Of a stretch of 61,113 nt of DNA, positions 1-61,113 are shown piece after piece. The notes under the pieces were generated by a model. It was not told the origin of the DNA. It did not search any database and saw nothing but the letters and a program-made list of their open reading frames with translations. Position 1 is the first letter of the stretch. Every line of letters starts with the position of its first letter. The DNA is taken from assembly GCA_021831595.1 (NCBI GenBank), contig JAKBMK010000025.1, positions 1-61,113 of the forward strand, in the 5' to 3' direction. This DNA comes from a bacterium. GTDB taxonomy: Bacteria; Patescibacteriota; Minisyncoccia; Phycocordibacterales; UBA9973. The position numbers were made by a program, and so were the translations under genes.

Positions 1-1
1 T

Positions 2-973
2 CGCGATGTAGAAGATATAAAGAAAATACCGAACGTAAAAAATGCCTACGGAGCTTCTGTTGGTCAGCAAGTTGTAACATATAAAGGAGTATCAAAGACT
101 GCACTTATCTTTGGCGCACATGCTGCACGTTTTGATATTGATAAGGGTGTCATTGAGAAAGGACGTGGTTATAGTGTACAGGAAGATAAATCCTTGGCTC
201 AAGTAGCGGTTTTGGGGTACAAGATAGCGAATGATTTATTTGGAGATACAAATCCTTTAGGTAAATTGATACGAGTTGGGAATTATAATTTTGAAGTTAT
301 TGGTGTTTATAAAGAAAAGGGGAGCTTTGGTCCAATGAATGAAGATGAGCAGGTATTTATTCCCGTGACAACTTTGCAGAAGAAGATTCAGGGGATTGAT
401 TATCTGATATATTCAGTTGTTGAACTTGTCGACAATGACAAAGCTTCTGCTACCAAGTTAGACATTATCGATGTACTCCGAAAGAATCATTACATTACAG
501 ATCCATCGCGAGATGATTTCAAAGTAAATACTCAAACAGAGAGTTTAAGTGTCTTTAATACAATTCTGAGTGCTGTTACATTTCTTCTCATCGCTATTGC
601 TTCTATCTCTCTTATTGTGGGTGGGGTAGGGGTTATGAATATTATGTATGTAGTTGTAACAGAGAGAATTGGAGAGATAGGTCTCAAGAAAGCTCTCGGA
701 GCAAGAAGTAAAGATATACTTTATGAATTTCTTTTAGAGGCGGTAATTCTCACTATTATCGGTGGAGTTATTGGTATTATCGGAGGGTCTTTCTTTGCCT
801 TTCTAATATCGAAATATGCTCAGAGCACAGGACTCACTTGGAAGTTTATAGTACCTATTTGGGGTATTATTGTCTCTGTTTCAGTGTCTATGATAATAGG
901 TATTATCTTTGGTGTTTTCCCCGCTCGCAACGCCGCTCGACTCGACCCAATCGTAGCCCTCAATCGCGAATAA
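2..973 (+). CDS. ABC transporter permease, MacB/FtsX family (5' end outside window)
   Basis: The frame is open from nt 2. It has the C-terminal motif VGGVGVMNIMYVVVTERIGEIGLKKALGA...FGVFPARNAARLDPIVAL. Confidence 0.92.
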   Translation, partial: RDVEDIKKIPNVKNAYGASVGQQVVTYKGVSKTALIFGAHAARFDIDKGVIEKGRGYSVQEDKSLAQVAVLGYKIANDLFGDTNPLGKLIRVGNYNFEVIGVYKEKGSFGPMNEDEQVFIPVTTLQKKIQGIDYLIYSVVELVDNDKASATKLDIIDVLRKNHYITDPSRDDFKVNTQTESLSVFNTILSAVTFLLIAIASISLIVGGVGVMNIMYVVVTERIGEIGLKKALGARSKDILYEFLLEAVILTIIGGVIGIIGGSFFAFLISKYAQSTGLTWKFIVPIWGIIVSVSVSMIIGIIFGVFPARNAARLDPIVALNRE

Positions 974-1000
974 TTCTCCTAATAATTCTCCTCCGGGTTC

Positions 1001-1072
1001 CCACAGGACTTGCCTGGTGGAACACTTTTCTATATAAAATAAGGGTTATTTTCCACCCAGGCCTTGCCTGGG
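1001..1072. repeat. Two REP-like hairpins with AGG-NCTTG-CCT core (family E)
   Basis: CCACAGG-ACTTG-CCTGGTGG at 1001-1020 and CCCAGG-CCTTG-CCTGGG at 1056-1072. Confidence 0.7.
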
Positions 1073-1136
1073 GGGAGGCTGTGAAAGATTGGAGGGAGGG
1101 TGTGTGAGGAGGCATTTTTTATGTTATACTCATAGG

Positions 1137-1922
1137 ATGGAAACATTTTTAAACAATAAAAAAGTTAGCGTTTCGGTTTTTGTATTATTAATAATTATTT
1201 CGTGTTATTTCGTAGTTAAAACAGTAAGTGAAGTTCGAGATATTGATAACAAGGGCGACAAGCAAGTAAACACAATCACTGTTTCAGGTAAAGGAGAGGT
1301 GACAGCTGTTTCTGATATTGCTTCTTTGTATGTTAATTTAAACAAAGAAGGTAAGACAGCAAAAGAAGCTCAAGACTTGCTCAATACTGAAATTACAAAA
1401 GTTTTGAAATATTTGAAAGATCAAAAAATTGCTGATAAAGATATAAAATCTGAATACGGAGGACTTAACCCAAAGTATTCTTATGAACAACCTACCTGCT
1501 TCACATATCCTTGTCCTACAAGAGATCCAAAGATTATCGGATATACAGCATCACAGTCTATTACTATAAAGATACGTGAAGTTGATAGTGCAAGTGAGAT
1601 CCGCACAGGACTTGCTGGAGTAGGGGTGACAGATATAAGTGGTCCAACATTTGGAATAGATGATGAAGAAGGTTTCAAGGATCAAGCTCGCTCGAAAGCA
1701 ATTCTTGATGCAAGAGAAAAAGCTAAAGTTCTCGCAGGAGAATTGGGTGTCAGACTTGGTCATGTTGTAAGCTTCAATGAGAGTAACGGTGGAGGGTACC
1801 CTATGTACGCAGCAAAAGCAATGATGGCAGATAGTGTATCTGCTTCTGCTCCAGCTCCAACATTGCCAAAGGGGGAGAACAAGATTACTTCAGACGTGAA
1901 TATAACTTACGAGATTAAATAA
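1137..1922 (+). CDS. SIMPL/DUF541 domain protein
   Basis: N-terminal TM segment, then TITVSGKGEV, ARSKAILDAREKAKVLAGELGVRLG and GENKITSDVNITYEI. The start was moved to ATG 1137, just after a TATACT box. Confidence 0.88.
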   Translation: METFLNNKKVSVSVFVLLIIISCYFVVKTVSEVRDIDNKGDKQVNTITVSGKGEVTAVSDIASLYVNLNKEGKTAKEAQDLLNTEITKVLKYLKDQKIADKDIKSEYGGLNPKYSYEQPTCFTYPCPTRDPKIIGYTASQSITIKIREVDSASEIRTGLAGVGVTDISGPTFGIDDEEGFKDQARSKAILDAREKAKVLAGELGVRLGHVVSFNESNGGGYPMYAAKAMMADSVSASAPAPTLPKGENKITSDVNITYEIK

Positions 1923-1929
1923 TGAATAA

Positions 1930-1962
1930 AAATGGGCCCGAAGCAAAGCTTCGGGCCCATTT
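1930..1962. terminator. Intrinsic terminator-like hairpin
   Basis: AAATGGGCCCGAAGC-AAA-GCTTCGGGCCCATTT. Confidence 0.7.
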
Positions 1963-2040
1963 GCTTATTCTTCCATCTAGTGGTATTATATATCTATTAC
2001 ACCCCCGGGGTGTTTTTTAATAGAACTAATCAAATTATAT

Positions 2041-2229
2041 ATGAGCAAAATCACTGAATATTTCAAAGAAGTTTACGCCGAATCAAAGAATATTACTTGG
2101 CCTACACGTAGGCAAGCTCTATTTTTTACAATAGCAGTATTAGCTATTTCTATCTTAATCGCTTACTACCTAGGATTGTTGGATGTATTGTTTAGTACAG
2201 GTCTATCAAAACTATTACTTAATAGATAA
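2041..2229 (+). CDS. secE: Preprotein translocase subunit SecE
   Basis: EVYAESKNITWPTR motif plus one TM helix, directly upstream of nusG. Confidence 0.93.
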   Translation: MSKITEYFKEVYAESKNITWPTRRQALFFTIAVLAISILIAYYLGLLDVLFSTGLSKLLLNR

Positions 2230-2249
2230 CTAATTTTTATAAATAATAT

Positions 2250-2801
2250 ATGGCAAAACAAGAACTAAAAGGGGAGAGGAATTGGTACGCTATTCATACT
2301 TATGCAGGTTATGAAAATGCTGTCATGAGAAATCTCCGTCAGCGTATTGATTCACTAGGGGTCAATGATAAGATTTTTAATGTAATAGTCCCTACAGAAA
2401 AGAAAATCAAAATAAAAGGAGGCAAGAGAGTAGAGAGTGAAGAAAAAGTTTATCCAGGATATGTCTTAGTAGATATGATAGTGGATGACAACTCTTGGTA
2501 CGTAGTTCGTAACACTCCTCGTGTCACAGGATTCGTCGGTGCTGGAGTAAATCCAGTTCCACTCGACAAGAAAGAAGTAGACGACCTCTTTGGAAAGATG
2601 GAGAAGGGCAACAAGACTAACAAACATCAGATGGATATAGAAATTGGAGAAATAGTTCGTATTGCTGATGGTCCATTCAAAGACTTGGAAGGCAAGGTGA
2701 ACGATGTAGATAGTGAGAGAGGTAAGGTCAAGGTTCTCGTTTCAATGTTCGGTCGTGAGACTCCAGTCGAATTAGATTTCTTGCAAATTAAGAAGATATA
2801 A
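2250..2801 (+). CDS. nusG: Transcription antitermination factor NusG
   Basis: WYAIHTYAGYE, YPGYVLV, VRNTPRVTGFVG and the KOW region DGPF...MFGRETPVELDF. Confidence 0.98.
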   Translation: MAKQELKGERNWYAIHTYAGYENAVMRNLRQRIDSLGVNDKIFNVIVPTEKKIKIKGGKRVESEEKVYPGYVLVDMIVDDNSWYVVRNTPRVTGFVGAGVNPVPLDKKEVDDLFGKMEKGNKTNKHQMDIEIGEIVRIADGPFKDLEGKVNDVDSERGKVKVLVSMFGRETPVELDFLQIKKI

Positions 2802-2864
2802 GTATAATCAGTTTATCGTGTTCGGCCAAAGGCCGTGCTTCTCACGACTAACTAAAACAAATTT

Positions 2865-3293
2865 ATGGCAGCTAAAAAAATTACAAAAAAAGTTAAATTA
2901 CAAATACCAGCCGCAAAGGCAACTCCAGCTCCTCCACTAGGTCCAGCACTTGGTCAGGCCGGAGTGAACATCGCAGAATTCTGTCAGAAGTTCAATGCTA
3001 TGACTCAGAAAGATGCAGGGGATATAGTAGGTGTAGTCATCACAGTTTACGAAGATAGAACTTACGATATAAAGGTGAAAACACCTCCAGTATCAGGTCT
3101 TATATTTAAAGCAGCAGGAGTAGAGGGTGGTTCAGGTAAGCCAAACTTGAGTAAAGTAGGTAGTATTACAAAGGCTCAAGTTCGCGCAATTGCCGAGAAG
3201 AAGATGCCAGACCTCAATGCCAAGGATATCGAAGGGGCAATGAAGATAGTAGAAGGAAGTGCTCGTTCAGCTGGTATTAACGTAATAGGATAA
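2865..3293 (+). CDS. rplK: 50S ribosomal protein L11
   Basis: [23 protein letters not shown] and KMPDLNA. Confidence 0.98.
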
Positions 3294-3308
3294 TATTGAT
3301 TCTAGAAG

Positions 3309-3340
3309 GAAAGGCCCCGCGGATTACCGCGGGGCCTTTC
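3309..3340 (+). terminator. Terminator hairpin after rplK
   Basis: GAAAGGCCCCGCGG-ATTA-CCGCGGGGCCTTTC. A related hairpin lies at 35405-35426. Confidence 0.75.
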
Positions 3341-3517
3341 TAATTTGCCCCCAAAATCCTTGATTGACAATAAGCTTATTTTATGATATAATACCCCAAA
3401 ATATATATCAAAATCCGCTTTCTAGGAAAGATGATTTTGGGGGCATCCTTATATGCCTCAAGCCCAAATAAGGAAAGTTTTTTTGACAAAGTTAAATTTA
3501 AATTAAAGTTTGTTTAC

Positions 3518-4933
3518 ATGAATGAAGCAAAATTAAGTCGTGAAGAACAAGTGGAGCTGGGCAAAAAAATTGCCGCACTTGTTGAAAAGGAAGTCGGTTC
3601 AGTATTTGCCGCAGATTCTAATCAAGGAGCTGGCGTAATCGCCATCTTGAAAATCGTTGCTCACAAAGAAGACGTTACGAACAAGATTAAAAAGTTCCTG
3701 AGAGTTGATCTTGGATTAGCCCTTCAAAATGGAAAAGAGAACCACAAAAACCACGGAAGTGGGATGAAGTGTACCGCCCTTGTGAACCTGGCCGAGATTC
3801 GGCTGGATGCTGTGAAAAGGATCGAAAATCTACACAAGTTAACTTGTGTGGAGAAAGTGAAACCGGTTGTGGTGAAGAATGTCAAATCTGAAAACAAAGA
3901 GGTTGCTCCACCTGCACCTGTGATTACCGACTCAGCACCAAAAACCGAAACTGCAATAGAGAAGCGCAAGTATTCACAAAGGATGCAGTCGGGCCAGATG
4001 ACTTTGTCTCTGTACATCTCCTCTCTTCTTTCATTTGGAAAGATGTTGGATAATGGGGGAGAGGAGCCTAAAGACTTCAGTATCAATGACTATTTCAAGT
4101 ACGGCAAAAAGACTGATGATAATTTCGTCACCTTGAGTTGTATTGATGAGAAAATTGCTACAAGTATCGAGCAGCTGGTTTGCTGGCTTATCGGAGCCGA
4201 AGGTGTTTTGAGAGATGAGATGGATGTAACGGTGGATTTGTCCAGAATGAAAAATTTTGAGAACAAAAAACATTACATCCAATTCACTTTACCTCCTAAA
4301 GAAGGAGTAACTGCAGCCAATCTGAAGAAGATGTTGCTGCGGGTTAACTCTGGTGCGAAGCCTAAAAAGGTGATAGCTCACAAAACTATCCCAAACGTAT
4401 TCGTTGTGTCATATGTAAAAAAGACTACAGCAAATACTGTTAAGAATATCATCGTCGGTATGGGGTGGAGTGTCATTGAATCTCCGGAGAACGAAGGATT
4501 CATTTTCATAAATGTCGGACAGAATGTTCCTGCTGTTGAAAAAGAAGCCCAGGTTACTCCTCTGAACGATGTTCAAGCCCACAACGAATCGAATTCTTCC
4601 GAAGAGCTTCCTCCGCCACCGGCAATTGTTTTTCTTCCTGTTGAAGGCGAAAATACTCAGAGTAAACATCTGAACAATTCCGTCGGCACCGTTCCTGATC
4701 AGAAGCCTCATGCTTCTTCTTATGTTTTCCCTGGACTCCAGGTGAACTTTTTCAAAAAGTTGCAAACGAAAGAAGAGGCTTATGCAGAGCTCGAGAAAAT
4801 ATACAATGACCAGGCACTGTTCTCTAAGTTAACAGAAGAGAATCAAAAGCAAATCGTTGATATTCTCGAAGAAGGGTATGCCCAAGCACACCCGAACGAA
4901 TACGTTGAGATGCTTCTCAAAATTTTAAAATAA
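3518..4933 (+). CDS. Hypothetical protein (no family recognised)
   Basis: Long open frame with an upstream TTGACA...TGATAT promoter-like site and a downstream hairpin. The start is uncertain (3431 or 3518). Confidence 0.7.
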   Translation: MNEAKLSREEQVELGKKIAALVEKEVGSVFAADSNQGAGVIAILKIVAHKEDVTNKIKKFLRVDLGLALQNGKENHKNHGSGMKCTALVNLAEIRLDAVKRIENLHKLTCVEKVKPVVVKNVKSENKEVAPPAPVITDSAPKTETAIEKRKYSQRMQSGQMTLSLYISSLLSFGKMLDNGGEEPKDFSINDYFKYGKKTDDNFVTLSCIDEKIATSIEQLVCWLIGAEGVLRDEMDVTVDLSRMKNFENKKHYIQFTLPPKEGVTAANLKKMLLRVNSGAKPKKVIAHKTIPNVFVVSYVKKTTANTVKNIIVGMGWSVIESPENEGFIFINVGQNVPAVEKEAQVTPLNDVQAHNESNSSEELPPPPAIVFLPVEGENTQSKHLNNSVGTVPDQKPHASSYVFPGLQVNFFKKLQTKEEAYAELEKIYNDQALFSKLTEENQKQIVDILEEGYAQAHPNEYVEMLLKILK

Positions 4934-4996
4934 TTTAACTTTATAACCAAAGAAAAGAGACTGCAGGACCTAAAGGACCCTGCAGCTTTTTCGTTT

Positions 4997-5017
4997 TCCA
5001 CAGGACTTGCCTGTGGA
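4997..5017. repeat. REP-like hairpin family E
   Basis: TCCACAGG-ACTTG-CCTGTGGA, a perfect stem. Confidence 0.75.
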
Positions 5018-5048
5018 GTTCCTGTGGGGTTTGGGAGAATTACAGACA

Positions 5049-5080
5049 TAAAATGCGTCGCCGTAAGGCGACGCATTTTA
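5049..5080. terminator. Bidirectional terminator hairpin
   Basis: TAAAATGCGTCGCC-GTAA-GGCGACGCATTTTA between convergent genes. Confidence 0.75.
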
Positions 5081-5091
5081 TATTTACTTGT

Positions 5092-5670
5092 TTATTTACT
5101 GACTCTTTCTACGTATTCGCCGTTTTCGGTGTTTATGACAACTTTGTCGCCCTCTTCTACGAAGAAGGGAACACTTATCTTGATACCGTTTTCGAGAACA
5201 GCAACCTTGCCTCCACCATTGGCAGTATTACCACGGATTGATGGGGGAGCTTCTTTCACAGTGAATTCCATCTTGATAGGAAGCAAAACTTTTATGATTT
5301 TTTCATCATCATCGTCATCCCAGATCATAGCTGTGACCTTCTCGTTGGCCTTCATGTACATAGCCTTATCACCGATAACTTTCTCGTCTATCTTGAAGCG
5401 GTTACTTGCATCATCTAGATCGCAGAACCAGTATTCACCCTTGTTGGAATATAGGAATTTGATATCTCTTTTTATAATATCTGCTTCGTCAGCTTTATCA
5501 GCTGCATGGAAAGTTGCATTCCAAGTACGGCCAGAGAGCAAACTCTTGAGCTTCACTTGGTTTTGAGGCTTTCTCATTTGAGTACGAGCGACGTGATTAT
5601 CGAGCACTTCACAAGGCTCATCTTCATATATAATTATTTTTCCTGTGCGTATTTCACTGTATTCAAGCAT
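5092..5670 (-). CDS. efp: Elongation factor P
   Basis: C-terminal PPSIRGNTANGGGKVAVLENGIKISVPFFVEEGDKVVINTENGEYVER. Confidence 0.95.
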   Translation of the reverse strand: MLEYSEIRTGKIIIYEDEPCEVLDNHVARTQMRKPQNQVKLKSLLSGRTWNATFHAADKADEADIIKRDIKFLYSNKGEYWFCDLDDASNRFKIDEKVIGDKAMYMKANEKVTAMIWDDDDDEKIIKVLLPIKMEFTVKEAPPSIRGNTANGGGKVAVLENGIKISVPFFVEEGDKVVINTENGEYVERVSK

Positions 5671-5748
5671 ATAATTTTAGTTTAACTAATAACAAAGTGA
5701 GTATAACAGAATTGAGTCAAAAACGGAAGGATATTATCCTATAGTCTC

Positions 5749-6819
5749 TTATTCCCCAGCGCTTGCGACCTGTATTTCTCCGAAACGATTGCGAACTTCT
5801 TTTAGTATTTCGTCAGCGAGCTTCTTGTTGTCTCTGAGATATGTGCGAGCGGCATCGTACCCACGGCCGAGCTTTATCTCTTCGACTGGACCTTTCTCTT
5901 TCTGTTTGGCTGTGCCTGTATAGGAGAAGATTGCTCCGCTAGTTTTCGTGATGATACCGAGCTTCTCGCCTAGAGCCATTATTTCTCCTTCACGAGAAAT
6001 TCCTTCACCATAGAGTATATCGAATTCTGTCTGTTTGAATGGGGCAGCGACCTTGTTCTTCACTACCTTCACGCGAGTACGACTTCCGACGACTTCTTCG
6101 CCTTTCTTTATCTGGGCAATTCTTCTTATATCAAGTCTGATAGTTGTATAGAATTTGAGAGCCTTTCCTCCTGGTGTTGTCTCTGGATTGCCGAACATGA
6201 CTCCGATTTGCATTCTGATCTGGTTAATGAATATCACAACTGTCTTTGAATTGTGAACTATTGCAGTGAGCTTGCGGAGAGCTTGCGACATGAGGCGAGC
6301 TTGCTTACCGACATGTGATTGACCCATGTCTCCCTCGATTTCATCCTTTGGGGTGAGGGCAGCGACAGAGTCGACAACGACGACATCTATCTTGCCAGAA
6401 CGAATGAGACTTTCGGTGATCTCAAGTGCTTGTTCTCCATTGTCCGGCTGTGAGATTAGCAATTCTTTGGTATTGACTCCGAGTTTACCAGCATAGTCTG
6501 GATCCATCGCATGCTCTGCGTCGATATAGGCGCAGACTCCACCTTTCTTTTGTGATTCAGCGACGATGTGTAGGGCAAGTGTCGTCTTTCCTGAAGACTC
6601 TGGTCCGAATATTTCTATCATACGGCCACGGGGAACACCACCGACACCGAGTGCCATATCGAGCCCGATTGATCCAGTAGGGACGACGTCGATATCTACC
6701 TTTGGAGCATCTCCGAGCTTCATGATCGCACCTTCACCGAATTTGGTCTGGATAGATTTGATTGTATCTTCTATCGCTCCACCTGTTTCCTTTGGAGCTT
6801 TTTTTGCTTTCTTTTGCAT
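5749..6819 (-). CDS. recA: Recombinase RecA
   Basis: [16 protein letters not shown] and [28 protein letters not shown]. Confidence 0.99.
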
Positions 6820-6842
6820 ATGTATATTTTTTAATTTTTCTA

Positions 6843-6883
6843 CCCAAGGCCTTGCCTTTGGGCTCTCCTTAAGGCAAGGCCTT
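6843..6883. repeat. Degenerate REP-like hairpin pair (AGG-CCTTG-CCT core)
   Basis: CCCAAGG-CCTTG-CCTTTGGG and AAGG-CAAGG-CCTT upstream of recA. Confidence 0.6.
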
Positions 6884-6896
6884 CGTCCGAAAAATT

Positions 6897-7295
6897 TTAA
6901 TAATTGATAATCTCACTACTTTTAAATGCGACTGATGGAGCACCTTCTTGATACATCATCTGGAACTTCTTCTCTCTATTATTTCCAAATTTATCACTTG
7001 CATCGATTGTCACGACAGAGAATCCAGGAATGAGAGCGATCGTTTCTTTGAATGTGCCATCTTTGTCTATGAATATTTCTCTGCCATTGAGACTTATGTA
7101 TGTAGCATTTGGGGCCTTACCAGTAACTACTGCCACAGGGGAGTCGCCGTTCTTTTCTATCTTTGCATTTATCTGGACTCCGTTCATGAGGAAAGACATC
7201 TTCATGTAGCTGAAAATTCCGATGACAATAAATAAAAGAGTACAAGACGTTAATCCTATCCACCACTTTATATTTTTGTTCTTTATCTCTGTCAT
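6897..7295 (-). CDS. Membrane-anchored protein with Ig-like beta-sandwich domain
   Basis: One TM helix, then [36 protein letters not shown]...ASDKFGN. Confidence 0.75.
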
Positions 7296-7299
7296 TTGA

Positions 7300-7387
7300 A
7301 TTAGTGATTAGTGATTAGTGATTAGTGATTAGTGATTAGTGATTAGTGATTAGTGATTAGTGATTAGTGATTAGTGATTAGTGATTA
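7300..7387. repeat. Perfect heptamer tandem repeat (ATTAGTG), 12 full copies plus a partial
   Basis: Read directly from the sequence. Confidence 0.97.
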
Positions 7388-7448
7388 TTCTTAATTATAT
7401 CATATTATACTTGCATTTTACTAGAAACTAGTCACTAGCTACTAGCAC

Positions 7449-9638
7449 CTAACCCACAGCAATATCATCTGTGTGGTCCATAGGTTTTTCAAGCAAATCT
7501 CTAGGTTTTGCGCCATTTTTAGGACCTACGACGCCTCTTTCTTCGAGCATATCTATGAGTTTGGCAGCACGAGCGTATCCGACGCCTAACTTTCTCTGTA
7601 GATATGAAGTCGAAGCTTGCTGATCGCGGATGACTATCTCGCGAGCTTCTTCGAAGAGATCATCATCTCCATCGCTTCCACCCTCTAGACTGTCACTGAA
7701 TAGTCCACCTCCACCTTTCTCTATACTTCCTGAGAGTTCTATTTGATCTGGAATCTCATCCATATAGGCATCTTTTAGATAAGAGACGACTCTCTTGACC
7801 TCTTCTTCTGATATGAAGGCGCTTTGCAATCTTTCTGGCTGTGGGGATTCGGCACTAGTGTAGAGCATGTCTCCGGCACCAAGCAATTTCTCGGCTCCTC
7901 CTTGGTCGAGAATTGTTCTGGAGTCTACTTGTGAGGATACTTGCAATGCGACACGAGTAGGAACATTCGCTTTGATGAGACCGGTAATGACGTTCACTGA
8001 TGGACGCTGGGTCGAGAGTATGAGGTGGATACCGACAGCACGAGACATCTGGGCGAGACGGACGATAGCACTTTCGAGTTCTCTTGGATAGGCTTGCATG
8101 ATATCGGCGAGCTCGTCGATGATGACGACAATGTAAGGCATTCTCTCGGCTTCACCATCTTTGCTCTTTGCGAGAACTTTCGTATGGTAGCTCTCTATGT
8201 TCTGTACAGACTCGGCTTGGAGTATGTCGTAGCGACGATCCATTTCCTTCGCTGCCCATTTGAGAGCGAGGATTGTCTTCTTTGGATCGGTGATGACGGG
8301 AGTGAGTAGATGAGGAATCTTGTTGTACAGAGTGAGCTCGACTCTCTTTGGGTCCACCATGATGAGCTTCATATCTTCTGGTCCATTTCTATAGAGGAGG
8401 GAAGCGATGATGGAGTGGATAGTGACGGACTTACCCGAGCCAGTTGTTCCGGCGATGAGGGCATGAGGCATCTTCGCAAGATTGCCGAAGACAGCCTTAC
8501 CAGAGAGACCACGGCCGAGGGCGACAGTGAGAGGCTTCGGTGAATTCTGGAATTTATCGTCAGCTAGAAGTGTGGCGAGTCCAACTGTGGACTTCACTTT
8601 GTTTGGTATCTCGATACCGACGAGCGACTTGCCAGGGATAGGAGCTTCGATACGGATAGGGTGGGCGGCGAGGGCGAGAGCGAGGTCATTTTGAAGTCCG
8701 ACAATGCGTGAAAGTTTAACCCCTTGGGCAGGCTTCAATGCATAGCGGGTGACAGTAGGACCGACGGTGACCTCATCCATTTCTACTGGTATGCCGAAGT
8801 TGAGGAGTGTGCGCTGGATGATGTTCGTATTGCCTTTCATGTCGCCGATGTTTGGCTTGCCTTTGTCTTTCTCGAGGAGGTCGAGTGGGGGAGGGACATA
8901 GTTCGTCTTGAACTTTTTTTGTGGTGACAACTTTTCTTCTTTTGGAGCTTTTACCGTCACTTCTTCATACTCCAATTCTTGCTCTTTTGGAGATATCTCT
9001 TTCTTCTTCTCGATGATCTCTTCTATCTCCTCTACTGGCATCTCGGAATTTGTGAATGGAGTCGTGACATCTCTACTTAGAAATTCTTTGAGTCTGCGCC
9101 AGAGTGAGAGTAAGTTTGGACGTTCGTTGAAGAGGACGAGTAGGGAAGCGATGAGGGCTGTGCCGAGTAGGAGGATGCCCCCGTAGAGACCGAAGAGTTT
9201 CAAGAATGGCCAAGCTATCATGCTGCCGAGTCTTCCACCGTAAGTGAGGATAGTGGAAGGACCAGAACCATTGCTTGCAAGGTCCATGATACCGAGAGTG
9301 GAGAGCAGTAGTGCGAGCGCCATGATGGCGTGAATTCTCGCAATCCAGAACTTTCCTTCACGCATAAAAGAAACACCGATGATACCTAAAATAATAGGTA
9401 GTAAGTAGTATCCAAAACCAAAGAATGAGCTCAATACTTTGTCTGTAAAATTTCCGACAATTCCTGCTAAATGAAAAATTGATAATAAAATTAAAAGCCC
9501 CAAAACGAGGATTCCGATACCCCAGAGACTCTCGGTAGTTTCTTCTTTTAGCTCTACTTTTTTGCGTCTATTTTTAGTAGATTTCTTGCCTCTTTTTGGT
9601 TCATCAAATTCCTCTTCTTCTATATCTTTTTTGTTCAT
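7449..9638 (-). CDS. ftsK: DNA translocase FtsK/SpoIIIE
   Basis: N-terminal TM domain, AGTTGSGKS, IIDELAD, LSTQRPSV and the gamma domain LQRKLGVGYARAAKLID. The ATG is at 9638. Confidence 0.97.
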   Translation of the reverse strand: MNKKDIEEEEFDEPKRGKKSTKNRRKKVELKEETTESLWGIGILVLGLLILLSIFHLAGIVGNFTDKVLSSFFGFGYYLLPIILGIIGVSFMREGKFWIARIHAIMALALLLSTLGIMDLASNGSGPSTILTYGGRLGSMIAWPFLKLFGLYGGILLLGTALIASLLVLFNERPNLLSLWRRLKEFLSRDVTTPFTNSEMPVEEIEEIIEKKKEISPKEQELEYEEVTVKAPKEEKLSPQKKFKTNYVPPPLDLLEKDKGKPNIGDMKGNTNIIQRTLLNFGIPVEMDEVTVGPTVTRYALKPAQGVKLSRIVGLQNDLALALAAHPIRIEAPIPGKSLVGIEIPNKVKSTVGLATLLADDKFQNSPKPLTVALGRGLSGKAVFGNLAKMPHALIAGTTGSGKSVTIHSIIASLLYRNGPEDMKLIMVDPKRVELTLYNKIPHLLTPVITDPKKTILALKWAAKEMDRRYDILQAESVQNIESYHTKVLAKSKDGEAERMPYIVVIIDELADIMQAYPRELESAIVRLAQMSRAVGIHLILSTQRPSVNVITGLIKANVPTRVALQVSSQVDSRTILDQGGAEKLLGAGDMLYTSAESPQPERLQSAFISEEEVKRVVSYLKDAYMDEIPDQIELSGSIEKGGGGLFSDSLEGGSDGDDDLFEEAREIVIRDQQASTSYLQRKLGVGYARAAKLIDMLEERGVVGPKNGAKPRDLLEKPMDHTDDIAVG

Positions 9639-9755
9639 CCCGTTAGAAGCAGGTCGCGATCTATTTGATAAGAAATACAACCCGCAAGCTTAAAATTATA
9701 AATAATAAAATCAAAAAATGTGTCCAGTTTATCGTGACCGCGGCTTCTAACGGGA
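9638..9755. mobile_element. ~118-bp MITE-like element with terminal inverted repeats at the ftsK start
   Basis: TCCCGTTAGAAGC..GGTCGCGAT (9638-9660) versus ATCGTGACC..GCTTCTAACGGGA (9731-9755). Confidence 0.75.
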
Positions 9756-9829
9756 CCATGTAAATGTATGTATATTATATCACTTATTAAATCATTTTAA
9801 AAATAGAAAAATATAGCAAATATGCTGTA

Positions 9830-9934
9830 TTTGGAATAGTTCCTGAGAAGGAACTTGCGCAAGGCCGACTGGGCCGAGCAGAGGAATTTTTCAGCAGAAA
9901 AATATACGTGTCCTTCGAGGGAAGCTATTCCAAA
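9830..9934. other. ~105-nt structured intergenic element (repeat or ncRNA)
   Basis: Closing stem TTTGGAATAGTTCC/GGAAGCTATTCCAAA with internal hairpins such as ATTTTTC-AGCA-GAAAAAT and GGCC-GACTG-GGCC. Confidence 0.45.
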
Positions 9935-10054
9935 GAAGGCTATAAATTATTTAAAAAATAATACCAGTCTTTTGCTATTGCCAAGAAAAAATATCGGTAT
10001 ATAATGGACGCATTAAAGACATAAATATCTTGTCGTATAGCAAGAAAAAGACAT

Positions 10055-10861
10055 ATGAATAACCAAAAAGACAACCAAAAGACAGGTTTGAATTCATACG
10101 GACAGTCAAATGTCCTAGACGTAAAAACGTTTGGTAATAAGCATGTTTATGAGTTTGCAAACAAAAAGACAGAGAAGCTCGTAACCGCTCTCTACATGGT
10201 TACAGATTGTATGGATACCGACGATGCACTGAAGGGGAAGTTACGCCAACTAGGAGTAGAATTGCTATCGGACATGTACAAACTTTCAACCCTTTCTCCG
10301 ATGGATAAACACATGCATTTGGGTGCCTCAATGTCGCGAGTAGATGAGATACTTTCGTTCGTAGAAATAGCCTACACAATCGGATTCATCTCAGAGATGA
10401 ATACGATGATATTGAAGAAAGAATTTATGATCCTGATAGGGGAGCTCGAGAGTCATCAGAAGAAGGACAAACACTTCACATTTACACTCGACGAAGAGAT
10501 GTTCTCTCTACCAGTTTTGCCAGAAGAAAATATCTCGAATAATGGAAATAATTTGGTAAAGGACAAAAGGACAAACTTCAACAATATGTCCTATACAAAT
10601 CCTGCATTGAGACATTCCATAAACCAAACACCAACAACCAAAAACCATATTCATTCTGTCTCTGATAAGAAAGAAAGAACTGACAAAATTCTTGCCTTGA
10701 TAAAGGACAAAGAAGTTTCCATAAAGGACATCTCAATTGCTTTCACGGACTGCTCAGAAAAGACAATCCAACGCGAACTGAACTCTCTCGTCGCAAAAGG
10801 ACAAATAAAGAAAACTGGATCCAAACGTTGGTCCCGCTACAAGTTAGTGGCTAGTAATTAG
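10055..10861 (+). CDS. Four-helix-bundle-like N-terminal domain plus C-terminal DeoR-type wHTH
   Basis: KTEKLVTALYMVTD...LKGKLR helical N-terminus and VSIKDIS...CSEKTIQRELNSLVAKGQIKKTGSKRWSRY. Confidence 0.75.
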   Translation: MNNQKDNQKTGLNSYGQSNVLDVKTFGNKHVYEFANKKTEKLVTALYMVTDCMDTDDALKGKLRQLGVELLSDMYKLSTLSPMDKHMHLGASMSRVDEILSFVEIAYTIGFISEMNTMILKKEFMILIGELESHQKKDKHFTFTLDEEMFSLPVLPEENISNNGNNLVKDKRTNFNNMSYTNPALRHSINQTPTTKNHIHSVSDKKERTDKILALIKDKEVSIKDISIAFTDCSEKTIQRELNSLVAKGQIKKTGSKRWSRYKLVASN

Positions 10862-11036
10862 TGATTAGTGACTAGTATTAAGCCCCCGAAAGCTTCGCTT
10901 TCGGGGGTGTGTTTTATTGTATTTTTTTCTAAAACCTAGTCACTCACTGCTAATCACTGCCCATTAATCACTAGCTACTAGCCCCTAATCTTGAGCCCCA
11001 TACTAGTCACTATTCACTAGCTACTAGAAGCTAATC
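10844..11036. repeat. Degenerate heptamer (YTAGTGA / reverse complement) arrays flanking a hairpin
   Basis: TTAGTGG CTAGTAA TTAGTGA TTAGTGA CTAGTAT at 10844-10878, with the reverse-orientation array at 10936-11036. Confidence 0.75.
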
Positions 11037-11155
11037 TTTTGGCCCACTTATCCACACCCTTATAGCATAAGGGCTTGCATATAAATGCCCCCCATTATAT
11101 AATCTTATTGTATATTAGTGTATTGGCATTTTTATGCATTTATGCTAGTATATAG

Positions 11156-11844
11156 TATCCCTGTATGTGTGGCTTAAAACCTCGCAAACGGGATAAGATC
11201 ATTGAAAATAAAATACCATTAATTTCTAATACCAAGAAGGTAATGGCCCTTTCGTTTTCATTGGTCAATCCATTTAGTTTCTTACGATTTTCTTTCCGTT
11301 TTCTTTGCTCATTTTTTCTTCTTTAGACCCGACAATTTTTTGATAGAGAAATTTTGTTTGAGGGATAATGAAAGTAGAAGAGCACATTGTGCATTTCTTT
11401 GATATTTATCCGCCAAACAATTTTTTGATAGAGAATAAATTGTGGCGGAGAGAAGAGAAATAGCATAGAGGACTCGCAAGAATATTTTAAAATTCTAAAT
11501 GTGTATCGGCCCTGTCGACAAGGCAGATATGCTTGTCTATATTTGTAAAGAATTCACTAAAAGAATTTTTTATAAATGAAGCAAGCAGATCATGGTTTAT
11601 GAATTTCGTTTACTATTCTAAATTTTGTTCCTAGTCTATATATAACTTTTTTGATAGAGAGAAGTACGTAGATAAGTTTCAAAGTTTAGAAGTTCAGTAA
11701 AAGATTATTCTTTACTATTAAAAAGTATAGAGTAATCAAATATACACACACATTGGTTTTTTCTGGGGAGTATTATTATTTTATTAGTCACTCCACTAGA
11801 CAAGTCGAAATCAATTTAAACGTGTATAAAAAATAATTAAAAAT
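11156..11844 (+). ncRNA. Candidate long structured 5' leader or ncRNA
   Basis: No long ORF, many stems, and three hairpins with loop TTTTTTGATAGAGA. Confidence 0.55.
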
Positions 11845-13638
11845 ATGTTAAAAAAATATTTAATCGGAACATTAGCTGTAGCAGCTTTACTCATAGGAGT
11901 AACAGCAGCAGCAGCTGATTTCGGTACAACAACTTTGAGAGTTGGAAGTAAGGGTGAAGCTGTGAAAGCAGTTCAAACTCTTGTCGGAGCATCTCCAGTT
12001 GATGGAATCTACGGAAGAATAACAGCTGCAAAGGTAAAGGTATGGCAAGCAGCTAACGGCTTAACAGCTGACGGAGTTTTTGGTCCAGCATCAAAAGCTA
12101 AAGCAGGTTCAGTAACAACAGTTCCTACAACACCTGGTACAACAGTAGCAGGATGTCCAGCAGGCGCATTGTTCAATTCATTGACAGGCGCACCATGTAC
12201 ATCAACTACACCTTCAACAGGTACAGTTACAACAACAGGAGCTGAAGGATCAGTTGCAGTATCTTACGATGGAGCACCAGCAAATGGTCTTACTATCAAT
12301 AAAGGTGAGAACAAAGACGTTTTAGCTATCAAAGTTAAAGCTCAAGGTTCAGACATGAAAGTTACACGCGTATGGGTAGATGTCGGTTCACGCGTATGGC
12401 TATCTGCAGATACAGTTACTCTAAAGGATGGTTCAACAGTTCTTGCAACTCTTCCTTTGACAGCTTCTACAGTTACAGAAGTTACAGCTGGATCAGCATA
12501 CAGACTTGAATTCAATGGATTAAACTTCGTAGTTGCAAAAGACACTACAAAAGTTTTGACAATGAATGTTAACCGCCCAACTCTTACAACAAACGATGAT
12601 GACTGGACAGTTTCAGCTATTTCAGTCAGAGCAGTTGACGGAGCAGGTATCACAGATACTTATCCTCTAGCTGGTCGTTCAGTAGTTATGGGAGACACAA
12701 CAGCTGCAACAGGAACAATGACAGTATCTTTGAATGCAAATTCACCACTTGATATGTCAGTTTCTGGTCTAAGTTCAACATCAGGCGTTACAACAAATGT
12801 TAAGTTGATGGACTTTGATGTTAAAGCTACAGACGGACCATTGAATGTTACAGAAATCGTAGGAACACTTACTTCTTCAAGAGCAACAGACGTTGCTTCT
12901 CTAGAACTTCGTGATGGCACAACAGTACTTGATTCAGTAACAGTAGGTGCTAATACATTATTAGCAGCTAATGCGTTTGATTTCACAGAACTAAGTGTTG
13001 ATGTAGCAAAAGACACCACAAAGACATTGTCTGTATATGCTGTTGTAAATAGCATTACAGCTACAACTGGAGTTACAGCAGGAGACTCAATCAAAGCTAC
13101 TGTAACAAAGGTATATGCTACATCTGGCCCAACATTTACATCTAAGAATCAAACAAGCCTATCAGTCGCAGGAAACACAATGCATTTGTTCAAGTATGCT
13201 CCTACACTCACATTGGGTGCAGTTTCAGCAGTACAAGCTGATGAGTCTACTTCAACAACAGTACAAAAGGGTGCTAACTACTCTATTGCATTTACAGTTG
13301 CCGCTCCATCAGGAAGTGACATCTATGTAGATACAACATTGGTTCTTGCTTCAACAGGTAAAACAGTTGATAAAGGAGCAGCAATTCAGACAACTTCAAC
13401 AGTATCAGGGGTAACTTCACAAGGAAGTACAACTCCTGCATCTGATAAGATTGCCGCAGGTACATCAAGAACATTTACTATAACAGGTTATGTTCCACAT
13501 GGTGGATCAGCTGCTGGATTTACAGCTATGTCTCTAGCAAGTATTCCTTGGAGTACAACTGCTGATGATTCAGATCAGATTGCACAAACATGGGGTCTTT
13601 CAGACTTCAAAACAGCTTCAGTATACGTAACTCAATAA
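11845..13638 (+). CDS. Secreted S-layer-like surface protein with peptidoglycan-binding domain
   Basis: Signal peptide, PG-binding motif LRVGSKGEAVKAVQ...DGIYG...WQAANGLTADGVFGPAS, a Cys loop GCPAGALFNSLTGAPC, a Thr/Val/Ser-rich body and strongly biased codons. Confidence 0.8.
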   Translation: MLKKYLIGTLAVAALLIGVTAAAADFGTTTLRVGSKGEAVKAVQTLVGASPVDGIYGRITAAKVKVWQAANGLTADGVFGPASKAKAGSVTTVPTTPGTTVAGCPAGALFNSLTGAPCTSTTPSTGTVTTTGAEGSVAVSYDGAPANGLTINKGENKDVLAIKVKAQGSDMKVTRVWVDVGSRVWLSADTVTLKDGSTVLATLPLTASTVTEVTAGSAYRLEFNGLNFVVAKDTTKVLTMNVNRPTLTTNDDDWTVSAISVRAVDGAGITDTYPLAGRSVVMGDTTAATGTMTVSLNANSPLDMSVSGLSSTSGVTTNVKLMDFDVKATDGPLNVTEIVGTLTSSRATDVASLELRDGTTVLDSVTVGANTLLAANAFDFTELSVDVAKDTTKTLSVYAVVNSITATTGVTAGDSIKATVTKVYATSGPTFTSKNQTSLSVAGNTMHLFKYAPTLTLGAVSAVQADESTSTTVQKGANYSIAFTVAAPSGSDIYVDTTLVLASTGKTVDKGAAIQTTSTVSGVTSQGSTTPASDKIAAGTSRTFTITGYVPHGGSAAGFTAMSLASIPWSTTADDSDQIAQTWGLSDFKTASVYVTQ

Positions 13639-13690
13639 TAGAGGAAGTATAGTAAAGATTGTGAAAAGTTATTACTCTTCAAAAGTATTC

Positions 13691-13720
13691 AAAAAACCAC
13701 CCAGAAATGGGTGGTTTTTT
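13691..13720 (+). terminator. Terminator hairpin (CACCC...GGGTG family)
   Basis: AAAAAACCACCCA-GAAA-TGGGTGGTTTTTT. Related copies lie near 17053, 18109, 40184 and 51021. Confidence 0.75.
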
Positions 13721-13746
13721 GTTGTCTATTTTGGTAATATTGTACT

Positions 13747-15816
13747 ATGAATAAGTTTCTAAAATTATGCTTACTGGCACTTGCTATCACTCCACTCATA
13801 CCAGATAATACGATTTTTACCCCAGAGAATAGTATCTTTTTTATGAGGACTATTTTGGTAATAATTGGTGTTATATTTTTAATAGGGTTTGTTTCATTAA
13901 AAGATTTTCGAACATCAATATCAGAAAGAATAAAGATATTTACTAGAAATCCTCTTTTTGTGTCTTTGGGATTATTTGTCTTATTTTTTACAATAAGTAC
14001 TATATTTGCATCAGATAAATATATAGCACTTTGGAGTAATACTGATCGCTTCGAAGGGCTGGTGGGGATTATGTATCTATTTTGTTTTTCAATTTTTTCT
14101 TTACTTATTTTCAAAAAGGAGGATTATTTTGATTTTTTTAAGTTAAGCCTTTTTGTTTCTTTCATCGTTTTAATTAAAGAATTTTCAGAATCATTCAGCG
14201 GAGCAGTTCGTCCCGATTCGTTTATCGGTAATCCTACCTTCCTTGCCGGATATTTACTCTTTTCAATTTTCTGTTCAATATTGGTATTCAAGGAGACAAA
14301 GAATAATTTCTTCAAATATTTCTCTGTCTTGATTTCTACTCTATCTATTATAGGTATCTTCCTTACACAAACGCGAGGGACTCTTTTAGGACTTGTCGCC
14401 GGAGTTGTCGCTCTCTTGTTCTATGGGGCTATCAAAGGAAGGGGTGTGTCTTTGAATAAACGGAAAATAAATAAACTATCCGTTATTATTCTATGTATAA
14501 TTTTTGTATCCTCTAGTATTTTTATTGCTACTCGCAAGAATGAAGTTTGGCAAAAAGTTCCAGGTTTATCGCGTGTTGCCCAGATAAGTAGTGAAGATAA
14601 TACAACCAAGACCAGATTGATAATGGGTCAGATAAGTATGAAGGCAGTGAACCCAAAGGAAGAGGGGATGAAGAAGTTTCTAATAGGTTGGGGGCCAGAA
14701 AATTTTAGTCTGGCTTATGCAAAATATTTTAATCCAGTTCAATTTAAATATGAAGTTGGTTGGTTTGATAGGTCTCATAATAGACTACTCGATGTATTAG
14801 TTATGACTGGGCTTTTAGGACTTTTGGCCTATCTTTCTATATGGTTTTTATTTTTTAAATTTATTTTTAAGACGAAAGGATTCTCCATTTTAAATATTGG
14901 CCTGATATTTTTTGGAGTTTCTCTTTTTGTTCATTTACTGTTTGTTTTTGACCAGATTACCACATCGGTACCATTTTTCATTGTGCTAGCCTTCTCTATT
15001 TACTTAATAGAGTCAGATAAATTTAAAGAGATTGAAACAAAAAAGAAGATTCACAAGGAAGTCAAAGACAACCTAGTAATTGCAATGGATGTTATATTCT
15101 TAATACAGATTTTGTTTATTGGTTTTGCTTATTTTAAGAATGATTTACCTGCCTTTATCCAAATAAAAGAATATGGTATCTTAAGAAAAGATAGTGAAAT
15201 CAGTAATATTTTACAAAATATAAACACAGTATTTGATCCATTTACATCTGCCCAGATGAGGATTAGATATGATTTTATGGGTTTTATTTCTAAGAATTAT
15301 GATGAGAAAAATGAGAAGATTAAAAAGTTATCAGATATTTCATTAAATAGAGCTGTAGAATATACAAAAAAAGTTCCTTTAGATTTACAATTTTCCAATT
15401 ATTTAGGATTAACATATGTCAATCAAGGTATAGCTACAAACGATTTAGAGAATTATAAAAAAGCTGAAGAAATTTTTAATAGGAATCTTGTTTATGCTCC
15501 AAATAAGTTAGATTTTAATTATGGTTTAGCTGTTAGTTGGTTCTATCAGAAGCGTTATGATGAAGCTTTCAGTAAATTTGAACAAATTTTTGATTTATCT
15601 CCAAGCTATTTTCAACAGAAAGAAGGGAAGGGACCTGAGAAGATTTATACCATGTTTATAAAATACTTTTATGATAAAAGAGACAAGACCAATTTTGTAA
15701 AGACGGCTAAGCGTTTGAAAGACAATGGTTTTGCTAATAGTCAGATCCTAGATCAAATAATCTCAATTATTGACGAGACTGGTACTTGGCCGTATATTAA
15801 TTTCAAAAATGACTGA
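13747..15816 (+). CDS. O-antigen ligase / oligosaccharyltransferase-like membrane protein with C-terminal TPR
   Basis: Multiple TMs, GNPTFLAGYL, TQTRG, GWGPENF and FDRSHN, followed by a helical TPR tail. Confidence 0.88.
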   Translation: MNKFLKLCLLALAITPLIPDNTIFTPENSIFFMRTILVIIGVIFLIGFVSLKDFRTSISERIKIFTRNPLFVSLGLFVLFFTISTIFASDKYIALWSNTDRFEGLVGIMYLFCFSIFSLLIFKKEDYFDFFKLSLFVSFIVLIKEFSESFSGAVRPDSFIGNPTFLAGYLLFSIFCSILVFKETKNNFFKYFSVLISTLSIIGIFLTQTRGTLLGLVAGVVALLFYGAIKGRGVSLNKRKINKLSVIILCIIFVSSSIFIATRKNEVWQKVPGLSRVAQISSEDNTTKTRLIMGQISMKAVNPKEEGMKKFLIGWGPENFSLAYAKYFNPVQFKYEVGWFDRSHNRLLDVLVMTGLLGLLAYLSIWFLFFKFIFKTKGFSILNIGLIFFGVSLFVHLLFVFDQITTSVPFFIVLAFSIYLIESDKFKEIETKKKIHKEVKDNLVIAMDVIFLIQILFIGFAYFKNDLPAFIQIKEYGILRKDSEISNILQNINTVFDPFTSAQMRIRYDFMGFISKNYDEKNEKIKKLSDISLNRAVEYTKKVPLDLQFSNYLGLTYVNQGIATNDLENYKKAEEIFNRNLVYAPNKLDFNYGLAVSWFYQKRYDEAFSKFEQIFDLSPSYFQQKEGKGPEKIYTMFIKYFYDKRDKTNFVKTAKRLKDNGFANSQILDQIISIIDETGTWPYINFKND

Positions 15817-16348
15817 AAGACTTTTTAAATTAATAGAAAAAATAGTTCCAAATAAATGGCATTGGGTTCTTCAGCATGAAGGGCACAAGAGGTACTTTGC
15901 GAATATGAGCTGGATGTTCGGAGGGCAGATGTTCTCGCTTCTCGTTTCTTTCTTCATTGGTGCCTGGGTTGCTCGCTATCTGGGTCCAGAGAATTACGGA
16001 GTACTGAACTATTCTATTGCATTTGTAGGAATATTTGGATTTATCGCTACACTGGGGATAGATAGTATTCTGAACAGGGAACTTGTTAAGACTCCTGAAA
16101 GAAAGGAAGAATTGCTAGGGACATCCTTCCTTTTGAAATTAATAGGTGGAGCTATCGCGTTCTCTCTAGCAATACTAAGTGTATTGATATTTCAATCCGA
16201 GCCACGAATCAAAATACTCGTGTCGTTGTTCGCTTTTTCTTTTATTTTGCAGTCTGTCAATGTCATAAGTATCTACTTTAATGCCGAAGTAAAGTCAAAG
16301 AATAATGTGAGGGCAAGTATTATTGCGACAATTATTTCATCGATATGA
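15809..16348 (+). pseudogene. Wzx-type flippase, N-terminal fragment truncated at a REP
   Basis: ARYLGPENYGVLNYSIAF...LGIDSILNRELVK. It is only ~179 aa and stops 5 nt before the hairpin at 16353. Confidence 0.82.
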
Positions 16349-16352
16349 AATA

Positions 16353-16388
16353 CGCAAGAACCGTTCTTGCGAAATATTCTTGCGAAAT
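16353..16388. repeat. REP-like palindrome family A plus half copy
   Basis: CGCAAGAAC-C-GTTCTTGCG followed by TTCTTGCGAAAT. Confidence 0.88.
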
Positions 16389-17054
16389 ATGGGGGCCACG
16401 GCTTTGCTTATTATCTGTATTTTCATGTTGGTTTTCTTTGTCTATCTGCCTATGGGCAAGGCCGTCTCCTACAATAAACTTATAAGTATGGGTATTGATG
16501 AACGTCCTAGCTATTACAAAGAATTGCTAGGGGGTTCTTCTGTCGGCAGTACGATAGATGCTAGTAGTATGGCCTCTACTGTATATGCTTATTATGCTGC
16601 CAATTTACCCCAGATCAAGAGCGATGTCAGTATGCGACCATATGTAGAAGCCGACTTAAAGGCTCTGACAGAATATTTGGATGAATTGATTTTAAAAAAT
16701 AATACAGATTTCCGCTTATACATTACCGATGTATTTTTGTACAACACTCTTACTACCTTATCTGAAAGACCTTACGATAAAGCTCTGGCCAACTATTTAT
16801 TTTCATTATTAGAAAAGGCTCACCGCCTTTCCCCGGCCAATCCGGAAGTGTATTGGGCGAGGGCCAACATCTATGCTTGGCAAGGGGATTTGAAATCGGC
16901 AGAGAATGCATACAAAGAAGCCGTCGCCTCAGACAGGGAAGCCCCTGGCTCTTACCGCCTCCTTATAAATTTTGCCAAAGTGGTAAAAAACCAAAAATTG
17001 TACGAAGAAACTCTAAAAGAAGTCCAAAAGCATATACCAGATTTTCAGTATTAA
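16389..17054 (+). pseudogene. TM+TPR fragment, probable C-terminal part of a second ligase-like gene
   Basis: Begins right after the REP. It has one TM helix, then LEKAHRLSPANPEVYWARANIYAWQGDLKSAENAYKEAV. Confidence 0.6.
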
Positions 17055-17096
17055 ACACCCATTTATGGGTGTTTTTTGTTTTGTGTTAAATAGTCA

Positions 17097-17139
17097 AACT
17101 TTATAAAGTTACCTTAATTTTGACTAACTTTATAAAGTT
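17097..17139. promoter_or_regulatory. Two perfect palindromic operators AACTTTATAAAGTT
   Basis: At 17097-17110 and 17126-17139, over the TTGACT...GATAAT promoter of the HTH-Fic gene. Confidence 0.7.
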
Positions 17140-17157
17140 TGATAATATATTAGATAT

Positions 17158-18084
17158 ATGAATATAAGGCAAAAACTTGAGATAATTAAGAAAAAATTAG
17201 GATTAACTCAGACAGAATTGGCAGAAAGATTTGGGGTTTCTTTTGTTGCCTTTAATAATTGGTGGCTAGGGAAGTCAATTCCTCGTAAAAAAGCAGAAGC
17301 CCTTATTGAAGATTTATTTTTGGAAGTTACAGGACAAAAAACAATTTCTATTGATAGACTCATAATAAAGAAAGAGAGACTACAAAAGAAATCTCTTGAA
17401 CACAAAAGTATTATAAATGAGATTTTGAATAATAAAGATATCTATGATGAATTTGTTTTAAAGCTTACTTATCATAGTAACAGCATAGAGGGTAGTACTC
17501 TTACAGAAGCTGATACGAAAGCAGTTCTCTTTGATAATGTTGCTTTGCAAAATAAGACATTGATTGAACAGTTGGAAGCAAAAAATCATCAAACGGCCTT
17601 AAATTATCTTTTTGATCATATTTTTAAAAAAAGAGAAATTAATGAAGATTTAATATTAAAACTTCACAGTATTCTTATGAATGGAATTAGACCAGATGCA
17701 GGATTCTATAGGAATCACGGAGTTCGAATTGTAGGAGTTAGCCTACCTACTGCCAATTATATAAGAGTTCCAGAAATAATTAAATCTATTATGATAAGTG
17801 TAAAAGGCATAAATAAAGATATTGTAAGTCTTTCCGCAAATGTGCATAGCCGTTTCGAGCAGGTTCATCCTTTTTCAGATGGGAATGGAAGAATCGGACG
17901 ATTGTTGATGACAGCAATGCTTTTAAAAGCAAACATGGCTCCAGCTGTTATCCATCAACAGCAAAAGCAGCTTTATTATACTTATCTTTATAAATCTCAA
18001 ACAAAAGATGACCAAAGTCAACTTGAGGATTTCTTGTGCGACACAATATTGAGTGGGTTTGATATCTTAGAACGAAATTTCTAA
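17158..18084 (+). CDS. XRE-HTH plus Fic domain protein
   Basis: LTQTELAERFGVSF HTH, SNSIEGS and the Fic motif HPFSDGNGRIGR. Confidence 0.93.
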   Translation: MNIRQKLEIIKKKLGLTQTELAERFGVSFVAFNNWWLGKSIPRKKAEALIEDLFLEVTGQKTISIDRLIIKKERLQKKSLEHKSIINEILNNKDIYDEFVLKLTYHSNSIEGSTLTEADTKAVLFDNVALQNKTLIEQLEAKNHQTALNYLFDHIFKKREINEDLILKLHSILMNGIRPDAGFYRNHGVRIVGVSLPTANYIRVPEIIKSIMISVKGINKDIVSLSANVHSRFEQVHPFSDGNGRIGRLLMTAMLLKANMAPAVIHQQQKQLYYTYLYKSQTKDDQSQLEDFLCDTILSGFDILERNF

Positions 18085-18156
18085 ACAGAATATAAACTCT
18101 CGAACCACAAAAAACACCCGTATGGGTGTTTTTTGTTTTGCCGAATTATCGAATTT

Positions 18157-18288
18157 CCCCCTCTCCAGTAATCTGGAGAGGGGTAGGGGTGAGGTGTATC
18201 GATCCCTCCTCCTCTCTCTCCTTCGATGCGCAAGGACCGTCCTTGCGCATTGCAGGGGGGGGCGGAAGCCTTCGGCTTCCGCCCCCTA
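18157..18288. repeat. Cluster of three different palindromes, including REP family C
   Basis: CCCCTCTCCAG-TAAT-CTGGAGAGGGG, ATGCGCAAGGAC-C-GTCCTTGCGCAT (18226-18250) and GGGGGCGGAAGCC-TTC-GGCTTCCGCCCCC. Confidence 0.8.
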
Positions 18289-18355
18289 TTTTGGTATTTT
18301 ATATGTATTTATGTTATCATTTAGCATATAATATGCGCTTTATTGCATACATTAA

Positions 18356-19135
18356 ATGATTAAAAGACATGAAAATTACAGAGAGTTAGTCTTGCGTCTT
18401 GCCAAGACAGACTTCAAGCTTCGCTACCACGGCAGTGCGCTCGGCTACTTGTGGGCTATCTTGAAGCCACTTCTCATGTTTACCGTTTTGAATTTTGTCT
18501 TCTCTTCACTTTTCAATTTTAGGAATTCTGGGACGCCGTACTACCCCCTAGAGCTCATAACTGCCATACTCCTCTTCCAATTCTTCTCCGAAGGGACGAC
18601 CAGCGGGATGAACTCTCTCGTCTCCAAAGCCCAGCTCGTCACGAAGATATACGTCCCTCGGTGGACTATCGTCTTGGGCTCTACGGTCAATGCACTTTTT
18701 GTTTTCTGTATGAATCTGATAGTGCTCGCTGTCTTCTTGGTCGCGTATAGCAAGCTCCCTAGCCTCCTTGGAGTAGTCATGTTCTTGGTGTATTCTATGC
18801 TCCTATACGTCCTCATCGTCTCATTCTCTTTGATCACGGCACCTCTATTCGTCCGCTTCCGAGACCTCAGTATGATCTGGGAGATCCTCCTATCTGTCTT
18901 GATGTATGCTGCTCCGATCGTCTACCCACTCTCAATGATTCCAGAGAAGTTTCGGCATTTAGTCTTGATAAATCCGCTTTCTTTCATTATCCATTTCGCC
19001 AAGCAAGCCCTCATCTCCAATGATTTTACGAAGTTTAGTCATTTTGCAATTCTCTTTTTGGGAGTGGCCAGTATCGCCACCGTCTCATTCTTAATATTTA
19101 AAAAGTCCGAAAGGAGTGTCGCAGAGCTTATATAG
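18356..19135 (+). CDS. wzm: Polysaccharide ABC transporter permease (Wzm)
   Basis: DFKLRYHGSALGYLWAILKPL, RFRDL, PIVYP and INPL. Confidence 0.92.
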   Translation: MIKRHENYRELVLRLAKTDFKLRYHGSALGYLWAILKPLLMFTVLNFVFSSLFNFRNSGTPYYPLELITAILLFQFFSEGTTSGMNSLVSKAQLVTKIYVPRWTIVLGSTVNALFVFCMNLIVLAVFLVAYSKLPSLLGVVMFLVYSMLLYVLIVSFSLITAPLFVRFRDLSMIWEILLSVLMYAAPIVYPLSMIPEKFRHLVLINPLSFIIHFAKQALISNDFTKFSHFAILFLGVASIATVSFLIFKKSERSVAELI

Positions 19136-19138
19136 TAT

Positions 19139-20449
19139 ATGACAAGCAAAGAGAACAACAAGGAAATACTAAACGCGATTGAAGTCAAGAATATTTCAAA
19201 GAAGTTTACCATTCCGCACGACAAGGTTAGCACTCTGAAAGGAGCTTTTGTGAACCTTTTCAAAAAGAATAATTCCGAGATATTCTACGCCCTAAGCGAC
19301 GTCTCTTTTGAAATTAAAAAAGGAGAATTCTTTGGTATCATCGGGCGTAACGGCAGTGGCAAGTCCACACTGCTGAAGATCTTAGCCGGTATCTACAGGC
19401 CCAACAAGGGGGTAGTGAAGATAAACGGCCGGATCTCGCCATTCCTTGAGCTCGGCATCGGCTTTAATCCGGAACTTTCCGGACGCGACAACGTGTATCT
19501 AAACGCCACTGTCCTCGGACTGACCAAGAAGGAGATTGATAGGAAGTTTGACTCTATCGTTGCCTTCTCAGAGCTTGAGAGATTCATAGACCAAAAGCTC
19601 AAGAATTATTCTTCCGGTATGAACGTCCGCCTTGCCTTCTCTGTCGCCATCCATGCCAATCGTGATATACTCCTTATGGACGAAGTTCTCGCCGTCGGCG
19701 ATGCGAACTTCCAATCCAAATGTCTAGCCGAATTTGCTCACTACAAAGAAATGGGTAAGACCGTCGTACTCGTGACTCACGACATCAGCACAGTCCAGCG
19801 CTACTGCGACCGAGCAATGCTCGTACGCAATGGCCGGATAGAAATGATCGGCAACCCAGAAGAAGTCGGCAATGAGTACATTTACCAAAATATGTCCGAC
19901 GAAGAGAAGAGGATATATAGTGAGGAGAAAAGAAAAATAAACCAAGCCGAAGAAGATTTAGCCAGTCTTAAAGGGCAAGCACTTGAAAATGAATTAAAAA
20001 GAATTGAAGATGAAAAAATAAAATTAGAAGAAGAGAAAAAGAACAAAATAGCGGAAATTACCGAAGTAAAATTCTTAGATAAGGATGGCAAAGAAAAGAA
20101 TGTCTTTGAAACAGGGGAGGATATCACAATTAGAGTTTATTTTAAAAAACGTAAAAATATTGACAAATTAAACTTTGGTATTGCTCTTTTTAATCAAGAA
20201 AATAATTGTATATTTGGTACTAATACATTTATAAATAAAATAAATACCTCCCAAATGTTAAAAAATGGTTTTTTTAACATAAACTATAAAGGAGTATCAC
20301 TGAGAACAAATTCATACTACATTCAAGCTGGAATATGGGGTGATATAGTTACTGTCAATTATGACTTTTTATCAAAATCTAAAATATTTAAAGTGTTTAC
20401 GAAAGATCAGAACATAGGTATAATAAACATTAATCATAGCTGGAATTAA
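19139..20449 (+). CDS. wzt: Polysaccharide ABC transporter ATPase (Wzt) with C-terminal carbohydrate-binding-type domain
   Basis: GRNGSGKST, YSSGM, DEVLAVGD and a Wzt_C-like tail. Confidence 0.93.
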   Translation: MTSKENNKEILNAIEVKNISKKFTIPHDKVSTLKGAFVNLFKKNNSEIFYALSDVSFEIKKGEFFGIIGRNGSGKSTLLKILAGIYRPNKGVVKINGRISPFLELGIGFNPELSGRDNVYLNATVLGLTKKEIDRKFDSIVAFSELERFIDQKLKNYSSGMNVRLAFSVAIHANRDILLMDEVLAVGDANFQSKCLAEFAHYKEMGKTVVLVTHDISTVQRYCDRAMLVRNGRIEMIGNPEEVGNEYIYQNMSDEEKRIYSEEKRKINQAEEDLASLKGQALENELKRIEDEKIKLEEEKKNKIAEITEVKFLDKDGKEKNVFETGEDITIRVYFKKRKNIDKLNFGIALFNQENNCIFGTNTFINKINTSQMLKNGFFNINYKGVSLRTNSYYIQAGIWGDIVTVNYDFLSKSKIFKVFTKDQNIGIININHSWN

Positions 20450-20454
20450 TAAAA

Positions 20455-21114
20455 ATGAACGATTTAAAAAAATATTTTGAAAATAACTACAAAAGCCTAA
20501 TTCATAAATGGAATCATTATTTTGAAATATATGATAATCATTTTTCACGTTTTAGAGGTAAAAATATAACTATTCTTGAAATTGGAGTTTCGCATGGTGG
20601 GTCTTTGCAAATGTGGAAAGATTATTTTGGAGAAAAAGCCACTATTATAGGGGTTGATATTAATCCCGATTGCAAAAAACTTGAAGAGGATGGAATTAAA
20701 ATATACATTGGGTCTCAAGAGGATCGAGCATTTTTAAGAGATCTTAAATATAAAATACCAAAAGTTGATATTTTAATTGATGATGGTGGCCATACTATGA
20801 AACAACAAATCACAACTTTTGAAGAACTATATGATCATGTAAAAGATGATGGAGTTTATCTTTGTGAAGATTTACATACTTCTTATTGGGAAGAATATGG
20901 AGGAGGGTACAAAAAAGATGATTCTTTTATTGAATATAGTAAGAATTTTATTGATTATATAAACTCATGGCATTCACATTCTAAAAATGAATTAGATGTA
21001 AATTTTTTTACAGAATCAGCCAATTCTTTACATTATTATGACAGTATTTTAGTTATTGAAAAAAGAAAAAGAACCGAACCTTATCATGAAATGACAGGAA
21101 ATCCAACAATATAA
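20455..21114 (+). CDS. Class I SAM-dependent methyltransferase (glycan modification)
   Basis: ILEIGVSHGGSLQMW, IIGVDI, LIDDGGH and GVYLCED. Confidence 0.88.
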   Translation: MNDLKKYFENNYKSLIHKWNHYFEIYDNHFSRFRGKNITILEIGVSHGGSLQMWKDYFGEKATIIGVDINPDCKKLEEDGIKIYIGSQEDRAFLRDLKYKIPKVDILIDDGGHTMKQQITTFEELYDHVKDDGVYLCEDLHTSYWEEYGGGYKKDDSFIEYSKNFIDYINSWHSHSKNELDVNFFTESANSLHYYDSILVIEKRKRTEPYHEMTGNPTI

Positions 21115-21118
21115 AAAT

Positions 21119-24100
21119 ATGAACTGGGAATATTACAATCCAAAATTTGAATATGAAGAAATTTTTGAAGATTTATCTTGGCCATGGGCAGGGCATAAAT
21201 ACTTTGCGTATGATTTAATTTCTAACATTAAACCAAAAATTATTGTTGAACTTGGAACACATTATGGCACTTCGTTATGGTCATTCTCGCAAGCCGTTAA
21301 AGACCAAAAACTAAATACAGAGATTAATGCCATAGATACATGGAAGGGGGATAAACATGCTGGTTTCTATGGTGAGGAAATTTATGAAACAGTAAAAGAT
21401 ATAAAAAACAAATTTTATTCAGGAGTAAAAATTAATTTAATTAGAAAAACTTTTGATGAAGCCCTATCCGATTTTAATGATGATTCAATAGATATATTAC
21501 ATATAGATGGTTTACATACATATGAAGCTGTAAAACATGATTTTGAGAATTGGCTTCCAAAAGTAAAAAATAATGGAATTATTATTTTTCATGACACGGT
21601 TGTTTCAAGGGAAGATTTTGGAGTATATAAATTATGGAAAGAACTAAAAAAAACATATCAATCAATAGAATTTTTTCACTCATATGGTCTAGGCGTTTTA
21701 TTTAAAGATGAAAACAATTCAATTTTTGGGCTAAAAGAAGAATTAGAACTTCATTATGCATATTTATTGGAAGACATAGAAAATGGTAAAATTGTTAAGT
21801 TATTTAATGATTTAAATGAAAAAAATAAAATTATTGAAAAAAAGAATCAAGAAATTGAATCAAAAGAATCAATAATTCAAAAAAAAGATTTGGAAATTAA
21901 TTCTAAGATTTTTGAAATTGAGTTTATGAAATCGTCTAGATTCTGGAAAATAAAAACTTTTTATGAAAAATTTAAAAACCCGATTTTAAAAGCTATTAAA
22001 TTAATTAAAAAAGCTATAGTTATTTTGAAAAAAGATGGATTAATTATTTTTACAAAAAAAGTAATTAATTTTATTCTTAATTATAAAACAAACCGTAATA
22101 TTTTTTTAATGCCATGTTTAAATGTTAATAATATTTCCAATGAAATTTTTAATAAACAACAGAACGAATTTTCAAAAGAAGAAATAAAATTACAAATAAA
22201 AAATTTTTCTAAAAAACCACTTATCTCAATAATTGTTCCAGTATATAATACTCCGCCAATATGGCTGAGAAAGGCAATTGATTCTTTATGTAATCAGTAT
22301 TACGAAAATTGGGAGATATGTGCAGTTGATGATTTTTCTACCAATGATAAAACACGATTAATTTTAAAAGAATATGGCAAACTTGATCCGAGGGTAAAAT
22401 TTATTTTTTTAGGAGAAAATGGTGGTATTTCTAATGCGTCAAACATAGCCTTGGAAATGGCAAAAGGAGAATATGTTGCGTTGCTTGATCATGATGATGA
22501 ACTGACAAAAGATGCATTATTTTGGGTGGTTAAGGAGATAAATGATAATCCAACTGCTGATTTTCTCTATTCAGATGAGTGTAAAATAGATGATACCGAG
22601 GAAAGAAAATTATTTGATTTTTTCTTTAAGCCAGACTGGTCCCCAGAATTTTTGTTTAATTTTATGTATACAGGTCATTTTACTATTTATAAGAAAAAAT
22701 TAGTTAATGAAGTTGGAAATTTTCGTAGTGAATATGATTTCTCTCAAGATTATGATTTAGCTTTAAGATGTTCAGAAAAAGCTAAGAACATTGTCCACAT
22801 TGAAAGAGTTTTGTATTTATGGAGGGCAGTAGATGGTTCGGCTGCAAATGGTGGGAAAGATTATGCAAGAAAAACAAATATTGCTGCATTACAGGATTTT
22901 GCACATAGAAAAGGTTTACTTGCTCGTGCAACAATATTACCTAATGCCAATTATTTAAATATTATAAATAACATAAACAAAAAAATTTCAATAATAATAC
23001 CATCAGATTCAATTGATAATATTATTCGATCTATAGAAAATATAATTAAAAAAACAAATTACCCATTGTTTGAAGTAATAGTAGTTTGTAACTCTAATAT
23101 TAAAAATAATCTGGAACAAAAATATAAACAAAAAAATATAATTTTTAAACCATATGATAAGCAATTTAATTTTTCTGATAAATGTAATCAGGGAGCCCAA
23201 AAAGCCTTAGGGGATATATTAGTTTTTTACAATGATGATGTTGTACCTATTAATGATGATTGGTTAGTCAAACTTATTGAATATATAGATATAAATGGTA
23301 TTGGTGGAATATCTCCAAAGTTATTATATGAAGATGGCACTGTGCAATATGCTGGAATGACTACTAATAGCCTCCCTTTTTGTGGAACTTTTCTACATCA
23401 AAAAAATGAATCTGAAACGATGGTAAATTTATTAAGGAATGTTTCTATTTTAAGTGGAGCATGTTTGGCAATTAAAAAAAGTATTTTTTTTGAAGTGGGA
23501 GGATTTGATTCAATTAATACACCAGCGGGACATAGTGATTTGGATTTAAGTTTCAAAATAAGAGATGCTGGTTATAGATGTGTTTACACTCCTTATTCCG
23601 TTCTTTCTCACATAGGAAATCACTCTTGGCATATTAAAAAAGATAAGGCCGATATTTATGTATTAAGTAGGTGGGGTAAATATATATCAAATGACCCATA
23701 TTATACAAAAAGTATGCGTGCCACATATGAAGGTTATTTGCCCGAACAATTTGGTATTTTTTCAAAACAATCAGAATTTTTCAAAAAGAAATTTAATGTA
23801 CTAATAGTTATACACGAGCTAACAATTACTGGTGCTCCAATTATTGCATTTGATATAGCAAAAGCCGTATTAGAACTTGGTGGATACCCAGTGATGTATT
23901 CATATTCTGATGGACCGCTTCGTTTTGAATTAGAAAAATTAAATATACCCGTTATTGTTAATAATATTGCGAAACAAGATGAATTTAGTTTTATAAATTT
24001 TGCCAAAAATTTTGATGTTATAATAGCAAATACTGTTGTTACATATCCAGCTGTTCATATGATACAAGATATTGTACCAACAATATGGTATATACACGAA

Positions 24101-24862
24101 GCCCAAAACATTGAATCATTTTTTATTCCTTATTTTGACAATAATAAAATTAAATTAGAAGATACATTAAAAAATACCAGAGCCACCATTTGTGTTCCAA
24201 GTGAATATTCTTTGAATGTTGTTAAAAAATATAATAAAAATGTCCAATTATTTAGGTATGGTTTTAATGATTTGTATGATAAAGAAATTGATATAAAAAA
24301 AGATATACAGTTTAGTATCATAGGAACGATTGAAGACAGAAAAGCTCAAGATATTTTTGTTGAAGCAATATTATTAATGCCAGAAAAATATCAAAAGAAA
24401 GCAAAATTTAATATTATAGGTAATGATAAAACTTGTCTATCTTTTTCTCAGAAATTAAAAGAAAAAACTAAAAAAATACCATCAGTTGTTTGGCACGGAT
24501 TAATTTTAGATCAGAATAAAAAAAAGAATTTATTCATAAAAACCTCAATTTTAGTTGTGATTTCTCGTGATGATTGTGCTCCGTTGGTGGTTACTGAGGG
24601 AGCAGTATTAATGAAGCCATCAATTATTAGTACAAACGTTGGAACTTGTTTTCCTTTTGATAATGGAAAAACTGGTTTTATTGTTGAAACTGGTAATATT
24701 AAACAGTTAGCAGAAACGATGATGAATATTATTGATAATCCATCTATATTAAATTCTATGGGTGAAGAAGCAAGAAAAAGATATTTAGAAACATCAACTA
24801 TTGATTTATTTAGAAATAAGATCTTATCTTTAATAAAAGAAAAAACGAATTTAAAAATTTAG
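21119..24862 (+). CDS. Multidomain methyltransferase - coiled coil - GT2 - GT2 - GT4 protein
   Basis: VELGTHYG...HIDGLHTYEAVKHD, ISIIVPVYNT...LLDHDD, ISIIIP...FYNDD and VIHELTITGAP...GTIEDRKAQ. Confidence 0.9.
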   Translation: MNWEYYNPKFEYEEIFEDLSWPWAGHKYFAYDLISNIKPKIIVELGTHYGTSLWSFSQAVKDQKLNTEINAIDTWKGDKHAGFYGEEIYETVKDIKNKFYSGVKINLIRKTFDEALSDFNDDSIDILHIDGLHTYEAVKHDFENWLPKVKNNGIIIFHDTVVSREDFGVYKLWKELKKTYQSIEFFHSYGLGVLFKDENNSIFGLKEELELHYAYLLEDIENGKIVKLFNDLNEKNKIIEKKNQEIESKESIIQKKDLEINSKIFEIEFMKSSRFWKIKTFYEKFKNPILKAIKLIKKAIVILKKDGLIIFTKKVINFILNYKTNRNIFLMPCLNVNNISNEIFNKQQNEFSKEEIKLQIKNFSKKPLISIIVPVYNTPPIWLRKAIDSLCNQYYENWEICAVDDFSTNDKTRLILKEYGKLDPRVKFIFLGENGGISNASNIALEMAKGEYVALLDHDDELTKDALFWVVKEINDNPTADFLYSDECKIDDTEERKLFDFFFKPDWSPEFLFNFMYTGHFTIYKKKLVNEVGNFRSEYDFSQDYDLALRCSEKAKNIVHIERVLYLWRAVDGSAANGGKDYARKTNIAALQDFAHRKGLLARATILPNANYLNIINNINKKISIIIPSDSIDNIIRSIENIIKKTNYPLFEVIVVCNSNIKNNLEQKYKQKNIIFKPYDKQFNFSDKCNQGAQKALGDILVFYNDDVVPINDDWLVKLIEYIDINGIGGISPKLLYEDGTVQYAGMTTNSLPFCGTFLHQKNESETMVNLLRNVSILSGACLAIKKSIFFEVGGFDSINTPAGHSDLDLSFKIRDAGYRCVYTPYSVLSHIGNHSWHIKKDKADIYVLSRWGKYISNDPYYTKSMRATYEGYLPEQFGIFSKQSEFFKKKFNVLIVIHELTITGAPIIAFDIAKAVLELGGYPVMYSYSDGPLRFELEKLNIPVIVNNIAKQDEFSFINFAKNFDVIIANTVVTYPAVHMIQDIVPTIWYIHEAQNIESFFIPYFDNNKIKLEDTLKNTRATICVPSEYSLNVVKKYNKNVQLFRYGFNDLYDKEIDIKKDIQFSIIGTIEDRKAQDIFVEAILLMPEKYQKKAKFNIIGNDKTCLSFSQKLKEKTKKIPSVVWHGLILDQNKKKNLFIKTSILVVISRDDCAPLVVTEGAVLMKPSIISTNVGTCFPFDNGKTGFIVETGNIKQLAETMMNIIDNPSILNSMGEEARKRYLETSTIDLFRNKILSLIKEKTNLKI

Positions 24863-24876
24863 ATAAAACAAAAACA

Positions 24877-24958
24877 TAGCAAGAATCGTTTTTGCTACAA
24901 CTTACTACAATTTTTGACATTTTGGGGGAGAAATGACTCGCAAGAACCGTTCTTGCGA
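24877..24958. repeat. REP family A copies upstream of RAYT-1
   Basis: Degenerate TAGCAAGAATCGTTTTTGCTA (24877-24897) and perfect TCGCAAGAACCGTTCTTGCGA (24938-24958). Confidence 0.85.
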
Positions 24959-24987
24959 AAGGAAAACGAGATTGATATAATTAAATT

Positions 24988-25674
24988 ATGTTGAGAAAAG
25001 ATCCATTTATTACTGGTGAGTACTATCATATATATAACAGAGGAATAGACAAAAGAAATATATTTAAACTAGAAAGAGATTATGAGAGATTCATGATGCT
25101 TTTGTATGTTTCTAATTCTACTAATGAAAATTCTTTACGATTAGATGATCTTTTAAATAAACAGCATAAAAGTTTTAAAGAAGTTTTGATTTTAGATAAA
25201 GGTAAGCCACTAGTTTCTATAGGTGCTTGGTGTCTTATGACCAACCATTTTCATTTATTAGTTAGGCAAGAGGTAGACGGAGGGATAACTAAATTTATGA
25301 GAAAAGTGGGGGTAGGGTATTCAATGTTTTTTAATATTAAATATCATAGGCAGGGAGCCTTGTTTGGGGGGCTCTTCAAATCTAAATTAATTGGTAAGAA
25401 TGATAATTATTTAAAAATGCTTTTGGCATATATTCATTTAAATTCACTTGAGATAAATTTCCCAGATTTAGAAAATAAAAAAGGGGAGTATAAAGAGGAT
25501 GAAATGAAAGAATTTTTGGATTCATATCGGTATTCTAGTTATAGGGATTATATGGGAATTAATAGAACAGAGAAGAGTATTTTAAACAGAGAATCTTTCC
25601 CGGAATATTTTCATACAGATCAATCCTTCATTGAATTTGTGGAGAATTTTTATCTTTATAAACAACAGCACTAA
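24988..25674 (+). CDS. REP-associated tyrosine transposase (RAYT-like Y1/HUH) #1
   Basis: YHIYNRG, WCLMTNHFHLL (HUH), YIHLN (catalytic Tyr) and YSSY. REPs flank it on both sides. Confidence 0.9.
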   Translation: MLRKDPFITGEYYHIYNRGIDKRNIFKLERDYERFMMLLYVSNSTNENSLRLDDLLNKQHKSFKEVLILDKGKPLVSIGAWCLMTNHFHLLVRQEVDGGITKFMRKVGVGYSMFFNIKYHRQGALFGGLFKSKLIGKNDNYLKMLLAYIHLNSLEINFPDLENKKGEYKEDEMKEFLDSYRYSSYRDYMGINRTEKSILNRESFPEYFHTDQSFIEFVENFYLYKQQH

Positions 25675-25890
25675 TCTTTCTAACCTTTCGCAAGAACCGT
25701 TCTTGCGACAAAAATCTTTCTAACCTTTCGCAAGAACCGTTCTTGCGACAAAGTTCTTGCGACAAATAAAAAGAAAAGGGCTCCTTAGGTAGTTAACCGT
25801 TCGGATCTCTCTTCGTATTGATATGGGTATTATATATCTTTGTGGTGCTACGGACTCGCAAGAACCGTTCTTGCGACAATCTTGCGACAA
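25673..25890. repeat. REP family A cluster downstream of RAYT-1
   Basis: A 40-bp tandem duplication (25673-25712 and 25713-25752) in which each unit contains TCGCAAGAACCGTTCTTGCGA, another copy at 25856-25876, and half copies. Confidence 0.9.
25768..25836 (-). ncRNA. Candidate small RNA, orphan copy of the NYN-linked motif
   Basis: Minus strand: TATAAT-N-ATATCAATACGAAGAGAGATCC...GGAGCCCTTTTCTTTTT, homologous to 29322-29391. Confidence 0.5.
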
Positions 25891-25940
25891 CAAAGGCAAG
25901 ACCTTTGCACGGACAGCAAATTGCAAAGGTCTTGCCTTTG
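25891..25940. repeat. REP doublet family B (left inverted copy)
   Basis: CAAAGG-CAAGA-CCTTTG ... CAAAGG-TCTTG-CCTTTG, the exact reverse complement of 27001-27050. Confidence 0.92.
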
Positions 25941-25946
25941 CGTCTA

Positions 25947-26906
25947 TTAAGTTTTTATTAGATAAGTTCTTCCTTTGAATATACGATACAGGAATATCAA
26001 GAAGTTGATGATGGATACTCCCACTACGTCCAAGAAAGATAAAGCCCAGCCGATGTAAGCAGGGAGGAAGAGCTTCTTGGTCTTGATAGACTTTTTGAAG
26101 TTTGATCTACTTGTTTTTGTATCTCCTCCTAAGAAATACATGATCCCAAGGCGGAAGTATCCTACGTGGACATAGTTGTATTTTGAATAAAGATCATAAT
26201 GCTTTTGGAAGACGTATTCGGCGTCTTTCACTTTTATCAGCTTGTCCTTTGATGCCTTTGTGATGTTATTCTCATGAAAATAATAGTTGAACAATGGCTC
26301 GTTTATAAAAGTTATATTGTAGCCAAGGCTCATGACCCGTATCCACATATCCCAATCCTCCGAATATTTCATTCGTTCGTCTCTCTTGCCAACAGCGTAG
26401 GCGACTTCGCTTTTCATTAGTACACTGCTGTTGCTGTATATTGGGTTCCTTAGCAGAATTTCTGGGATCGCGACTTTTTCATTGATAGGATTATAAATGC
26501 TAAAGCAGTTGCCTTTGTCATTTATCAAGTTAGCTCCGCAGGAGACAATGCAAAGCTTCTCGTCTTTGGATTCTTCAAAAGCTTTTAATTGTTTTGCCAG
26601 CTTCTCGGGTAGCCACTCGTCGTCGTGGTCTAAGAATGCGATGTACTGGCCCACGGCGCGCTCTACTCCTACATTTTTAGGAGTGGCGGGGCCACCGGAG
26701 TTTTGAGATGTTTGCAAGAGTTTGATCCGTGGATCTTGCCTGATGAATTCGCCGATCAATTCTGTCGTATTGTCAGTAGAGTGGTCGTCCACTATCAAGT
26801 ATTCCCAGTCTGTAAATGTTTGAGCGCGGACGCTCTCAACTGTCCTCTTTATGAAAAGGGAGCTGTTGTAAGTCGGTGTGATGATGGATACTTTAGGGTT
26901 GTTCAT
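25947..26906 (-). CDS. GT2 family glycosyltransferase
   Basis: VSIITPTYN, VDDHSTD, FLDHDDEW and SEDWDMW. Confidence 0.93.
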   Translation of the reverse strand: MNNPKVSIITPTYNSSLFIKRTVESVRAQTFTDWEYLIVDDHSTDNTTELIGEFIRQDPRIKLLQTSQNSGGPATPKNVGVERAVGQYIAFLDHDDEWLPEKLAKQLKAFEESKDEKLCIVSCGANLINDKGNCFSIYNPINEKVAIPEILLRNPIYSNSSVLMKSEVAYAVGKRDERMKYSEDWDMWIRVMSLGYNITFINEPLFNYYFHENNITKASKDKLIKVKDAEYVFQKHYDLYSKYNYVHVGYFRLGIMYFLGGDTKTSRSNFKKSIKTKKLFLPAYIGWALSFLDVVGVSIINFLIFLYRIFKGRTYLIKT

Positions 26907-27000
26907 TCTAGTGCGTTGTTGTTCTACTCATTCTTAATATTCTTTGGCAAACATATCAGCATTCTAGCATAAATAAAGGGCATACGGCAGGGTAAAGCCA

Positions 27001-27050
27001 CAAAGGCAAGACCTTTGCAATTTGCTGTCCGTGCAAAGGTCTTGCCTTTG
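27001..27050. repeat. REP doublet family B (right inverted copy)
   Basis: Exact 50-bp reverse complement of 25891-25940. Confidence 0.92.
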
Positions 27051-27082
27051 TGGGTTATTCTATTTGTATCAAAAGCTTGCCT

Positions 27083-27129
27083 TAATCGTATCATAATGAT
27101 ACGATTAGAGCATATAAATGATACGATTA
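27083..27129. promoter_or_regulatory. Palindromic operator upstream of the wHTH-Fic gene
   Basis: TAATCGTATCAT-A-ATGATACGATTA (27083-27107) plus a third half-site at 27118-27129. Confidence 0.65.
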
Positions 27130-27143
27130 AATATATGAGGGAT

Positions 27144-28187
27144 ATGAGTAAAAGACAAATTAATATATTAGAAAAGTTTCCAGAAGAAGGGAAGATTTCA
27201 TCTTCCGATATTTTAAAAATTTTAGGAGAGAAAGTGTCCTTAATTACGATCAAAAGAGATTTAGAGAGTTTGGTTGTACTAAAGTATTTAGAGAGAAAAG
27301 GAAAGGGTAGATCTACTGTATATGAAAAGACTACCTTAGGAATGTTGCTATCCCCAGTAGATGCTTCCAAGTATAACGCAGTAGACCCCGATGTTCGGAA
27401 TGGAAGAGATAGTTTTAATTTTTCTCTGTTTGAAAATTTTCCTAAAGATGTCTTCATGAGTGATGAAAAAGAATCTCTAGATAATGCGACAAAAAAATAT
27501 CAAAAAAATATTAAAAATATAAGTCAGACAGTACAGTTTAAAGAATTAGAGAGGTTTGTCATAGAACTGTCTTGGAAGTCTTCAAAAATTGAAGGGAACA
27601 CATACACCTTGCTAGATACAGAGAAGCTTATCCGTGAAGGCATTCCCGGAGAAGGACGTACCAAAGATGAAACGACGATGATACTTAATCATAAAAAAGC
27701 TTTTTCTTTTATTATGGATAATCTGGGTGACTTGCATAAAAATGGTGTCAACCTAAAATTCATAGAAAAAGTTCACGAATTACTGACTTCTGGACTAGGG
27801 GTTTCAAGGGGTATCAGGAATGGTTTAGTGGGTGTTATCGGTACTAAATACAAACCACTTGATAATAAGTATCAGATAAATGAAGCGCTAGAGACTCTTT
27901 ATAAGAGAGTGAATCAAATGCAGAATGTGTACAGTAAGGCTTTAACTCTACTTGTTGGAATTTCATATATCCAACCCTTTGAAGATGGGAACAAAAGGAC
28001 TGCTCGTTTGCTTTGCAATGCTATCCTTTTGTCTTTAAAGTGTGCTCCATTGTCGTATCGCAGTGTAGATGAGAATAATTATAGGGAATCCATTCTTGTT
28101 TTTTATGAGAAAAATTCTTTGGTGCCAATGAAAAAAATATTTATAGATCAATATATTTTTTCAACGGAGAACTACTTAGTTAAGTAG
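27144..28187 (+). CDS. wHTH plus Fic domain protein
   Basis: TIKRDLESL...KGKGRSTVY, SWKSSKIEGN and the Fic-like motif QPFEDGNKRTAR. The start is at 27135 or 27144. Confidence 0.88.
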   Translation: MSKRQINILEKFPEEGKISSSDILKILGEKVSLITIKRDLESLVVLKYLERKGKGRSTVYEKTTLGMLLSPVDASKYNAVDPDVRNGRDSFNFSLFENFPKDVFMSDEKESLDNATKKYQKNIKNISQTVQFKELERFVIELSWKSSKIEGNTYTLLDTEKLIREGIPGEGRTKDETTMILNHKKAFSFIMDNLGDLHKNGVNLKFIEKVHELLTSGLGVSRGIRNGLVGVIGTKYKPLDNKYQINEALETLYKRVNQMQNVYSKALTLLVGISYIQPFEDGNKRTARLLCNAILLSLKCAPLSYRSVDENNYRESILVFYEKNSLVPMKKIFIDQYIFSTENYLVK

Positions 28188-28254
28188 GAAATATAATTTG
28201 GCTAATAATACAACAGGCGGAGGCGTAAGCCTCCGCCTGTTGTATATGTATTTT

Positions 28255-28461
28255 CTAATGCGTAAAGATTATTATTATCGTCCTTAGTATTATCCCAAAG
28301 TCGATGAAGATATTTCTATTTTTTATATAATACAAATCATACTCAAATTTTTCTTTTGAGCTCTCGATCGTGTTTGCATAGCGGTACTTGATCTGGGCCC
28401 AGCCGGTGAATCCTGGGCGGATGATATGGCGGAGGTTGTAGTGGGGGATGGTCTCGGACAT
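28255..28461 (-). pseudogene. Duplicated 3' end of the sugar transferase gene
   Basis: The last 64 aa match those of 29421-30716 at all but one residue. Confidence 0.9.
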
Positions 28462-28519
28462 ATGGGTATTCTAGCATAAATAAGGGGGATACGGCAGGGC
28501 AGAGCAGGGTAGCACTCTG

Positions 28520-28712
28520 CAAAGGTCTTGCCTTTGTCGATGCGCAAGGACGGTCCTTGCGATTAATGAAGCAGGGCAAAGCTTTGCTTTGCCCTGCCGG
28601 TCTCTGTATTAACTAATGTGGCATTTTTGTTAATACTATGTTTCTAGTGTAAACCAAAACGCCATGTTGGTTTACACTTTGTCGATGCGCAAGGACCGTC
28701 CTTGCGCATCGA
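28520..28712. repeat. Cluster of REP families B and C plus other palindromes
   Basis: B at 28520-28536, C at 28543-28561 and 28682-28712, and other hairpins at 28571-28597 and 28646-28678. Confidence 0.88.
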
Positions 28713-28814
28713 TATGAGCGTATATATCAGCCTTGTTGGTAAAATTATACAATGGTTTTATGTTTTGTAAATTTTTTGTTTGTCTTTTTGTTTTTTATTT
28801 GAGATAATATAAAT

Positions 28815-29309
28815 ATGGATATGGATGTGAAAAAAGTAAATATTTATATAGATGGGAACAATCTTTATCGTTCAGCAAAAGAGCTCGGTTATGAAATAGA
28901 TTATAAAAAGTTTAGAGTGTGGTTATCTCAAAAATATAATACAAAAAATATATTTCTTTTTATTGGATATTTAGAAAATAGGAAAGATTTTTATAATCAT
29001 TTGAAAAATTGTGGTTTTAATTTGATATTTAAGGAAGCTATTCTTCATGAAGGAAATATTAAAGGTAATTGTGACGCTGAATTAGTATTAAAATCAGTTG
29101 ATGATTATCATTTGAAAAACTTTGATAAATTTATATTGATTTCAAATGATGGTGATTTTGGATGTTTAATAGAATTTTTAATAAATAAAAATTGTTTTGA
29201 TATTATACTATCACCTGATATAAGTAAATGTTCTATATTGTTAAGAAATAAAACAAATAAGATTTTATATTTAAACGAAATTTATAAGAAATTTTCTAAA
29301 AGCAAGTAA
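28815..29309 (+). CDS. NYN domain (LabA/DUF88, PIN-like) nuclease
   Basis: YIDGNNL, KGNCDAELV and LISNDGDF acidic motifs. Confidence 0.9.
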   Translation: MDMDVKKVNIYIDGNNLYRSAKELGYEIDYKKFRVWLSQKYNTKNIFLFIGYLENRKDFYNHLKNCGFNLIFKEAILHEGNIKGNCDAELVLKSVDDYHLKNFDKFILISNDGDFGCLIEFLINKNCFDIILSPDISKCSILLRNKTNKILYLNEIYKKFSKSK

Positions 29310-29321
29310 ATTACTTATCCC

Positions 29322-29391
29322 AAAAGAAAAAGCTCCCGGCATGGGCGCACCCATACAAGGATCTCTTTCATAATGATATAGGTATTATATA
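29322..29391 (-). ncRNA. Candidate small RNA convergent on the NYN gene
   Basis: Minus strand: TATAAT, then GAAAGAGATCC..ATGGG-TGCG-CCCAT..GGAGCTTTTTCTTTT. Confidence 0.55.
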
Positions 29392-29420
29392 CCAACGTGA
29401 CACCAGTGTCAAGACTATTT

Positions 29421-30716
29421 CTAATGCGTAAAGATTATTATTATCGTTCGTAATATTATTCCGAAATCGATGAAGATATTTCTGTTCTTTATATAATATA
29501 AATCGTATTCAAACTTTTCTTTTGAATCTTCGATTGTATTTGCATAGCGGTATTTTATTTGAGCCCAGCCGGTGAATCCTGGGCGGATGATGTGGCGGAG
29601 ATTGTAGTGGGGGATCTTGCCTTCGAGAGGAGTGACGAATTCTGGGCGCTCTGGACGGGGACCGACGAGCGAAAGATCGCCACGGAGTATATTTATCATT
29701 TGCGGAATTTCGTCGATGTGGAGCTTGCGGATGACTCTGCCGACCCGAGTGACACGAGGGTCGGATGCTCCTGTGGCCCAGACGGCGCCATCCTTCTCGG
29801 CGTTTATCGTCATAGAGCGAAGCTTGTAAAGCCTGAATATATTGCCATTGAGTCCAACTCTATTTTGAGTATAGAAGATTGGACCTTTGTCGTTTAGATA
29901 TATGAACACTCCACTGACAAGCAATATAGGTGAGCAGAGTACTAGTATGATGATAGCGAACAACTTATTCACAATAAACGTCATTATATTGTAGGCGACG
30001 TCTTTCTTTATATTTATATTCTCTACAACGAAAGACATATCGATATACCCAACAGGAATTTTGAATAGATATTTCTCATAAGCTTTGGCTGTGTCGATGA
30101 TGGAGCATCCTTGCTTGTATAGTTCCAAAATCTTTTCGTCTGGAGAGTCTATTTTCTTGTCTAGGATTATCACCAAATTTTTTGTAATTTTCTCTACTGA
30201 CTTCATCTCATTCATACTGTCTAGATGACTTACGATCGAGAGCCCGATCTGAGGATTTGCTTTTATCGTATTCTCTAATTCTTTCAGATAAGTAGAAGTC
30301 CCGACGAGAATTACCGGCTGTGTTATGCCCTTGGCGAAAAGGGTATAGATAGTTCTACGAAAGAAGAAAGAAAAGAAACCGAACAGAACGACCTGGATCA
30401 AGAGGTTCATCTTTGGATAAATACCGAATATAGGGGCTAGGTAGAATAGGATCAAGCCGACGACGAAGGAGGAGGCCAGGGCTAGGGCCCATCTCTTCAT
30501 ATAGGGGATAGTAGGCTTTATCGTCACCAAGTCATATAGTCCAAATATATAGAAAATAAGCACCCAGATGAGATATAGGAGGAGGAATGGCACAGTATGA
30601 CTGTCGATAGCAGAAAGGTACTGGTCGGGAGAGAATCTTATGAAAATAAGCAATATAAAAGAGATGAGAAAAGATAGAAAATCTCCGAATATGATAAGCC
30701 AAGTTCTATTCGTCAT
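29421..30716 (-). CDS. Polyprenyl-phosphate sugar-1-phosphate transferase (WcaJ/WbaP-like)
   Basis: FRLYKLRSM, DPRVTRVGRVIRKLHIDEIPQ, SLVGPRPE and PGFTGWAQ. Confidence 0.95.
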   Translation of the reverse strand: MTNRTWLIIFGDFLSFLISFILLIFIRFSPDQYLSAIDSHTVPFLLLYLIWVLIFYIFGLYDLVTIKPTIPYMKRWALALASSFVVGLILFYLAPIFGIYPKMNLLIQVVLFGFFSFFFRRTIYTLFAKGITQPVILVGTSTYLKELENTIKANPQIGLSIVSHLDSMNEMKSVEKITKNLVIILDKKIDSPDEKILELYKQGCSIIDTAKAYEKYLFKIPVGYIDMSFVVENINIKKDVAYNIMTFIVNKLFAIIILVLCSPILLVSGVFIYLNDKGPIFYTQNRVGLNGNIFRLYKLRSMTINAEKDGAVWATGASDPRVTRVGRVIRKLHIDEIPQMINILRGDLSLVGPRPERPEFVTPLEGKIPHYNLRHIIRPGFTGWAQIKYRYANTIEDSKEKFEYDLYYIKNRNIFIDFGIILRTIIIIFTH

Positions 30717-30822
30717 ATGAAGACATTCTAGCACAAAAGGCGGGAATATAGCACCGTTTTGACATTTTGGGATAGAAGGAATATTCTCTATATGAAATCA
30801 AACATTCAAATAAACTCAAGAT

Positions 30823-31170
30823 ATGGAAAGAGATGAAAAAGAACAGAGCGACGAGATTTACCGTGGGTTCATGGAAACAGTTGAAGCCATGGTAAAAGCT
30901 TCGAAAGGCAAGCTCACTCTAGTCATAGAAGAGGACGAACACTTCCTACAGCTTCTTTCTGAAAGAGAGATGCATAGCGTAGAACATTTCGTTCGTCTTT
31001 CCCTAAAAGACAAGATGGGTCGGGCTCTGCCGGAATTCTATCTGATGGTCAATTCATATCAGTACGATTGTCCCAAGGAAGTGGCAGCAGGTAAGGCTCG
31101 TCTAAAAGAGCTCGGCAATGTCATCCTCGATGACAAGTATCAACTAAGCTGGAACCAGCTTTTCCGTTAA
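30823..31170 (+). CDS. Hypothetical protein
   Basis: 115-aa ORF with an upstream TTGACA promoter-like site and a downstream hairpin. Confidence 0.6.
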   Translation: MERDEKEQSDEIYRGFMETVEAMVKASKGKLTLVIEEDEHFLQLLSEREMHSVEHFVRLSLKDKMGRALPEFYLMVNSYQYDCPKEVAAGKARLKELGNVILDDKYQLSWNQLFR

Positions 31171-31231
31171 CAAACATACCCCAGAGGCTAAACCTTTGGG
31201 GTAAATTTGTATGATTTATACCCCGCACTTT

Positions 31232-31250
31232 CCACAGGAATTGCCTGTGG
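31232..31250. repeat. REP-like hairpin family E
   Basis: CCACAGG-AATTG-CCTGTGG. Confidence 0.7.
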
Positions 31251-31339
31251 GGAGGGTGGGGAGACTTGGATTTGACAAAAATGATATTATATAATATAAT
31301 AAGAGCGAGTTAACATTTTTGTTCATTAAATTAAAAGTT

Positions 31340-31870
31340 ATGAGGTACATGGTTTTTTTGTTTGTCTTTATTTTTTCACCAGTTATGAGCATCACAACTG
31401 GAAGTCATGGAAGCCTAAAGACAGATAAACTAATGGAGTTGCGGACTGATATGAAGCCCGTAGCCCCCAAAACTGTAGAGGATAGTATAAAAGAGGTTTT
31501 TTCTAATTGGCAGGTTGCCAGTGCTTCTTTTTATGACAGCAAAGACTCCACGCAAACCAGAGAGGATGCGGATGGGGTAGGTGCTTTTGGACGTACGATA
31601 AAGTCAGGGTCCATAGCACTAGGTTCTTCCTTTGCAGAAATTTTTCGAGATAATGATTTGAGTGTTTATATTCAAATCAAAGATTTCAACATTGTTACAC
31701 CCTATGGAAAAGGAATTTTCCGAGTGGATGATATCATGGCTTCCAAGCACAACAGGAAGGGGAAATTTCGTATTGATTTTAATCAAGACGATCTCAACAC
31801 TCATTACAAGCGGAAAGGACGCTTTAAAGTAAAATTTAGAATCCTTAAAATCGAAACAGTTGGTGAATAG
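31340..31870 (+). CDS. Secreted protein, possible 3D/RlpA-like double-psi beta-barrel domain
   Basis: Signal-like N-terminus, ASASFYD...GAFG...GSIALG...FRVDD...RIDF. Confidence 0.55.
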   Translation: MRYMVFLFVFIFSPVMSITTGSHGSLKTDKLMELRTDMKPVAPKTVEDSIKEVFSNWQVASASFYDSKDSTQTREDADGVGAFGRTIKSGSIALGSSFAEIFRDNDLSVYIQIKDFNIVTPYGKGIFRVDDIMASKHNRKGKFRIDFNQDDLNTHYKRKGRFKVKFRILKIETVGE

Positions 31871-31914
31871 CCAACTGTTTTTTCATTATAAAATAAATAT
31901 GATATAGTATAAAT

Positions 31915-32058
31915 ATGATTAACAAAAGTTCTATTAAGGTTATACTCGCATTCACAGGAATGATATTACTAGGGCTCATATCCCTAGTCGTTTTGGACTC
32001 ATACAAGGGGGATTCGCTCGATAATACTGCCAAAGCGGGGAGTGGTTTGACAAAATAG
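31915..32058 (+). CDS. Small 47-aa membrane protein (not in ORF track)
   Basis: MINKSSIKVILAFTGMILLGLISLVVLDSYKGDSLDNTAKAGSGLTK, with a TATAGT box just upstream. Confidence 0.55.
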   Translation: MINKSSIKVILAFTGMILLGLISLVVLDSYKGDSLDNTAKAGSGLTK

Positions 32059-32082
32059 GATTATTTGATAGTATGGTTTTGT

Positions 32083-32225
32083 AGCCGTAGAAAGCAGGCA
32101 ATCTATGATTGTCCCGACGAAAGGAGGGGTGACATACGATAGAGGTCCTGCCGAGGTCGAAAACGATTTTTTTGATTATATCAAAAAATTGTCTACGCAA
32201 GCGGCCCATAAGGGCCTTTTTTATT
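32083..32225 (+). promoter_or_regulatory. L10 leader (rplJL autoregulatory RNA) with downstream terminator
   Basis: Promoter TTGACA (32047)/TG-TAGTAT, then CCGTAGAAAGCAGG...CCTGCCGAGG and GGCCC-ATAA-GGGCC-TTTTTT, upstream of rplJ. Confidence 0.7.
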
Positions 32226-32265
32226 AGAAATTAATGAAGCCAGCAGGCGATTATAATTTCTTATA

Positions 32266-32551
32266 ACCCTGTTAAATGATTTTAAATCTATGAAGAAGTT
32301 CTATTACATATATGTACTTCGTTCAGGTAAGGATAGTAATTTTTACGTTGGATATACAGAAGATTTAAAATCACGATTTAAGGAACATACAAGCGGTAAC
32401 GTTATCTCGACAAGAGAACGTCGGCCATTAGAAATAATTTATTCTGAGGCGTGTTTAAGTAAGAAAGATGCTCTTCACAGAGAAAAGTACTTAAAAACGT
32501 ATCACGGTAAATTATTTCTAAGGAATAGACTTAAATCGTATTTAACAGGGT
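32266..32551. mobile_element. TIR-bounded GIY-YIG element #1
   Basis: ACCCTGTTAAAT ... ATTTAACAGGGT, a perfect 12-bp IR tightly enclosing the gene. Confidence 0.75.
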
Positions 32552-32553
32552 AA
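32290..32553 (+). CDS. Small GIY-YIG nuclease #1
   Basis: YIYVL...FYVGYT..L..RFKEH...REKYLK. Confidence 0.92.
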   Translation: MKKFYYIYVLRSGKDSNFYVGYTEDLKSRFKEHTSGNVISTRERRPLEIIYSEACLSKKDALHREKYLKTYHGKLFLRNRLKSYLTG

Positions 32554-32592
32554 TGATTTTTATATTTCGTTTCACTTCATTAAAAATTCATT

Positions 32593-33081
32593 ATGCCAAT
32601 TACATTAGAAAAAAAGAAAGAATTAGTAGCTGGTTTAGAGAAAGCACTTAAAGATGCTAAATCTGTTGTTTTTGTGAAATTTGATAAATTGACAGTAGCT
32701 GACAACAACGCACTTCGCCGCACTTTGCAGAAAGAAGATGTAGGTTATACAGTAGCAAAGAAAACTTTGCTCAAGCGCGCACTTTCTACTTTCGGAATTA
32801 CAGGAGACGCTCCAGAGATTCCAGGTCAGATAGCTGTTGCTTATAGTACTGATCTACTAGCAAGTTCACGTGGAATCTTTGACTTCCAAAAGGGGCACAA
32901 AGAGAATGTAGCAATCGTTGGAGGAGTTTTCGAAGGCAAATATATGTCTGCCGCAGAAATGACTTCAATCGCAACTATTCCTCCACTACAAACTTTGCGT
33001 GGAATGTTCGTCAATATCATCAACTCACCAATACAGCGTTTTGCAAGTGTGCTTGATCAAGTCGCACAGACTAAAGGTTAA
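32593..33081 (+). CDS. rplJ: 50S ribosomal protein L10
   Basis: LTV...LRR...VAKKTLLKRAL and GGVFEG, upstream of rplL. Confidence 0.96.
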   Translation: MPITLEKKKELVAGLEKALKDAKSVVFVKFDKLTVADNNALRRTLQKEDVGYTVAKKTLLKRALSTFGITGDAPEIPGQIAVAYSTDLLASSRGIFDFQKGHKENVAIVGGVFEGKYMSAAEMTSIATIPPLQTLRGMFVNIINSPIQRFASVLDQVAQTKG

Positions 33082-33090
33082 ATTTATGGA

Positions 33091-33212
33091 TCCCGTATGA
33101 AATCGCGGACGCGAATAATTCGGGAAACATTGTTATTATTAAAAAATTAATTTAAAAATGGGATTGTTGATTTAATAAATTATTTTAAGTCCGCGTCCTA
33201 TTTCATTCGGGA
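33091..33212. mobile_element. 122-bp MITE-like element at the rplL start codon
   Basis: TCCCGTATGAAAT-CGCGGAC ... GTCCGCG..ATTTCATTCGGGA, with ATGGA on both sides. Confidence 0.82.
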
Positions 33213-33604
33213 TGGAAGAAACAAAAGTAACAGTTCCTGCAAAATTCAAGGACATCGTTGCAACAATCGAAGCAATGTCAGTTATTGATTTACACGAACT
33301 AGTAAAAGTATTAGAAGAAAAGTTTGGAGTTTCAGCACAAGCTGCAGTAGCAGCAGCTCCAGCAGCAGGTGCAGGTGAAGCAGCAGAAGAGAAGAGTACA
33401 TTCACAGTTGAACTTACAGCTGCAGGTGAACAAAAGATTGCAGTTATGAAAGTTGTTAAAGAAGTTTTGGCTCTTGGACTCAAGGAAGCTAAAGACCTCG
33501 TTGACGGCGCACCATCAGTTCTTAAGGATGGTATGAAGAAGGAAGAAGCTGAAGATTTCAAGAAGAAAATCGAAGAAGCAGGTGGTAAAGTGACTTTGAA
33601 GTAA
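33212..33604 (+). CDS. rplL: 50S ribosomal protein L7/L12
   Basis: [19 protein letters not shown] and [14 protein letters not shown]. Confidence 0.98.
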
Positions 33605-33651
33605 TCTTCAAAGTCATCCTGACATCAATAGATGGAAGGGTTACTCATCGG

Positions 33652-33688
33652 AAAGAGCCCCGCAAGCGAAGCTTGCGGGGCTCTTTTT
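33652..33688 (+). terminator. Terminator after rplL
   Basis: AAAGAGCCCCGCAAGC-GAA-GCTTGCGGGGCTCTTTTT. Confidence 0.8.
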
Positions 33689-33716
33689 CTTGGCGTATAC
33701 TATAGGCGGATATGGA

Positions 33717-33991
33717 TCACGTATGAAATTCCTATGTTTTATACTTATGTACTACAGAGTAAAAAAAATGGAAGTTTGTATATCGGATATACGGGTGATT
33801 TACGAAAACGTTTTAAAGAACATAACGATAATAAGTCAACTTATACTCGGAACCGTGGACCATATGAAATTATTTATTACGAGTCGTGTCTAAACAAAGA
33901 TGACGCTCGGTCGAGAGAATTATATTTAAAAACAGGAATGGGAAGACGATATTTAAACGCACGTTTAAAACGTTTTCTATTTCATACGTGA
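33717..33991. mobile_element. TIR-bounded GIY-YIG element #2 at a start codon
   Basis: TCACGTATGAAAT ... ATTTCATACGTGA, a perfect 13-bp IR with ATGGA on both sides. Confidence 0.85.
33734..33991 (+). CDS. Small GIY-YIG nuclease #2
   Basis: MFYTYVLQS...LYIGYT.DL.KRFKEHN...RELYLKTG. Confidence 0.92.
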   Translation: MFYTYVLQSKKNGSLYIGYTGDLRKRFKEHNDNKSTYTRNRGPYEIIYYESCLNKDDARSRELYLKTGMGRRYLNARLKRFLFHT

Positions 33992-34608
33992 TGGAAACAC
34001 TAGCAAAACTTTTCGGGGGTGGGGCACGGGTCAGAATAATGCGCCTATTTTTACTAAACAACGAGACGTCTTTCGAGATCGAGGATGTCGTCAGTCGAAC
34101 CAGAGTGACGAAAGCTAATTCTCGTAAGGAGGTAAACGCTCTTCTGGCTATGAACTTTATAAAGCAGAAAATGGTAACTCATGAAGGTTCTCGTGGTGCC
34201 AAGAAGAAAGTTCCTACATACCAACTCAATCCACACTTCCCTTATATAAATTCTATTCGCGATTTACTCGTAGATCCATCGCTTCTCCTTCGCGAAGATT
34301 TGTCGGCACGATTCAAGCAAGTAGGGAAGATAAAGCTCATGATTGTCTCTGGAATATTCATAGGGAGCGACAAGAGTCGAGCAGATATACTAGTAGTAGG
34401 AGACAAGCTCAAGAAGAACGTCATACAGCAGATCATAAAGGGTCTGGAATCCGAGATAGGCAAAGAGCTCAATTATGTGGTTCTAGAATCGGATGAATTC
34501 AAATATAGAATAGATATGTATGACAAGCTCGTCTGCGACATCCTAGACTGGCCACATGAGAGGATTATAGACAACGGGCAGTTATCCACATATATATCTA
34601 AAAAATAA
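33991..34608 (+). CDS. HTH domain protein with nucleotidyltransferase-like C-terminus (putative regulator)
   Basis: LAKLFGGGARVRIMRLFLLN and SGIF...ADILVVGD...ESEIGKELNY. Confidence 0.65.
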   Translation: METLAKLFGGGARVRIMRLFLLNNETSFEIEDVVSRTRVTKANSRKEVNALLAMNFIKQKMVTHEGSRGAKKKVPTYQLNPHFPYINSIRDLLVDPSLLLREDLSARFKQVGKIKLMIVSGIFIGSDKSRADILVVGDKLKKNVIQQIIKGLESEIGKELNYVVLESDEFKYRIDMYDKLVCDILDWPHERIIDNGQLSTYISKK

Positions 34609-34686
34609 AAGAGATGATATAATAATAAGGTATTCCACTAGGTCGAAACTTTGTGAATACCTTATTATTTTTTTATATAATTTATT

Positions 34687-35376
34687 ATGACATTTTTAGA
34701 AAACTTAGGATTAGTATTTCAAGGTTCACTTTTGGATCTTTGGTATGGCTTTATTAATTTCGTTCCAGGACTATTGCTAGCAATAATTCTATTTATCGTT
34801 GGATGGGTAGTTGGATCAGTATTGGGTAAAGCTGTAGCGCAACTAATCTCTGCGCTCAAAGTTGATAATCTTTTTGAAAGTGCAGGAGCAGAAGAAGTAA
34901 TGACAAGAATGGGAATGAAACTCAATCTTGGAAAATTCTTTGGATTGGTTGTAAAGTGGTTCATCATTATCGTATTCTTGATGGCTTCACTACAAATAGT
35001 CGGACTCACACAAGTTAACGACTTCCTCAAAGAAGCAGTAGTACTCTACTTGTCAAAGGTTATCATTGCAGCTATCGTTCTAATCATTGCTACTATTATT
35101 GCTGACGCAATGCAAAAGCTCGTTGTCGCTTCTTCAAAAGCAGCACATATAACTTCTGCACATATGCTAGGATCAATTACTCGCTACGCTATCTGGGGCT
35201 TTGCAATAATCATTGCTATCTCTGAATTAGGTATCGCTGCAGCATTTATGCAGATACTCTTCACAGGATTAATCGCAGCTCTTGCTCTAGCCTTGGGTCT
35301 TGCATTTGGTCTCGGTGGAAGAGATGCAGCAGCTCGCGCTATCGATGGTATCTCAAAAGAGATGTCTGGCAAGTAA
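34687..35376 (+). CDS. Conserved TM-helix repeat protein (MscS-associated/CmpX-like)
   Basis: FVPGLLLAIILFIVGW and ALGLAFGLGGRDAA. Confidence 0.82.
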   Translation: MTFLENLGLVFQGSLLDLWYGFINFVPGLLLAIILFIVGWVVGSVLGKAVAQLISALKVDNLFESAGAEEVMTRMGMKLNLGKFFGLVVKWFIIIVFLMASLQIVGLTQVNDFLKEAVVLYLSKVIIAAIVLIIATIIADAMQKLVVASSKAAHITSAHMLGSITRYAIWGFAIIIAISELGIAAAFMQILFTGLIAALALALGLAFGLGGRDAAARAIDGISKEMSGK

Positions 35377-35479
35377 AAGATTTTGAAATTAAAGAAGATA
35401 AAAAGCCCGCAGGATTACCGGCGGGCTTTTTAGATGCTATAATAGTATTGTTATATATTAATAATCTAATTTTATTTAC

Positions 35480-36040
35480 ATGAACAAAAACAAAGGATTT
35501 ATAGGTCTCGGTCTAATACTAGTAATTGTTCTAGGAGCACTAGTCGTCGGTGGGGGAGCGTATTATTTGGGGAAGAGTAGTAACAAATTAGAAGTTATAA
35601 AAGAAGAAAATATTCCACCAAATACTGAAAATAAAAATTTGCCAATTGTTGAAAATAAAGTAAAAGATATTCCAGAAGAAACTGGGGAGTATGGGGATGA
35701 TAAGAATGGAAGACATATTGGTTATATAAAAAAGATTGATGAAAAAAACAATTTGTCTATTGATTATGTTCAATGGATTAGCCCTTGTGCTCCAGATGCT
35801 CTAGATTGTCAAAATGGGTTTAAGACTAAAAATAGCAGTAATCAGTTGAGAGTATTTCCAGTATTAGATAATGTACAAATAAAACTACAGACATATGGGC
35901 ATGATAGTTCGGGTAGTCTTATTTGGAATCAAGTTGTTTCTTTCTCTGTGTTTAAAACAGCTCTGAATGTGGATTTATTATATTGGATCACATTAAAGGA
36001 TGGAAAAGTTGTTGAGATTACCGAGCAATACCAAGCATAG
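35480..36040 (+). CDS. Exported protein with pilin-like N-terminus
   Basis: MNKNKG|FIGLGLILVIVLG, a class III-like signal that lacks E5. Confidence 0.65.
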   Translation: MNKNKGFIGLGLILVIVLGALVVGGGAYYLGKSSNKLEVIKEENIPPNTENKNLPIVENKVKDIPEETGEYGDDKNGRHIGYIKKIDEKNNLSIDYVQWISPCAPDALDCQNGFKTKNSSNQLRVFPVLDNVQIKLQTYGHDSSGSLIWNQVVSFSVFKTALNVDLLYWITLKDGKVVEITEQYQA

Positions 36041-36150
36041 ACAAGTAGAAGATGAGATCGGATGATATGATAATTTAAGCTTTAAAATAAAGGGGAATTG
36101 GGGCCGGCGACAGTAGTCGCCGGCCCTTTCCTTTTTCTCCCCAGAAACGC

Positions 36151-36177
36151 TTGACTTTATTTTCACTTTCATATAAT
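36151..36177 (+). promoter_or_regulatory. Sigma70-like promoter of the 23S-5S unit
   Basis: TTGACT...TATAAT directly after a terminator hairpin (about 36100-36135). Confidence 0.6.
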
Positions 36178-36480
36178 ATACGAATCACGATGTTAATGAA
36201 CAAAAATCACCAAGTAAAGCGGTTAAAGTAAGACCAATTGGTTTCGCTTTGTCCGCCAAAAGGCGGATTTTTCTTTTAAAGACATCGAGAATGATATTTG
36301 AAAACTGAATGCTGTTCCGACTCACTGTTATCCTTTATTTTAGAGGGTCTTTTGAATCGAGTCGGAAACAGAACACAACAATAATAGATGTATAAGCACA
36401 GAAGGAAGCGGTTCCTGAGAGTGTTTACATCGGATCATGTTTTGCCCTAGAGACAGAGCATGATCGTTTTTAAATTTCCT

Positions 36481-39945
<3,465 letters not shown>

Positions 39946-40057
39946 GGAAATTTGGAAATTATTATTGTTGTGTCAGCATTCAGTTTTCAGATATTATTTG
40001 TATCTGAGAAAGGTCGCCTTCGCGTAAAGCTACGGCGAACCGAAGTTGAAAATTTTG

Positions 40058-40166
40058 TGTTGGTGATTTGATATGGTGGTCACACCTGTTCTCATTCCGA
40101 ACACAGAAGTTAAGCACCATTATGCCGATGATACTCTTTATGGGGAAAGTAGGTTGTCGCCAGCAC
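40058..40166 (+). rRNA. rrf: 5S rRNA
   Basis: CACCTGTTCTCATTCCGAACACAGAAGTTAAG...GAAAGTAGGTTGTCGCCAGCA, with paired ends. Confidence 0.95.
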
Positions 40167-40294
40167 AAAGTTTTTAACTCACAAAAAACACCTAGAAATA
40201 GGTGTTTTTTGCTACTCATCTTGATTTTTGGAATATTTCGTGTTATTATATGAGTAATTAAGCACATTTGTAAAACAAACAAATATTTTTTTGC

Positions 40295-40765
40295 ATGGCA
40301 AATTTTCGTAAAGCGACTTATGCGACCTGGCAAGAAGCAAGTGATGTAGTAAAGAAATTTAATTTGGAAAGTGGAGATGATTATAGACTTAAATACGATA
40401 AGATAGATCCACTCCTTCCGTCAAATCCAAGAGTTTTTTATCCAGATTTTCCAGGGTGGAAAATATACTTGGGCAATAATTGTTACTGTTCTTGGCAGAA
40501 GTCCAGAGACGTATCAATTGCATCTGGCGTAACAAACTGGAAAGAATATCACGAGTTAAGACACAAAAACCGAAAACTTCGTTCGTGTCCAGCAGATATT
40601 TATTCTGATTTTGTGGGGTATAAGGATGCTTTTGATCCTTTTTCATTTACAAATTTACTGGTGGATTATATTAATCTACCACTTCTAGAAATAGAAGATT
40701 TGGTTTCTGTTGCGGGGAAAAAACTTGTCCTAGAAGAAGCAGAAGAATTTTCGATGTCATATTAG
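40295..40765 (+). CDS. Protein with two phage-integrase-repeat-like units
   Basis: Y.TWQEAS...Y...Y...DPLLPSNP..FY.DF.GW..YLG is repeated in degenerate form and resembles Pfam PF14882. Confidence 0.6.
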   Translation: MANFRKATYATWQEASDVVKKFNLESGDDYRLKYDKIDPLLPSNPRVFYPDFPGWKIYLGNNCYCSWQKSRDVSIASGVTNWKEYHELRHKNRKLRSCPADIYSDFVGYKDAFDPFSFTNLLVDYINLPLLEIEDLVSVAGKKLVLEEAEEFSMSY

Positions 40766-40865
40766 GCATTGTCATAAAATTTAAATGTATAGCACCTGTC
40801 CTATTTATGGATAGGTGTTTTCATTTGCTCTACCAGTTTGAAGTATTTTTTGCTATACTGTTTTT

Positions 40866-41642
40866 ATGACTTGGGCAGGGAAAAGAAAATTACAATATTT
40901 AGCAGGAGTGTTTGGAGTTGTATGTATAATACTCTTTATCTTTCTCTATCCTGTTATTTTTCAAAAGCCAACATGCTCTGATGGCAAAATGAATGGTAAT
41001 GAGACTGGAGTAGACTGTGGAGGATCTTGCCAGCTTATGTGTAAAGAGAAGACTTCAGATCCTGTGATTCTCTGGAGTAGAGGATTCCCCGTGCTCGGCA
41101 GTATGTACAATCTCGTAGCCTATGTCGAGAACCAGAACAAAAATTCTGCAGTTGAAAATATCAATTATCGATTTAATGTTTATGACGAGAAGAATCGTAT
41201 GATAGGAAGCAGAGAGGGTACAACCTTCATCCCTCCTAACAAACAGTTTGCTATTTTCGAACCGACATTTGATGCCGGTTTGAGTAAAGTAAAAAGTGTT
41301 TCTTTTGAATTTACAGGACCTCTCACTTGGGTCAAAAAGGAACCTACGATTAATAATCTAGATATATACGCAGACAAGATAACAATGGGGGATGATGTGA
41401 AAAGCCCTAGCCTCTCTGCTATTATCAAGAATGAATCTATATACGACATCCCTTCATTTGATGTTATCGCAATACTTTATGATGAGAAACACAACGCTAT
41501 AAATGCTTCAAAGACTGTTAAAGATGGACTCTATAGTAATGATTCTCTACCAGTATTTTTCACTTGGCCAGAAGTTTTGACCGCCACTCCTGTCTTGGAG
41601 GATGTTCTGATTTCGATTAATCCTTTCACTGTGTCTTTTTAA
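40866..41642 (+). CDS. Membrane-anchored protein with Cys-rich motif
   Basis: One TM helix, then TCSDGKMNGNETGVDCGGSC and two beta-rich domains. Confidence 0.75.
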   Translation: MTWAGKRKLQYLAGVFGVVCIILFIFLYPVIFQKPTCSDGKMNGNETGVDCGGSCQLMCKEKTSDPVILWSRGFPVLGSMYNLVAYVENQNKNSAVENINYRFNVYDEKNRMIGSREGTTFIPPNKQFAIFEPTFDAGLSKVKSVSFEFTGPLTWVKKEPTINNLDIYADKITMGDDVKSPSLSAIIKNESIYDIPSFDVIAILYDEKHNAINASKTVKDGLYSNDSLPVFFTWPEVLTATPVLEDVLISINPFTVSF

Positions 41643-41648
41643 CTTTTT

Positions 41649-42767
41649 ATGAAATCGCGCTTATTTAGTATAGATTGGCTACTAATTCTTTTTATCTTAC
41701 CTGTCCTCTCTGCAGGACTTATTACGATGAAGTCTTTCACCGAAGAGACTCCTTTCTTCTCGCACCAGTTGATGTGGATTGGTATTTCCTTTGCTGTACT
41801 TTTTGCATTATCTTTTATAGATTTTAGATTTCTGAAAAGGACAAGTATCCTCGTTGCACTATTTGGGATATTTTCTTTTCTATTAATTTTGTTGTTTATA
41901 ATTGGACACACTTCTAATGGGGCGCAGTCCTGGTTTAATCTCGGAGGCTTTTCTTTCCAGCCATCGGATATGATGAAGTTGGTAGTGATACTAATGCTTG
42001 CAAAATACTTTTCTCGTCGCCATGTTGAGATAGATAATTTCAAACACATATTTATATCTGGACTTTATGCTTTTATACCTTTCCTTCTAGTTTTCTTACA
42101 ACCGGACTTTGGTAGTGCTATCATCATATTATTTATCTGGATAGGAATGACTCTAGTATCTGGGATTTCTCGTAAATACTTCTTGTTAGTTCTAGGAGCG
42201 GGAGTTGTCGCCTTCACGATGTTGTGGTTCTTCGTCTTTCAACCTTATCAAAAGGATAGAATTATAAACTTTGTTGACCCAATGAGTGATGTCAGAGGCT
42301 CGGGGTACAATGTCTATCAATCAACGATTGCTGTAGGCTCCGGACAAATGATGGGGAAGGGTGTAGGGTTTGGCACTCAATCAAGATTGAAGTTTCTCCC
42401 CGAGTATCAGACGGACTTTATATTTGCTGCCTTTGTTGAAGAATGGGGTTTCGTCGGGGCTATGCTCCTGTTCCTCCTATTTGGACTCATCCTATGGCGG
42501 ATACTCCATATGGCTCTCCTTGGAGCGACGAATTTTGAAATACTTTATGGTGTAGGACTGTCGATATATTTTATTAGCCACTTGATAGTGAATATCGGTA
42601 TGAATATTGGTATAATGCCTGTGACGGGTATCACACTACCATTCATGAGTTATGGAGGTTCGCATTTACTGACAGAATTCATGGGGCTGGGAATATTGAT
42701 GGGGATGAGTAGATATAGACGCGTTGCACATCGAGACGATATGAAAAACGAGTTTTTAGGAATATAG
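41649..42767 (+). CDS. rodA: SEDS family peptidoglycan polymerase RodA
   Basis: GAQSWF..FQPSD, LQPDFG, LPEYQTDFIFA and PVTGITLPFMSYGGS. Confidence 0.9.
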   Translation: MKSRLFSIDWLLILFILPVLSAGLITMKSFTEETPFFSHQLMWIGISFAVLFALSFIDFRFLKRTSILVALFGIFSFLLILLFIIGHTSNGAQSWFNLGGFSFQPSDMMKLVVILMLAKYFSRRHVEIDNFKHIFISGLYAFIPFLLVFLQPDFGSAIIILFIWIGMTLVSGISRKYFLLVLGAGVVAFTMLWFFVFQPYQKDRIINFVDPMSDVRGSGYNVYQSTIAVGSGQMMGKGVGFGTQSRLKFLPEYQTDFIFAAFVEEWGFVGAMLLFLLFGLILWRILHMALLGATNFEILYGVGLSIYFISHLIVNIGMNIGIMPVTGITLPFMSYGGSHLLTEFMGLGILMGMSRYRRVAHRDDMKNEFLGI

Positions 42768-42776
42768 TAATTTTAG

Positions 42777-42822
42777 TTCTGCAAAGGTCTTGCCTTTGCG
42801 CAAAGGCAAGACCTTTGCAGAA
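42777..42822. repeat. Perfect 46-bp palindrome made of two family B REPs
   Basis: TTCTGCAAAGGTCTTGCCTTTGC|GCAAAGGCAAGACCTTTGCAGAA. Confidence 0.93.
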
Positions 42823-42828
42823 TAATAT

Positions 42829-43671
42829 ATGCAAATTATAGACGGACGAAAAATCAAAGAAGAAATTTTAAACGAACTAAAAGCAAAAGTCGAAGCTTTG
42901 CCTTTTCCGCCTATCTTTTGTGACATCTTGGTAGGGGATGATCCGGTGTCGGCTTCTTATGTTCGTATAAAAGGGAAGGCTGCCGAATCTATTGGTATTA
43001 AATTTAAAGTTGTAAACTTCCCAGAAACTGTCACGACAGAAGAAATAGTAAATGAGATCGATAATCTGAATCGTGTACCTCTTATGTCAGGTATTATAGT
43101 TCAGCTCCCTTTGCCTTCAATTATAAATACTCAAACAGTTCTCGGTGCTATAGACTCAAAGTTGGATGTAGATTGCCTTGGGTCTATCAATAGTACAAAT
43201 TTTTATGATGATAAAGGAGGGATTGGCTATCCGACAGCTCTGGCCTGTATGAAGCTTCTGGATTCACTGAATCTTGATTTGAAAGACAAAAAGATTGCAG
43301 TCATAGGCCGTGGCAAACTTGTAGGGTTACCCGTTACACACATTCTAGAATCAAGAGGCTTCAAGGTAAATGTTGTACATAGTCAGACAGAGAATAGTGA
43401 AGAAATTATTTTAAATGCTGATGTCATTATAACTGCCACAGGGAGAAGTAAATCTATAACAGGGGATATGGTCAAAGAGGGAGTAGTTATTATAGATGCT
43501 GGAACCTCAGAAGATAATGGTGCAGTAGTTGGAGATGTAGATATAGAATCAGTAGAAGGTAAAGCCTCGTTTGTCAGTCCGACACCAGGAGGAGTAGGAC
43601 CTGTCACCGTCGCAATGCTTCTAGAAAACGTTTATCAAGTAGCTTTAAATAAATCACAAAATGATAAATAA
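42829..43671 (+). CDS. folD: Methylenetetrahydrofolate dehydrogenase/cyclohydrolase
   Basis: GIIVQLPLP, GRGKLVGLP and SPTPGGVGPVTVAMLL. Confidence 0.96.
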   Translation: MQIIDGRKIKEEILNELKAKVEALPFPPIFCDILVGDDPVSASYVRIKGKAAESIGIKFKVVNFPETVTTEEIVNEIDNLNRVPLMSGIIVQLPLPSIINTQTVLGAIDSKLDVDCLGSINSTNFYDDKGGIGYPTALACMKLLDSLNLDLKDKKIAVIGRGKLVGLPVTHILESRGFKVNVVHSQTENSEEIILNADVIITATGRSKSITGDMVKEGVVIIDAGTSEDNGAVVGDVDIESVEGKASFVSPTPGGVGPVTVAMLLENVYQVALNKSQNDK

Positions 43672-44218
43672 TATAATTTTTTTAAAAATATTTAGTTTAG
43701 CTCATCAATCTCCATTTCTTGATTGGCTTATAGTTTTCAGTGCGGAAACATTTGGCTACATAATGATAGTGGTTGCTTTCATATATCTACTATTCCATAC
43801 AGACGGAGTTTTCGATTATAAAAATCCATTTCTACAACTAAAGAATAAATTTAGGGAAATATTTTTTGTTTTCTTCACGAGTCTTTTCGCTTGGGGACTT
43901 GAAGCGGTTATGAAGCACCTTATATCTTCTCCTCGACCATTTTTGTATTATCAGAATCTTACACCACTCTTTGTGCACGGAGGTATGGATTCTTTCCCTT
44001 CAGGGCATGCGATGTTCTTCTCGGCTTTGGCAGTGTCGCTTTACTTTGTACACAGAAGAATTGGTATCTTGTATATCTTTGTCGCTCTTATTGTAGGACT
44101 AGCTCGTATCGCAGCCGGGATTCACTTCCCAGTAGATATATTAGCGGGCTATTTAGTGGGTTCCATAATAGCCTTAATTATGAACCTTATTTTCGTAAAA
44201 ATTAAACAAAAAAGATAA
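43661..44218 (+). CDS. PAP2 family phosphatase
   Basis: K......RP, SFPSGHA and ARIAAGIHFPVD. Confidence 0.92.
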   Translation: MINNIIFLKIFSLAHQSPFLDWLIVFSAETFGYIMIVVAFIYLLFHTDGVFDYKNPFLQLKNKFREIFFVFFTSLFAWGLEAVMKHLISSPRPFLYYQNLTPLFVHGGMDSFPSGHAMFFSALAVSLYFVHRRIGILYIFVALIVGLARIAAGIHFPVDILAGYLVGSIIALIMNLIFVKIKQKR

Positions 44219-44277
44219 AATTCCGCCCAAGTAAAAAGCTTGATTTTTAAGGTAAAAAGGGCTAAAATGACCCTATT

Positions 44278-45684
44278 ATGTGGAAAACAAGAATTACAGC
44301 ATTACTCATTTTATTATTAGGCGCAGGTATAGGTTTCTTTGTTTATAAATCAGAATTATCTCACAGAACTCTCGTTGCAAAGAATGCGACAGCAGAGACG
44401 AAGCAAGCACCCACAGGGTTTGCCAAGTGGCCATTCAAGTTAGGCCTCGACCTTTCAGGTGGAACACACTTAGTGTATAGAGCAGATGTCTCAAGAGTTA
44501 ACTCTACTGAGATAAATGATTCAATGTCTTCACTTCGTGATGTTATCGAGAGACGCATAAATATTTTCGGAGTTTCAGAACCTTCAATCCAAGTTCAAGA
44601 TGGCGGCTTTTCTAATCAAGGGGAACAACGTTTGATTGTTGATCTTCCTGGTGTTACTGATGTCTCTCAAGCTATTGAAATGATAGGTCAGACTCCTACT
44701 CTTGATTTCCGTACAGAAAATCCTGTGAAGGATGCTCCACAGACAGCTACTGTTGATAAGAACGGACAAGTTGTATTAGATCCTTATGCTTCAAAATTTG
44801 TTCCTACTGAACTCACTGGTCGTTTCCTTCAAAAGGCAAACTTGGAATTTGATCAGACAACAGGTGAACCAATCGTTGGGCTACAATTCAATCCAGAAGG
44901 AGCGGCTTTGTTTGAAAAAATTACAAGTGAAAATGTTGGAAAGACTGTAGCTATTTTCCTCGATGGATCACCTATTTCAATACCAACAGTTAACGAAGCT
45001 ATAAAGGGTGGCAAGGCTCAAATCTCTGGAAACTTCAAACCACAAGAAGCCAAGACTCTCGTCGGCCGCCTAAATTCTGGCGCTCTTCCTGTGCCTATCG
45101 AACTTATTTCTACAGAAACAATTGGTCCATCTCTCGGAGCTAAGGCAACTACCGCTGGAGTTCAAGCTGCACTTATCGGATTCCTCGCTATAGCACTCTT
45201 CCTTATAATTTGGTACAGACTACCTGGAATGATTGCTGTTATCGCCCTTACTATATATGCAGTCACAATGATGGCTATATTCAAGACGGTGCCTGTGACT
45301 CTAACGGCCGCAGGTATTGCTGGATTTATCATTTCAATAGGTATTGCTGTGGATGCGAATGTGCTTATATTTGAACGTATCAAAGAAGAGCTAAGAGCTG
45401 GAAATAACGTTACAGATTCTATGCATAATGGTTTCAGACGTGCATGGCTCTCAGTTCGTGACTCAAATATTTCAAGTATTATCACAGCTATTATTTTGTA
45501 TTGGTTTGGTACAACTCTCATAAAAGGATTTGCATTGGTATTCTTAATCGGTGTTCTTGTTTCTATGATTTCTGCAATCTCCATCACACGATTGTTCCTC
45601 TATACTCTTAATATTAAGAAGACGAGTAAGTTTACTAATTTCTTGTTCGGGTCGGGCTTTAGTAGTGCTAAATCTCAAAAATAA
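44278..45684 (+). CDS. secD: Protein translocase subunit SecD
   Basis: LGLDLSGG, SGALPVP, IGPSLG and AVDANVLIFERIKEE. Confidence 0.97.
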   Translation: MWKTRITALLILLLGAGIGFFVYKSELSHRTLVAKNATAETKQAPTGFAKWPFKLGLDLSGGTHLVYRADVSRVNSTEINDSMSSLRDVIERRINIFGVSEPSIQVQDGGFSNQGEQRLIVDLPGVTDVSQAIEMIGQTPTLDFRTENPVKDAPQTATVDKNGQVVLDPYASKFVPTELTGRFLQKANLEFDQTTGEPIVGLQFNPEGAALFEKITSENVGKTVAIFLDGSPISIPTVNEAIKGGKAQISGNFKPQEAKTLVGRLNSGALPVPIELISTETIGPSLGAKATTAGVQAALIGFLAIALFLIIWYRLPGMIAVIALTIYAVTMMAIFKTVPVTLTAAGIAGFIISIGIAVDANVLIFERIKEELRAGNNVTDSMHNGFRRAWLSVRDSNISSIITAIILYWFGTTLIKGFALVFLIGVLVSMISAISITRLFLYTLNIKKTSKFTNFLFGSGFSSAKSQK

Positions 45685-45687
45685 TTT

Positions 45688-46569
45688 ATGTTCATAATTA
45701 AACACAAAAAAGTATTCGTTTTAGTTTCAGTTGTCTTGGTTGCCCTCTCTATTGGAGCGATCTCGTTCTTTGGTCTTAATCTAGGTATTGATTTCAAGGG
45801 AGGGTCTCTCACAGAAGTAGAATATGCGACAGTTCGTCCAGATCAGAGTGTAGTTGAGGCTGACTTGAAAAATTTGTCTCTCGGTCAAGCTTTAGTTCAG
45901 CCAATAGGGGACAAAGGTTATAGTATCAAGACTCGTGCTGTGACAGACAAAGAACACCAAGAGTTAGTAAAAGCACTTGGAGCAGATGCAAAAGAAAAGA
46001 GTTTCACTTCTATTGGTCCATCAGTAGGGAAGGAGCTTGCTCGTAAGTCACTCCTATCATTCATTCTTGTATCCCTCGGTATCATTTTCTGGATTGCTTA
46101 TTCTTTCCGTAAAGTTTCAAAGCCTGTCTCTTCTTGGAAGTATGGCCTTGTAGCTATCGTTACTCTTATTCACGATATCATGATTCCTGTTGGAGTCTTT
46201 GCAGTTTTGAGTCACATCTTTGGAGTTGAGATAGATACATTGTTCGTAGTAGCTATCCTTACTGTCCTAGGTCTTTCTGTGTCAGATACAATCGTGGTTT
46301 TCGATAGAATTCGTGAGAATATCCGTGTTGGTCACTTTAAAACTTTTGAAGAGACTGTCGGTAATAGTATTTCACAAGTTTATACTCGTTCTATTGCGAC
46401 TTCAGCAACAGTTATAATCGCATTGCTTGCTCTCGTCTTCTTTGGTCCTACAAGTACAAAAGTGTTCGCAATGATGCTCACAGCTGGTATGTTCTTTGGA
46501 ACTTACTCATCTATATTCCTTGCTTCACCACTTCTTGTTTTTGTAAAAAATTGGCAGAAAAGTAAATAA
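45688..46569 (+). CDS. secF: Protein translocase subunit SecF
   Basis: LGIDFKGG, IHD, DTIVVFDRIRE and GTYSSIFLASP. Confidence 0.97.
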   Translation: MFIIKHKKVFVLVSVVLVALSIGAISFFGLNLGIDFKGGSLTEVEYATVRPDQSVVEADLKNLSLGQALVQPIGDKGYSIKTRAVTDKEHQELVKALGADAKEKSFTSIGPSVGKELARKSLLSFILVSLGIIFWIAYSFRKVSKPVSSWKYGLVAIVTLIHDIMIPVGVFAVLSHIFGVEIDTLFVVAILTVLGLSVSDTIVVFDRIRENIRVGHFKTFEETVGNSISQVYTRSIATSATVIIALLALVFFGPTSTKVFAMMLTAGMFFGTYSSIFLASPLLVFVKNWQKSK

Positions 46570-46675
46570 TATATAGCTAATTAATAAATGCCCCGCCGAC
46601 TTTGTCGGCGGGGCATTTATGCTATAATATACTGACGCCGAAAGTCGGTAAATTAATATTAAAAATAACAATCAT

Positions 46676-47233
46676 ATGTCAATAATATATATAGTTTTGG
46701 GAATAATAGTTGCATTCGTTTTATATCTAATCTTCAAATATAATGGTTTTGTCAGTTTAAAGAATCGTGCACAAGAAGCTTGGGCAGATATCGATGTCCA
46801 GCTAAAACGCCGTTATGATCTCATTCCAAACTTGGTGAATACAGTCAAGGGTTATGCTACACATGAATCAACAGCATTTGAGAAGGTGACAGAGGCTCGT
46901 GCTAAAGCAATGGGTGCAGGTACAAGAGCTGAGAAGGGAGAAGCAGAGAATGCTTTGTCTGGAACTTTGAAATCTTTGTTTGCTATATCGGAAGCTTATC
47001 CAGAATTGAAAGCTAATACAAACTTTATACAATTACAAAACGAACTTGCCGATACAGAGAACAAGATTATGGCTTCACGCCGTTTCTATAATGGTAATGT
47101 CCGTGACTTCAACACAGGTGTACAAACTTTCCCAGGCAATCTCATAGCAGGTATGTTTAAATTCACAGCCTTAGAATTCTTTGAACTTGAAGCCGACAGC
47201 GCCGAGAAGAATCCAGTAGAAGTTAAGTTCTAG
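46676..47233 (+). CDS. lemA: LemA family protein
   Basis: AWADIDVQLKRRYDLIPNLV and EAYPELKAN. Confidence 0.96.
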   Translation: MSIIYIVLGIIVAFVLYLIFKYNGFVSLKNRAQEAWADIDVQLKRRYDLIPNLVNTVKGYATHESTAFEKVTEARAKAMGAGTRAEKGEAENALSGTLKSLFAISEAYPELKANTNFIQLQNELADTENKIMASRRFYNGNVRDFNTGVQTFPGNLIAGMFKFTALEFFELEADSAEKNPVEVKF

Positions 47234-47240
47234 AACGAAA

Positions 47241-48530
47241 ATGATTTCCATCTTTAGAAGAATTAAAAATAAAACAAATTTTATATTTTTAACAAAGATA
47301 TTCATTTTTGTTATCTTTTCATCGTATTCTTCTATAGCTCTTGCTCGAGGTGGAGGGGGAGGATCTGGCGGTGGAGGTGGAGGAGGCGGCGGCGGAGGCT
47401 TTTCTGGTCATGGCTCTGGAAGACCTCTAACTCTTTGGGATATGGCATATGCAGCCTTTTGGGCTCTTCTCATTATTATTCCTGTTGTAATTGCATGGTA
47501 TAAAAAGAAGAAAAAAATTGAAAAGGCAGAAATATTACTAAAAGAGGCTAAGTCTACAGATTCAAAATGGGATAAAGATTTGCTGAAAAATAAGGTGACG
47601 GAAACTTTCCTAAAATTTCAAGAAGATTGGAGTAATTTCAATGTTGAGAGAATGAAAGAATATCTGACAGAGGATTATTACAAAAGAATGGTTCTCGAGA
47701 TGAATGTTCTAAAAAATGAGAATAGACAGAATATTATGTCTGGTGTATCTATAAGTAGTTTGAACTTTTTAGAAATCCAAGACGAGAGTGACAATAATAA
47801 AGACAACTTCACAATTGAAGTTAATGCTATGGCACAAGATTCTCTGTATGATACAACAAATAATAGTTTATTATACAGAGACTCAAATCCTTTTTCTGAA
47901 TACTGGAATTTTTTGAGACAGGGAGATGATTGGAAACTTAATCTGATAAAACAAGTAACAGAAGATGCACAAAGCATAGAAAATGATATTGTGGATTTTG
48001 CCAAGAGAAATAATTTTTACTATGATCCAGATTTTGGCTGGCTTATGATGCCAAACAAAGGAGTTATTTTCAGTAAAAATAATTTTAAAACTTCCGATAT
48101 TAACAATCATGTGGTTGGATATTTTAGAGATAAAATTGTTGAATTTTATACATTTATTCCAAATGCTCAAAGTAGAGCGTCGCAAAATTTTCTTGTTGCA
48201 CAAATGGTTCTTCCAATACGATATAACGATATCTTGGTTAGGAGGAAGAGAGCTCTGATTAATATCGGTCCGTGGGGAATGAGAAGAATTAAAACGGAAA
48301 GTAATGATTTTGAGAGGAAGTTTTGTCTATGGGCTGATCCTTCAGATCAAATAAGTTCTTTTGAGCTTTTGTCTCCGGATTTTATGGAAAAAATATATGA
48401 ATTACCGTTTGAGCTAAATATAGAAATAGTTGGTAACTTTCTATACTTCTATTCTGAGAAGAGGTCTGGTGTGAATTATGATAAAATGTTAGAAATATTG
48501 TCTTGGGCATTTGACGAGATGAAAATGTAA
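47241..48530 (+). CDS. Membrane protein with Gly-rich linker and Tim44-like domain
   Basis: ARGGGGG..., a TM helix, FLKFQEDWS and FSEYWNFLRQGDDWKL. Confidence 0.7.
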   Translation: MISIFRRIKNKTNFIFLTKIFIFVIFSSYSSIALARGGGGGSGGGGGGGGGGGFSGHGSGRPLTLWDMAYAAFWALLIIIPVVIAWYKKKKKIEKAEILLKEAKSTDSKWDKDLLKNKVTETFLKFQEDWSNFNVERMKEYLTEDYYKRMVLEMNVLKNENRQNIMSGVSISSLNFLEIQDESDNNKDNFTIEVNAMAQDSLYDTTNNSLLYRDSNPFSEYWNFLRQGDDWKLNLIKQVTEDAQSIENDIVDFAKRNNFYYDPDFGWLMMPNKGVIFSKNNFKTSDINNHVVGYFRDKIVEFYTFIPNAQSRASQNFLVAQMVLPIRYNDILVRRKRALINIGPWGMRRIKTESNDFERKFCLWADPSDQISSFELLSPDFMEKIYELPFELNIEIVGNFLYFYSEKRSGVNYDKMLEILSWAFDEMKM

Positions 48531-48552
48531 TTTTATTTATTATTTTAATTTT

Positions 48553-49443
48553 ATGGCAACTTTATATACGCAGCAATCAAATAATGTAGCGAAGACTTGG
48601 ATGCTCATGAGCGCCTTCTTGGTCATCGTCATAGGGCTTGGTTTTTTGTTTTCAAGGATGTACAACAATCCTAGTATTCTTTATATTTTCGTAATATTTT
48701 CTATTGTTATGAATATTATGAGTTATTGGTATTCCGACAAGATTGCTTTGTCTCTTGCGAAGGCCAAGCCTGCCACAAGGGAACAGTATTTTGATTTCTA
48801 TACTCTTGTCGAGAATTTATCTATCACGGCTGGACTACCGATGCCAAAAATTTATGTTATAGAAGATCCTTCCCCAAATGCTTTTGCTACAGGTAGAGAC
48901 AAGAACCACTCCGTTGTCGCAGTGACGACAGGTCTCCTAGCTATTATGAACAAGACTGAGCTTGAGGGTGTGATTGCTCATGAAATGAGTCACATTGGGA
49001 ATAAGGACATGCTTCTCTCTACTGTAGCTGTTGTTCTCGTCGGATTCGTGGCTATTATCTCTGATATGATGCTCCGCATGTCTCTCTTTGGTGGTAATCG
49101 TGATGACAGAGAAGGAAACAACCTATTTATGATTATAGGTATTATTGTGGCTATTCTTGCTCCTATCGCTGCGACTCTTATACAACTAGCTATTTCAAGG
49201 AAAAGAGAGTACCTCGCGGATGCTTCCGGTGCTCTCCTTACACGTTATCCTGAAGGGCTGGCAAGGGCACTTGAGAAGATTTCCCAATATGGAAGACCTA
49301 TGCAATCTCAATCGACTGCTATTGCGCATCTGTATATAGCAAACCCACTTGGATCTGGTAATTTCGCTAAAAAAGCTAGTAATTTGTTCTCGACCCACCC
49401 CCCAGTAGAAGAGAGAATTAAGAAACTTCGAGGAAGTTTATAA
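48553..49443 (+). CDS. htpX: Zinc metalloprotease HtpX (M48)
   Basis: PNAFATGR, HEMSH, SRKREYLAD and FSTHPP. Confidence 0.96.
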   Translation: MATLYTQQSNNVAKTWMLMSAFLVIVIGLGFLFSRMYNNPSILYIFVIFSIVMNIMSYWYSDKIALSLAKAKPATREQYFDFYTLVENLSITAGLPMPKIYVIEDPSPNAFATGRDKNHSVVAVTTGLLAIMNKTELEGVIAHEMSHIGNKDMLLSTVAVVLVGFVAIISDMMLRMSLFGGNRDDREGNNLFMIIGIIVAILAPIAATLIQLAISRKREYLADASGALLTRYPEGLARALEKISQYGRPMQSQSTAIAHLYIANPLGSGNFAKKASNLFSTHPPVEERIKKLRGSL

Positions 49444-49578
49444 TTTTACTTGGTAAAAAATTAAATATTTAGTATGATACACTCAGATGTTCTTTTTAGA
49501 GCGTAGCTTTTTATTTTTAATTAAAGGCTATGTGTATCCCATATCCACTTTACTCACGTAAGGTGGATATTGGGATAT

Positions 49579-49665
49579 GGATGGTTCGCATAGTGGTCGA
49601 GTGCGCAGTCCTGGAAAGACTGTATACCTGAAAGGGTATCGAGGGTTCGAATCCCTCACCATCCG
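49579..49665 (+). tRNA. tRNA-Ser(GGA)
   Basis: Acceptor stem GGATGGT/ACCATCC-G, anticodon arm CAGTC-CTGGAAA-GACTG, a long variable arm and T-loop GTTCGAATC. No CCA is encoded. Confidence 0.96.
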
Positions 49666-49708
49666 CAATTGTCTATCAGATATTTAAAATATTTGATACA
49701 ATAGACCT

Positions 49709-50371
49709 ATGAAAAAATATATTAAACTCTTGATGACTTTTAGGAAGAAACTAAAAACATGGCTAGCTAAAAAGAAAAATTTTAAATCAGCTTTAATCGT
49801 TGTAATCTTCGGGATTTTTATATTGCTGATAACAAATATGAATCCAGGAATTTTGAATAATCCAAAAACAGAAATTTCTAGTTTTATTCCATCAATAATG
49901 ATAGATGGTCTAAAACTTGATAGAGTAGAAAATCTATCAACTCCAGATGATCAAGGCTATGTACAAAAAGGGTTTGCCTTTTTTAATGTAGATGGAGAGG
50001 AGGTAGTTAGTTCTATTAATGACAAGGGGGAATTAATTGTTCAAACTAAACCAATTATATTAACAGTCTTCGTTTGTAATAGGGGGAATGCAGCTCACTG
50101 TCAGGAATATCTAAGTAATGGAGTAGTAGAAGTAAATAAAGGAGTTACTAACAAAAAAACATCAATTCATAATAGGAAGGTATTTCTAGCTTCATTTGAA
50201 GAGAGTAACCAGGATACAGACCCAAATTTTGATAAAACAAAATTAAGTTCGACTAGTTATTTGTGGTGCGAAGGGAAGCACTGTTTCCAGGTATTTTCAT
50301 ATAAAGAATTTAGTGATGTGACCGAGAAGCTAATAAATTCAATAATAGAAAACTATTCGAACAAAAAGTAG
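49709..50371 (+). CDS. Hypothetical membrane-anchored protein
   Basis: 220-aa ORF with one TM helix. Confidence 0.65.
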   Translation: MKKYIKLLMTFRKKLKTWLAKKKNFKSALIVVIFGIFILLITNMNPGILNNPKTEISSFIPSIMIDGLKLDRVENLSTPDDQGYVQKGFAFFNVDGEEVVSSINDKGELIVQTKPIILTVFVCNRGNAAHCQEYLSNGVVEVNKGVTNKKTSIHNRKVFLASFEESNQDTDPNFDKTKLSSTSYLWCEGKHCFQVFSYKEFSDVTEKLINSIIENYSNKK

Positions 50372-50597
50372 ATATTTGTACTAGAATAATTCATTGACTT
50401 AAATTCTATCAAGTTATAGAATTGTATTGCGAACGTCTCTAAAATTTAATAGCAATCCTTTCGACTTATATTATATAAGTCTTGTGTTTTGGGTCTCTTT
50501 GTGAGATTTCACCAAAGATAGATCCTCGTTTAGTAAAATTTTAACAATTTAATTAAGATTGAAGTTGCTTTTTAAACGACTTCAATTAGAAAATAGT

Positions 50598-51008
50598 ATG
50601 AATAAAAAAATAATTGTTCCGATAATAGTAGTTATTGTTGTAGTTGCTTCTTCGGTGTTTTTAATGGCTAGAGGTAACTCTTCATCTAAAAATGTTACAA
50701 GCAATGTCCCAGCCAAAGAGTTCTCTATGACCTCCTATACAGACATTGTAGATGGGAATTACCATCCTAATTTCTCAGTAAAAGAAATTACTGTAAAAAA
50801 GGGCGATAGAGTTAGAATTAAAATAACAGAAATAAGTGGAATGCACAATTTCAATATCGATGAATATGGAGTTCACATAGATACACCTCTCAATAAAGAA
50901 GTCGTCGCCGAGTTTGTCGCCGATAAGGCGGGGGAATTCATCTACTATTGTTCAAAGCCTGGGCATAGAGCAAATGGTCATTGGGGGACTCTTAAGGTCT
51001 TGGAATAG
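50598..51008 (+). CDS. Cupredoxin domain protein
   Basis: Signal anchor, ITVKKGDRV, MHNF and YYCSKPGHRANG. Confidence 0.88.
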   Translation: MNKKIIVPIIVVIVVVASSVFLMARGNSSSKNVTSNVPAKEFSMTSYTDIVDGNYHPNFSVKEITVKKGDRVRIKITEISGMHNFNIDEYGVHIDTPLNKEVVAEFVADKAGEFIYYCSKPGHRANGHWGTLKVLE

Positions 51009-51097
51009 AATATAAAAAATAAAAGCACCCATTATGGGTGCTTTTAAGTTCTATGGTTTTAGTCTGTATTTGTGCTAGTATTTATATATAAACTTAT

Positions 51098-52306
51098 ATG
51101 CTGGACGTAAATAAAATAAGAGAAGATTTCAGTGTTTTGAACAGAAGGGGGTCTTATATTCCTATTTATTTTGACAGTGCCTGTATGAGCCTCAAGCCTG
51201 ATCAGGTTGTAAAAGTGATGGATGACTATTATAAGGAAGGCTTTGCTTGTGTTGGTAGGAGCGCTCATCGTTCTGGTGTACAAGCTACTAAAAAAGTAAA
51301 AGAAGTGAGGGGTATTGTAGCCAAGTTCATAAATGCAAAAAACGAGAATGAAATCATCTTTACTCGTAACACAACTGAAAGTATAAATTTATTTGCAAAT
51401 TCTGTAGGGCTATCGAAAGGGGACATAGTTTTGATAACTGACAAAGAGCACAATTCCAATCTAATTCCTTGGCTTTTTCTTCGTGATAAGATAGGCATAA
51501 TAGTCAAAATAATCCCTTGCAATGGAGATGGAACTTTTTCCATAGATAATTTTTCAGAAATGATAAGTGGTGCGAAGATTGTTTCAGTTGTTCATACTTC
51601 CAACTTGGATGGAGTAACAAATCCAATAAAAGAAATATCACAAATTGCACACAAGAATGGAGCTCTAATCTTTGTGGATGGAGCTCAAGGTATGGCACAC
51701 AAGAAGATAGATGTTAGAGATTTAGATATAGATTTTCTAGCCTTTTCTGGGCATAAAATGCTAGGTCCTACTGGGACAGGAGTGCTCTATGGCAAGGCTT
51801 CATTATTAGAAAAGCTAACGCCATTTATGGTAGGAGGGAACACAGTTTCAAATTCAACTTATACTAATTATGAGTTTCTAGGAGTGCCAGACAAATTCGA
51901 GGCTGGATTGCAAGACTATGCAGGTATTCTAGGTCTTGGTGAAGCAATAAAATATTTGAATAACTTGGACTGGGAGGAGATAGAAGAGCATGAGCTTAAG
52001 CTGAATACTTATCTGACAGAAGAATTAAAAAAGATTTCCAAAATAAAAATTATAGGACCAGAAAATGGAGCGGAGAGATCAAGCGTAGTTAACTTCTACA
52101 TAGAAGGGGTAGATATGAACAAGATAGCTATAATGCTAGATGAGATGGCGAATGTAGAAGTCCGTTCGGGCCGTCACTGTGTTCATTCTTGGTTTGAAGA
52201 TAAGAAGATTTATAATTCTCTACGTGTTTCTTTTTCTATTTATAACACTATGGAAGAGGCCGAAATATTTATTACAAACTTGAATAAAATAATGAAGATA
52301 TTGTAA
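51098..52306 (+). CDS. Cysteine desulfurase, SufS-like (class V aminotransferase)
   Basis: EHNSN, VDGAQ, FSGHKMLGPTGTG, FEAG and RSGRHC. Confidence 0.9.
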   Translation: MLDVNKIREDFSVLNRRGSYIPIYFDSACMSLKPDQVVKVMDDYYKEGFACVGRSAHRSGVQATKKVKEVRGIVAKFINAKNENEIIFTRNTTESINLFANSVGLSKGDIVLITDKEHNSNLIPWLFLRDKIGIIVKIIPCNGDGTFSIDNFSEMISGAKIVSVVHTSNLDGVTNPIKEISQIAHKNGALIFVDGAQGMAHKKIDVRDLDIDFLAFSGHKMLGPTGTGVLYGKASLLEKLTPFMVGGNTVSNSTYTNYEFLGVPDKFEAGLQDYAGILGLGEAIKYLNNLDWEEIEEHELKLNTYLTEELKKISKIKIIGPENGAERSSVVNFYIEGVDMNKIAIMLDEMANVEVRSGRHCVHSWFEDKKIYNSLRVSFSIYNTMEEAEIFITNLNKIMKIL

Positions 52307-52309
52307 TTT

Positions 52310-53248
52310 ATGCCTTGTGTCATAGCCTTAATAATATTTGGAATAATAGGAATATTTAGTGCTTCTCATAGAGACCTAGCGAAGGAAGCTTTCAGTTGTG
52401 TATTTAAACGCATAACTCTTAGACCTTGTGATACCGGTTTTAAGGAAAAGATAAAGGGTAAAGTCTTATCCAAGATTATTAATCGTTCTACATTTCTGGC
52501 CCGTATGGTAAACAGGCATTATGAAGTATTGTCTTGGGTTTTCTTTGTATTAATGATAGGGAGCACTTTTTGGGTATTTAGTGGTGTATATAAATTCTAT
52601 GTCTATGGGAGTTGCAATGGATTGAACCAAAGTGGATTTTGTGCCTTTGATCCAAGTGGCGAGAATAACAAAGTAACTACCCTAGGAGATAATTCGACTT
52701 GTGGTATTACACCTGCAACAGAATCAAGTCTCACATTAAAGGGTGTTGATCTTTCTAGCTTTGTCAGAAAAACTAACATAGGGAAAGATGAAGTTGTTGT
52801 TATTGGTTGCTATGCTTGCGACTATAGTAGAAAAGTTTATCCTGATATTCTGAAATTAATTGAAAACAAAAAAGCCAATTATACTTTTGCTAGTTATCCA
52901 GCAAAAGGTGATACGACATTCTTGGCCGAAGCCGGATACTGTGTAAATAAAATTTATGGTGAGAAATATTGGGAGTTCAATAAATATTTGCTTGAGGGTG
53001 AGAAGGATTTTATTTTAGACAAATCTAATTTAAATAAGATACTAGAAATTTTTAATTTTGATATTAAAAAGGTAAATGAATGTAGTAATAGTACAGAGGT
53101 GAAAACTATAGTTGAAAATCAGGCCAAAGAATTGAAAAAGACAAATATATATGGTACTCCTACTATATTTATAAATGGCAAAGCTTTTGTCGGTCCAAAA
53201 CCATACAGAGTCTATAGAAGCGCTATGAATAAGTATATTTTCTTCTAA
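52310..53248 (+). CDS. Membrane-anchored DsbA-like thioredoxin-fold protein
   Basis: CYACDYS (CxxC) and IYGTPTIFING. Confidence 0.8.
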   Translation: MPCVIALIIFGIIGIFSASHRDLAKEAFSCVFKRITLRPCDTGFKEKIKGKVLSKIINRSTFLARMVNRHYEVLSWVFFVLMIGSTFWVFSGVYKFYVYGSCNGLNQSGFCAFDPSGENNKVTTLGDNSTCGITPATESSLTLKGVDLSSFVRKTNIGKDEVVVIGCYACDYSRKVYPDILKLIENKKANYTFASYPAKGDTTFLAEAGYCVNKIYGEKYWEFNKYLLEGEKDFILDKSNLNKILEIFNFDIKKVNECSNSTEVKTIVENQAKELKKTNIYGTPTIFINGKAFVGPKPYRVYRSAMNKYIFF

Positions 53249-53296
53249 AAAGTTATGCACTTGCCAAGAATAATACCTTCTGGTATTATTCTTCTT

Positions 53297-53371
53297 ATGT
53301 TTAGGTTAAATTATTATTCAAATAAAATTGGGAGAGAGACCATTATGTAAACCGCGGAGAGCGGTTTTTTT
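53297..53371 (+). promoter_or_regulatory. Leader peptide plus intrinsic terminator (attenuator)
   Basis: ORF MFRLNYYSNKIGRETIM (53297-53350), whose stop overlaps AACCGC-GGAGA-GCGGTT-TTTTT. Confidence 0.6.
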
Positions 53372-53382
53372 AGTACAAATTT

Positions 53383-55200
53383 ATGGAAAAATATAAAGAA
53401 AAACTATTGAATAGTCTTAAATTGCATATCGATTTTGTTCGTAGAAAAATAAAAGAAAACTTAGAGAAAACTAAGGTTATAGCTAGTAAGAGTTTGCGAG
53501 ATATATCGAAGATGAGACCTGAAGATCAAATGGTCCAAATGCAGCTAGTTGCTAATGCTCAAAATAGAATAGTTGAACTAGAGAACCTAGACAGCTCACC
53601 ATATTTTATTAAATGCTCTATAAAAGATGAAAACGGAGAGGACAAAGATTATTTCTTTTCAAAACATCAATTATCTGAAGAATCTATCTACTCATGGGTA
53701 GCACCTGTTGCCTCTATTCGTTTTGAAAGTCCTGGAGAGGCAACTTATAGACTTCCTGATGGTACTTTCAAAAAAGTTTTGATAAAAGAAAAAGAGCAAT
53801 ATATGATCGTAGATGGAAAAGTAATTTTCTTTGCCAGAGAAACGAAAGATAAACCCAGAGAATTAATATATCAGGAACATTTTACTAGACAAAAAAGTGA
53901 ATTTGCTCTTCCTGAAATTGTAGCTCAGATAGAAAAAGCTCAGGATCAGGTCATCCGTGCAAGCCACAAGGGCCCGCTTGTTATCTCGGGGCCCGCTGGA
54001 TCTGGTAAGACAACTCTAGCTCTACACCGTGTCGCTTATCTCACTCAGGCTCCTGATACAGCTTTATTTTATCCACCACGATCTATTATTGTTTTTGTCC
54101 AAGATATTGGAACGAAAGAGTATTTTGGAACTCTTTTGCCAGGGCTTGGTATAAACGATGTGAGTATTGTGACTTTCCATGAATGGGGGATGAAGGTTTT
54201 AGGATTAGACGAATACACATACGTAGAACGATATGGGCAAACAGAGGAAGAGAAAGATATCTATGAATATCAGAAACTCAGGGCAATGAGAGAAAAGCCG
54301 TCACCTAAATGGAGTCGCAATATCTTTAGTTTATTGAGCATAAAATATGATTCATATTTATTGAATAACAAAAAATTATTTGAAAAACAGAAAAAAGAAA
54401 AGAAACTAGACCGCTTTGATTTGAGTATATTATTGCAATCGCATTTTGAAAAGTACGGGAAATTTGAAACAAAAAGGGAGTATAAAACTTTTGTGAAAGA
54501 TAAAATCGTAAAGAAAATAGAGAAGACACTTGCCTCGTATTCGCTAATGATTGTTGATGAATTCCAGAACTACTTACCCGAACAACTGAATATATTTAAG
54601 AGTTGCCAGCAAGAAGACACCAAGTCGGTAGTATATGTCGGTGACATAGCCCAACAAGTAAAGCTTGGAACTATAAGAAGTTTTGATGAGCTGAATGAGA
54701 CTATATCACCAGATAGGAATATTAGACTCAACAAGGTCTACAGAAATACAAAAAATATTTTGTCTTTCATTGAAAATCTTGGTTATAAAGTCGAAATACC
54801 AGAAGGTGCCAAAACTGGTCCTAATGTAGTTGAAATTATTACAAATACAACTGATGAAGAAATAGAGCATATCAGAAAACACATATCAAAATACGAAGAG
54901 GGTAGTATAGGAATTCTGTCGAAGAGTGAATCGTATCTTTCTCCATTCAAAAAAGAGTTTAGAGAGAAGAAGAATATTCATATTTTAACTATGCTAGAAT
55001 CTCAGGGGGTTGAATTTGATTTAGTGATCATTGTAGGAGTAGATGCAGATTCATTTGAAGTTAAGCACAATATAGATGTATTACCTGCACACCTAGAAGA
55101 GAGGAGAAGGATTCAAAAAGATTTGCTATACGTGGCACTCACTAGAGCTATTACGGAGTTACATATCCTCGGTTCAACTAGATTAAAAAGTATCTTTTAG
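53383..55200 (+). CDS. HelD-like SF1 helicase/ATPase
   Basis: SPYF, W.APVA, Q..VIR....[33 protein letters not shown] and LYVALTRA. Confidence 0.85.
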   Translation: MEKYKEKLLNSLKLHIDFVRRKIKENLEKTKVIASKSLRDISKMRPEDQMVQMQLVANAQNRIVELENLDSSPYFIKCSIKDENGEDKDYFFSKHQLSEESIYSWVAPVASIRFESPGEATYRLPDGTFKKVLIKEKEQYMIVDGKVIFFARETKDKPRELIYQEHFTRQKSEFALPEIVAQIEKAQDQVIRASHKGPLVISGPAGSGKTTLALHRVAYLTQAPDTALFYPPRSIIVFVQDIGTKEYFGTLLPGLGINDVSIVTFHEWGMKVLGLDEYTYVERYGQTEEEKDIYEYQKLRAMREKPSPKWSRNIFSLLSIKYDSYLLNNKKLFEKQKKEKKLDRFDLSILLQSHFEKYGKFETKREYKTFVKDKIVKKIEKTLASYSLMIVDEFQNYLPEQLNIFKSCQQEDTKSVVYVGDIAQQVKLGTIRSFDELNETISPDRNIRLNKVYRNTKNILSFIENLGYKVEIPEGAKTGPNVVEIITNTTDEEIEHIRKHISKYEEGSIGILSKSESYLSPFKKEFREKKNIHILTMLESQGVEFDLVIIVGVDADSFEVKHNIDVLPAHLEERRRIQKDLLYVALTRAITELHILGSTRLKSIF

Positions 55201-56006
55201 AATACGTCTAGGACTAATATTAGGATGTAGATTATTATTAAGAATGAAAAGATAAGGACGCCGCCATATAATTTCTCTGGGGCGTATTTATGTTCACGGA
55301 AGAAGTCAGAAATAATTTCGTATTTCTCATTAAGCTTGATGAACCATTTCTGACGACTTAGACGATTAAGAAAGACTAAACTATTTTCTCTAAATGAGCT
55401 TGTGAGAGTATGTCCTTTCTTTTTTATAACCCAATAGAAAGAAGCAACAATAAAAGATAATATTAATATGTAAGTTATTCCTTTTGACCATCTTTTGAAG
55501 ATGGTTACGATTAGGGACCCAGAGAAGTAACCAGCTCCCACATTGAGCATTGCCCAGCCTATAGCACTTATAATATTCCATAAAATGAAAGGTCTTCTCT
55601 TCATACGAAGAAGTCCTGCAATGAAAGGTATGATAGCACGAATCGGACCAAAGAAACGTCCCCAGAGTATACTTTTGTTCCCGTATTTGTAGAAGAACTG
55701 TTCACCGTGGAGTAGTATGCTGTGATTGATTATTTTCTTTTCTTTAATCCAAGCACCGCCCCACCTGCCGAGAGAGTAGCTGAAAAAGTCACCCAGTATT
55801 GCTCCCAGGGTAGCAAAGAATACGATATCCCAAGCATGGAGATATCCCTGAGAAGACAGGAATCCTCCTATAGTGACAAGTGTTGCCCCGGGTATGAACA
55901 TACCTACAAGAGGGGCAGATTCGATAAAGGCCAACACGAAAAATAGCCAGTTTCCAAGCCAAGAAAATTTTGTTAACAAACCTAAAAGTAAATTAATATC
56001 TGGCAT
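55197..56006 (-). CDS. DedA family membrane protein
   Basis: ESAPLVGMFIPG, GAILGD..SYSLGR and GRFFGPIRAIIPFIAG. Confidence 0.92.
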   Translation of the reverse strand: MPDINLLLGLLTKFSWLGNWLFFVLAFIESAPLVGMFIPGATLVTIGGFLSSQGYLHAWDIVFFATLGAILGDFFSYSLGRWGGAWIKEKKIINHSILLHGEQFFYKYGNKSILWGRFFGPIRAIIPFIAGLLRMKRRPFILWNIISAIGWAMLNVGAGYFSGSLIVTIFKRWSKGITYILILSFIVASFYWVIKKKGHTLTSSFRENSLVFLNRLSRQKWFIKLNEKYEIISDFFREHKYAPEKLYGGVLIFSFLIIIYILILVLDVF

Positions 56007-56157
56007 ATATTAAAACATCAACCAACGAATTATATCATTTTATTTATATATTATAAACATTTTTGATTATTGATGGTTTTCATGCTATAATATGGGTACA
56101 TAATTTTGGCCTTACTTTTTGGGGCCTCTTTATTTTATAGGATAATAATAAACATAT

Positions 56158-57573
56158 ATGATTAAAAAAACAAAAATAGTAGCAACAATAGGCCCTGTGA
56201 CGACTTCCGTAGAAATGCTTTCGAAGCTCCTTAGGGCCGGGATGAATGTTGTTCGTCTAAATTTCTCACATGGTGATTTTGCTGAACACCAAGAGAAGGT
56301 AAACAATTTTAAGATTGCCATGAAAGAGACTGGTATAGGTGGTGCTATCTTGCAAGATCTTTCAGGTCCTAAAATCCGTTTGGGTGAGTTTTCTACAGAG
56401 AGAGTAGAACTTGTCGCTGGGAAGAATATAACTATTACTACCAAGAAAATAATTGGTAGTGAGAAAATTGTCTCAATTAATTATCTACCTTTTCCAAAAG
56501 AAGTTAAAAAGGGAGACAAAATAATGGTAGATGATGGTAAAAAGAAATTCGAAGTTTTAAATGTAAAAGGGGATGAAGTTCTTTGTAAGATTCTTATAGG
56601 CGGAGATACGAAAGGGCGTCGTGGAGTTAACCTCCCAGATTCTGACCTTTCTATTAAATCACTTACAGAAAAGGATAAAAAAGATATAGAATTTGGTATC
56701 AAGAATAATGTAGATTTCTTTGCTTTTTCTTTTGTTCGTACACATGAAGATGTGAAAGAACTACGAAGTATTTTAAATAAGAAAAAATCTAAAGCTAAAA
56801 TCATTGCCAAGATAGAGACACCACAAGCTGTTAATAACATTGATGCTATACTAGAGCTTTGTGATGGACTTATGGTTGCTCGTGGAGATTTGGCGATAGA
56901 AGTGCCAGCAGAAAAAGTTCCAATGATACAGAAAATGCTTATAAAGAAATGCAATGATGCTGGAAAGATTGTTATAACTGCTACTCAAATGCTCGAATCT
57001 ATGATAAAGAGCCCTGTGCCTACTCGCGCTGAAGTTTCAGATATTGCCAATGCGATACTTGATGGCACAGATGCTGTGATGCTTTCAGAAGAGACAACAC
57101 TAGGGAGTTACCCAGTTGAGGCTGTGAAGATGATGAGTAAGGTTGCCTATGATATTGAACACAACTACCCAGAAAGAAAAGTTATACCAGTAGTGGGTAG
57201 AGGGGAAAGATGTGTCACAGATTCTGTCACTGGATCTGTGGTCAAGATTGCTCACGACTTAGACGCGAAAATAATTATCGCATTGACGAAGACAGGGTAT
57301 ACAGCTCGTATGATTTCTCGTCATAAACCAGAATCTCCTATAATCGCTGTCACTTCAGATGTTATCACTTCGCATCAACTCAATCTTTCTTTTGGTTGCT
57401 TGCCAGTACTCATAGATTCATACAAAGAAATTCCGGAAGCGTTTAAAAATGTCAGAGAATATTGCCTAAAGAACAAGATAGTAAACAAGGGAGACAAAGT
57501 GGTGATAGTCGCTTGTTCTTCTACAGAAAAAAAGGATAATTCCGCAAATTCTATAACAGTAGAAACAGTATAG
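56158..57573 (+). CDS. pyk: Pyruvate kinase
   Basis: TKIVATIGP, RLNFSHG, IIAKIE, MVARGDL and ATQMLESM. Confidence 0.98.
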   Translation: MIKKTKIVATIGPVTTSVEMLSKLLRAGMNVVRLNFSHGDFAEHQEKVNNFKIAMKETGIGGAILQDLSGPKIRLGEFSTERVELVAGKNITITTKKIIGSEKIVSINYLPFPKEVKKGDKIMVDDGKKKFEVLNVKGDEVLCKILIGGDTKGRRGVNLPDSDLSIKSLTEKDKKDIEFGIKNNVDFFAFSFVRTHEDVKELRSILNKKKSKAKIIAKIETPQAVNNIDAILELCDGLMVARGDLAIEVPAEKVPMIQKMLIKKCNDAGKIVITATQMLESMIKSPVPTRAEVSDIANAILDGTDAVMLSEETTLGSYPVEAVKMMSKVAYDIEHNYPERKVIPVVGRGERCVTDSVTGSVVKIAHDLDAKIIIALTKTGYTARMISRHKPESPIIAVTSDVITSHQLNLSFGCLPVLIDSYKEIPEAFKNVREYCLKNKIVNKGDKVVIVACSSTEKKDNSANSITVETV

Positions 57574-57596
57574 TAAAAGTGCTAGAATAAAATTAT

Positions 57597-58283
57597 ATGG
57601 CACACCAAGGCAATGCGTGGGATAGGGAATACAGGAATCCACTACTAGTGACTAAGAATGATGGTCCGCAAAAAGACACTTTGCGATTTTTGAAGTATCT
57701 GAAAAAAGTAGAGAAGTATAGAGTGGAAGAAAAGAATATTCTGGATCTTGGTTGTGGCACAGGCAGGAATTCAAATTATTTAGCAGATTTATACAATAAA
57801 GTTATTGGCATAGAAATATCAAAGACAGCCTTAGATATTGCGAAAACTCGCGCACACAACATGGGCGTGTCTGTAGACTATAGACTAGGGGATATAGGGG
57901 AGAAGTATGATATACCAGATAATTCTATCGATGTAGTACTAGATATCACATCTTCGAATTCTCTTGATGAAAAAGGAAGAGAAGTTTACTTGGAAGAGGT
58001 ACAGAGAGTAATGAAAAAAGGTGGGTACTTTTTTGTCCGGGCGCTTTGTAAAGACGGCAATCAGAATGTGAAGAATCTCCTCAAGATGAGCCCCGGCAAG
58101 GAATATGATACTTATATAATGAAAGATATAGGACTTACAGAGCGCGTATTCTCTAGGACTGATTTCTTGGCTATGTATGGCAAATATTTTAAAATTTTGA
58201 ATTTAGAAAAGAAAACAAGTTATACTACTTTCAATAATCGTATCTACAAACGCGATTACTGGCTCGCTTATATGCAGAAGTAG
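57597..58283 (+). CDS. Class I SAM-dependent methyltransferase
   Basis: ILDLGCGTGRN and IGIEIS. Confidence 0.9.
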   Translation: MAHQGNAWDREYRNPLLVTKNDGPQKDTLRFLKYLKKVEKYRVEEKNILDLGCGTGRNSNYLADLYNKVIGIEISKTALDIAKTRAHNMGVSVDYRLGDIGEKYDIPDNSIDVVLDITSSNSLDEKGREVYLEEVQRVMKKGGYFFVRALCKDGNQNVKNLLKMSPGKEYDTYIMKDIGLTERVFSRTDFLAMYGKYFKILNLEKKTSYTTFNNRIYKRDYWLAYMQK

Positions 58284-58290
58284 TATGAGT

Positions 58291-58323
58291 AAAACAGAGT
58301 AAGGCAAGACCTTACTCTGTTTT
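58291..58323. repeat. REP family D
   Basis: AAAACAGAGTAAGG-CAAGA-CCTTACTCTGTTTT. Confidence 0.92.
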
Positions 58324-59183
58324 TGTTTTGTAGTTTTGTATGAAAATACCTACAAATATAAACAATAGTCCAATAATAGAAGATATTAAAATGGTTTCGT
58401 GGAGCAGGAAATATATATAAACAAGAGAGAAGAATGGGGTTAAGAAAGCAATGTTTGCTATTTTTGCTGTATCTCCATATTTGAGAGCAAGAAACCATAA
58501 AAGAAAAGCTCCTCCACTCGTAAATATTCCAGTCCAAATAAGGCCTAGGATTTGCATCCCCTCAATTTTAGGAATAAAACTAAATGAAGTTACTGCTATC
58601 AATGTAAAAATAAAAGTAAATAAATAGTAAAAAAACATACTGGTCGTCTTGTCGTAATTTTGTCTTTTTCCTAGAACAGAGAATAATCCATATGACATAG
58701 CCGCTATAATTGCGAATATTACACCAATAGGTTTTTCAAAATGTAGTTGTTGCAGATTGCCTTGGGTTGCAATAATTATGACTCCTATAAAAGAAAAAAT
58801 AACAGCCAGTATTTTTTTATAAGTAAATTTTTCTCCCAATATTGGAATAGCAAATAAAACTATCATAATGGGCCATAAATAGTTAATAACGAAAGCTTCT
58901 TGAGCCTTTAGATAAGAGATGGCTATATATAAAAATAGATAATAAATAAAAACACCCACGAATCCCATATAAATAAAACGCCAATAATCTTTTAATCCAT
59001 AGGATTTTATTATCGAGATTTTTTCTGTATTAAAACAATTATGAATAAACTTAGTGATGCGAAAAATGAAGCGAAAAGTAAAATTTGTAGACTATTTAAA
59101 TTTTTTAATAACAGTTTTACTACTGCGGCAGTAGATCCCCATAAAAGGGTAGCTGACAGTGCATATATGTATGCTTTGTTCAT
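58312..59183 (-). pseudogene. EamA/DMT transporter split by a 1-nt frameshift
   Basis: N-part MNKAYIYALSATLLWGST (59183) and C-part MGFVG...INYLWP. They join in frame if one base is added to the T6 run at 59019-59024. Confidence 0.85.
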
Positions 59184-59217
59184 GATGTAGATTATAACAT
59201 AGAATGTTTTCAATATA

Positions 59218-59244
59218 ACAGAGTAAGGTCTTGCCTTACTCTGT
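59218..59244. repeat. REP family D (opposite orientation)
   Basis: ACAGAGTAAGG-TCTTG-CCTTACTCTGT. Confidence 0.92.
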
Positions 59245-59265
59245 CGGAGGAATATAATGTAATAT

Positions 59266-59931
59266 ATGTCTTTAAGAAAAGTTAATTTTGTAAAAGGAGA
59301 ATATTATCACATTTATAATCGCGGAAATAGTAAACAGAAAATATTTCATGATAAATATGATTATTTTCATTTTGTGAAATTAATGTTTATTTGCAACAAT
59401 ATAGATAATGTAAGAATTTTTAATGATGATCGGTATGGCATTAATGTATTTGATAGAGAGGTAGAGAATATTGTATCTATTGGAGCATATTGTTTAATGC
59501 CGAATCACTTTCATATATTAATTACAGAAAAAATGGAAAGTGGCATAAGTAAGTTTATGCAAAAATTATCAACTGCGTATTCTATGTATTACAATAAAAA
59601 ACATAATCACACGGGTGGATTATTTGAAGGGAAGTTTAAGTCTGTGCATATTGATGGAGATATTCAGATGAAATATTTGTTTTCGTATATTCATTTGAAT
59701 CCAATAAAACTAATATATAAAGATTGGAAAGAATTTGGTATCAAAGATAAAAAACAAGCATTAGATTATCTAGGGGAATATGATTATTCTAGTTATAAAG
59801 ATTTTATATTAAATGAAAGAATACAAAGTAAAATACTAAATATTAAAGATTTTCCCAATTATTTTCATATTAAAGAAAAGTTTCAGAAAGAGATAATTGA
59901 ATGGTTGTCTTTTAAAGACAAAACAGAGTAA
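59266..59931 (+). CDS. REP-associated tyrosine transposase (RAYT-like Y1/HUH) #2
   Basis: YHIYNRG, YCLMPNHFHIL, YIHLNP and YSSY. Inverted family D REPs flank it. Confidence 0.92.
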   Translation: MSLRKVNFVKGEYYHIYNRGNSKQKIFHDKYDYFHFVKLMFICNNIDNVRIFNDDRYGINVFDREVENIVSIGAYCLMPNHFHILITEKMESGISKFMQKLSTAYSMYYNKKHNHTGGLFEGKFKSVHIDGDIQMKYLFSYIHLNPIKLIYKDWKEFGIKDKKQALDYLGEYDYSSYKDFILNERIQSKILNIKDFPNYFHIKEKFQKEIIEWLSFKDKTE

Positions 59932-59951
59932 GGCAAGACCTTACTCTGTTT
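59921..59951. repeat. REP family D
   Basis: AAACAGAGTAAGG-CAAGA-CCTTACTCTGTTT, which contains the RAYT stop codon. Confidence 0.92.
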
Positions 59952-59956
59952 ATAAC

Positions 59957-60000
59957 CGTATCTACAAACGCGATTACTGGCTCGCTTATATGCAGAAGTA
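59957..60000 (+). repeat. 44-bp exact direct repeat of the methyltransferase 3' end (58239-58282)
   Basis: CGTATCTACAAACGCGATTACTGGCTCGCTTATATGCAGAAGTA occurs at both sites. Confidence 0.95.
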
Positions 60001-60020
60001 AATTATGCTAATATAAGTAT

Positions 60021-60803
60021 ATGAATAAAGGCAGTATTGGGGTATTTGATTCAGGACTGGGTGGACTTTGGGTACTTAAACACTTAAAAGACAAGCTTCC
60101 GGAATATAATTATGTTTTTCTTGGCGACCAGGCGAATGTACCATTTGGAGGGAAAACTCCAGATGAACTTTTTGCTATTGCGACGAAGGCATTAGATTAT
60201 CTGTATGGAGAGAAAAATTGTATGGGAGTAGTGCTTGCTTGTAATACTATCAGCTCGACTATTTATGATAGACTACGTGACTGGAAAGATGAAAAATATC
60301 TTGGCCGAATACTTTTCGGTATTGTACGTCCAACTGTAGAGTCGATAGATAAAGGAAATCCGGTTGTTGTATTTGCAACTCCTAGAACTTGTCTCTCAGA
60401 AGTCTATGAAAAATTTCTGAAAGAGAATGTAAAGAATTATATTAAAATACCACTTCCCCAATTAGCATACTTGATAGAGAACGGGGGAGATGCGCTTGCT
60501 TATATAAAATATTTTAAAGATATGATCGGGAGTGACATAGAAAGTGCAGCGCTTCTCTGTACTCATTATGGAATTGTCCGTGATGATTTCAAAAAAGTTT
60601 TTCCTGCTATAAAAAGTTGGGTTTATCAAGAAGATTTAATTCCTAAATATTTAGCTGATTATTTTGTTGAGTTCCCGGAGAGAGAAGCTTTCTTTGAGCA
60701 CGGCAAAACAGTCTCTATCTTTGTAACAAAAGAAAGTGAAAACTTCAACAAATTTAGTCAAGAATGGTTCCCTGGTATTACACCTAAGACTATTAATTTA
60801 TAA
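60021..60803 (+). CDS. murI: Glutamate racemase
   Basis: IGVFDSGLGG, LACNT and LCTHY. Confidence 0.9.
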   Translation: MNKGSIGVFDSGLGGLWVLKHLKDKLPEYNYVFLGDQANVPFGGKTPDELFAIATKALDYLYGEKNCMGVVLACNTISSTIYDRLRDWKDEKYLGRILFGIVRPTVESIDKGNPVVVFATPRTCLSEVYEKFLKENVKNYIKIPLPQLAYLIENGGDALAYIKYFKDMIGSDIESAALLCTHYGIVRDDFKKVFPAIKSWVYQEDLIPKYLADYFVEFPEREAFFEHGKTVSIFVTKESENFNKFSQEWFPGITPKTINL

Positions 60804-60819
60804 ATGATATAATACCAAT

Positions 60820-61113
60820 ATGGATAAATCTATTTACGACGAAGCATACAAAAAGTTAAATAAAGCCCAAAAAGAAGCCGTAGAAACGATAGACGGCCCT
60901 GTGATGGTGGTAGCTGGTCCTGGAACGGGGAAAACTCAGATTCTAGCTCTGCGTATAGGGAATATTCTAAAGAAGACCGATACAACAGCTGATAGTATCC
61001 TTTGTCTTACTTTCACTAATTCTGGTGTCAGTGCGATGAAGAATAGATTAGAAGACTATATAGGCCCTCTAGCTAGAAATGTCAGTATATCTACCTTTCA
61101 CTCTTTTGCTTAC
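60820..61113 (+). CDS. UvrD/PcrA-like helicase (runs off window end)
   Basis: LNKAQKEAVETIDGPVMVVAGPGTGKTQIL, LCLTFTN and STFHSF. Confidence 0.92.
   Translation, partial: MDKSIYDEAYKKLNKAQKEAVETIDGPVMVVAGPGTGKTQILALRIGNILKKTDTTADSILCLTFTNSGVSAMKNRLEDYIGPLARNVSISTFHSFAY

What the first reader, a model, noticed from the sequence alone, without database searches (positions are those of the whole stretch)
29322..29391. Small structured RNA convergent on a NYN nuclease gene: possible RNA-antitoxin or RNA-partner system
Seen: 12 nt past the NYN stop, the minus strand has TATAAT followed by a ~55-nt unit. Its outer stem GAAAGAGATCC/GGAGCTTTTTC pairs better on this strand through G-U. It also has an inner hairpin ATGGG-TGCG-CCCAT and a U-rich end. 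A homologue with the same -10 spacing and outer stem but a different inner hairpin lies at 25768-25836. Known: NYN/PIN-like domains are RNases, and type III TA systems pair an RNase with an RNA. Inference: this is an undescribed NYN-ncRNA module.
Basis: partly seen in the sequence, partly recalled or inferred. Interest (0 to 1): 0.72.

Follow-up and report, generated by a model that had tools for sequence, protein, structure and literature searches.

The report
NYN nuclease with convergent hairpin RNA
A tiny hairpin RNA gene with its own strong promoter sits tail-to-tail with a small ribonuclease-like (NYN) gene in many ultra-small bacteria, which looks like an undescribed toxin and RNA-antidote pair.

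Summary
On the minus strand a perfect TTGACA-17-TATAAT promoter (29412-29384) drives a predicted 56-nt RNA (29377-29322). The RNA has a 9-nt 5' tail, an 18-bp hairpin with a UNCG loop, and a U tract ending 12 nt from the NYN stop codon.

In 93 genomes of the genus, 38 of 38 testable module-type NYN genes have this element convergent on their 3' end. The other flank varies. The pair also occurs across the order, in a phylum-wide sample and on one viral contig.

The hairpin shows covariation: 12 of 18 pairs change on both sides and 96.4% of cells pair. It folds better on the RNA strand in 39 of 46 cases. Elements outlive their NYN gene as orphans or beside broken genes, including window copy B at 25767-25836. 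No module-type NYN gene lacked the element. A related strain lacks 28538-29418 as a block.

The best reading is a toxin-antitoxin-like module. Its layout is closest to type I pairs that share a bidirectional terminator (par RNA II, RatA, SR4). The route of action is unproven, and no transcript data exist. Rfam and four literature searches found no description. An earlier scan note (e1-1586783) saw a similar NYN tail in another genome.

The parts
28780..28808 (+). Predicted NYN promoter: -35 TTGTCT, 17-nt spacer, extended -10 TGaGATAAT. The -10 ends 6 nt before the ATG at 28815, so the mRNA is predicted to be leaderless.
   Evidence: 9 of 12 match, TG present. An extended -10 ends 5-8 nt before the start codon in 27 of 31 homologous modules.
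28815..29309 (+). NYN-domain gene, 164 aa, the putative nuclease or toxin of the module.
   Evidence: Pfam PF01936 E 1.7e-15. D13, N16, K83-G84-N85-D87 and D112-G113-D114 are invariant in 15 module NYNs. AlphaFold model pLDDT 91.7; Foldseek TM 0.78 to 2QIP and 0.65 to the MARF1 NYN domain.
29384..29412 (-). Promoter of the small RNA: TTGACA (29412-29407), 17 nt, TATAAT (29389-29384).
   Evidence: 12 of 12. Homologues keep TTGAC/TTGCx at 17-18 nt and often TGnTATAAT.
29322..29377 (-). Predicted 56-nt small RNA. It has a 5' tail AUCAUUAUG from the predicted start A29377, and a hairpin at 29369-29326. The lower stem has 7 A-U-rich pairs, then an A/G mismatch, 4 G-C pairs, an inner stem and the loop UGCG. 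It ends in a U tract at 29325-29322.
   Evidence: Fold. Covariation on 46 homologues. No Rfam match at E<=1. The start and end are predicted, not measured.
28538..29418 (.). Block present here but absent from a related strain. It holds the NYN gene, the small RNA gene with its promoter, and 277 nt of upstream spacer with REP-like palindromes.
   Evidence: A contig of DNA run X7 joins 28537 to 29419 with 5 other letters between. X7 depth is 0 or near 0 across 28553-29371 while the flanks are covered. A second X7 contig also breaks at 29418.
25767..25836 (-). Orphan element of the B subtype: -10 TATAAT, tail AUCAAUACG, hairpin with a larger apical loop region, U tract. No NYN gene or remnant lies beside it. 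It sits next to a RAYT-like Y1 transposase gene and REP-like palindromes.
   Evidence: 36.4 bits with R1. tblastn with 15 module NYNs finds nothing in 24801-26000. B-subtype elements in G004, G086, G101, G011, G075, G002, G009 and G006 each face their own NYN gene.

Best explanation
This is a compact two-gene module of about 630 bp, of the addiction or defence type.

Anatomy:
- A leaderless mRNA encodes a 164-aa NYN metallonuclease, the presumed toxin.
- A near-consensus promoter on the opposite strand makes a roughly 56-nt RNA, which is little more than a 9-nt tail plus the terminator hairpin.
- The two transcription units meet at one bidirectional intrinsic terminator, so the small RNA is complementary to the 3' end of the NYN mRNA.
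- In most homologues the NYN stop codon lies inside the shared region.

Proposed mechanism:
- The abundant small RNA pairs with the NYN mRNA 3' end.
- RNase III cuts the duplex. This destabilises the message, and where the stop codon is inside the duplex it leaves a non-stop mRNA whose product is tagged through tmRNA.
- NYN is therefore kept low while the module is present and transcribed.

Shown: the anatomy, the conservation, the covariation, the strict linkage to NYN, and the presence or absence of the block between strains.
Inferred: transcription, NYN toxicity, the antidote role and the pairing route.

I put about 0.6 on 'the RNA is NYN's obligatory antidote or negative regulator by some route', and 0.35 on this particular antisense route.
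For: Linkage:
- In 93 genomes of the genus, 39 matches are of the module NYN type (75-236 bits). The housekeeping NYN scores 43-57 bits.
- 38 of the 39 are testable. 35 have an R1 hit convergent at the 3' end. The other 3 have the element by eye.
- The other flank differs between genomes: Bac_transf here, then DUF5661, an unknown gene and a ClpX/HslU-like AAA gene.
- A convergent NYN gene is present in 24 of 29 loci across the order and 6 of 8 across the phylum.

Asymmetric decay:
- Elements persist beside NYN genes that are truncated or split (L036; L083, L084, L091, L098; L108, L114).
- Elements also persist as orphans (window copy B, C8, L077, L110).
- No module-type NYN gene lacked the element.

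Structure on the RNA strand:
- 96.4% of cells pair, 12 of 18 pairs change on both sides, and 0 of 500 shuffles reach any of the measures. Slid controls give 41-65% pairing.
- A U-G wobble is kept in 34 of 46 sequences.
- The RNA strand is the more stable one in 39 of 46.

Overlap and machinery:
- The NYN stop codon lies from 22 nt inside to 11 nt outside the model's end in 32 modules, and inside it in 22 of them.
- RNase III and tmRNA genes are present in the genome.

Other points:
- A leaderless NYN mRNA (27 of 31) leaves only the 3' end open to antisense control.
- Precedent: the par RNA I and RNA II pair share a bidirectional terminator whose complementary stem-loops start pairing (PMC7472228, passages read). 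The B. subtilis antitoxins RatA, SR4, SR5 and SR6 pair at the 3' ends of toxin mRNAs with RNase III cleavage (PMC6562991, passages read).
Against: - No transcript evidence. The only RNA run that held related sequence gave contigs, which cannot show starts, ends or strand.
- Loop-loop initiation as in par or SR4 is unlikely. The loop is a 4-nt UNCG in at least 31 of 46 sequences, and both partners are very stable hairpins.
- There is no second pairing site. The 5' tail is not complementary to the NYN mRNA 5' end (cognate -4.9 against shuffled -5.5 kcal/mol, mean z +0.27, 31 pairs).
- Pure cis-antisense action needs no sequence conservation. Yet the tail AUCACYAYGAAA and the internal mismatches are conserved across the order.
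- The RNA looks stable, unlike typical labile antitoxins.
- NYN toxicity is untested.
- A bidirectional terminator is needed by any gene, so part of the linkage could simply be 'the gene's own terminator'.
Confidence: 0.35

Rival explanations
1. The RNA is an antidote that works on the protein, in the functional manner of type III systems. The structured hairpin, with its conserved tail and internal mismatches, binds NYN as an inhibitor or pseudo-substrate. Each NYN clade has its own RNA subtype.
For: - The tail, lower stem, the A/G and U/C mismatch positions and the CGUC after the loop are conserved across families, where NYN protein identity falls to 30-45%.
- RNA subtypes track NYN clades. 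The A type goes with the clade of the window gene. The B type, with a conserved CCGAA...UAAGG internal loop, goes with NYNs only 29-36% identical to it.
- Genomes with two modules carry two different subtypes: G006, G011, G101, G017, G023, G086.
- The B-type apical region is weakly paired, which a plain terminator would not favour.
- Orphan elements stay intact without any complementary mRNA.
Against: - The layout is not that of any known type III system. There are no repeats, and the RNA is on the opposite strand, downstream of the gene.
- Subtype and clade matching also follows from simple co-inheritance of linked DNA.
- No binding evidence exists, and the tools here cannot model protein-RNA complexes.
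Confidence: 0.27
2. There is no antidote. The hairpin is only the bidirectional terminator that travels with a mobile NYN gene, and the promoter makes a by-product RNA. Alternatively the promoter acts at the DNA level, as an insulator or by RNA polymerase collision that stops read-through between the inserted gene and its neighbours.
For: - An A tract, a GC hairpin with a UNCG loop and a U tract make a canonical two-way terminator.
- Low-scoring R1 hits without a promoter are plain terminators beside unrelated genes (L047, L050, L051, L055, L058, L065-L067, L069, L071, L072).
- The module inserts into varied contexts, where insulation would help.
Against: - A near-consensus promoter about 15 nt upstream of a terminator, kept in every module across a phylum, is hard to see as a by-product.
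- The 9-nt tail is conserved in sequence.
- Elements persist after NYN is lost or broken, when nothing is left to terminate.
- G-U wobbles favour the small-RNA strand, not the NYN strand.
Confidence: 0.2
3. The RNA is needed for NYN activity rather than against it. It would be a cofactor, a guide or a processed substrate. For example, NYN could trim the 5' tail from the helix, as the NYN-domain protein-only RNase P trims pre-tRNA leaders.
For: - The linkage is strict, and the RNA has a conserved single-stranded 5' tail next to a long helix.
- NYN domains include RNA-processing enzymes. MARF1 and KHNYN or ZC3H12 structures are among the fold matches. PRORP is cited from recall and from the abstract of PMC10941002 in a search listing.
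Against: - If both parts were needed for one function, they should decay together. Instead the RNA survives NYN loss, and never the reverse.
- A 9-nt tail is too short for a useful guide.
Confidence: 0.1
4. The unit encodes a micro-peptide, or it is the end or attachment site of a transposable element recognised as a DNA hairpin.
For: - In the window an 18-codon frame starts at the AUG in the tail (read directly).
- Two orphan B-type elements lie beside Y1 (IS200-like, RAYT-type) transposase genes.
Against: - The AUG is present in only 16 of 46 homologues. It is ACG in 26, AAG in 3 and AAC in 1. Where it is present, the frame stops after 6 codons in G006 and G008.
- Copies within a genome are diverged subtypes, not identical copies. 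No terminal repeats or target duplications were seen.
- The Y1 genes are in opposite orientations relative to the element in the two cases.
Confidence: 0.04

Closest known systems
par locus of Enterococcus plasmid pAD1 (Fst toxin mRNA RNA I with antitoxin RNA II), a type I toxin-antitoxin system
   Same: Convergent promoters. A very small antitoxin RNA of about 40 nt. One shared bidirectional factor-independent terminator, so the terminator stem-loops of the two RNAs are complementary (PMC7472228, passages read).
   Different: The toxin here is a 164-aa NYN nuclease, not a 33-aa membrane peptide. There is no second pairing site equivalent to the DRa/DRb repeats at the start codon. The loop is a 4-nt UNCG rather than a U-turn recognition loop. 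The toxin mRNA is predicted to be leaderless.
Bacillus subtilis type I systems txpA/RatA, bsrG/SR4, bsrE/SR5 and yonT/SR6
   Same: [quoted passage not shown] The SR4 terminator loop starts the contact (PMC6562991, passages read).
   Different: Those RNAs share 100-140 bp with the target, and SR4 and SR5 have four stem-loops. Here the overlap is about 45-55 nt and the RNA is a single hairpin. Their toxins are small hydrophobic peptides.
Type I systems with nuclease toxins: RalR/RalA and SymE/SymR of E. coli
   Same: A protein nuclease toxin is held down by a small RNA (RalR: abstract of PMC4041452 in the listing; SymE: recalled).
   Different: RalA is trans-encoded with 16 nt of complementarity. 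SymR overlaps the 5' end. The toxin folds are unrelated.
Type III toxin-antitoxin systems (ToxIN, CptIN, TenpIN), recalled and not read here
   Same: The toxin is a protein endoribonuclease and the antitoxin is a structured RNA. These are small mobile modules often linked to phage defence.
   Different: Type III antitoxins are tandem repeats upstream of the toxin on the same strand. They are separated from it by a terminator and are processed by the toxin. None of that holds here.
NYN.COG1432 / LabA-like bacterial NYN proteins (Pfam PF01936; structure 2QIP)
   Same: Same domain, fold and acidic residues.
   Different: The 2017 PIN-like classification lists this group as 'function unknown', and the passages I read name no RNA partner (PMC5499597, passages read). 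The module NYNs form their own clade, separate from the housekeeping NYN next to pnp that nearly every genome of the genus has.

Membership tests
NYN domain nucleases (PF01936) | Sequence match above the Pfam cut-off | tested here: met
   58.2 bits against a cut-off of 24.2, E 1.7e-15. Homologues score 58-68 bits.
NYN domain nucleases (PF01936) | Conserved acidic residues of the PIN-like active site | tested here: met
   D13, D87, D112 and D114 are invariant in 15 module NYNs of 29-62% identity.
NYN domain nucleases (PF01936) | PIN-like/NYN fold | tested here: met
   Model pLDDT 91.7. Best PDB matches are 2QIP (TM 0.78) and the MARF1 NYN domain (TM 0.65).
Type I toxin-antitoxin systems (par / RatA / SR4 kind) | The antitoxin is a small RNA encoded antisense to, and overlapping, the toxin transcription unit | tested here: met
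   Met at the DNA level only. Convergent promoters flank one terminator. The NYN stop codon lies inside the element in 22 of 32 modules. The transcripts themselves were not observed.
Type I toxin-antitoxin systems (par / RatA / SR4 kind) | The toxin is a small hydrophobic peptide (the usual case) | tested here: not met
   The toxin candidate is a 164-aa soluble NYN nuclease. Nuclease exceptions exist (RalR, SymE).
Type I toxin-antitoxin systems (par / RatA / SR4 kind) | Second complementarity at the toxin's translation start (par DRa/DRb) | tested here: not met
   RNAduplex of the tail against the first 45 nt of NYN mRNA: mean z +0.27 against shuffles, and 1 of 31 pairs below -1.64.
Type I toxin-antitoxin systems (par / RatA / SR4 kind) | Recognition loop suited to loop-loop contact (YUNR U-turn, 6-7 nt) | tested here: not met
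   The loop is a 4-nt UNCG in at least 31 of 46 sequences. Only UUCG (8, or 14 counting 6 rows with an alignment gap there) fits YUNR.
Type I toxin-antitoxin systems (par / RatA / SR4 kind) | The toxin is toxic and the RNA neutralises it | not testable with these tools
   This needs expression experiments.
Type III toxin-antitoxin systems | Antitoxin RNA made of tandem repeats upstream of the toxin on the same strand | tested here: not met
   A single unit on the opposite strand, downstream of the gene. No tandem-repeat search was run; the region was read directly.
Type III toxin-antitoxin systems | The toxin binds and processes its RNA | not testable with these tools
   No protein-RNA modelling or assay is available here.
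Intrinsic (bidirectional) terminators | GC-rich hairpin followed by a U tract, with an A tract in front for the other direction | tested here: met
   Fold. A mean of 4.3 T in the 6 nt after the stem on the RNA strand. The lower stem GAAAAAG/CUUUUUC supplies the A and U tracts.
Any Rfam 15 family | Covariance-model match | tested here: not met
   No match at gathering score in the window other than rRNA and tRNA. None at E<=1 in 29200-29500.

The most novel reading that the evidence does not exclude
This would be a new class of toxin-antitoxin or defence module. A single, non-repeated 56-nt hairpin RNA, made from its own convergent promoter, directly binds and silences a NYN ribonuclease as a structured pseudo-substrate. 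Matched RNA subtypes and NYN clades would prevent cross-talk. The toxin comes from a leaderless mRNA. The module is spread through the ultra-small (CPR) bacteria and at least one of their predicted viruses.
Probability: 0.25. Interest if true: 0.85.

Novelty: new variant of a known kind. Interest (0 to 1): 0.75.

Why it matters
Bacterial NYN/LabA-like proteins are a large family still listed as 'function unknown' (PMC5499597). Here one clade of them gains a concrete, testable partner and a likely role as the toxin of an RNA-controlled module.

The module is small (about 630 bp) and self-contained, so it can be tested in E. coli. The same experiment can separate antisense action from protein-binding action.

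It would add a nuclease of a new fold, and a minimal single-hairpin RNA, to the RNA-antitoxin repertoire. It would also show that RNA-based control exists in CPR bacteria, whose small RNAs and selfish or defence modules are almost unstudied.

The covariance model built here is a ready-made marker for annotating these modules.

Tried and rejected
- **par-like second pairing site.** The 5' tail does not pair with the NYN mRNA start (no signal).
- **Micro-peptide.** The AUG is not conserved (16 of 46).
- **General 3'-end cassette for other toxic genes.** The third copy in this genome faces a RhuM-family gene (PDC-S05 in PADLOC). The RhuM homologues in G009 and G089 have no element at their 3' ends with filters off. 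The G006 homologue ends at a contig end. That copy is therefore an orphan.
- **NYN remnants beside orphans.** None were found beside window copy B, C8 or G066:C33.
- **Expression.** One call to find runs gave a single RNA run (X16) with a 5% share. Laid, it gave two contigs of a relative (about 95% and 92% alike) that cover 28837-29014 and 29036-29395 and then diverge. Contigs cannot show strand, start or end, and DNA may be present in that library, so this gives no verdict on transcription.
- **Weak BLAST hits.** L005-L020 mostly matched only the T-rich tail or the -10 region. I looked at L006, L007, L008, L011 and L019. None is an element. The others were not inspected.
- **Alignment A4.** It mixed in six reverse-strand matches and was not used. 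A5 replaced it. A5 is fitted to the model, so its pair counts lean towards the structure.
- **NCBIfam.** No family matched the NYN protein.
- **PADLOC.** The generic 'LabA-like NYN' model matched at 51.6 bits. That does not place the gene in a named defence system.
- **Earlier scan notes by place.** Nothing relevant nearby.
- **Not done.** No R-scape, no tree-based test of RNA and NYN co-evolution, no scan of the metagenome or GTDB-wide contig collections, and no complex prediction (no protein partner to test).

Full report
**1. The observation.**
The finding lies in the 111-nt gap between two convergent genes. One is a 164-aa NYN-domain gene (28815-29309, +; Pfam NYN E 1.7e-15). The other is a sugar-transferase gene (29421-30734, -; Bac_transf E 1.1e-59).

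TTGACA at 29412-29407, 17 nt and TATAAT at 29389-29384 give 12 of 12. It is the best of 30 promoter-like sites in 24500-31000. It starts 9 nt after the stop codon of the upstream gene and points at the hairpin.

The minus strand folds at -25.7 kcal/mol (z -3.9), against -14.3 for the plus strand. With a start 7 nt after the -10 box, the predicted RNA runs from 29377 to about 29322, which is 56 nt. It has a 9-nt tail (AUCAUUAUG), an 18-bp interrupted hairpin and a U tract. There is no Rfam match.

**2. Copies in this genome.**
The assembly (807 kb, 33 contigs, 95% complete) has three copies.
- The one in question.
- A third on contig C8 (41235-41304).

Only the first faces a NYN gene.
- Copy B lies beside a RAYT-like Y1 transposase gene amid REP-like palindromes.
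- The C8 copy faces a RhuM-family gene.
- Neither has an NYN remnant.

**3. Relatives.**
BLAST of the 121-nt region against 60 relatives found full-length homologues in four genomes of the genus and two of other families. All six were convergent on an ORF of 159-175 aa. Four were confirmed as NYN by Pfam; the other two were confirmed later with a NYN profile (for G056, for G022).

I built a covariance model (R1: 72 positions, 18 pairs, from 6 sequences).
- In the 93 genomes of the genus it hit 39 at E<=0.01.
- Across the order it hit 47 of 151 genomes (45 of 132 genera) at E<=0.001.
- In an even sample of the phylum it hit 9 of 151, own genome included, at E<=1e-4.
- One IMG/VR viral contig also carries NYN plus the element at 76.6 bits.

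**4. Linkage, tested in both directions.**

*From NYN to RNA.*
- A profile of 15 module NYNs gave a cleanly bimodal result in the genus. There were 39 matches at 75-236 bits in 30 genomes. A second class at 43-57 bits is present about once per genome.
- In this genome the second class lies next to pnp. An earlier scan note described that housekeeping gene.
- One of the 39 runs off its contig. Of the other 38, 35 have an R1 hit abutting or overlapping their 3' end on the opposite strand. The remaining 3 have the element on inspection. That gives 38 of 38.

*From RNA to NYN.*
- In the genus, 26 of the 30 best-hit loci and 10 of 20 further low-scoring loci have the convergent NYN gene.
- Twelve of the 14 genus loci without NYN also lack a promoter and are ordinary terminators. 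The other two are L036, where NYN is cut down to its last 27 codons, and the orphan L070.
- Across the order 24 of 29 loci have NYN, four of them split or truncated.
- Across the phylum 6 of 8 have NYN, two of them split.

*Decay pattern.* The RNA gene therefore outlives the NYN gene, and I never saw the reverse. That asymmetry is the signature expected when the RNA protects against the protein.

*Control.* The RhuM pairing on C8 is not conserved. Two testable RhuM homologues have no element, so that copy is an orphan and not evidence for a general cassette.

**5. The RNA.**
On 46 homologues aligned to the model (an alignment that leans towards the model's structure), the results were as follows.
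- 96.4% of cells pair.
- 12 of 18 pairs show changes on both sides, in 121 cells.
- No shuffle of 500 reaches any of the measures.
- Sliding the 3' partners drops pairing to 41-65%.
- A U-G wobble is kept in 34 of 46 and a second G-U occurs in 16.

On the other strand those wobbles would be mismatches. The RNA strand folds better in 39 of 46 (mean -23.8 against -19.8 kcal/mol).

The loop is UNCG in at least 31 of 46. The tail AUCACYAYGAAA and the lower stem are nearly invariant, while the inner stem varies freely. The triplet in the tail is AUG in 16, ACG in 26, AAG in 3 and AAC in 1, so it is not a start codon.

The lower stem (GAAAAAG/CUUUUUC) is the A tract and U tract of a two-way intrinsic terminator. 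The hairpin is therefore also the NYN gene's terminator.

Other subtypes exist. One is the B type, which has a conserved CCGAA...UAAGG internal loop and a small covarying apical hairpin. The others are mentioned only where needed. Each subtype goes with its own NYN clade, and genomes with two modules carry two subtypes.

**6. The protein and its mRNA.**
- The four acidic residues of the NYN site are invariant.
- The model is confident (pLDDT 91.7) and matches 2QIP and the MARF1 NYN RNase domain.
- In 27 of 31 modules an extended -10 box ends 5-8 nt before the start codon, so the mRNA is probably leaderless. In the window, TGaGATAAT ends 6 nt before the ATG.
- The stop codon lies inside the element in 22 of 32 modules.

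**7. Mobility.**
The non-NYN flank differs from genome to genome. A DNA run from the same study as a probable source sample holds a related strain in which 28537 joins 29419. The whole NYN-plus-RNA block, promoter included, is missing there, and depth is near zero across it.

Neighbours include Fic (SoFic-like in PADLOC), Mrr_N and HNH genes. That company is typical of accessory or defence regions.

**8. Mechanism.**

*What the data establish.* This is a conserved, self-contained pair with a small RNA gene whose structure is under selection on its own strand.

*Most likely reading.* It is a toxin-antitoxin-like module, about 0.6 overall.

*Antisense route.* By geometry the closest known systems are type I pairs that share a terminator: par RNA I/RNA II (PMC7472228) and the B. 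subtilis 3'-end pairs (PMC6562991). I therefore put the antisense route first, at 0.35. The RNA would pair with the complementary terminator at the NYN mRNA 3' end and RNase III would cut. Where the stop codon lies in the duplex, a non-stop message would go to tmRNA. Both genes are present.

*Evidence against the antisense route.*
- The 4-nt UNCG loop is poor for loop-loop contact.
- There is no second pairing site.
- The sequence conservation is more than antisense action needs.

*Protein-binding route.* Those same points favour direct binding to the protein, at 0.27.

*Plain terminator or insulator.* This reading stays possible at 0.2, but it does not explain the conserved promoter, the tail, or survival after NYN loss.

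**9. Novelty.**
- Rfam has no such family.
- Four full-text searches combining NYN with toxin-antitoxin, antisense RNA, type III, antitoxin, or Patescibacteria and small RNA found no description.
- The 2017 PIN-like survey lists this NYN group as function unknown.
- Subscription-only papers and supplements were not searched.
- Earlier AI notes of this scan report NYN genes with hairpin leaders or tails in other CPR genomes. One (e1-1586783) describes a 'backward-facing promoter and terminator' on an NYN tail, which looks like the same thing. I treat these notes as leads, not as evidence.

Noticed in passing
window 24988-25674 (+), with palindromes at 24940, 25690, 25730, 25858 and 28544: A RAYT-like Y1 (IS200-type) transposase gene (Pfam Y1_Tnp 7e-6; the NCBIfam REP-associated tyrosine transposase model matches below its cut-off). 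It is flanked by REP-like palindromes GCAAGAACCGTTCTTGC, with 9 copies in the genome and 6 on this contig. A REP/RAYT system in a 0.8-Mb genome is unusual.
   Followed up: partly
L077 (G066:C33:24000-26400), element at 2255-2324 (-), Y1_Tnp gene at 1471-2154 (-): A second orphan B-type element also lies next to a 227-aa Y1 transposase-like gene, in the other relative orientation. RAYT insertion may be linked to loss of the NYN gene.
   Followed up: partly
Just upstream of the small RNA -35 box in L042, L079, L080, L084, L087, L091, L096, L097, L099 and L107: A DnaA-box-like 9-mer (TTATCCACA, at most 1 mismatch, either strand) occurs in 10 of 55 element loci at a fixed place next to the -35 box. 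The background is 44 of 2177 random 50-nt windows of the same loci. It is not present in the window copy.
   Followed up: partly
G000 contig C8:40232-41304 (L078, L116): A RhuM-family gene (PADLOC candidate PDC-S05) whose stop codon overlaps an orphan small-RNA element with a TTGACA-17-TATACT promoter.
   Followed up: yes
window 27015-28187 (+): A Fic/DOC-domain gene (SoFic / PDC-S04-like in PADLOC) lies between the two glycosyltransferase genes, upstream of the NYN module. A 177-aa ORF on the other strand (26924-27457) overlaps its start and has no Pfam match.
   Followed up: no
window 36480-39947 (+): The 23S rRNA match spans 3468 nt against a model of 2925 positions, so the gene probably holds one or more insertions. 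No 16S gene is in the window.
   Followed up: no
window 28538-28814: The 277-nt spacer upstream of NYN is full of hairpins: two GCGCAAGGACNGTCCTTGCGC palindromes, GCAGGGCAAAGC/GCTTTGCCCTGC and GTGTAAACCAA/TTGGTTTACAC. It is absent from the related strain together with the module, but it is not part of the conserved module in other genomes.
   Followed up: no
L044/L060 (G011:C12:2794-5018) and L037 (G110:C2:121546-122193): Two NYN-plus-RNA modules, or a module plus an orphan element, sit in tandem within about 2 kb. They are of different RNA subtypes.
   Followed up: partly
L120 (IMG/VR contig, 8.7 kb), NYN at 1081-1476 (+), element at 1499-1570 (-): A predicted viral contig carries the complete module (76.6 bits). 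I did not check whether the contig is truly viral.
   Followed up: partly

Follow-up and report, generated by a model that had tools for sequence, protein, structure and literature searches.

The window analysed here is a 61,113-nucleotide stretch of an 807-kb Patescibacteriota genome (G000). Around rplL it contains two units that each carry a gene for a GIY-YIG nuclease, together with a gene-less element whose ends resemble those of one of them; a further member of the same family lies at the start of ftsK. The features concerned are the following:

9638–9755, minus strand: gene-less element (MITE) of the same family, 118 bp, at the start codon of ftsK (729 aa, minus strand)
32264–32553, plus strand: second GIY-YIG unit, with an ORF at 32290–32553 (87 aa; 57.7 bits against Pfam PF01541 over 32290–32550)
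33086–33090, plus strand: left copy of the rplL start, ATGGA, formed by the original A and the left TGGA copy; it opens the short ORF MDPV* (33086–33100)
33091–33212, plus strand: gene-less 122-bp element (MITE), with inverted ends at 33091–33103 and 33200–33212 and a second, imperfect stem
33212–33604, plus strand: rplL (L7/L12), its ATG remade from the terminal A of the MITE and the right TGGA copy (33213–33216)
33712–33726, plus strand: left copy of the host start, ATGGA (33712–33716), and the ORF MDHV*, which stops within the left inverted end
33717–33991, plus strand: full-length element, 275 bp, with perfect 13-bp inverted ends at 33717–33729 and 33979–33991
33734–33991, plus strand: GIY-YIG nuclease ORF, 85 aa plus TGA (Pfam PF01541, E = 4e-16)
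33991–34608, plus strand: host gene, 205 aa, with a weak Sta1-like HTH match; its ATG is the terminal A of the 275-bp unit plus TGGA

The original prediction held that a GIY-YIG gene tightly enclosed by perfect 13-bp inverted repeats, and a 122-bp gene-less unit with nearly the same ends lying exactly at the rplL start, form an autonomous/non-autonomous pair inserting at translation starts. Both units were found as described. In the 275-bp unit the GIY-YIG ORF is the sole content between the repeats, and the right inverted end encodes the last four codons of the nuclease and its stop. This TGA (33989–33991) has one A in common with the ATG of the next gene (33991; TGATG), and TGGAAACA lies directly 3′ of the unit. 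The ends of the 122-bp MITE differ from those of the 275-bp unit at one and two positions; its final A (33212) is the A of the rplL ATG, so that the element is followed by TGGAAGAA, the rplL start (33212; Pfam L12). When folded as RNA, its terminal stem closes (z = −2.87); the MITE at ftsK, the left flank of which is ATGG and not an exact duplication, folds with z = −4.95. The two left ATGs do open the four-codon ORFs MDHV* and MDPV*. Restoration of ATGGA by the last A of the element and a duplicated TGGA was borne out for both window units, but the duplication is not universal, since the left TGNN copy is absent in three of the 12 elements of the genome.

A 13-bp inverted repeat is not rare by itself, as the genome contains 160 inverted repeats of at least 12 bp within 40–1500 bp. 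The observation goes beyond chance because 12 elements in this genome recur with the same ends, all at start codons. The genome-wide scan that the original prediction had called for placed all 12 between the first and second bases of the start codon. In the window, the 11-mer TCMCGTAYGAA occurs three times, against 0.08 expected (100 shuffles, none of which reached three). Eleven of the copies are gene-less and a single one bears the nuclease; the 122-bp MITE and the copy at C8:17494-17612 share 80% identity, and the 13-bp inverted ends of the GIY-YIG unit are also found on the MITE at C33:4186-4273. Two inverted-repeat pairs whose arms are poor and which lack a flanking TG (C6:32503-32816 and C32:84154-84695) were left out of these counts. 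The Pfam L9 and DUF167 profiles align from residue 1–2 of proteins encoded downstream of the elements, and the targets include L7/L12, L9, PheT and FtsK, in line with the expectation that essential genes would be among the hosts.

The same placement was seen in five further whole genomes, where 28 of 32 elements lie likewise at start codons (two overlapping pairs with two-mismatch arms, L247 of 397 bp and L251 of 264 bp, were left out); gene-less copies number nine in genome G012, eight in G015 and six in G038. A census of public genomes, searched with the exact 14-mer of one end, yielded 58 paired elements, 49 of them shorter than 200 bp; almost all come from Patescibacteria MAGs. With each element oriented whichever way gave an ATG-initiated ORF, an ATG arises in 47 of the 58, and an ORF of at least 50 aa opens in 46; under this choice TG would be expected at either end in about one element in eight, and a long ORF far more rarely. 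As a control, TG follows seven of 64 unpaired (chance) matches. An exact 4-bp duplication, arranged as ATGNN/T...A/TGNN, accompanies nine of the 12 elements in the window's own genome and 37 of the 58 in the census, the remainder showing 0, 2, 3 or 5 nt; TGAA and TGGA together make up 34 of the 58 census duplications. A duplication length that varies in this way (0, 2, 3, 4 or 5 nt) is unlike that of a classical transposase, and was counted against the proposal made below. Also counted against it was the lack of near-identical copies, so that these genomes give no sign of very recent movement. GTG or TTG starts have been turned into ATG at several loci (L083, L076/L079 and L130). Among 39 reconstructed target sites, 12 have a −10-like hexamer at leaderless distance. 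Nevertheless, targeting of the transcription start sites of leaderless genes was rejected as a rule for the whole family: it does not cover other targets, which are preceded by Shine-Dalgarno-like leaders, are internal to operons (rplL) or overlap the stop of an upstream frame.

The empty alleles that the original prediction proposed to seek, with a single ATGGA, were found for both window elements. The empty site of the GIY-YIG unit is present in a contig of run X9 (six differences in 366 nt; ∼98–99% identity), while the site is occupied in G000 and in the X7 contigs, a presence/absence polymorphism of the kind used to recognise MITEs. In 18 relatives of the same genus, rplL has a single ATGGAAGAA, the same start and no element. 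The orthologue of the HTH gene in genome G047 has its start codon occupied by a different element, a MITE of 119 bp.

The GIY-YIG ORF is the sole ORF between the repeats in all full-length units, and related units of the same architecture lie at the start codons of other genes in other genomes. Each of the 17 intact full-length units has this ORF fitted exactly between its repeats, the right one encoding the last codons and stop. In eight of 18 full-length units it runs in frame from the captured host ATG to a TGA derived from the duplication, which overlaps the rebuilt host ATG. MITEs and full-length units have ∼25 nt in common on the left and ∼21 nt on the right (in the census and also in G015); this sharing of sequence beyond the inverted ends supports the predicted autonomous/non-autonomous pairing. 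A 7-bp hairpin adjoins the right repeat in 43 of 57 MITEs, versus 6% of shuffles (anchored hairpin count), and is built from 31 different stems; RNAalifold, applied to the last 40 nt of the 57 MITEs, returned a trivial 4-bp call only, because MAFFT had left the variable loops ungapped. The hairpin consists of two retained pieces of the nuclease ORF, ACGGAAACG and CGTTTCC, and the ORF was therefore there first. Judged by their sequence, the gene-less copies arose by internal deletion and have retained, next to the end nearest the gene, a hairpin whose stem covaries. They show the traits of MITEs: terminal inverted repeats, no coding capacity, copies at unrelated loci and a coding parent with the same ends.

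Coupling of the MITEs to the host gene through the left-ATG ORF was rejected as a general feature: among 42 MITEs, this ORF overlaps the rebuilt ATG in one and stops at −7 in five, lengths modulo 3 are distributed 21/11/10, and the short ORFs end at arbitrary places, which was counted against the proposal. Also rejected was the idea of one end type per genome matching the resident nuclease. Subfamilies coexist, with both GTTAGAG-type and GTAYG-type arms in genomes G012, G019 and G037, GTTAGAG only in G015 and G038, and GTAYG only in G000. That the coexisting subfamilies do not cleanly track one resident nuclease was likewise counted against the proposal.

The ORF at 33734–33988 scores 59.5 bits against PF01541, for which the cut-off is 22.6. 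Across 26 aligned homologues, residues Y5, Y16, R26, H30, Y48, E50, E62 and K66 do not vary, and the conserved Tyr, Arg, His and Glu are presumably catalytic. The protein is a bare catalytic domain of 85 aa without a DNA-binding domain, which was counted against the proposal. A single-sequence search against PDB chains matched UPF0213 (1zg2, E = 1.2e-8). When the profile of the 26 homologues was run against PDB sequences, it matched 1zg2 (1.8e-19), 1ywl (6.9e-16), SLX1 (5e-5 to 6e-4) and the catalytic domain of I-TevI (1mk0, E = 0.0045), with no match to UvrC at E ≤ 0.01. The score against TIGR01453 (group I intron GIY-YIG endonuclease) was 23.5 bits, below the 56.05 required, and covered profile positions 5–77 of 215. 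By these comparisons the nuclease belongs to the UPF0213/SLX1 branch of GIY-YIG proteins.

Several other explanations of these data have to be weighed. Stable stems that fold just upstream of start codons might be conserved leader hairpins or operators of the following genes rather than mobile DNA, a reservation that the original prediction itself had made. This did not hold, since different loci are involved and the orthologous sites either are empty or hold another subfamily; the empty alleles already contradict it, members of the same family stand ahead of unrelated genes across numerous contigs and phyla-level CPR lineages, there are target duplications and tandem stacks, and Rfam gives no match for either window element even at E up to 1. 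It can hardly be entertained any longer. A weightier alternative is that the elements have no true specificity for start codons: insertion would be loose, at T-N-N-A or TGRA, copies within genes would be lethal and intergenic ones would decay or be deleted, while those at start codons would persist because the terminal A makes them harmless and their imprecise loss kills the gene. In keeping with this, the few copies that lie off start codons have other duplications (TTTA twice, CTGA, TCAA, TTAG and TTGA), no conserved motif was found upstream of the cut in the 39 reconstructed sites, the copies are old (identity at most 91%, means 77–82%, no near-identical pair in the genomes compared) and 88% of the genome is coding. 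However, by a crude gene call, suitable sites outside genes outnumber those at called starts (454 versus 278 for ATGRA, 1417 versus 311 for NTGRA), yet 12 of 12 and 46 of 58 elements are at starts (binomial P = 9e-6 and 2e-10, respectively, for a null proportion of 0.38). Survival would also have to account for the fixed orientation of elements with symmetric ends: the exact 14-mer marks the gene-proximal arm alone in 35 elements, both arms in eight and the distal arm alone in two, and within-genome pairs align better in the same than in the opposite orientation in 35 of 36, 28 of 28 and 11 of 15 cases. It must further explain stacks of up to three tandem elements at one start codon, and the start codons (those of the DUF167, UPF0102, PheT, MurG-like and HTH genes) that were struck by different subfamilies in different genomes. 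We consider this alternative unlikely, though one to be taken seriously.

The remaining two concern the enzyme and the route of movement. The elements may be mobile without owing this to the GIY-YIG gene, which would then be a passenger or would have invaded later, as when a homing-endonuclease gene colonises a MITE. Cutting and joining would fall to a different enzyme, either a DDE or Y1 transposase of the bacterium itself or one brought by a phage or an episymbiotic host. The genome does encode DDE_Tnp_1 (four to five matches) and Y1_Tnp (five matches), the nuclease is present in only one of its 12 elements, and genome G029 has three paired MITEs and, in all but 386 bases of its sequence, no GIY-YIG match with the query used; these MITEs, and the resident DDE and Y1 genes, were counted against the proposal. 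Moreover, the GIY-YIG enzymes known to us are hydrolytic nucleases and we know of none that performs strand transfer or DNA joining. The original prediction had itself noted that standalone GIY-YIG proteins of ∼85 aa are not an established transposase class. Against a passenger stand the exact fit of the ORF between the repeats in every intact unit and the pieces of it retained as a hairpin in the MITEs. The DDE and Y1 genes, for their part, lie on contigs and at places that hold none of the family's ends, and the Y1 genes have separate, unrelated palindromes. Profile searches gave no match to rve or to the TnpB domain, and no DDE, DEDD, HUH, Ser or Tyr transposase was found between the family's ends, where the GIY-YIG ORF is alone. 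The arms are present in six of six genomes with a GIY-YIG match versus one of five without (Fisher P = 0.015, a weak indication, given that related genomes were compared and grouped partly by the elements themselves). A passenger role thus seems improbable. Homing-like copying would retain the nuclease but not cut-and-paste movement: the enzyme would break the start codon, and repair from an occupied site would proceed through ATGRA microhomology. Duplications of 0–5 nt and mismatched flanks do resemble repair products (left/right ATGGA/TGAA in L144 and ATGTC/TGGA in L241), the prevalence of TGAA and TGGA agrees with it, and the mobile GIY-YIG genes that we know of spread via break repair. Nonetheless, the duplications TGCG, TGTT, TGTA and TGAG agree with the second codon of the host gene itself and not with a donor's, a homology of 4–5 nt falls far short of the lengths that recombinational repair normally uses, and carry-over of donor flanks was not seen. 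We regard this route, too, as rather improbable.

The explanation we prefer, and to which we would give a probability of about 0.6, is that the elements are a family of miniature DNA transposons of CPR/Patescibacteria that move by insertion into start codons and rebuild the ATG. The autonomous form, ∼270–290 bp long, would consist of 12–16-bp inverted repeats (of the T-CCCGT...ACGGG-A type) around one ORF for an 80–95-aa GIY-YIG nuclease of the UPF0213/SLX1 branch, and the non-autonomous forms, ∼70–190 bp, would be internal deletions that keep both ends and the gene-proximal hairpin and multiply as such. Insertion would take place between nucleotides 1 and 2 of the start codon in a single orientation, usually with duplication of TGNN (range 0–5 nt). 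As its last base is A, the element would always leave ATG on the downstream side, even when the target was GTG or TTG, and the host gene would therefore keep a start codon, while the upstream start copy, along with the host promoter and ribosome-binding context, would be taken over by the element. This takeover could occur in two ways. In one, the host ATG itself would open the nuclease frame (M-N/D-P-V-R-D...), which ends at the duplication-made TGA overlapping the rebuilt ATG. In the other, which the 275-bp unit of the window exemplifies, the four-codon ORF stops in the left repeat, the nuclease ATG comes 7 nt further on, and one base is common to the nuclease stop and the host ATG. Ribosomes may then be passed on to the host gene by termination-reinitiation. 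We infer that the nuclease catalyses the movement by cutting the folded inverted repeats and the target; host repair or ligation would complete the move.

If this is correct in full, the family would be a new class of transposon, with an SLX1/UPF0213-type GIY-YIG nuclease as its sole protein. NTG starts would be actively recognised in a strand-specific manner and converted to ATG, the nuclease would be expressed from a captured host start with a stop made by the duplication, and essential CPR genes would be colonised free of cost. This fuller proposal is put forward tentatively, as somewhat short of an even bet. To our knowledge, no described transposase family uses this chemistry. In its predicted organisation, the family matches no described transposon type, and literature searches found no matching description of such elements. 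GIY-YIG-bearing insertions have been catalogued in CPR rRNA genes (PMC11270868), and these may belong to the same elements.

Likenesses to known systems are nevertheless evident. UPF0213/YhbQ-type proteins (1zg2, BH0048; 1ywl, EF2693) and SLX1 are of the same sequence family and size, and have the same bare GIY-YIG domain; the UPF0213 structures were deposited as hypothetical proteins, and SLX1 is a subunit of a eukaryotic repair nuclease. We know of no description of such a protein within a repeat-bounded mobile unit, and literature searches found none reported. GIY-YIG homing genes (I-TevI, phage Seg) are likewise selfish DNA with a sole protein whose placement keeps the host gene functional. 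However, the I-TevI catalytic domain is a weak match only, the present nuclease lacks a DNA-binding domain, and homing genes have, as far as we know, no inverted repeats, target duplication or gene-less derivatives, and are tied to a single cognate site, not spread over many unrelated genes. Bacterial MITEs and their parent insertion sequences share the terminal repeats, short duplication, multiple copies, derivation by deletion from a coding parent and co-transcription with neighbours. Examples are IS630/Tc1 elements at TA, IS5-type elements with 4-bp duplications, the Correia elements of Neisseria and the palindromic elements of Rickettsia. Their known parents encode DDE transposases, whereas the only ORF here is a nuclease of ∼85 aa in an autonomous unit under 300 bp, and we know of no start-codon targeting, ATG rebuilding or fixed orientation to the gene among them. 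IS200/IS605 and REP/RAYT elements are also very small, with ends defined by hairpins, strict orientation and insertion beside a short motif; they depend on HUH Y1 transposases, make no target duplication and are not known to target start codons, and none of the present repeats encloses a Y1 gene. Inteins and self-splicing introns follow the same strategy, that of a silent parasite in essential, highly expressed genes that uses the host's expression signals. Their silence rests on protein or RNA splicing, while that of the present elements would rest on rebuilding of the start in the DNA and, in full-length units, on the stop/start overlap; a search of Rfam detected no ribozyme family in either window element.

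Should the nuclease prove to be the mobility enzyme, it would represent a sixth chemistry of bacterial transposition, and would provide a biological role for the widespread UPF0213/YhbQ-type proteins, now without one. At under 300 bp, the element would rank among the smallest autonomous mobile elements, having no promoter or ribosome-binding site of its own and, in many copies, no start or stop codon of its own. Start-codon insertion that regenerates the ATG would be a new answer to the problem, met by introns and inteins, of parasitic life inside essential genes. Because the insertions displace or duplicate starts and give many CPR genes short upstream ORFs, automated annotation will miscall starts and report ‘hypothetical’ mini-genes. 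Able to locate start codons while sparing the gene, a nuclease/element pair of this kind could also become a tool for 5′-end tagging or regulation.

The second GIY-YIG unit of the window lies between a weak L10-leader match and rplJ, away from a start codon. Its 14-bp inverted ends, with one mismatch, are related to but distinct from those of the 275-bp unit, and it probably carries ∼40 nt of additional conserved flank on each side.

The window carries two members of a family of small inverted-repeat elements, in which full-length units bear a GIY-YIG ORF and gene-less copies are MITEs:

33717-33991: full-length unit, 275 bp, before an HTH-like host gene; perfect 13-bp inverted ends, with an 85-aa ORF as sole content
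33734-33991: GIY-YIG ORF, 85 aa (Pfam E = 4e-16)
33091-33212: MITE, 122 bp, in the rplL start; ends differ from those of the 275-bp unit at 1 and 2 positions

The 275-bp unit lies between ATGGA on its left and TGGA on its right, and its final A is at once the A of the nuclease TGA stop and the A of the downstream gene's ATG. The 122-bp unit is placed in the rplL start in the same way, and the left ATGs of the two units open MDHV and MDPV, each followed by a stop. All these features (ends, ATGGA flanks, rebuilt ATG and short ORFs) had been described in the original prediction, and all were present on reading the sequence. The 11-mer core of the ends occurs three times in the window, against 0.08 expected. 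Contigs of public runs X7 and X8 join position 33112, or 33115, to 33189; they have ends and a second stem as in the rplL MITE, with the interior different or absent, and are probably other copies from co-occurring strains.

When the source assembly (807 kb, 33 contigs, the window lying within contig C32) was searched for the ends, 12 elements of 79-275 bp were found on eight contigs, leaving out the poor-arm pairs C6:32503-32816 and C32:84154-84695. At each of the 12, terminal A and flanking TG together make the ATG that starts an ORF (58 to 729 aa), so that the proposed association with start codons extended to every element of the genome. The duplication proposed with it, ATGNN/T...A/TGNN, was seen in nine; the other three (on C8, at C28:14222 and at C32:9638) have no left copy. 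The genes entered encode L7/L12, L9, PheT, FtsK, a PriA-like protein, YceG/MltG, an Fe/Mn superoxide dismutase, DUF167, UPF0102, the HTH-like protein and two unnamed products. Since the L9 and DUF167 profile alignments begin at residue 1-2 of the downstream proteins, the rebuilt ATG is the true N-terminus. Only one of the 12 contains the nuclease gene; the MITE at C33:4186-4273 has exactly the 13-bp ends of that unit.

Of 41 related genomes, 34 contained nuclease homologues (36-68% identity), often more than one per genome, and several homologues were enclosed by related ends (TCCCGTTAGAG type) at the start codons of other genes. A census of public genomes (one per species) with the exact 14-mer of one TCCCGTTAGAG-type end variant gave at least 120 loci and at least 58 distinct paired elements; orientation was assigned by the ORF opened, gene calls were crude, and outside the source genome several target genes were named by reading their N-termini. 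Among the matches listed, nearly all named records with paired elements were Parcubacteria/Paceibacterota, Saccharibacteria or other CPR lineages. In these matches the right end made an ATG in 47 of 58 paired elements, opening an ORF of at least 50 aa in 46, while TG followed 7 of the 64 unpaired hits, mostly from other phyla, that served as chance control. An exact 4-bp duplication was found in 37/58, and ATGNN plus the duplication in 30/58, again among the matches listed; duplications of 0, 2, 3 and 5 nt also occur. In five further whole genomes, 28 of the 32 paired elements lay at ORF starts, two spurious pairs that overlapped having been set aside. The variants GTGGA/.../TGGA, cTTG/.../TGAA and cGTG/.../TGAG among the census matches listed show that GTG and TTG starts were entered between base 1 and base 2 and became ATG. 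Elements were also stacked, in one Wolfebacteria MAG as three different MITEs at a single start codon with TGAA between each:

L066, 5895-6300: three different MITEs in tandem at one start codon
L064, 4700-5013: full-length unit behind a remnant right end
L009: MITE, then 4 nt, then full-length unit

Different subfamilies had entered DUF167, UPF0102, PheT, a MurG-like gene and the HTH gene in different genomes. A TATAAT-like hexamer lay 6-8 nt before the ATG in 12 of 39 reconstructed target sites, including the empty HTH-gene allele; at that distance the genes concerned would be leaderless. In the filled HTH-gene alleles the hexamer is 4-5 nt further from the left ATG.

Alleles were compared using contigs of four public runs, which drop rare variants. 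In run X9, one contig (6 differences over 366 nt) has a single ATGGA between the upstream promoter-like sequence and the HTH gene, and is the empty site of the GIY-YIG unit. In the related genome G047, the start codon of the HTH-gene orthologue is occupied by a MITE of 119 bp that belongs to another subfamily. Across the X9, G047 and window alleles, this one start codon thus occurs in three states: vacant, MITE-bearing and carrying a full-length unit. At rplL, none of 29 genus relatives had a family end; the start read plain ATGGAAGAA after a short spacer in 18, and was not pinned by script in the other 11. Empty alleles had been anticipated at both loci, and both comparisons supplied them. 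Contigs of X7 contain both window elements at 98-99% identity, together with an additional copy of the rplL-type MITE in other flanks, the downstream one reading as the start of a MurG-like protein. The rplJ-rplL spacer before rplL is a hot spot in its own right: several relatives have unrelated inserts of 60-120 nt there (L033, L036, L043; L038, L039, L060; L042, L044), one kind with a GC-rich motif (ggtcctcgg...) and another made of ctagtcactag-like repeats.

The ends are symmetric and the elements themselves asymmetric. Among the matches listed, 45 start-codon elements had the exact 14-mer in the gene-proximal arm only (35), in both arms (8) or in the distal arm only (2). When elements within a genome were oriented by host gene, same-orientation alignment was better than opposite in 35/36, 28/28 and 11/15 pairs, a preference seen also in every clear subfamily of the source genome. 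Because C28 and C33 each carry opposite-strand elements within 10 kb of each other, orientation follows the gene and not the direction of replication. A 7-bp hairpin (at least 6/7 pairs) adjoins the gene-proximal repeat in 43 of 57 MITEs, against 6% in shuffles; its 31 different stem sequences reflect compensatory change. In full-length units the 3' arm of this hairpin plus the repeat is the 3' end of the nuclease ORF, and the 5' arm lies ~90 nt into the unit, within codons for a conserved D-L-R-K-R. As the left ~25 nt are also common to MITEs and the full-length unit of the same genome, MITEs are internal-deletion derivatives. The sharing of ends, left ~25 nt and hairpin agrees with the suggested autonomous/non-autonomous pairing. 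In G015 the MITE copies have a common MITE-specific stem that the full-length unit lacks, indicating that MITEs multiply as MITEs. In the predicted RNA fold the whole element closes into a terminal stem that stops a single base short of the start codon's UG (z = -2.9 and -5.0).

Could the location at start codons reflect selection alone? A crude gene call of the source genome (749 genes, 88% coding) counted 278 ATGRA sites at the starts it assigned, 454 in intergenic DNA and 5123 within genes; were insertion to occur at any ATGRA and only in-gene insertions purged, ~38% of survivors would lie at starts. The values observed were 12/12 (p = 9e-6) and, among the census matches listed, 46/58 (p = 2e-10). 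A purely selective origin, for which the age of the copies (77-91% identical) speaks, is considered unlikely. Fixed orientation, GTG/TTG conversion, stacking and recurrent hits favour a genuine preference of the insertions for start codons, specific for the strand; as the copies are old, longer retention at start codons probably adds to the bias. No upstream sequence motif common to the cut sites was found, and the few copies that are not at starts are flanked by other duplications.

Three coding arrangements were seen on aligning 18 full-length units, one of them (L136) degenerate. In eight (L003, L008, L211, L064, L099, L138, L144 and L152) the reading frame begins at the captured host ATG and crosses the left repeat without a stop; the protein starts M-N/D/I-P-V-R-D... 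and ends ...R-F-L-S-L-T-G; its TGA stop is formed by the duplication (TGAA or TGAT) and overlaps the rebuilt ATG as ATGA. The 278-bp variants (L006, L088 and L137, at TGTC, TGTT and TGGA sites) have their own ATG, and a TAA within the right repeat. The window unit represents the third: an ORF of 4 codons, opened by the host ATG, stops within the left repeat 7 nt ahead of the nuclease ATG, and the nuclease TGA shares its A with the host ATG. No full-length unit has room for a promoter of its own, and nuclease expression would depend on host signals. Full-length units may pass ribosomes to the host gene by termination-reinitiation, a coupling that does not hold generally for MITEs. Behind a MITE, the stem may bring upstream signals close, ribosomes on the short ORF may melt the stem, or processing might yield a leaderless mRNA.

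Residues Y5, Y16, R26, H30, Y48, E50, E62 and K66 of the nuclease are invariant in 26 homologues. By profile its nearest solved relatives are the UPF0213 proteins 1zg2 (1.8e-19) and 1ywl (6.9e-16), followed by SLX1 (5e-5) and, weakly, the I-TevI catalytic domain (4.5e-3); it scored below the cut-off of the homing-endonuclease model TIGR01453. SLX1 cuts branched and stem-loop DNA, an activity with which recognition of folded repeats by the nuclease would fit. The nuclease ORF is the sole ORF ever found between family ends. The source genome also encodes DDE_Tnp_1 (4-5) and Y1_Tnp (5) proteins, all at places without family ends, the Y1 genes having palindromes of their own; rve and TnpB-type domains had no match in it. 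Family arms occurred in 6/6 tested genomes with a nuclease match versus 1/5 without, a comparison among kin in which the nuclease-positive group was partly chosen by the element; the exception, G029, has three pairs (scanned except for 386 bases). Co-occurrence is thus weak support for the nuclease moving the elements.

Like MITEs and their parent insertion sequences, these elements have inverted ends, a duplication and a parent with deletion derivatives. To our knowledge, every insertion-sequence family is defined by a DDE, DEDD, HUH, serine or tyrosine transposase, which the present elements lack. The likeness to homing-endonuclease genes is limited to the enzyme family; IS200/IS605 and REP/RAYT elements are alike in small size, hairpins and orientation but differ in enzyme and duplication. 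A full-text literature search found no description of GIY-YIG-bounded repeats, MITEs in CPR or start-codon-rebuilding insertions. The nearest remark, in the available part of PMC11270868, concerns insertions in rRNA; in that of PMC12455944 a GIY-YIG protein is merely among transferred genes.

Other small GIY-YIG genes have different surroundings. The first in the window (32264-32553, flanks to 32592) is bounded by different inverted ends (14 bp) and does not occupy a start codon; it is preceded by a weak match to the L10 leader (32067-32231; 34.5 bits against a cut-off of 44) and followed by rplJ. In G004 (L045), a gene-less element with ends like these lies upstream of rplL, and its flanks are similar to the ~40 nt on either side of the window gene. 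This is a second family; its unit appears to comprise a left arm containing TATAAT and a right tail that extends to the ATG. Two further genes in the source genome (C18:19482-19730 and 19903-20124, within locus L264, C18:19000-20500) flank a tRNA-Gln (L264 744-818), with a tRNA-like fragment upstream of the first. Locus L012 (G039) has a GIY-YIG unit with unrelated 16-bp inverted ends, adjoining a sequence that resembles the conserved 5' region of RNase P RNA. This locus and the rRNA insertions reported in PMC11270868 suggest that relatives also enter structural RNA genes. Distant homologues (37-48% identity; L019, L020, L023, L026) lie within 15-17-bp inverted repeats of quite different sequence, and inverted repeats that enclose a small GIY-YIG ORF may be a theme more general than the present family.

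The 23S rRNA gene (window 36480-39947) spans 3468 nt against a 2925-position model and thus holds ~540 nt of insertion(s), in which no ORF of at least 90 aa was found. A REP/RAYT-like system also seems to be present in this CPR genome: its five Y1 transposase genes (IS200/IS605- or RAYT-like) have palindromes of 14-51 bp on their flanks, all built on a GCAAGACC-type core, and the palindrome also stands alone at other places.

Y1 genes and palindromes
Window: 24949-27053, 28537-28712, 42777-42822, 58294-59950
Other contigs: C20:3690-4418, C24:20317-21051, C31:40278-41037

Follow-up and report, generated by a model that had tools for sequence, protein, structure and literature searches.

The window, the whole 61,113-nucleotide stretch of DNA analysed here, belongs to an 807,126-base assembly of 33 contigs with overlapping ends (genome G000) and contains a 1.67-kb block, hereafter the islet, between a methyltransferase gene (MT) and the glutamate racemase gene murI (Table 1). 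The islet reads REP1-EamA-REP2-RAYT-REP3, the order that a sequence-only reading of this DNA had given and that our coordinates confirm, and it is enclosed by two copies of the MT 3' end. Its G+C content is 27.9% against 36–37% in the flanking genes, and Pfam searches of the islet returned EamA and Y1_Tnp only, with no integrase and no tyrosine or serine recombinase gene. The flanking order pyruvate kinase-MT-murI is common to this genome, G069, G080, G082, G058 and G078 by tblastn synteny; MT is present in 23 of 41 relatives sampled (this genome included), and MurI scores 111 bits against NCBIfam TIGR00067, below the cut-off of 146.65.

Table 1. Features of the islet and its flanks, in window coordinates.
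Feature	Position	Strand	Basis
Pyruvate-kinase-like gene, upstream of MT	56158..57573	+	ORF, identity read from sequence
MT, SAM-dependent, 228 aa, stop TAG	57597..58283	+	Pfam Methyltransf_25/11/31
Repeat copy 1, functional last 16 codons of MT	58234..58282	+	
REP1, 14-bp stem, loop CAAGA, contains EamA stop codon	58291..58323	.	
EamA/DMT transporter gene, frameshifted	58312..59213	-	Pfam EamA on both pieces
T6 run, point of EamA frame break	59019..59024	.	Frame arithmetic
REP2, stem as REP1, inverted loop TCTTG	59215..59246	.	
Top promoter-like site of region, TTGCCT-16 nt-TATAAT, 10/12	59231..59258	+	Consensus match only
RAYT-like Y1 (HUH) transposase gene, 221 aa, stop inside REP3	59266..59931	+	
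REP3, perfect direct copy of REP1 over 32 nt, repeat copy 2 adjoining its foot	59920..59951	.	
Repeat copy 2, displaced non-functional remnant of MT 3' end, ancestral TAA stop	59952..60001	+	
murI leader ATTATGCTAATATAAGTAT	60002..60020	+	
murI (glutamate racemase), 260 aa	60021..60803	+	Orthologues in relatives

The three REPs share one hairpin, CAGAGTAAGG-N5-CCTTACTCTG, found three times in the window and not once in 100 shuffles; with up to two mismatches allowed, the entire genome contains three islet-type hairpins, all inside the islet. REP2 and REP3 are inverted and 100% complementary over 28 nt, and REP1 and REP3, 32-nt perfect copies in direct orientation on the same strand, bound the whole islet. 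Both islet genes end in ...KTE*, encoded on AAAACAGAGTAA, and the coordinates bear out the earlier suggestion that REP arms supply both stop codons, with that of EamA (58312–58314) in the right arm of REP1 on the minus strand and that of RAYT (59929–59931) in the left arm of REP3. After the working MT end a G completes the TAG stop, followed by 7 nt and then REP1, which looks like a terminator after MT. REP2 sits shortly ahead of RAYT and 33 nt ahead of the EamA ATG; the first hexamer of the top promoter-like site falls in the REP2 apex, and 7 nt separate the end of the site from the RAYT ATG, the count of such sites in the region being not above that in shuffles. Five RAYT-like genes occur in the genome, each with its own hairpin family. 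The other four families have 2–9 copies each (up to two mismatches allowed), and an inverted pair of the gene's own hairpin is recognisable at 65 of 98 related RAYT loci.

The islet RAYT matches Pfam PF01797 (Y1_Tnp) over residues 70–143 with 37.6 bits (cut-off 23), or 39.9 bits in the genome search, and scores 44.5 bits against the NCBIfam equivalog REP_Tyr_transpos (NF047646), below the cut-off of 80; a paralogue on contig C20 scores 49.4 bits against the same model. Its translation contains PNHFHIL (NHFH) and SYIHLNP (YIHLNP) stretches, which may be the HUH motif and the catalytic tyrosine. Relatives carry 0–9 RAYT genes per 0.4–1.0 Mb genome. Within G000 the nearest match is the C20 paralogue at 61% identity, with no near-identical copies; the nearest relative in the genus is 67% identical, and the best of 599 RAYT relatives in metagenome contigs 64%. 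No donor lineage for the islet was found among these genus genomes and metagenome contigs, an observation that counts against the recombination between related genomes proposed below. EamA is split by a frameshift in this assembly into pieces of 67 aa (59213–59010) and 218 aa (58968–58312), with a likely start at the ATG at 59183; contigs of runs X8 and X11 have one extra T in the T6 run. Relative to the intact 293-aa copy in genome G069, the REP1 arm takes the place of the last EamA codons.

The direct repeat spans 49 nt (58234–58282 and 59952–60000) with a single T/C mismatch (AAT/AAC, both Asn) and has an exact core of 44 nt (58239–58282 and 59957–60000). Our repeat search thus agrees with the sequence-only reading, which had an exact 44-bp copy of the MT end 1.7 kb downstream, extending to 49 bp with one synonymous mismatch, and the second 44-mer beginning 5 nt past REP3. 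By our own arithmetic the chance of a 44-nt exact repeat in 61 kb is ~1e-17, and the core has no further place in the whole assembly. Nor does the 44-mer have an exact match in metagenome contigs, which again speaks against a recombination origin. An assembly artefact, the repeat or block being a mis-join in a metagenome-assembled genome, had been named as what would undo the earlier interpretation and might be suspected from the 33 contigs with overlapping ends; we consider it exceedingly improbable. The contig ends overlap by 126–127 nt, which makes the probable assembly word longer than the 44-nt repeat; run X1, possibly the window's own source and then not independent, has short contigs that span both inner joints (58253–58320 and 59922–59986); near-identical islet sequence is present in runs from three studies; and G069 carries both genes at that junction too. 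Islet depth in X1 is 28.6, against 34.2 and 35 in the flanks, and is also lower in X8 and not in X10 or X11, the 44-nt repeat masking empty or circular forms from 31-letter words; no circle or excision product was seen in the short contigs of these runs, and we count the depth neither for nor against such forms.

Comparison with relatives shows the block to be a true insertion. The junction is empty in nine species (G003, G021, G022, G004, G005, G058, G042, G061 and G078), with a single MT end and no more than 35 nt between the MT stop and the murI ATG, the arrangement anticipated if the block had inserted into a direct MT-murI junction. A 27-nt degenerate MT-end probe gave two matches in G000 and one in each of 67 others among the 93 genomes searched. 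Repeat copy 2, its TAA and the leader are colinear with the empty junctions, the leader ATTATGCTAATATAAGTAT being homologous to the TGCTATAAT-containing leader after the MT stop in empty-site relatives; the ancestral arrangement is that of the right-hand copy. A sliding-window mosaic test of MT against 17 relatives, which has little power, showed no pattern (identities flat at ~71–77%), and so lends recombination no support.

The MT-murI junction is a hot spot, and sister species differ in what occupies it. REP-RAYT-REP units of differing lineages occupy it in G047, G083 and G064 (3 of 15 junctions read) and also in G077; RAYT and EamA lie there in G069, and a different gene with a solo REP of the islet's type in G041. 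Sister pairs in the MurI tree that differ in state are empty G058 and RAYT-bearing G077 (100/99), G080 with a hairpin and G047 with a RAYT (98/92), and empty G021 and G041 (100/99); G069 is not sister to G000. Short MT remnants (15–18 nt) in G083, G064, G069 and G077 all start near TTATCT, and remnants in five genomes start near TATCT at varying distance, which we do not count as demonstrating a shared target motif. Random non-homologous joints would not predict starts near one TTATCT, a point against the recombination reading that would fit a site-specific event or selection. Dependence of the murI promoter on the MT end, considered as a reason why remnants persist, was rejected: the leader has a TG-extended -10-like box, scanning gave no predicted promoter across copy 2, and the remnant in G077 seems to have decayed.

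EamA tracks the locus and not the islet RAYT. It occurs in 2 of 93 genomes, G000 and G069, both times at the MT-murI junction, and the junction RAYT of G069 is of a different lineage, only 64% identical to the islet RAYT; the suggestion that the islet RAYT travels with EamA as its cargo finds no support in the only other example. G069 has RAYT then EamA where G000 has EamA then RAYT, a circular permutation with both orientations kept, and because the RAYT lineages differ we regard these as two islets and not one permuted element. Between the two genomes EamA is 75–80% identical and the flanking genes 82–85%, and a REP lies at similar distance upstream of the EamA start (37 nt in G069). The MT remnant in G069 is 15 nt long and 10/15 identical to the working end, with a longest shared run of 5 nt. 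This remnant, TATCTGACTAAATAA, is the working MT end of G020 (L012), G064 (L145) and G042 (L137), and the working end of G069 itself is of the other type, ...CAA AAG TAA. The RAYT of the G069 islet is 85.8% identical to the C20 RAYT of G000, which adjoins a TatD-like gene at a site that is empty in 5 of 5 relatives checked. REP units therefore do move or turn over, one unit lying at different loci in G000 and G069; in copy number, in differences between sisters and in this relocated unit, the RAYTs of these genomes depart from single copy, stable position and vertical inheritance.

The islet's layout, in which a full gene X is followed by cargo, REP-RAYT-REP and a remnant of X near the REP, recurs at 8 of 124 other RAYT loci (29 + 60 + 35 scanned). 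The gene-end repeat measures 121 nt at L030 (96.7% identical), 49 nt at L068 (92%) and 55 nt at L097 (94.5%); the layout is also found at L061, L062, L212 and L273 and, from the scan only, at L272. The claim that the RAYT travels with cargo gains from this recurrence of blocks comprising a RAYT and one neighbouring gene between duplicated gene ends. The repeated sequence is a different host gene at each such locus, and for that reason the repeat is not an att site of the element. The cargo of L068 (orf125) was present in 0 of 92 other genus genomes, where an ordinary neighbour of the host gene had been predicted, an outcome unfavourable to the recombination reading. At 63 REP-RAYT-REP units, the best flank-to-flank match had the same distribution as in mismatched-pair controls, ruling out a general target duplication at RAYT units.

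Differences between the repeat copies are mostly silent. Of the 19 codons that differ across the eight coding repeat pairs scored, 16 do so silently, where 22% would be expected, giving P ~2e-8 against random change and ~5e-5 under duplication then decay in a pooled test that is partly post hoc; at L212 and L273, examined after the idea was formed, the count is 5/5. The MT site alone has 6/8 silent (8/11 with G077, read by eye), which is not significant and weakens the case for recombination at this locus. Because the differences are mostly silent, the repeat copies look like alleles from two related genomes and not like a transposase-made scar, as judged indirectly from codon comparison. A non-homologous joint lies within ~26 nt of a REP arm in 9 of 9 cases inspected, leaving the gene remnant at the REP foot, and the bases shared at the joint, listed without a chance control, are ATAA (REP3), TATCT (G069) and CTG (L273).

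The explanation we prefer, and to which we give an even chance, is that recombination, homologous on one side and ending in a non-homologous join at a REP foot on the other, carried the block between related genomes. Islet-bearing and islet-free versions of one chromosomal region would have recombined, the two DNAs pairing by homology in a conserved flanking gene on one side and, on the other, being joined without homology at the REP3 foot, a point 49 nt short of the resident stop at which the two have ATAA in common. The right-hand 49 nt would then be the resident MT end, stranded beside the murI leader, and the left-hand copy, now completing MT, would have entered together with the block, a related genome being the source, unless the assignment is the reverse; we infer in which direction the block was transferred, whether as a linear fragment or a circle, and what catalytic part, if any, the RAYT played. 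The REP hairpin most likely sets the non-homologous end, perhaps because the RAYT nuclease cuts there or because its structure halts end degradation, and if it does define the end, REPs would therefore mark the seams of a mosaic.

Direct repeats around the block had led the sequence-only reading to an att-like integration that restores the target gene. Its description of the outcome stands, in that the MT frame is completed by the block-side copy, TAA and the murI leader remain with the displaced copy, and empty sites have one copy; its mechanism is not supported, there being no integrase and no constant att sequence. A circular form of this route, which we think unlikely, would have a circle of the islet plus 49 nt of MT end, imprecisely excised from the same junction in a previous host, integrate by a single crossover in the 44-nt identity through host recombination or IS608-like single-strand cutting and joining by the RAYT. 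Direct repeats surround the block and relatives have empty sites, the 32-nt perfect direct repeats of REP1 and REP3 on one strand resemble IS608-type ends, the permuted gene order of G069 would fit a circle, and the allelic, mostly silent differences fit equally well as under the linear route; yet 44–49 nt is short for homologous integration, the remnant in G069, whose longest match to the working end is 5 consecutive nt, leaves no room for a crossover inside it, the RAYT lineages of the two genomes differ, and the repeat sequence is different at each locus. Likewise improbable, in our estimate, is RAYT transposition of a REP-bounded composite that made a long, variable target-site duplication via strand transfers staggered between the two strands. 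A fresh duplication would be expected to show the 48/49 identity seen here, the duplicated stretch stops exactly at the insert on both sides, 15–19-nt repeats starting at the same motif surround simple RAYT units at this junction in G083, G064 and G077, and the silent excess at the MT site alone falls short of significance. This transposition is opposed by the 63 units and their controls, by the pooled silent excess over duplication then decay, by the working and remnant ends of G069, which differ by a three-base codon change and both work elsewhere, and by the presence of EamA with RAYT at one locus only; to our knowledge, the known Y1 transposases (IS200/IS605) make no target duplication. 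The term 'duplication' is absent from PMC3333891.

We would also give little credence to an old EamA, vertically inherited at the junction with many losses, beside which the 49-nt repeat was made locally at a REP3 break by aborted repair or template switching on an islet-free copy. It accords with an EamA identity little below that of the flanking genes, with the similar REP spacing upstream of EamA in the two genomes, and with the possibility that repeat-flanked blocks are lost precisely. Against it, the EamA-less genomes G080, G047, G048, G082, G058 and G077 are nearer to G000 than G069 is in the MurI tree (a single gene with moderate support), and the G000-G069 split greatly predates the repeat, with 1/49 differing between copies against ~10/50 between the species' MT ends. 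An islet-free template would still be required, so this account merges with the recombination between related genomes that we prefer.

A more far-reaching proposal, which we regard as possible but doubtful, is that REP-RAYT units are one-ended mobilisers in this small-genome lineage. The RAYT would cut the REP foot and join that end into single-stranded DNA of a related genome's homologous region, and homologous pairing within the adjacent conserved gene would resolve the far end; the gene between conserved gene and REP would be carried along, and an allelic gene end would be left stranded at the REP foot. Such mobilisers, if real, would give Y1 HUH enzymes a hitherto unreported role in spreading accessory genes among related genomes, and REPs would be the seams of a cassette system. 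Should joining take place actively at the REP foot, REP/RAYT systems would be linked to gene flow, and recent transfer in metagenome genomes could be recognised by a remnant of a gene end beside a REP foot whose differences are all silent. Even read conservatively, the locus clearly illustrates accessory genes entering a very compact genome with tightly packed neighbours left undamaged.

Several known systems share parts of this picture. In homology-facilitated illegitimate recombination, seen in natural transformation, homology anchors one end and the other is attached through a handful of common bases, so that foreign DNA enters and the overlap is left as two allelic copies. The ATAA at the joint may, and the apparently allelic copies (16/19 silent) do, resemble that process; we know of no REP-adjacent joints as a feature of it, whereas here the joints lie ~26 nt or less from a REP arm in all nine cases. 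IS91 and ISCR elements encode Y2 rolling-circle enzymes and move to unrelated sites. As in their one-ended mobilisation, the end associated with an HUH enzyme forms one border of a block with adjacent host genes and the other border varies, but the blocks described here remain at the homologous locus. Genomic islands that integrate at gene 3' ends through att sites likewise have direct repeats of the gene end, an intact gene and empty sites in relatives; unlike them, the islet lacks a tyrosine or serine recombinase, the repeat sequence varies by locus, and the same cargo in G069 has a very different remnant (15 nt, 10/15 identical). With IS200/IS605 elements of the IS608 type the islet shares a Y1 transposase, hairpin ends, the single orientation of REP1 and REP3 on one strand and, in simple units, the lack of target duplication; it differs in that the hairpins around the RAYT are inverted copies of one sequence with no distinct left and right ends, and that the genome holds no near-identical gene copies (best pair with the islet RAYT 61%).

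RAYT/REP systems have been described as domesticated, single-copy and immobile as units. The REPtrons (TnpA_REP/RAYT) of E. coli and Pseudomonas resemble the islet in placing a Y1 HUH-family gene between inverted copies of its own hairpin. According to passages of PMC3333891 and PMC6006769 they usually comprise one gene per REP type and many dispersed REPs, and a passage of PMC5581495 gives vertical inheritance for RAYT groups 2 and 3. Here, in contrast, there are 2–9 hairpins per family and 0–9 genes per genome, sister species differ in occupancy, one unit lies at different loci in two species, and the islet protein falls under the NCBIfam equivalog cut-off. RAYT-like genes in this lineage are numerous, change place between sister species, and repeatedly border species-specific genes whose insertion left what appears to be an allelic copy of the neighbour's end.

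Between a SAM-methyltransferase gene (MT) and the glutamate racemase gene murI lies an islet of three REP hairpins, an EamA transporter gene and a Y1_Tnp (RAYT-like) gene, within the window, which makes up the first 61,113 bases of a 177,859-base contig, in an assembly of 807,126 bases in 33 contigs (genome G000; 95% complete by markers). The MT end occurs at two sites only in the whole genome, both flanking the islet, as a 49-nt repeat with one mismatch and an exact part of 44 nt; copy 1 completes MT and is followed by a G (giving TAG), 7 nt and REP1. The hairpin CAGAGTAAGG-N5-CCTTACTCTG is found exactly three times in the genome, every time inside the islet, with REP1 and REP3 perfect direct copies over 32 nt and the loop of REP2 inverted. 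The stops of EamA and the RAYT each lie inside a REP arm reading AAAACAGAGTAA, and the RAYT stop codon falls inside the downstream hairpin in 30 of 98 RAYT genes of the family examined. The sequence-only reading, which had described the repeat, the REPs and the gene stops in their arms, was right about these throughout. The G+C content of the islet block is 27.9%, against 37.4% in MT and 35.8% in murI. The strongest promoter-like site of the region (TTGCCT at the REP2 apex, 16 nt, TATAAT) ends 7 nt upstream of the RAYT ATG; the apex TCTTGCC is conserved upstream of RAYT genes in relatives, and may be retained for driving RAYT transcription.

Features of the MT–murI region and of other repeats in the window
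Feature	Position	Remark
Tandem array	7300-7387	7-nt unit ATTAGTG, ~12 copies
Another RAYT gene	25204-25437	
51-nt copies	25890-25940 and 27001-27051	inverted; each with paired CAAAGGCAAGACCTTTG hairpins
~30-nt repeat	28252-28281 / 29418-29447	1166 nt apart
~30-nt repeat	28397-28425 / 29563-29591	1166 nt apart
Hairpins	28537, 28682	family GATGCGCAAGGAC-GTCCTTGCGCATC
Pyruvate-kinase-like gene (PK)	56158-57573	
MT	57597-58283	stop TAG
REP1	58291-58323	
EamA	59213-58312	minus strand
T6 run	59019-59024	within EamA
REP2	59215-59246	
Promoter-like site	59231-59258	
Y1_Tnp (RAYT-like) gene	59266-59931	221 aa
REP3	59920-59951	
Copy 2 of MT end	59952-60000	stop TAA
murI	60021-60803	after 19-nt leader

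The islet RAYT passes Pfam Y1_Tnp and falls below the NCBI REP_Tyr_transpos cut-off (44.5 against 80 bits); its nearest relative in the genus is 67% identical. Five RAYT-like genes are present in G000, each flanked by hairpins of its own family, at 2–9 hairpins per family, and 74 of the 93 genus genomes (G000 counted) contain 1–9 such genes. The hairpin apex GG-CAAGA-CC, or its complement, is common to relatives; the stems vary. Elsewhere in the window, apart from the tandem array, the inverted 51-nt copies enclose ~1.1 kb directly downstream of the RAYT gene at 25204-25437, and the ~30-nt repeats, which adjoin hairpins of the family GATGCGCAAGGAC-GTCCTTGCGCATC, may be another segment duplicated at REPs.

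We examined the MT locus in 19 relatives of the same genus and the murI locus in 29. Nine species (G003, G021, G022, G004, G005, G058, G042, G061 and G078) have the murI ATG at most 35 nt after the MT stop, the spacer being a short leader with TGCTATAAT. Copy 2, with its TAA and the ATTATGCTAATATAAGTAT leader, is colinear with these empty junctions, and in G048 the MT end lies directly before murI, matching at 46 of 49 nt by eye. A degenerate 27-nt MT-end probe, run against 93 genomes, matched twice only in G000 and once in each of 67 others. Relatives with adjacent MT and murI and a single MT end, which the sequence-only reading had proposed to look for, do exist; taken together, the empty junctions, the colinear copy 2 and the single MT end identify the block at 58283-59951 as an addition to an MT–murI junction, and copy 2 as the displaced original MT end. 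The MT gene of G048 is itself split over two contigs with a 7-nt overlap (L174 at the end of C45, L132 at the start of C71), the break and the left edge of the G000 repeat (58234) being 2 nt apart, with an internal stop in the MT copy there; this may be coincidence or a sign of variable insertion in the population.

An assembly artefact was considered and rejected: contig-end overlaps of 126-127 nt are far longer than the MT-end repeat, both inner islet joints are spanned by short contigs of run X1 (possibly the window's own source), and the islet recurs in runs of three studies with a handful of base differences. Many G000 contigs carry identical 126-127-nt ends, which are assembler overlaps, and several could be joined; long near-identical stretches common to C13/C19 and to C15/C26 may be strain variants or repeats. 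The EamA frame is broken at the T6 run in the window assembly and in X1. One extra T stands there in X8 and X11 contigs, which come from other studies; by frame arithmetic it would restore one continuous reading frame, colinear with the 293-aa homologue that is intact in G069, so some populations carry a whole EamA cargo gene and others a broken one. A contig (in X1 of 769 nt and depth 9) matches the islet region only over 36 nt of REP1 (loose ends 58294 and 58329) and has unrelated flanks in X1, X8 and X10, so the REP1 type also occurs in another co-occurring genome or locus.

Only one of the 92 other genus genomes, G069, has EamA, and there too it lies at the MT–murI junction, in the order PK, MT, REP, RAYT (+), REP, EamA (−, intact), REP, murI: the RAYT/EamA order is permuted relative to G000, with orientations unchanged. 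This junction is without a long repeat; between its last REP and the murI leader stands TATCTGACTAAATAA, 15 nt of an MT end that match the working end of MT in G020, G064 and G042 exactly, and G069's own MT end reads TATCTCCAAAAGTAA. Amino-acid identity between G000 and G069 is 85.3% for PK, 82.0% for MT, 84.6% for MurI, 75–80% for EamA and 64.1% for the RAYT. Because the RAYT lineages differ and EamA sits at the same junction, EamA is tied to the locus, not to one RAYT lineage. The G069 RAYT is 85.8% identical to one on G000 contig C20, sharing its hairpin family; that REP-RAYT unit adjoins a TatD-like gene at a site empty in all five relatives checked, G069 included, so REP-RAYT-REP units change place.

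In G047, G083 and G064 (3 of 15 junctions read) and, split over two contigs, in G077, the gap between MT and murI is occupied by such units, which belong to several lineages; a RAYT lies 3' of MT in G014 and G017. The junction in G041 (L148, C1 508-1504) holds a 254-aa gene with a likely signal peptide and no Pfam family, then a solo hairpin identical to the islet REP; islet-type REPs, solo or paired, occur at 1–2 per genome without a close RAYT in 6 of 92 other genomes. MT remnants of 15–18 nt adjoin the murI leader in G083, G064, G069 and G077 (see the table of repeats), and none was seen in G047. In a MurI tree (one gene, moderate support), sisters differ in junction state: G058 is empty and G077 has a RAYT (100/99), G080 has a hairpin and G047 a RAYT (98/92), and empty G021 pairs with G041 (100/99); G000 falls in a group with G080 and G047 (87/89), apart from G069. 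The MT–murI junction is a hot spot, and its turnover is fast.

A long flanking repeat is not a general property of RAYT insertion. For 63 units whose hairpin pair could be recognised, the 70-nt stretches flanking the two hairpins on the outside were compared; the scores of their best direct matches were distributed as in control pairs whose left and right flanks came from different loci. A scan of 29 + 60 loci from the genus and 35 from metagenomes that had 1 kb or more on either side found a non-hairpin direct repeat spanning the RAYT, in the G000 layout, at eight further loci, a minority of those scanned; the diverged paralogous genes that form the repeats at L078 and L088 were left out, as was the hairpin-like repeat of L281. 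In each of the nine loci inspected by eye (G000, G069, G083, G064, L030, L068, L097, L212 and L273), 0 to ~26 nt separate the non-functional copy from a REP arm. At L061 (G081:C39, 2712-6329), adjacent prolyl-tRNA synthetase genes, of 479 aa with and 419 aa without ProRS-C_1, are each bracketed by the same 37-nt and 46-nt sequences, which looks like a gene replacement caught half-way.

Repeats beside RAYT units, with differing codons in the working gene's frame
Locus	Repeated sequence	Extent or identity	Cargo	Silent	Non-silent
G000	MT end		EamA	2	0
G083	MT end	16/18		2	0
G064	MT end	13/15		0	1
G069	MT end	10/15	EamA	2	1
G077	MT end	~14/17 (by eye)		2 (by eye)	1 (by eye)
L030 (G052)	promoter + 5' end of priA-like gene	121 nt, 96.7%	orf135	1	1
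L068 (G052)	SMC-like 3' end	49 nt, 92%	orf125	4	0
L097 (G083)	intergenic stretch after rplB	55 nt, 94.5%	peptidase-like orf228		
L061 (G081)	flanks of two ProRS genes	37 nt and 46 nt	two different ProRS genes, RAYT between		
L062 (G058)	terminator + REP	134 nt	orf114		
L212	H+-PPase 3' end	39 nt, 92%	orf78	4	0
L273	M50 peptidase 3' end	76 nt, 98.7%	orf197	1	0
L272	scan match only	40 nt, 90%			

Across eight coding pairs (G077 being outside the scripted count), 16 of 19 differing codons are silent. The silent share expected of single changes placed at random in these codons is 22% (P ~2e-8); duplication followed by decay of the remnant, with silent changes only in the working copy, would look silent in ~38% by our estimate (P ~5e-5). 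The eight pairs come from one lineage and were gathered in the same study that formed the idea; L212 and L273, scored after it arose, gave 5/5 silent, and at the MT site alone the silent excess is not significant. The L068 copies also differ by one whole codon before the stop. Mostly silent differences imply that the copies diverged while both were working gene ends, and hence in two genomes; stranded and working copies look like alleles from different genomes.

Recombination between related genomes, joining the islet block to an islet-free version of the region, is the most likely origin. One end would have been resolved by homology in the conserved neighbour gene, and the other joined without homology at the foot of REP3, 49 nt ahead of the resident stop, with ATAA shared at the joint; the RAYT may cut and join at the REP foot, or the hairpin may protect an end there. 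It may have been the islet that came into an empty genome, or a murI side of the empty type that came into an islet genome, and the incoming DNA may have been linear or circular, a circle then bringing 49 nt of MT with it. Such recombination accounts for the empty sites, the allelic repeat, its variable length (15–134 nt), the rarity of cargo (EamA in 2 of 93 genomes, orf125 in 1 of 93), the occurrence of EamA at one locus only and the lack of duplication at most RAYT units. Counting against it are the L068 cargo, which has no homologue elsewhere in the genus, and the short MT remnants of four species, which begin near the same TTATCT, as random joints do not predict. Also on the opposing side, no donor lineage was found among genus genomes and metagenome contigs, and a mosaic test along MT, a test without power, showed nothing.

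The sequence-only reading had instead proposed an att-like integration restoring the target gene, with the RAYT travelling with its cargo. Entry as a circle, the version of events that this idea implies, is in our view unlikely, but it keeps some probability because REP1 and REP3 are direct repeats and the G069 gene order is a circular permutation of that of G000; the claim that the RAYT travels with EamA is not supported, as EamA follows the locus and the two RAYTs are only 64.1% identical. A long target duplication made by the transposase itself is quite improbable, given that the 63 RAYT units show no flank match above the mismatched-pair control.

Taken singly, the parts of the system are familiar: a REPtron-like Y1 gene, hairpins of the REP type, a DMT transporter, and recombination in which one end is illegitimate. 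A search for papers naming both RAYTs and Patescibacteria, the group to which G000 may belong judging by its genome size, found only primer-coverage papers, the letters occurring once in each. Our comparison covers part of the RAYT papers, whose supplements may bear on copy numbers and flanks. Within that part, the E. coli RAYT enzyme cleaves and recombines REP DNA in vitro (PMC3333891), RAYT groups 2 and 3 are described as vertically inherited (PMC5581495), and RAYT/REPtron systems as having a single gene for each REP type, with numerous dispersed REPs, and as not transposing as units (PMC3333891, PMC6006769), whereas here there are only 2–9 hairpins per family and five such genes in G000. 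The portions compared of PMC3333891, PMC6006769 and PMC5581495 describe neither numerous RAYT-like units differing between sister species, nor a two-gene-junction hot spot, nor the recurrent signature in which the remnant of an allelic gene end lies at a REP foot next to a cargo gene.
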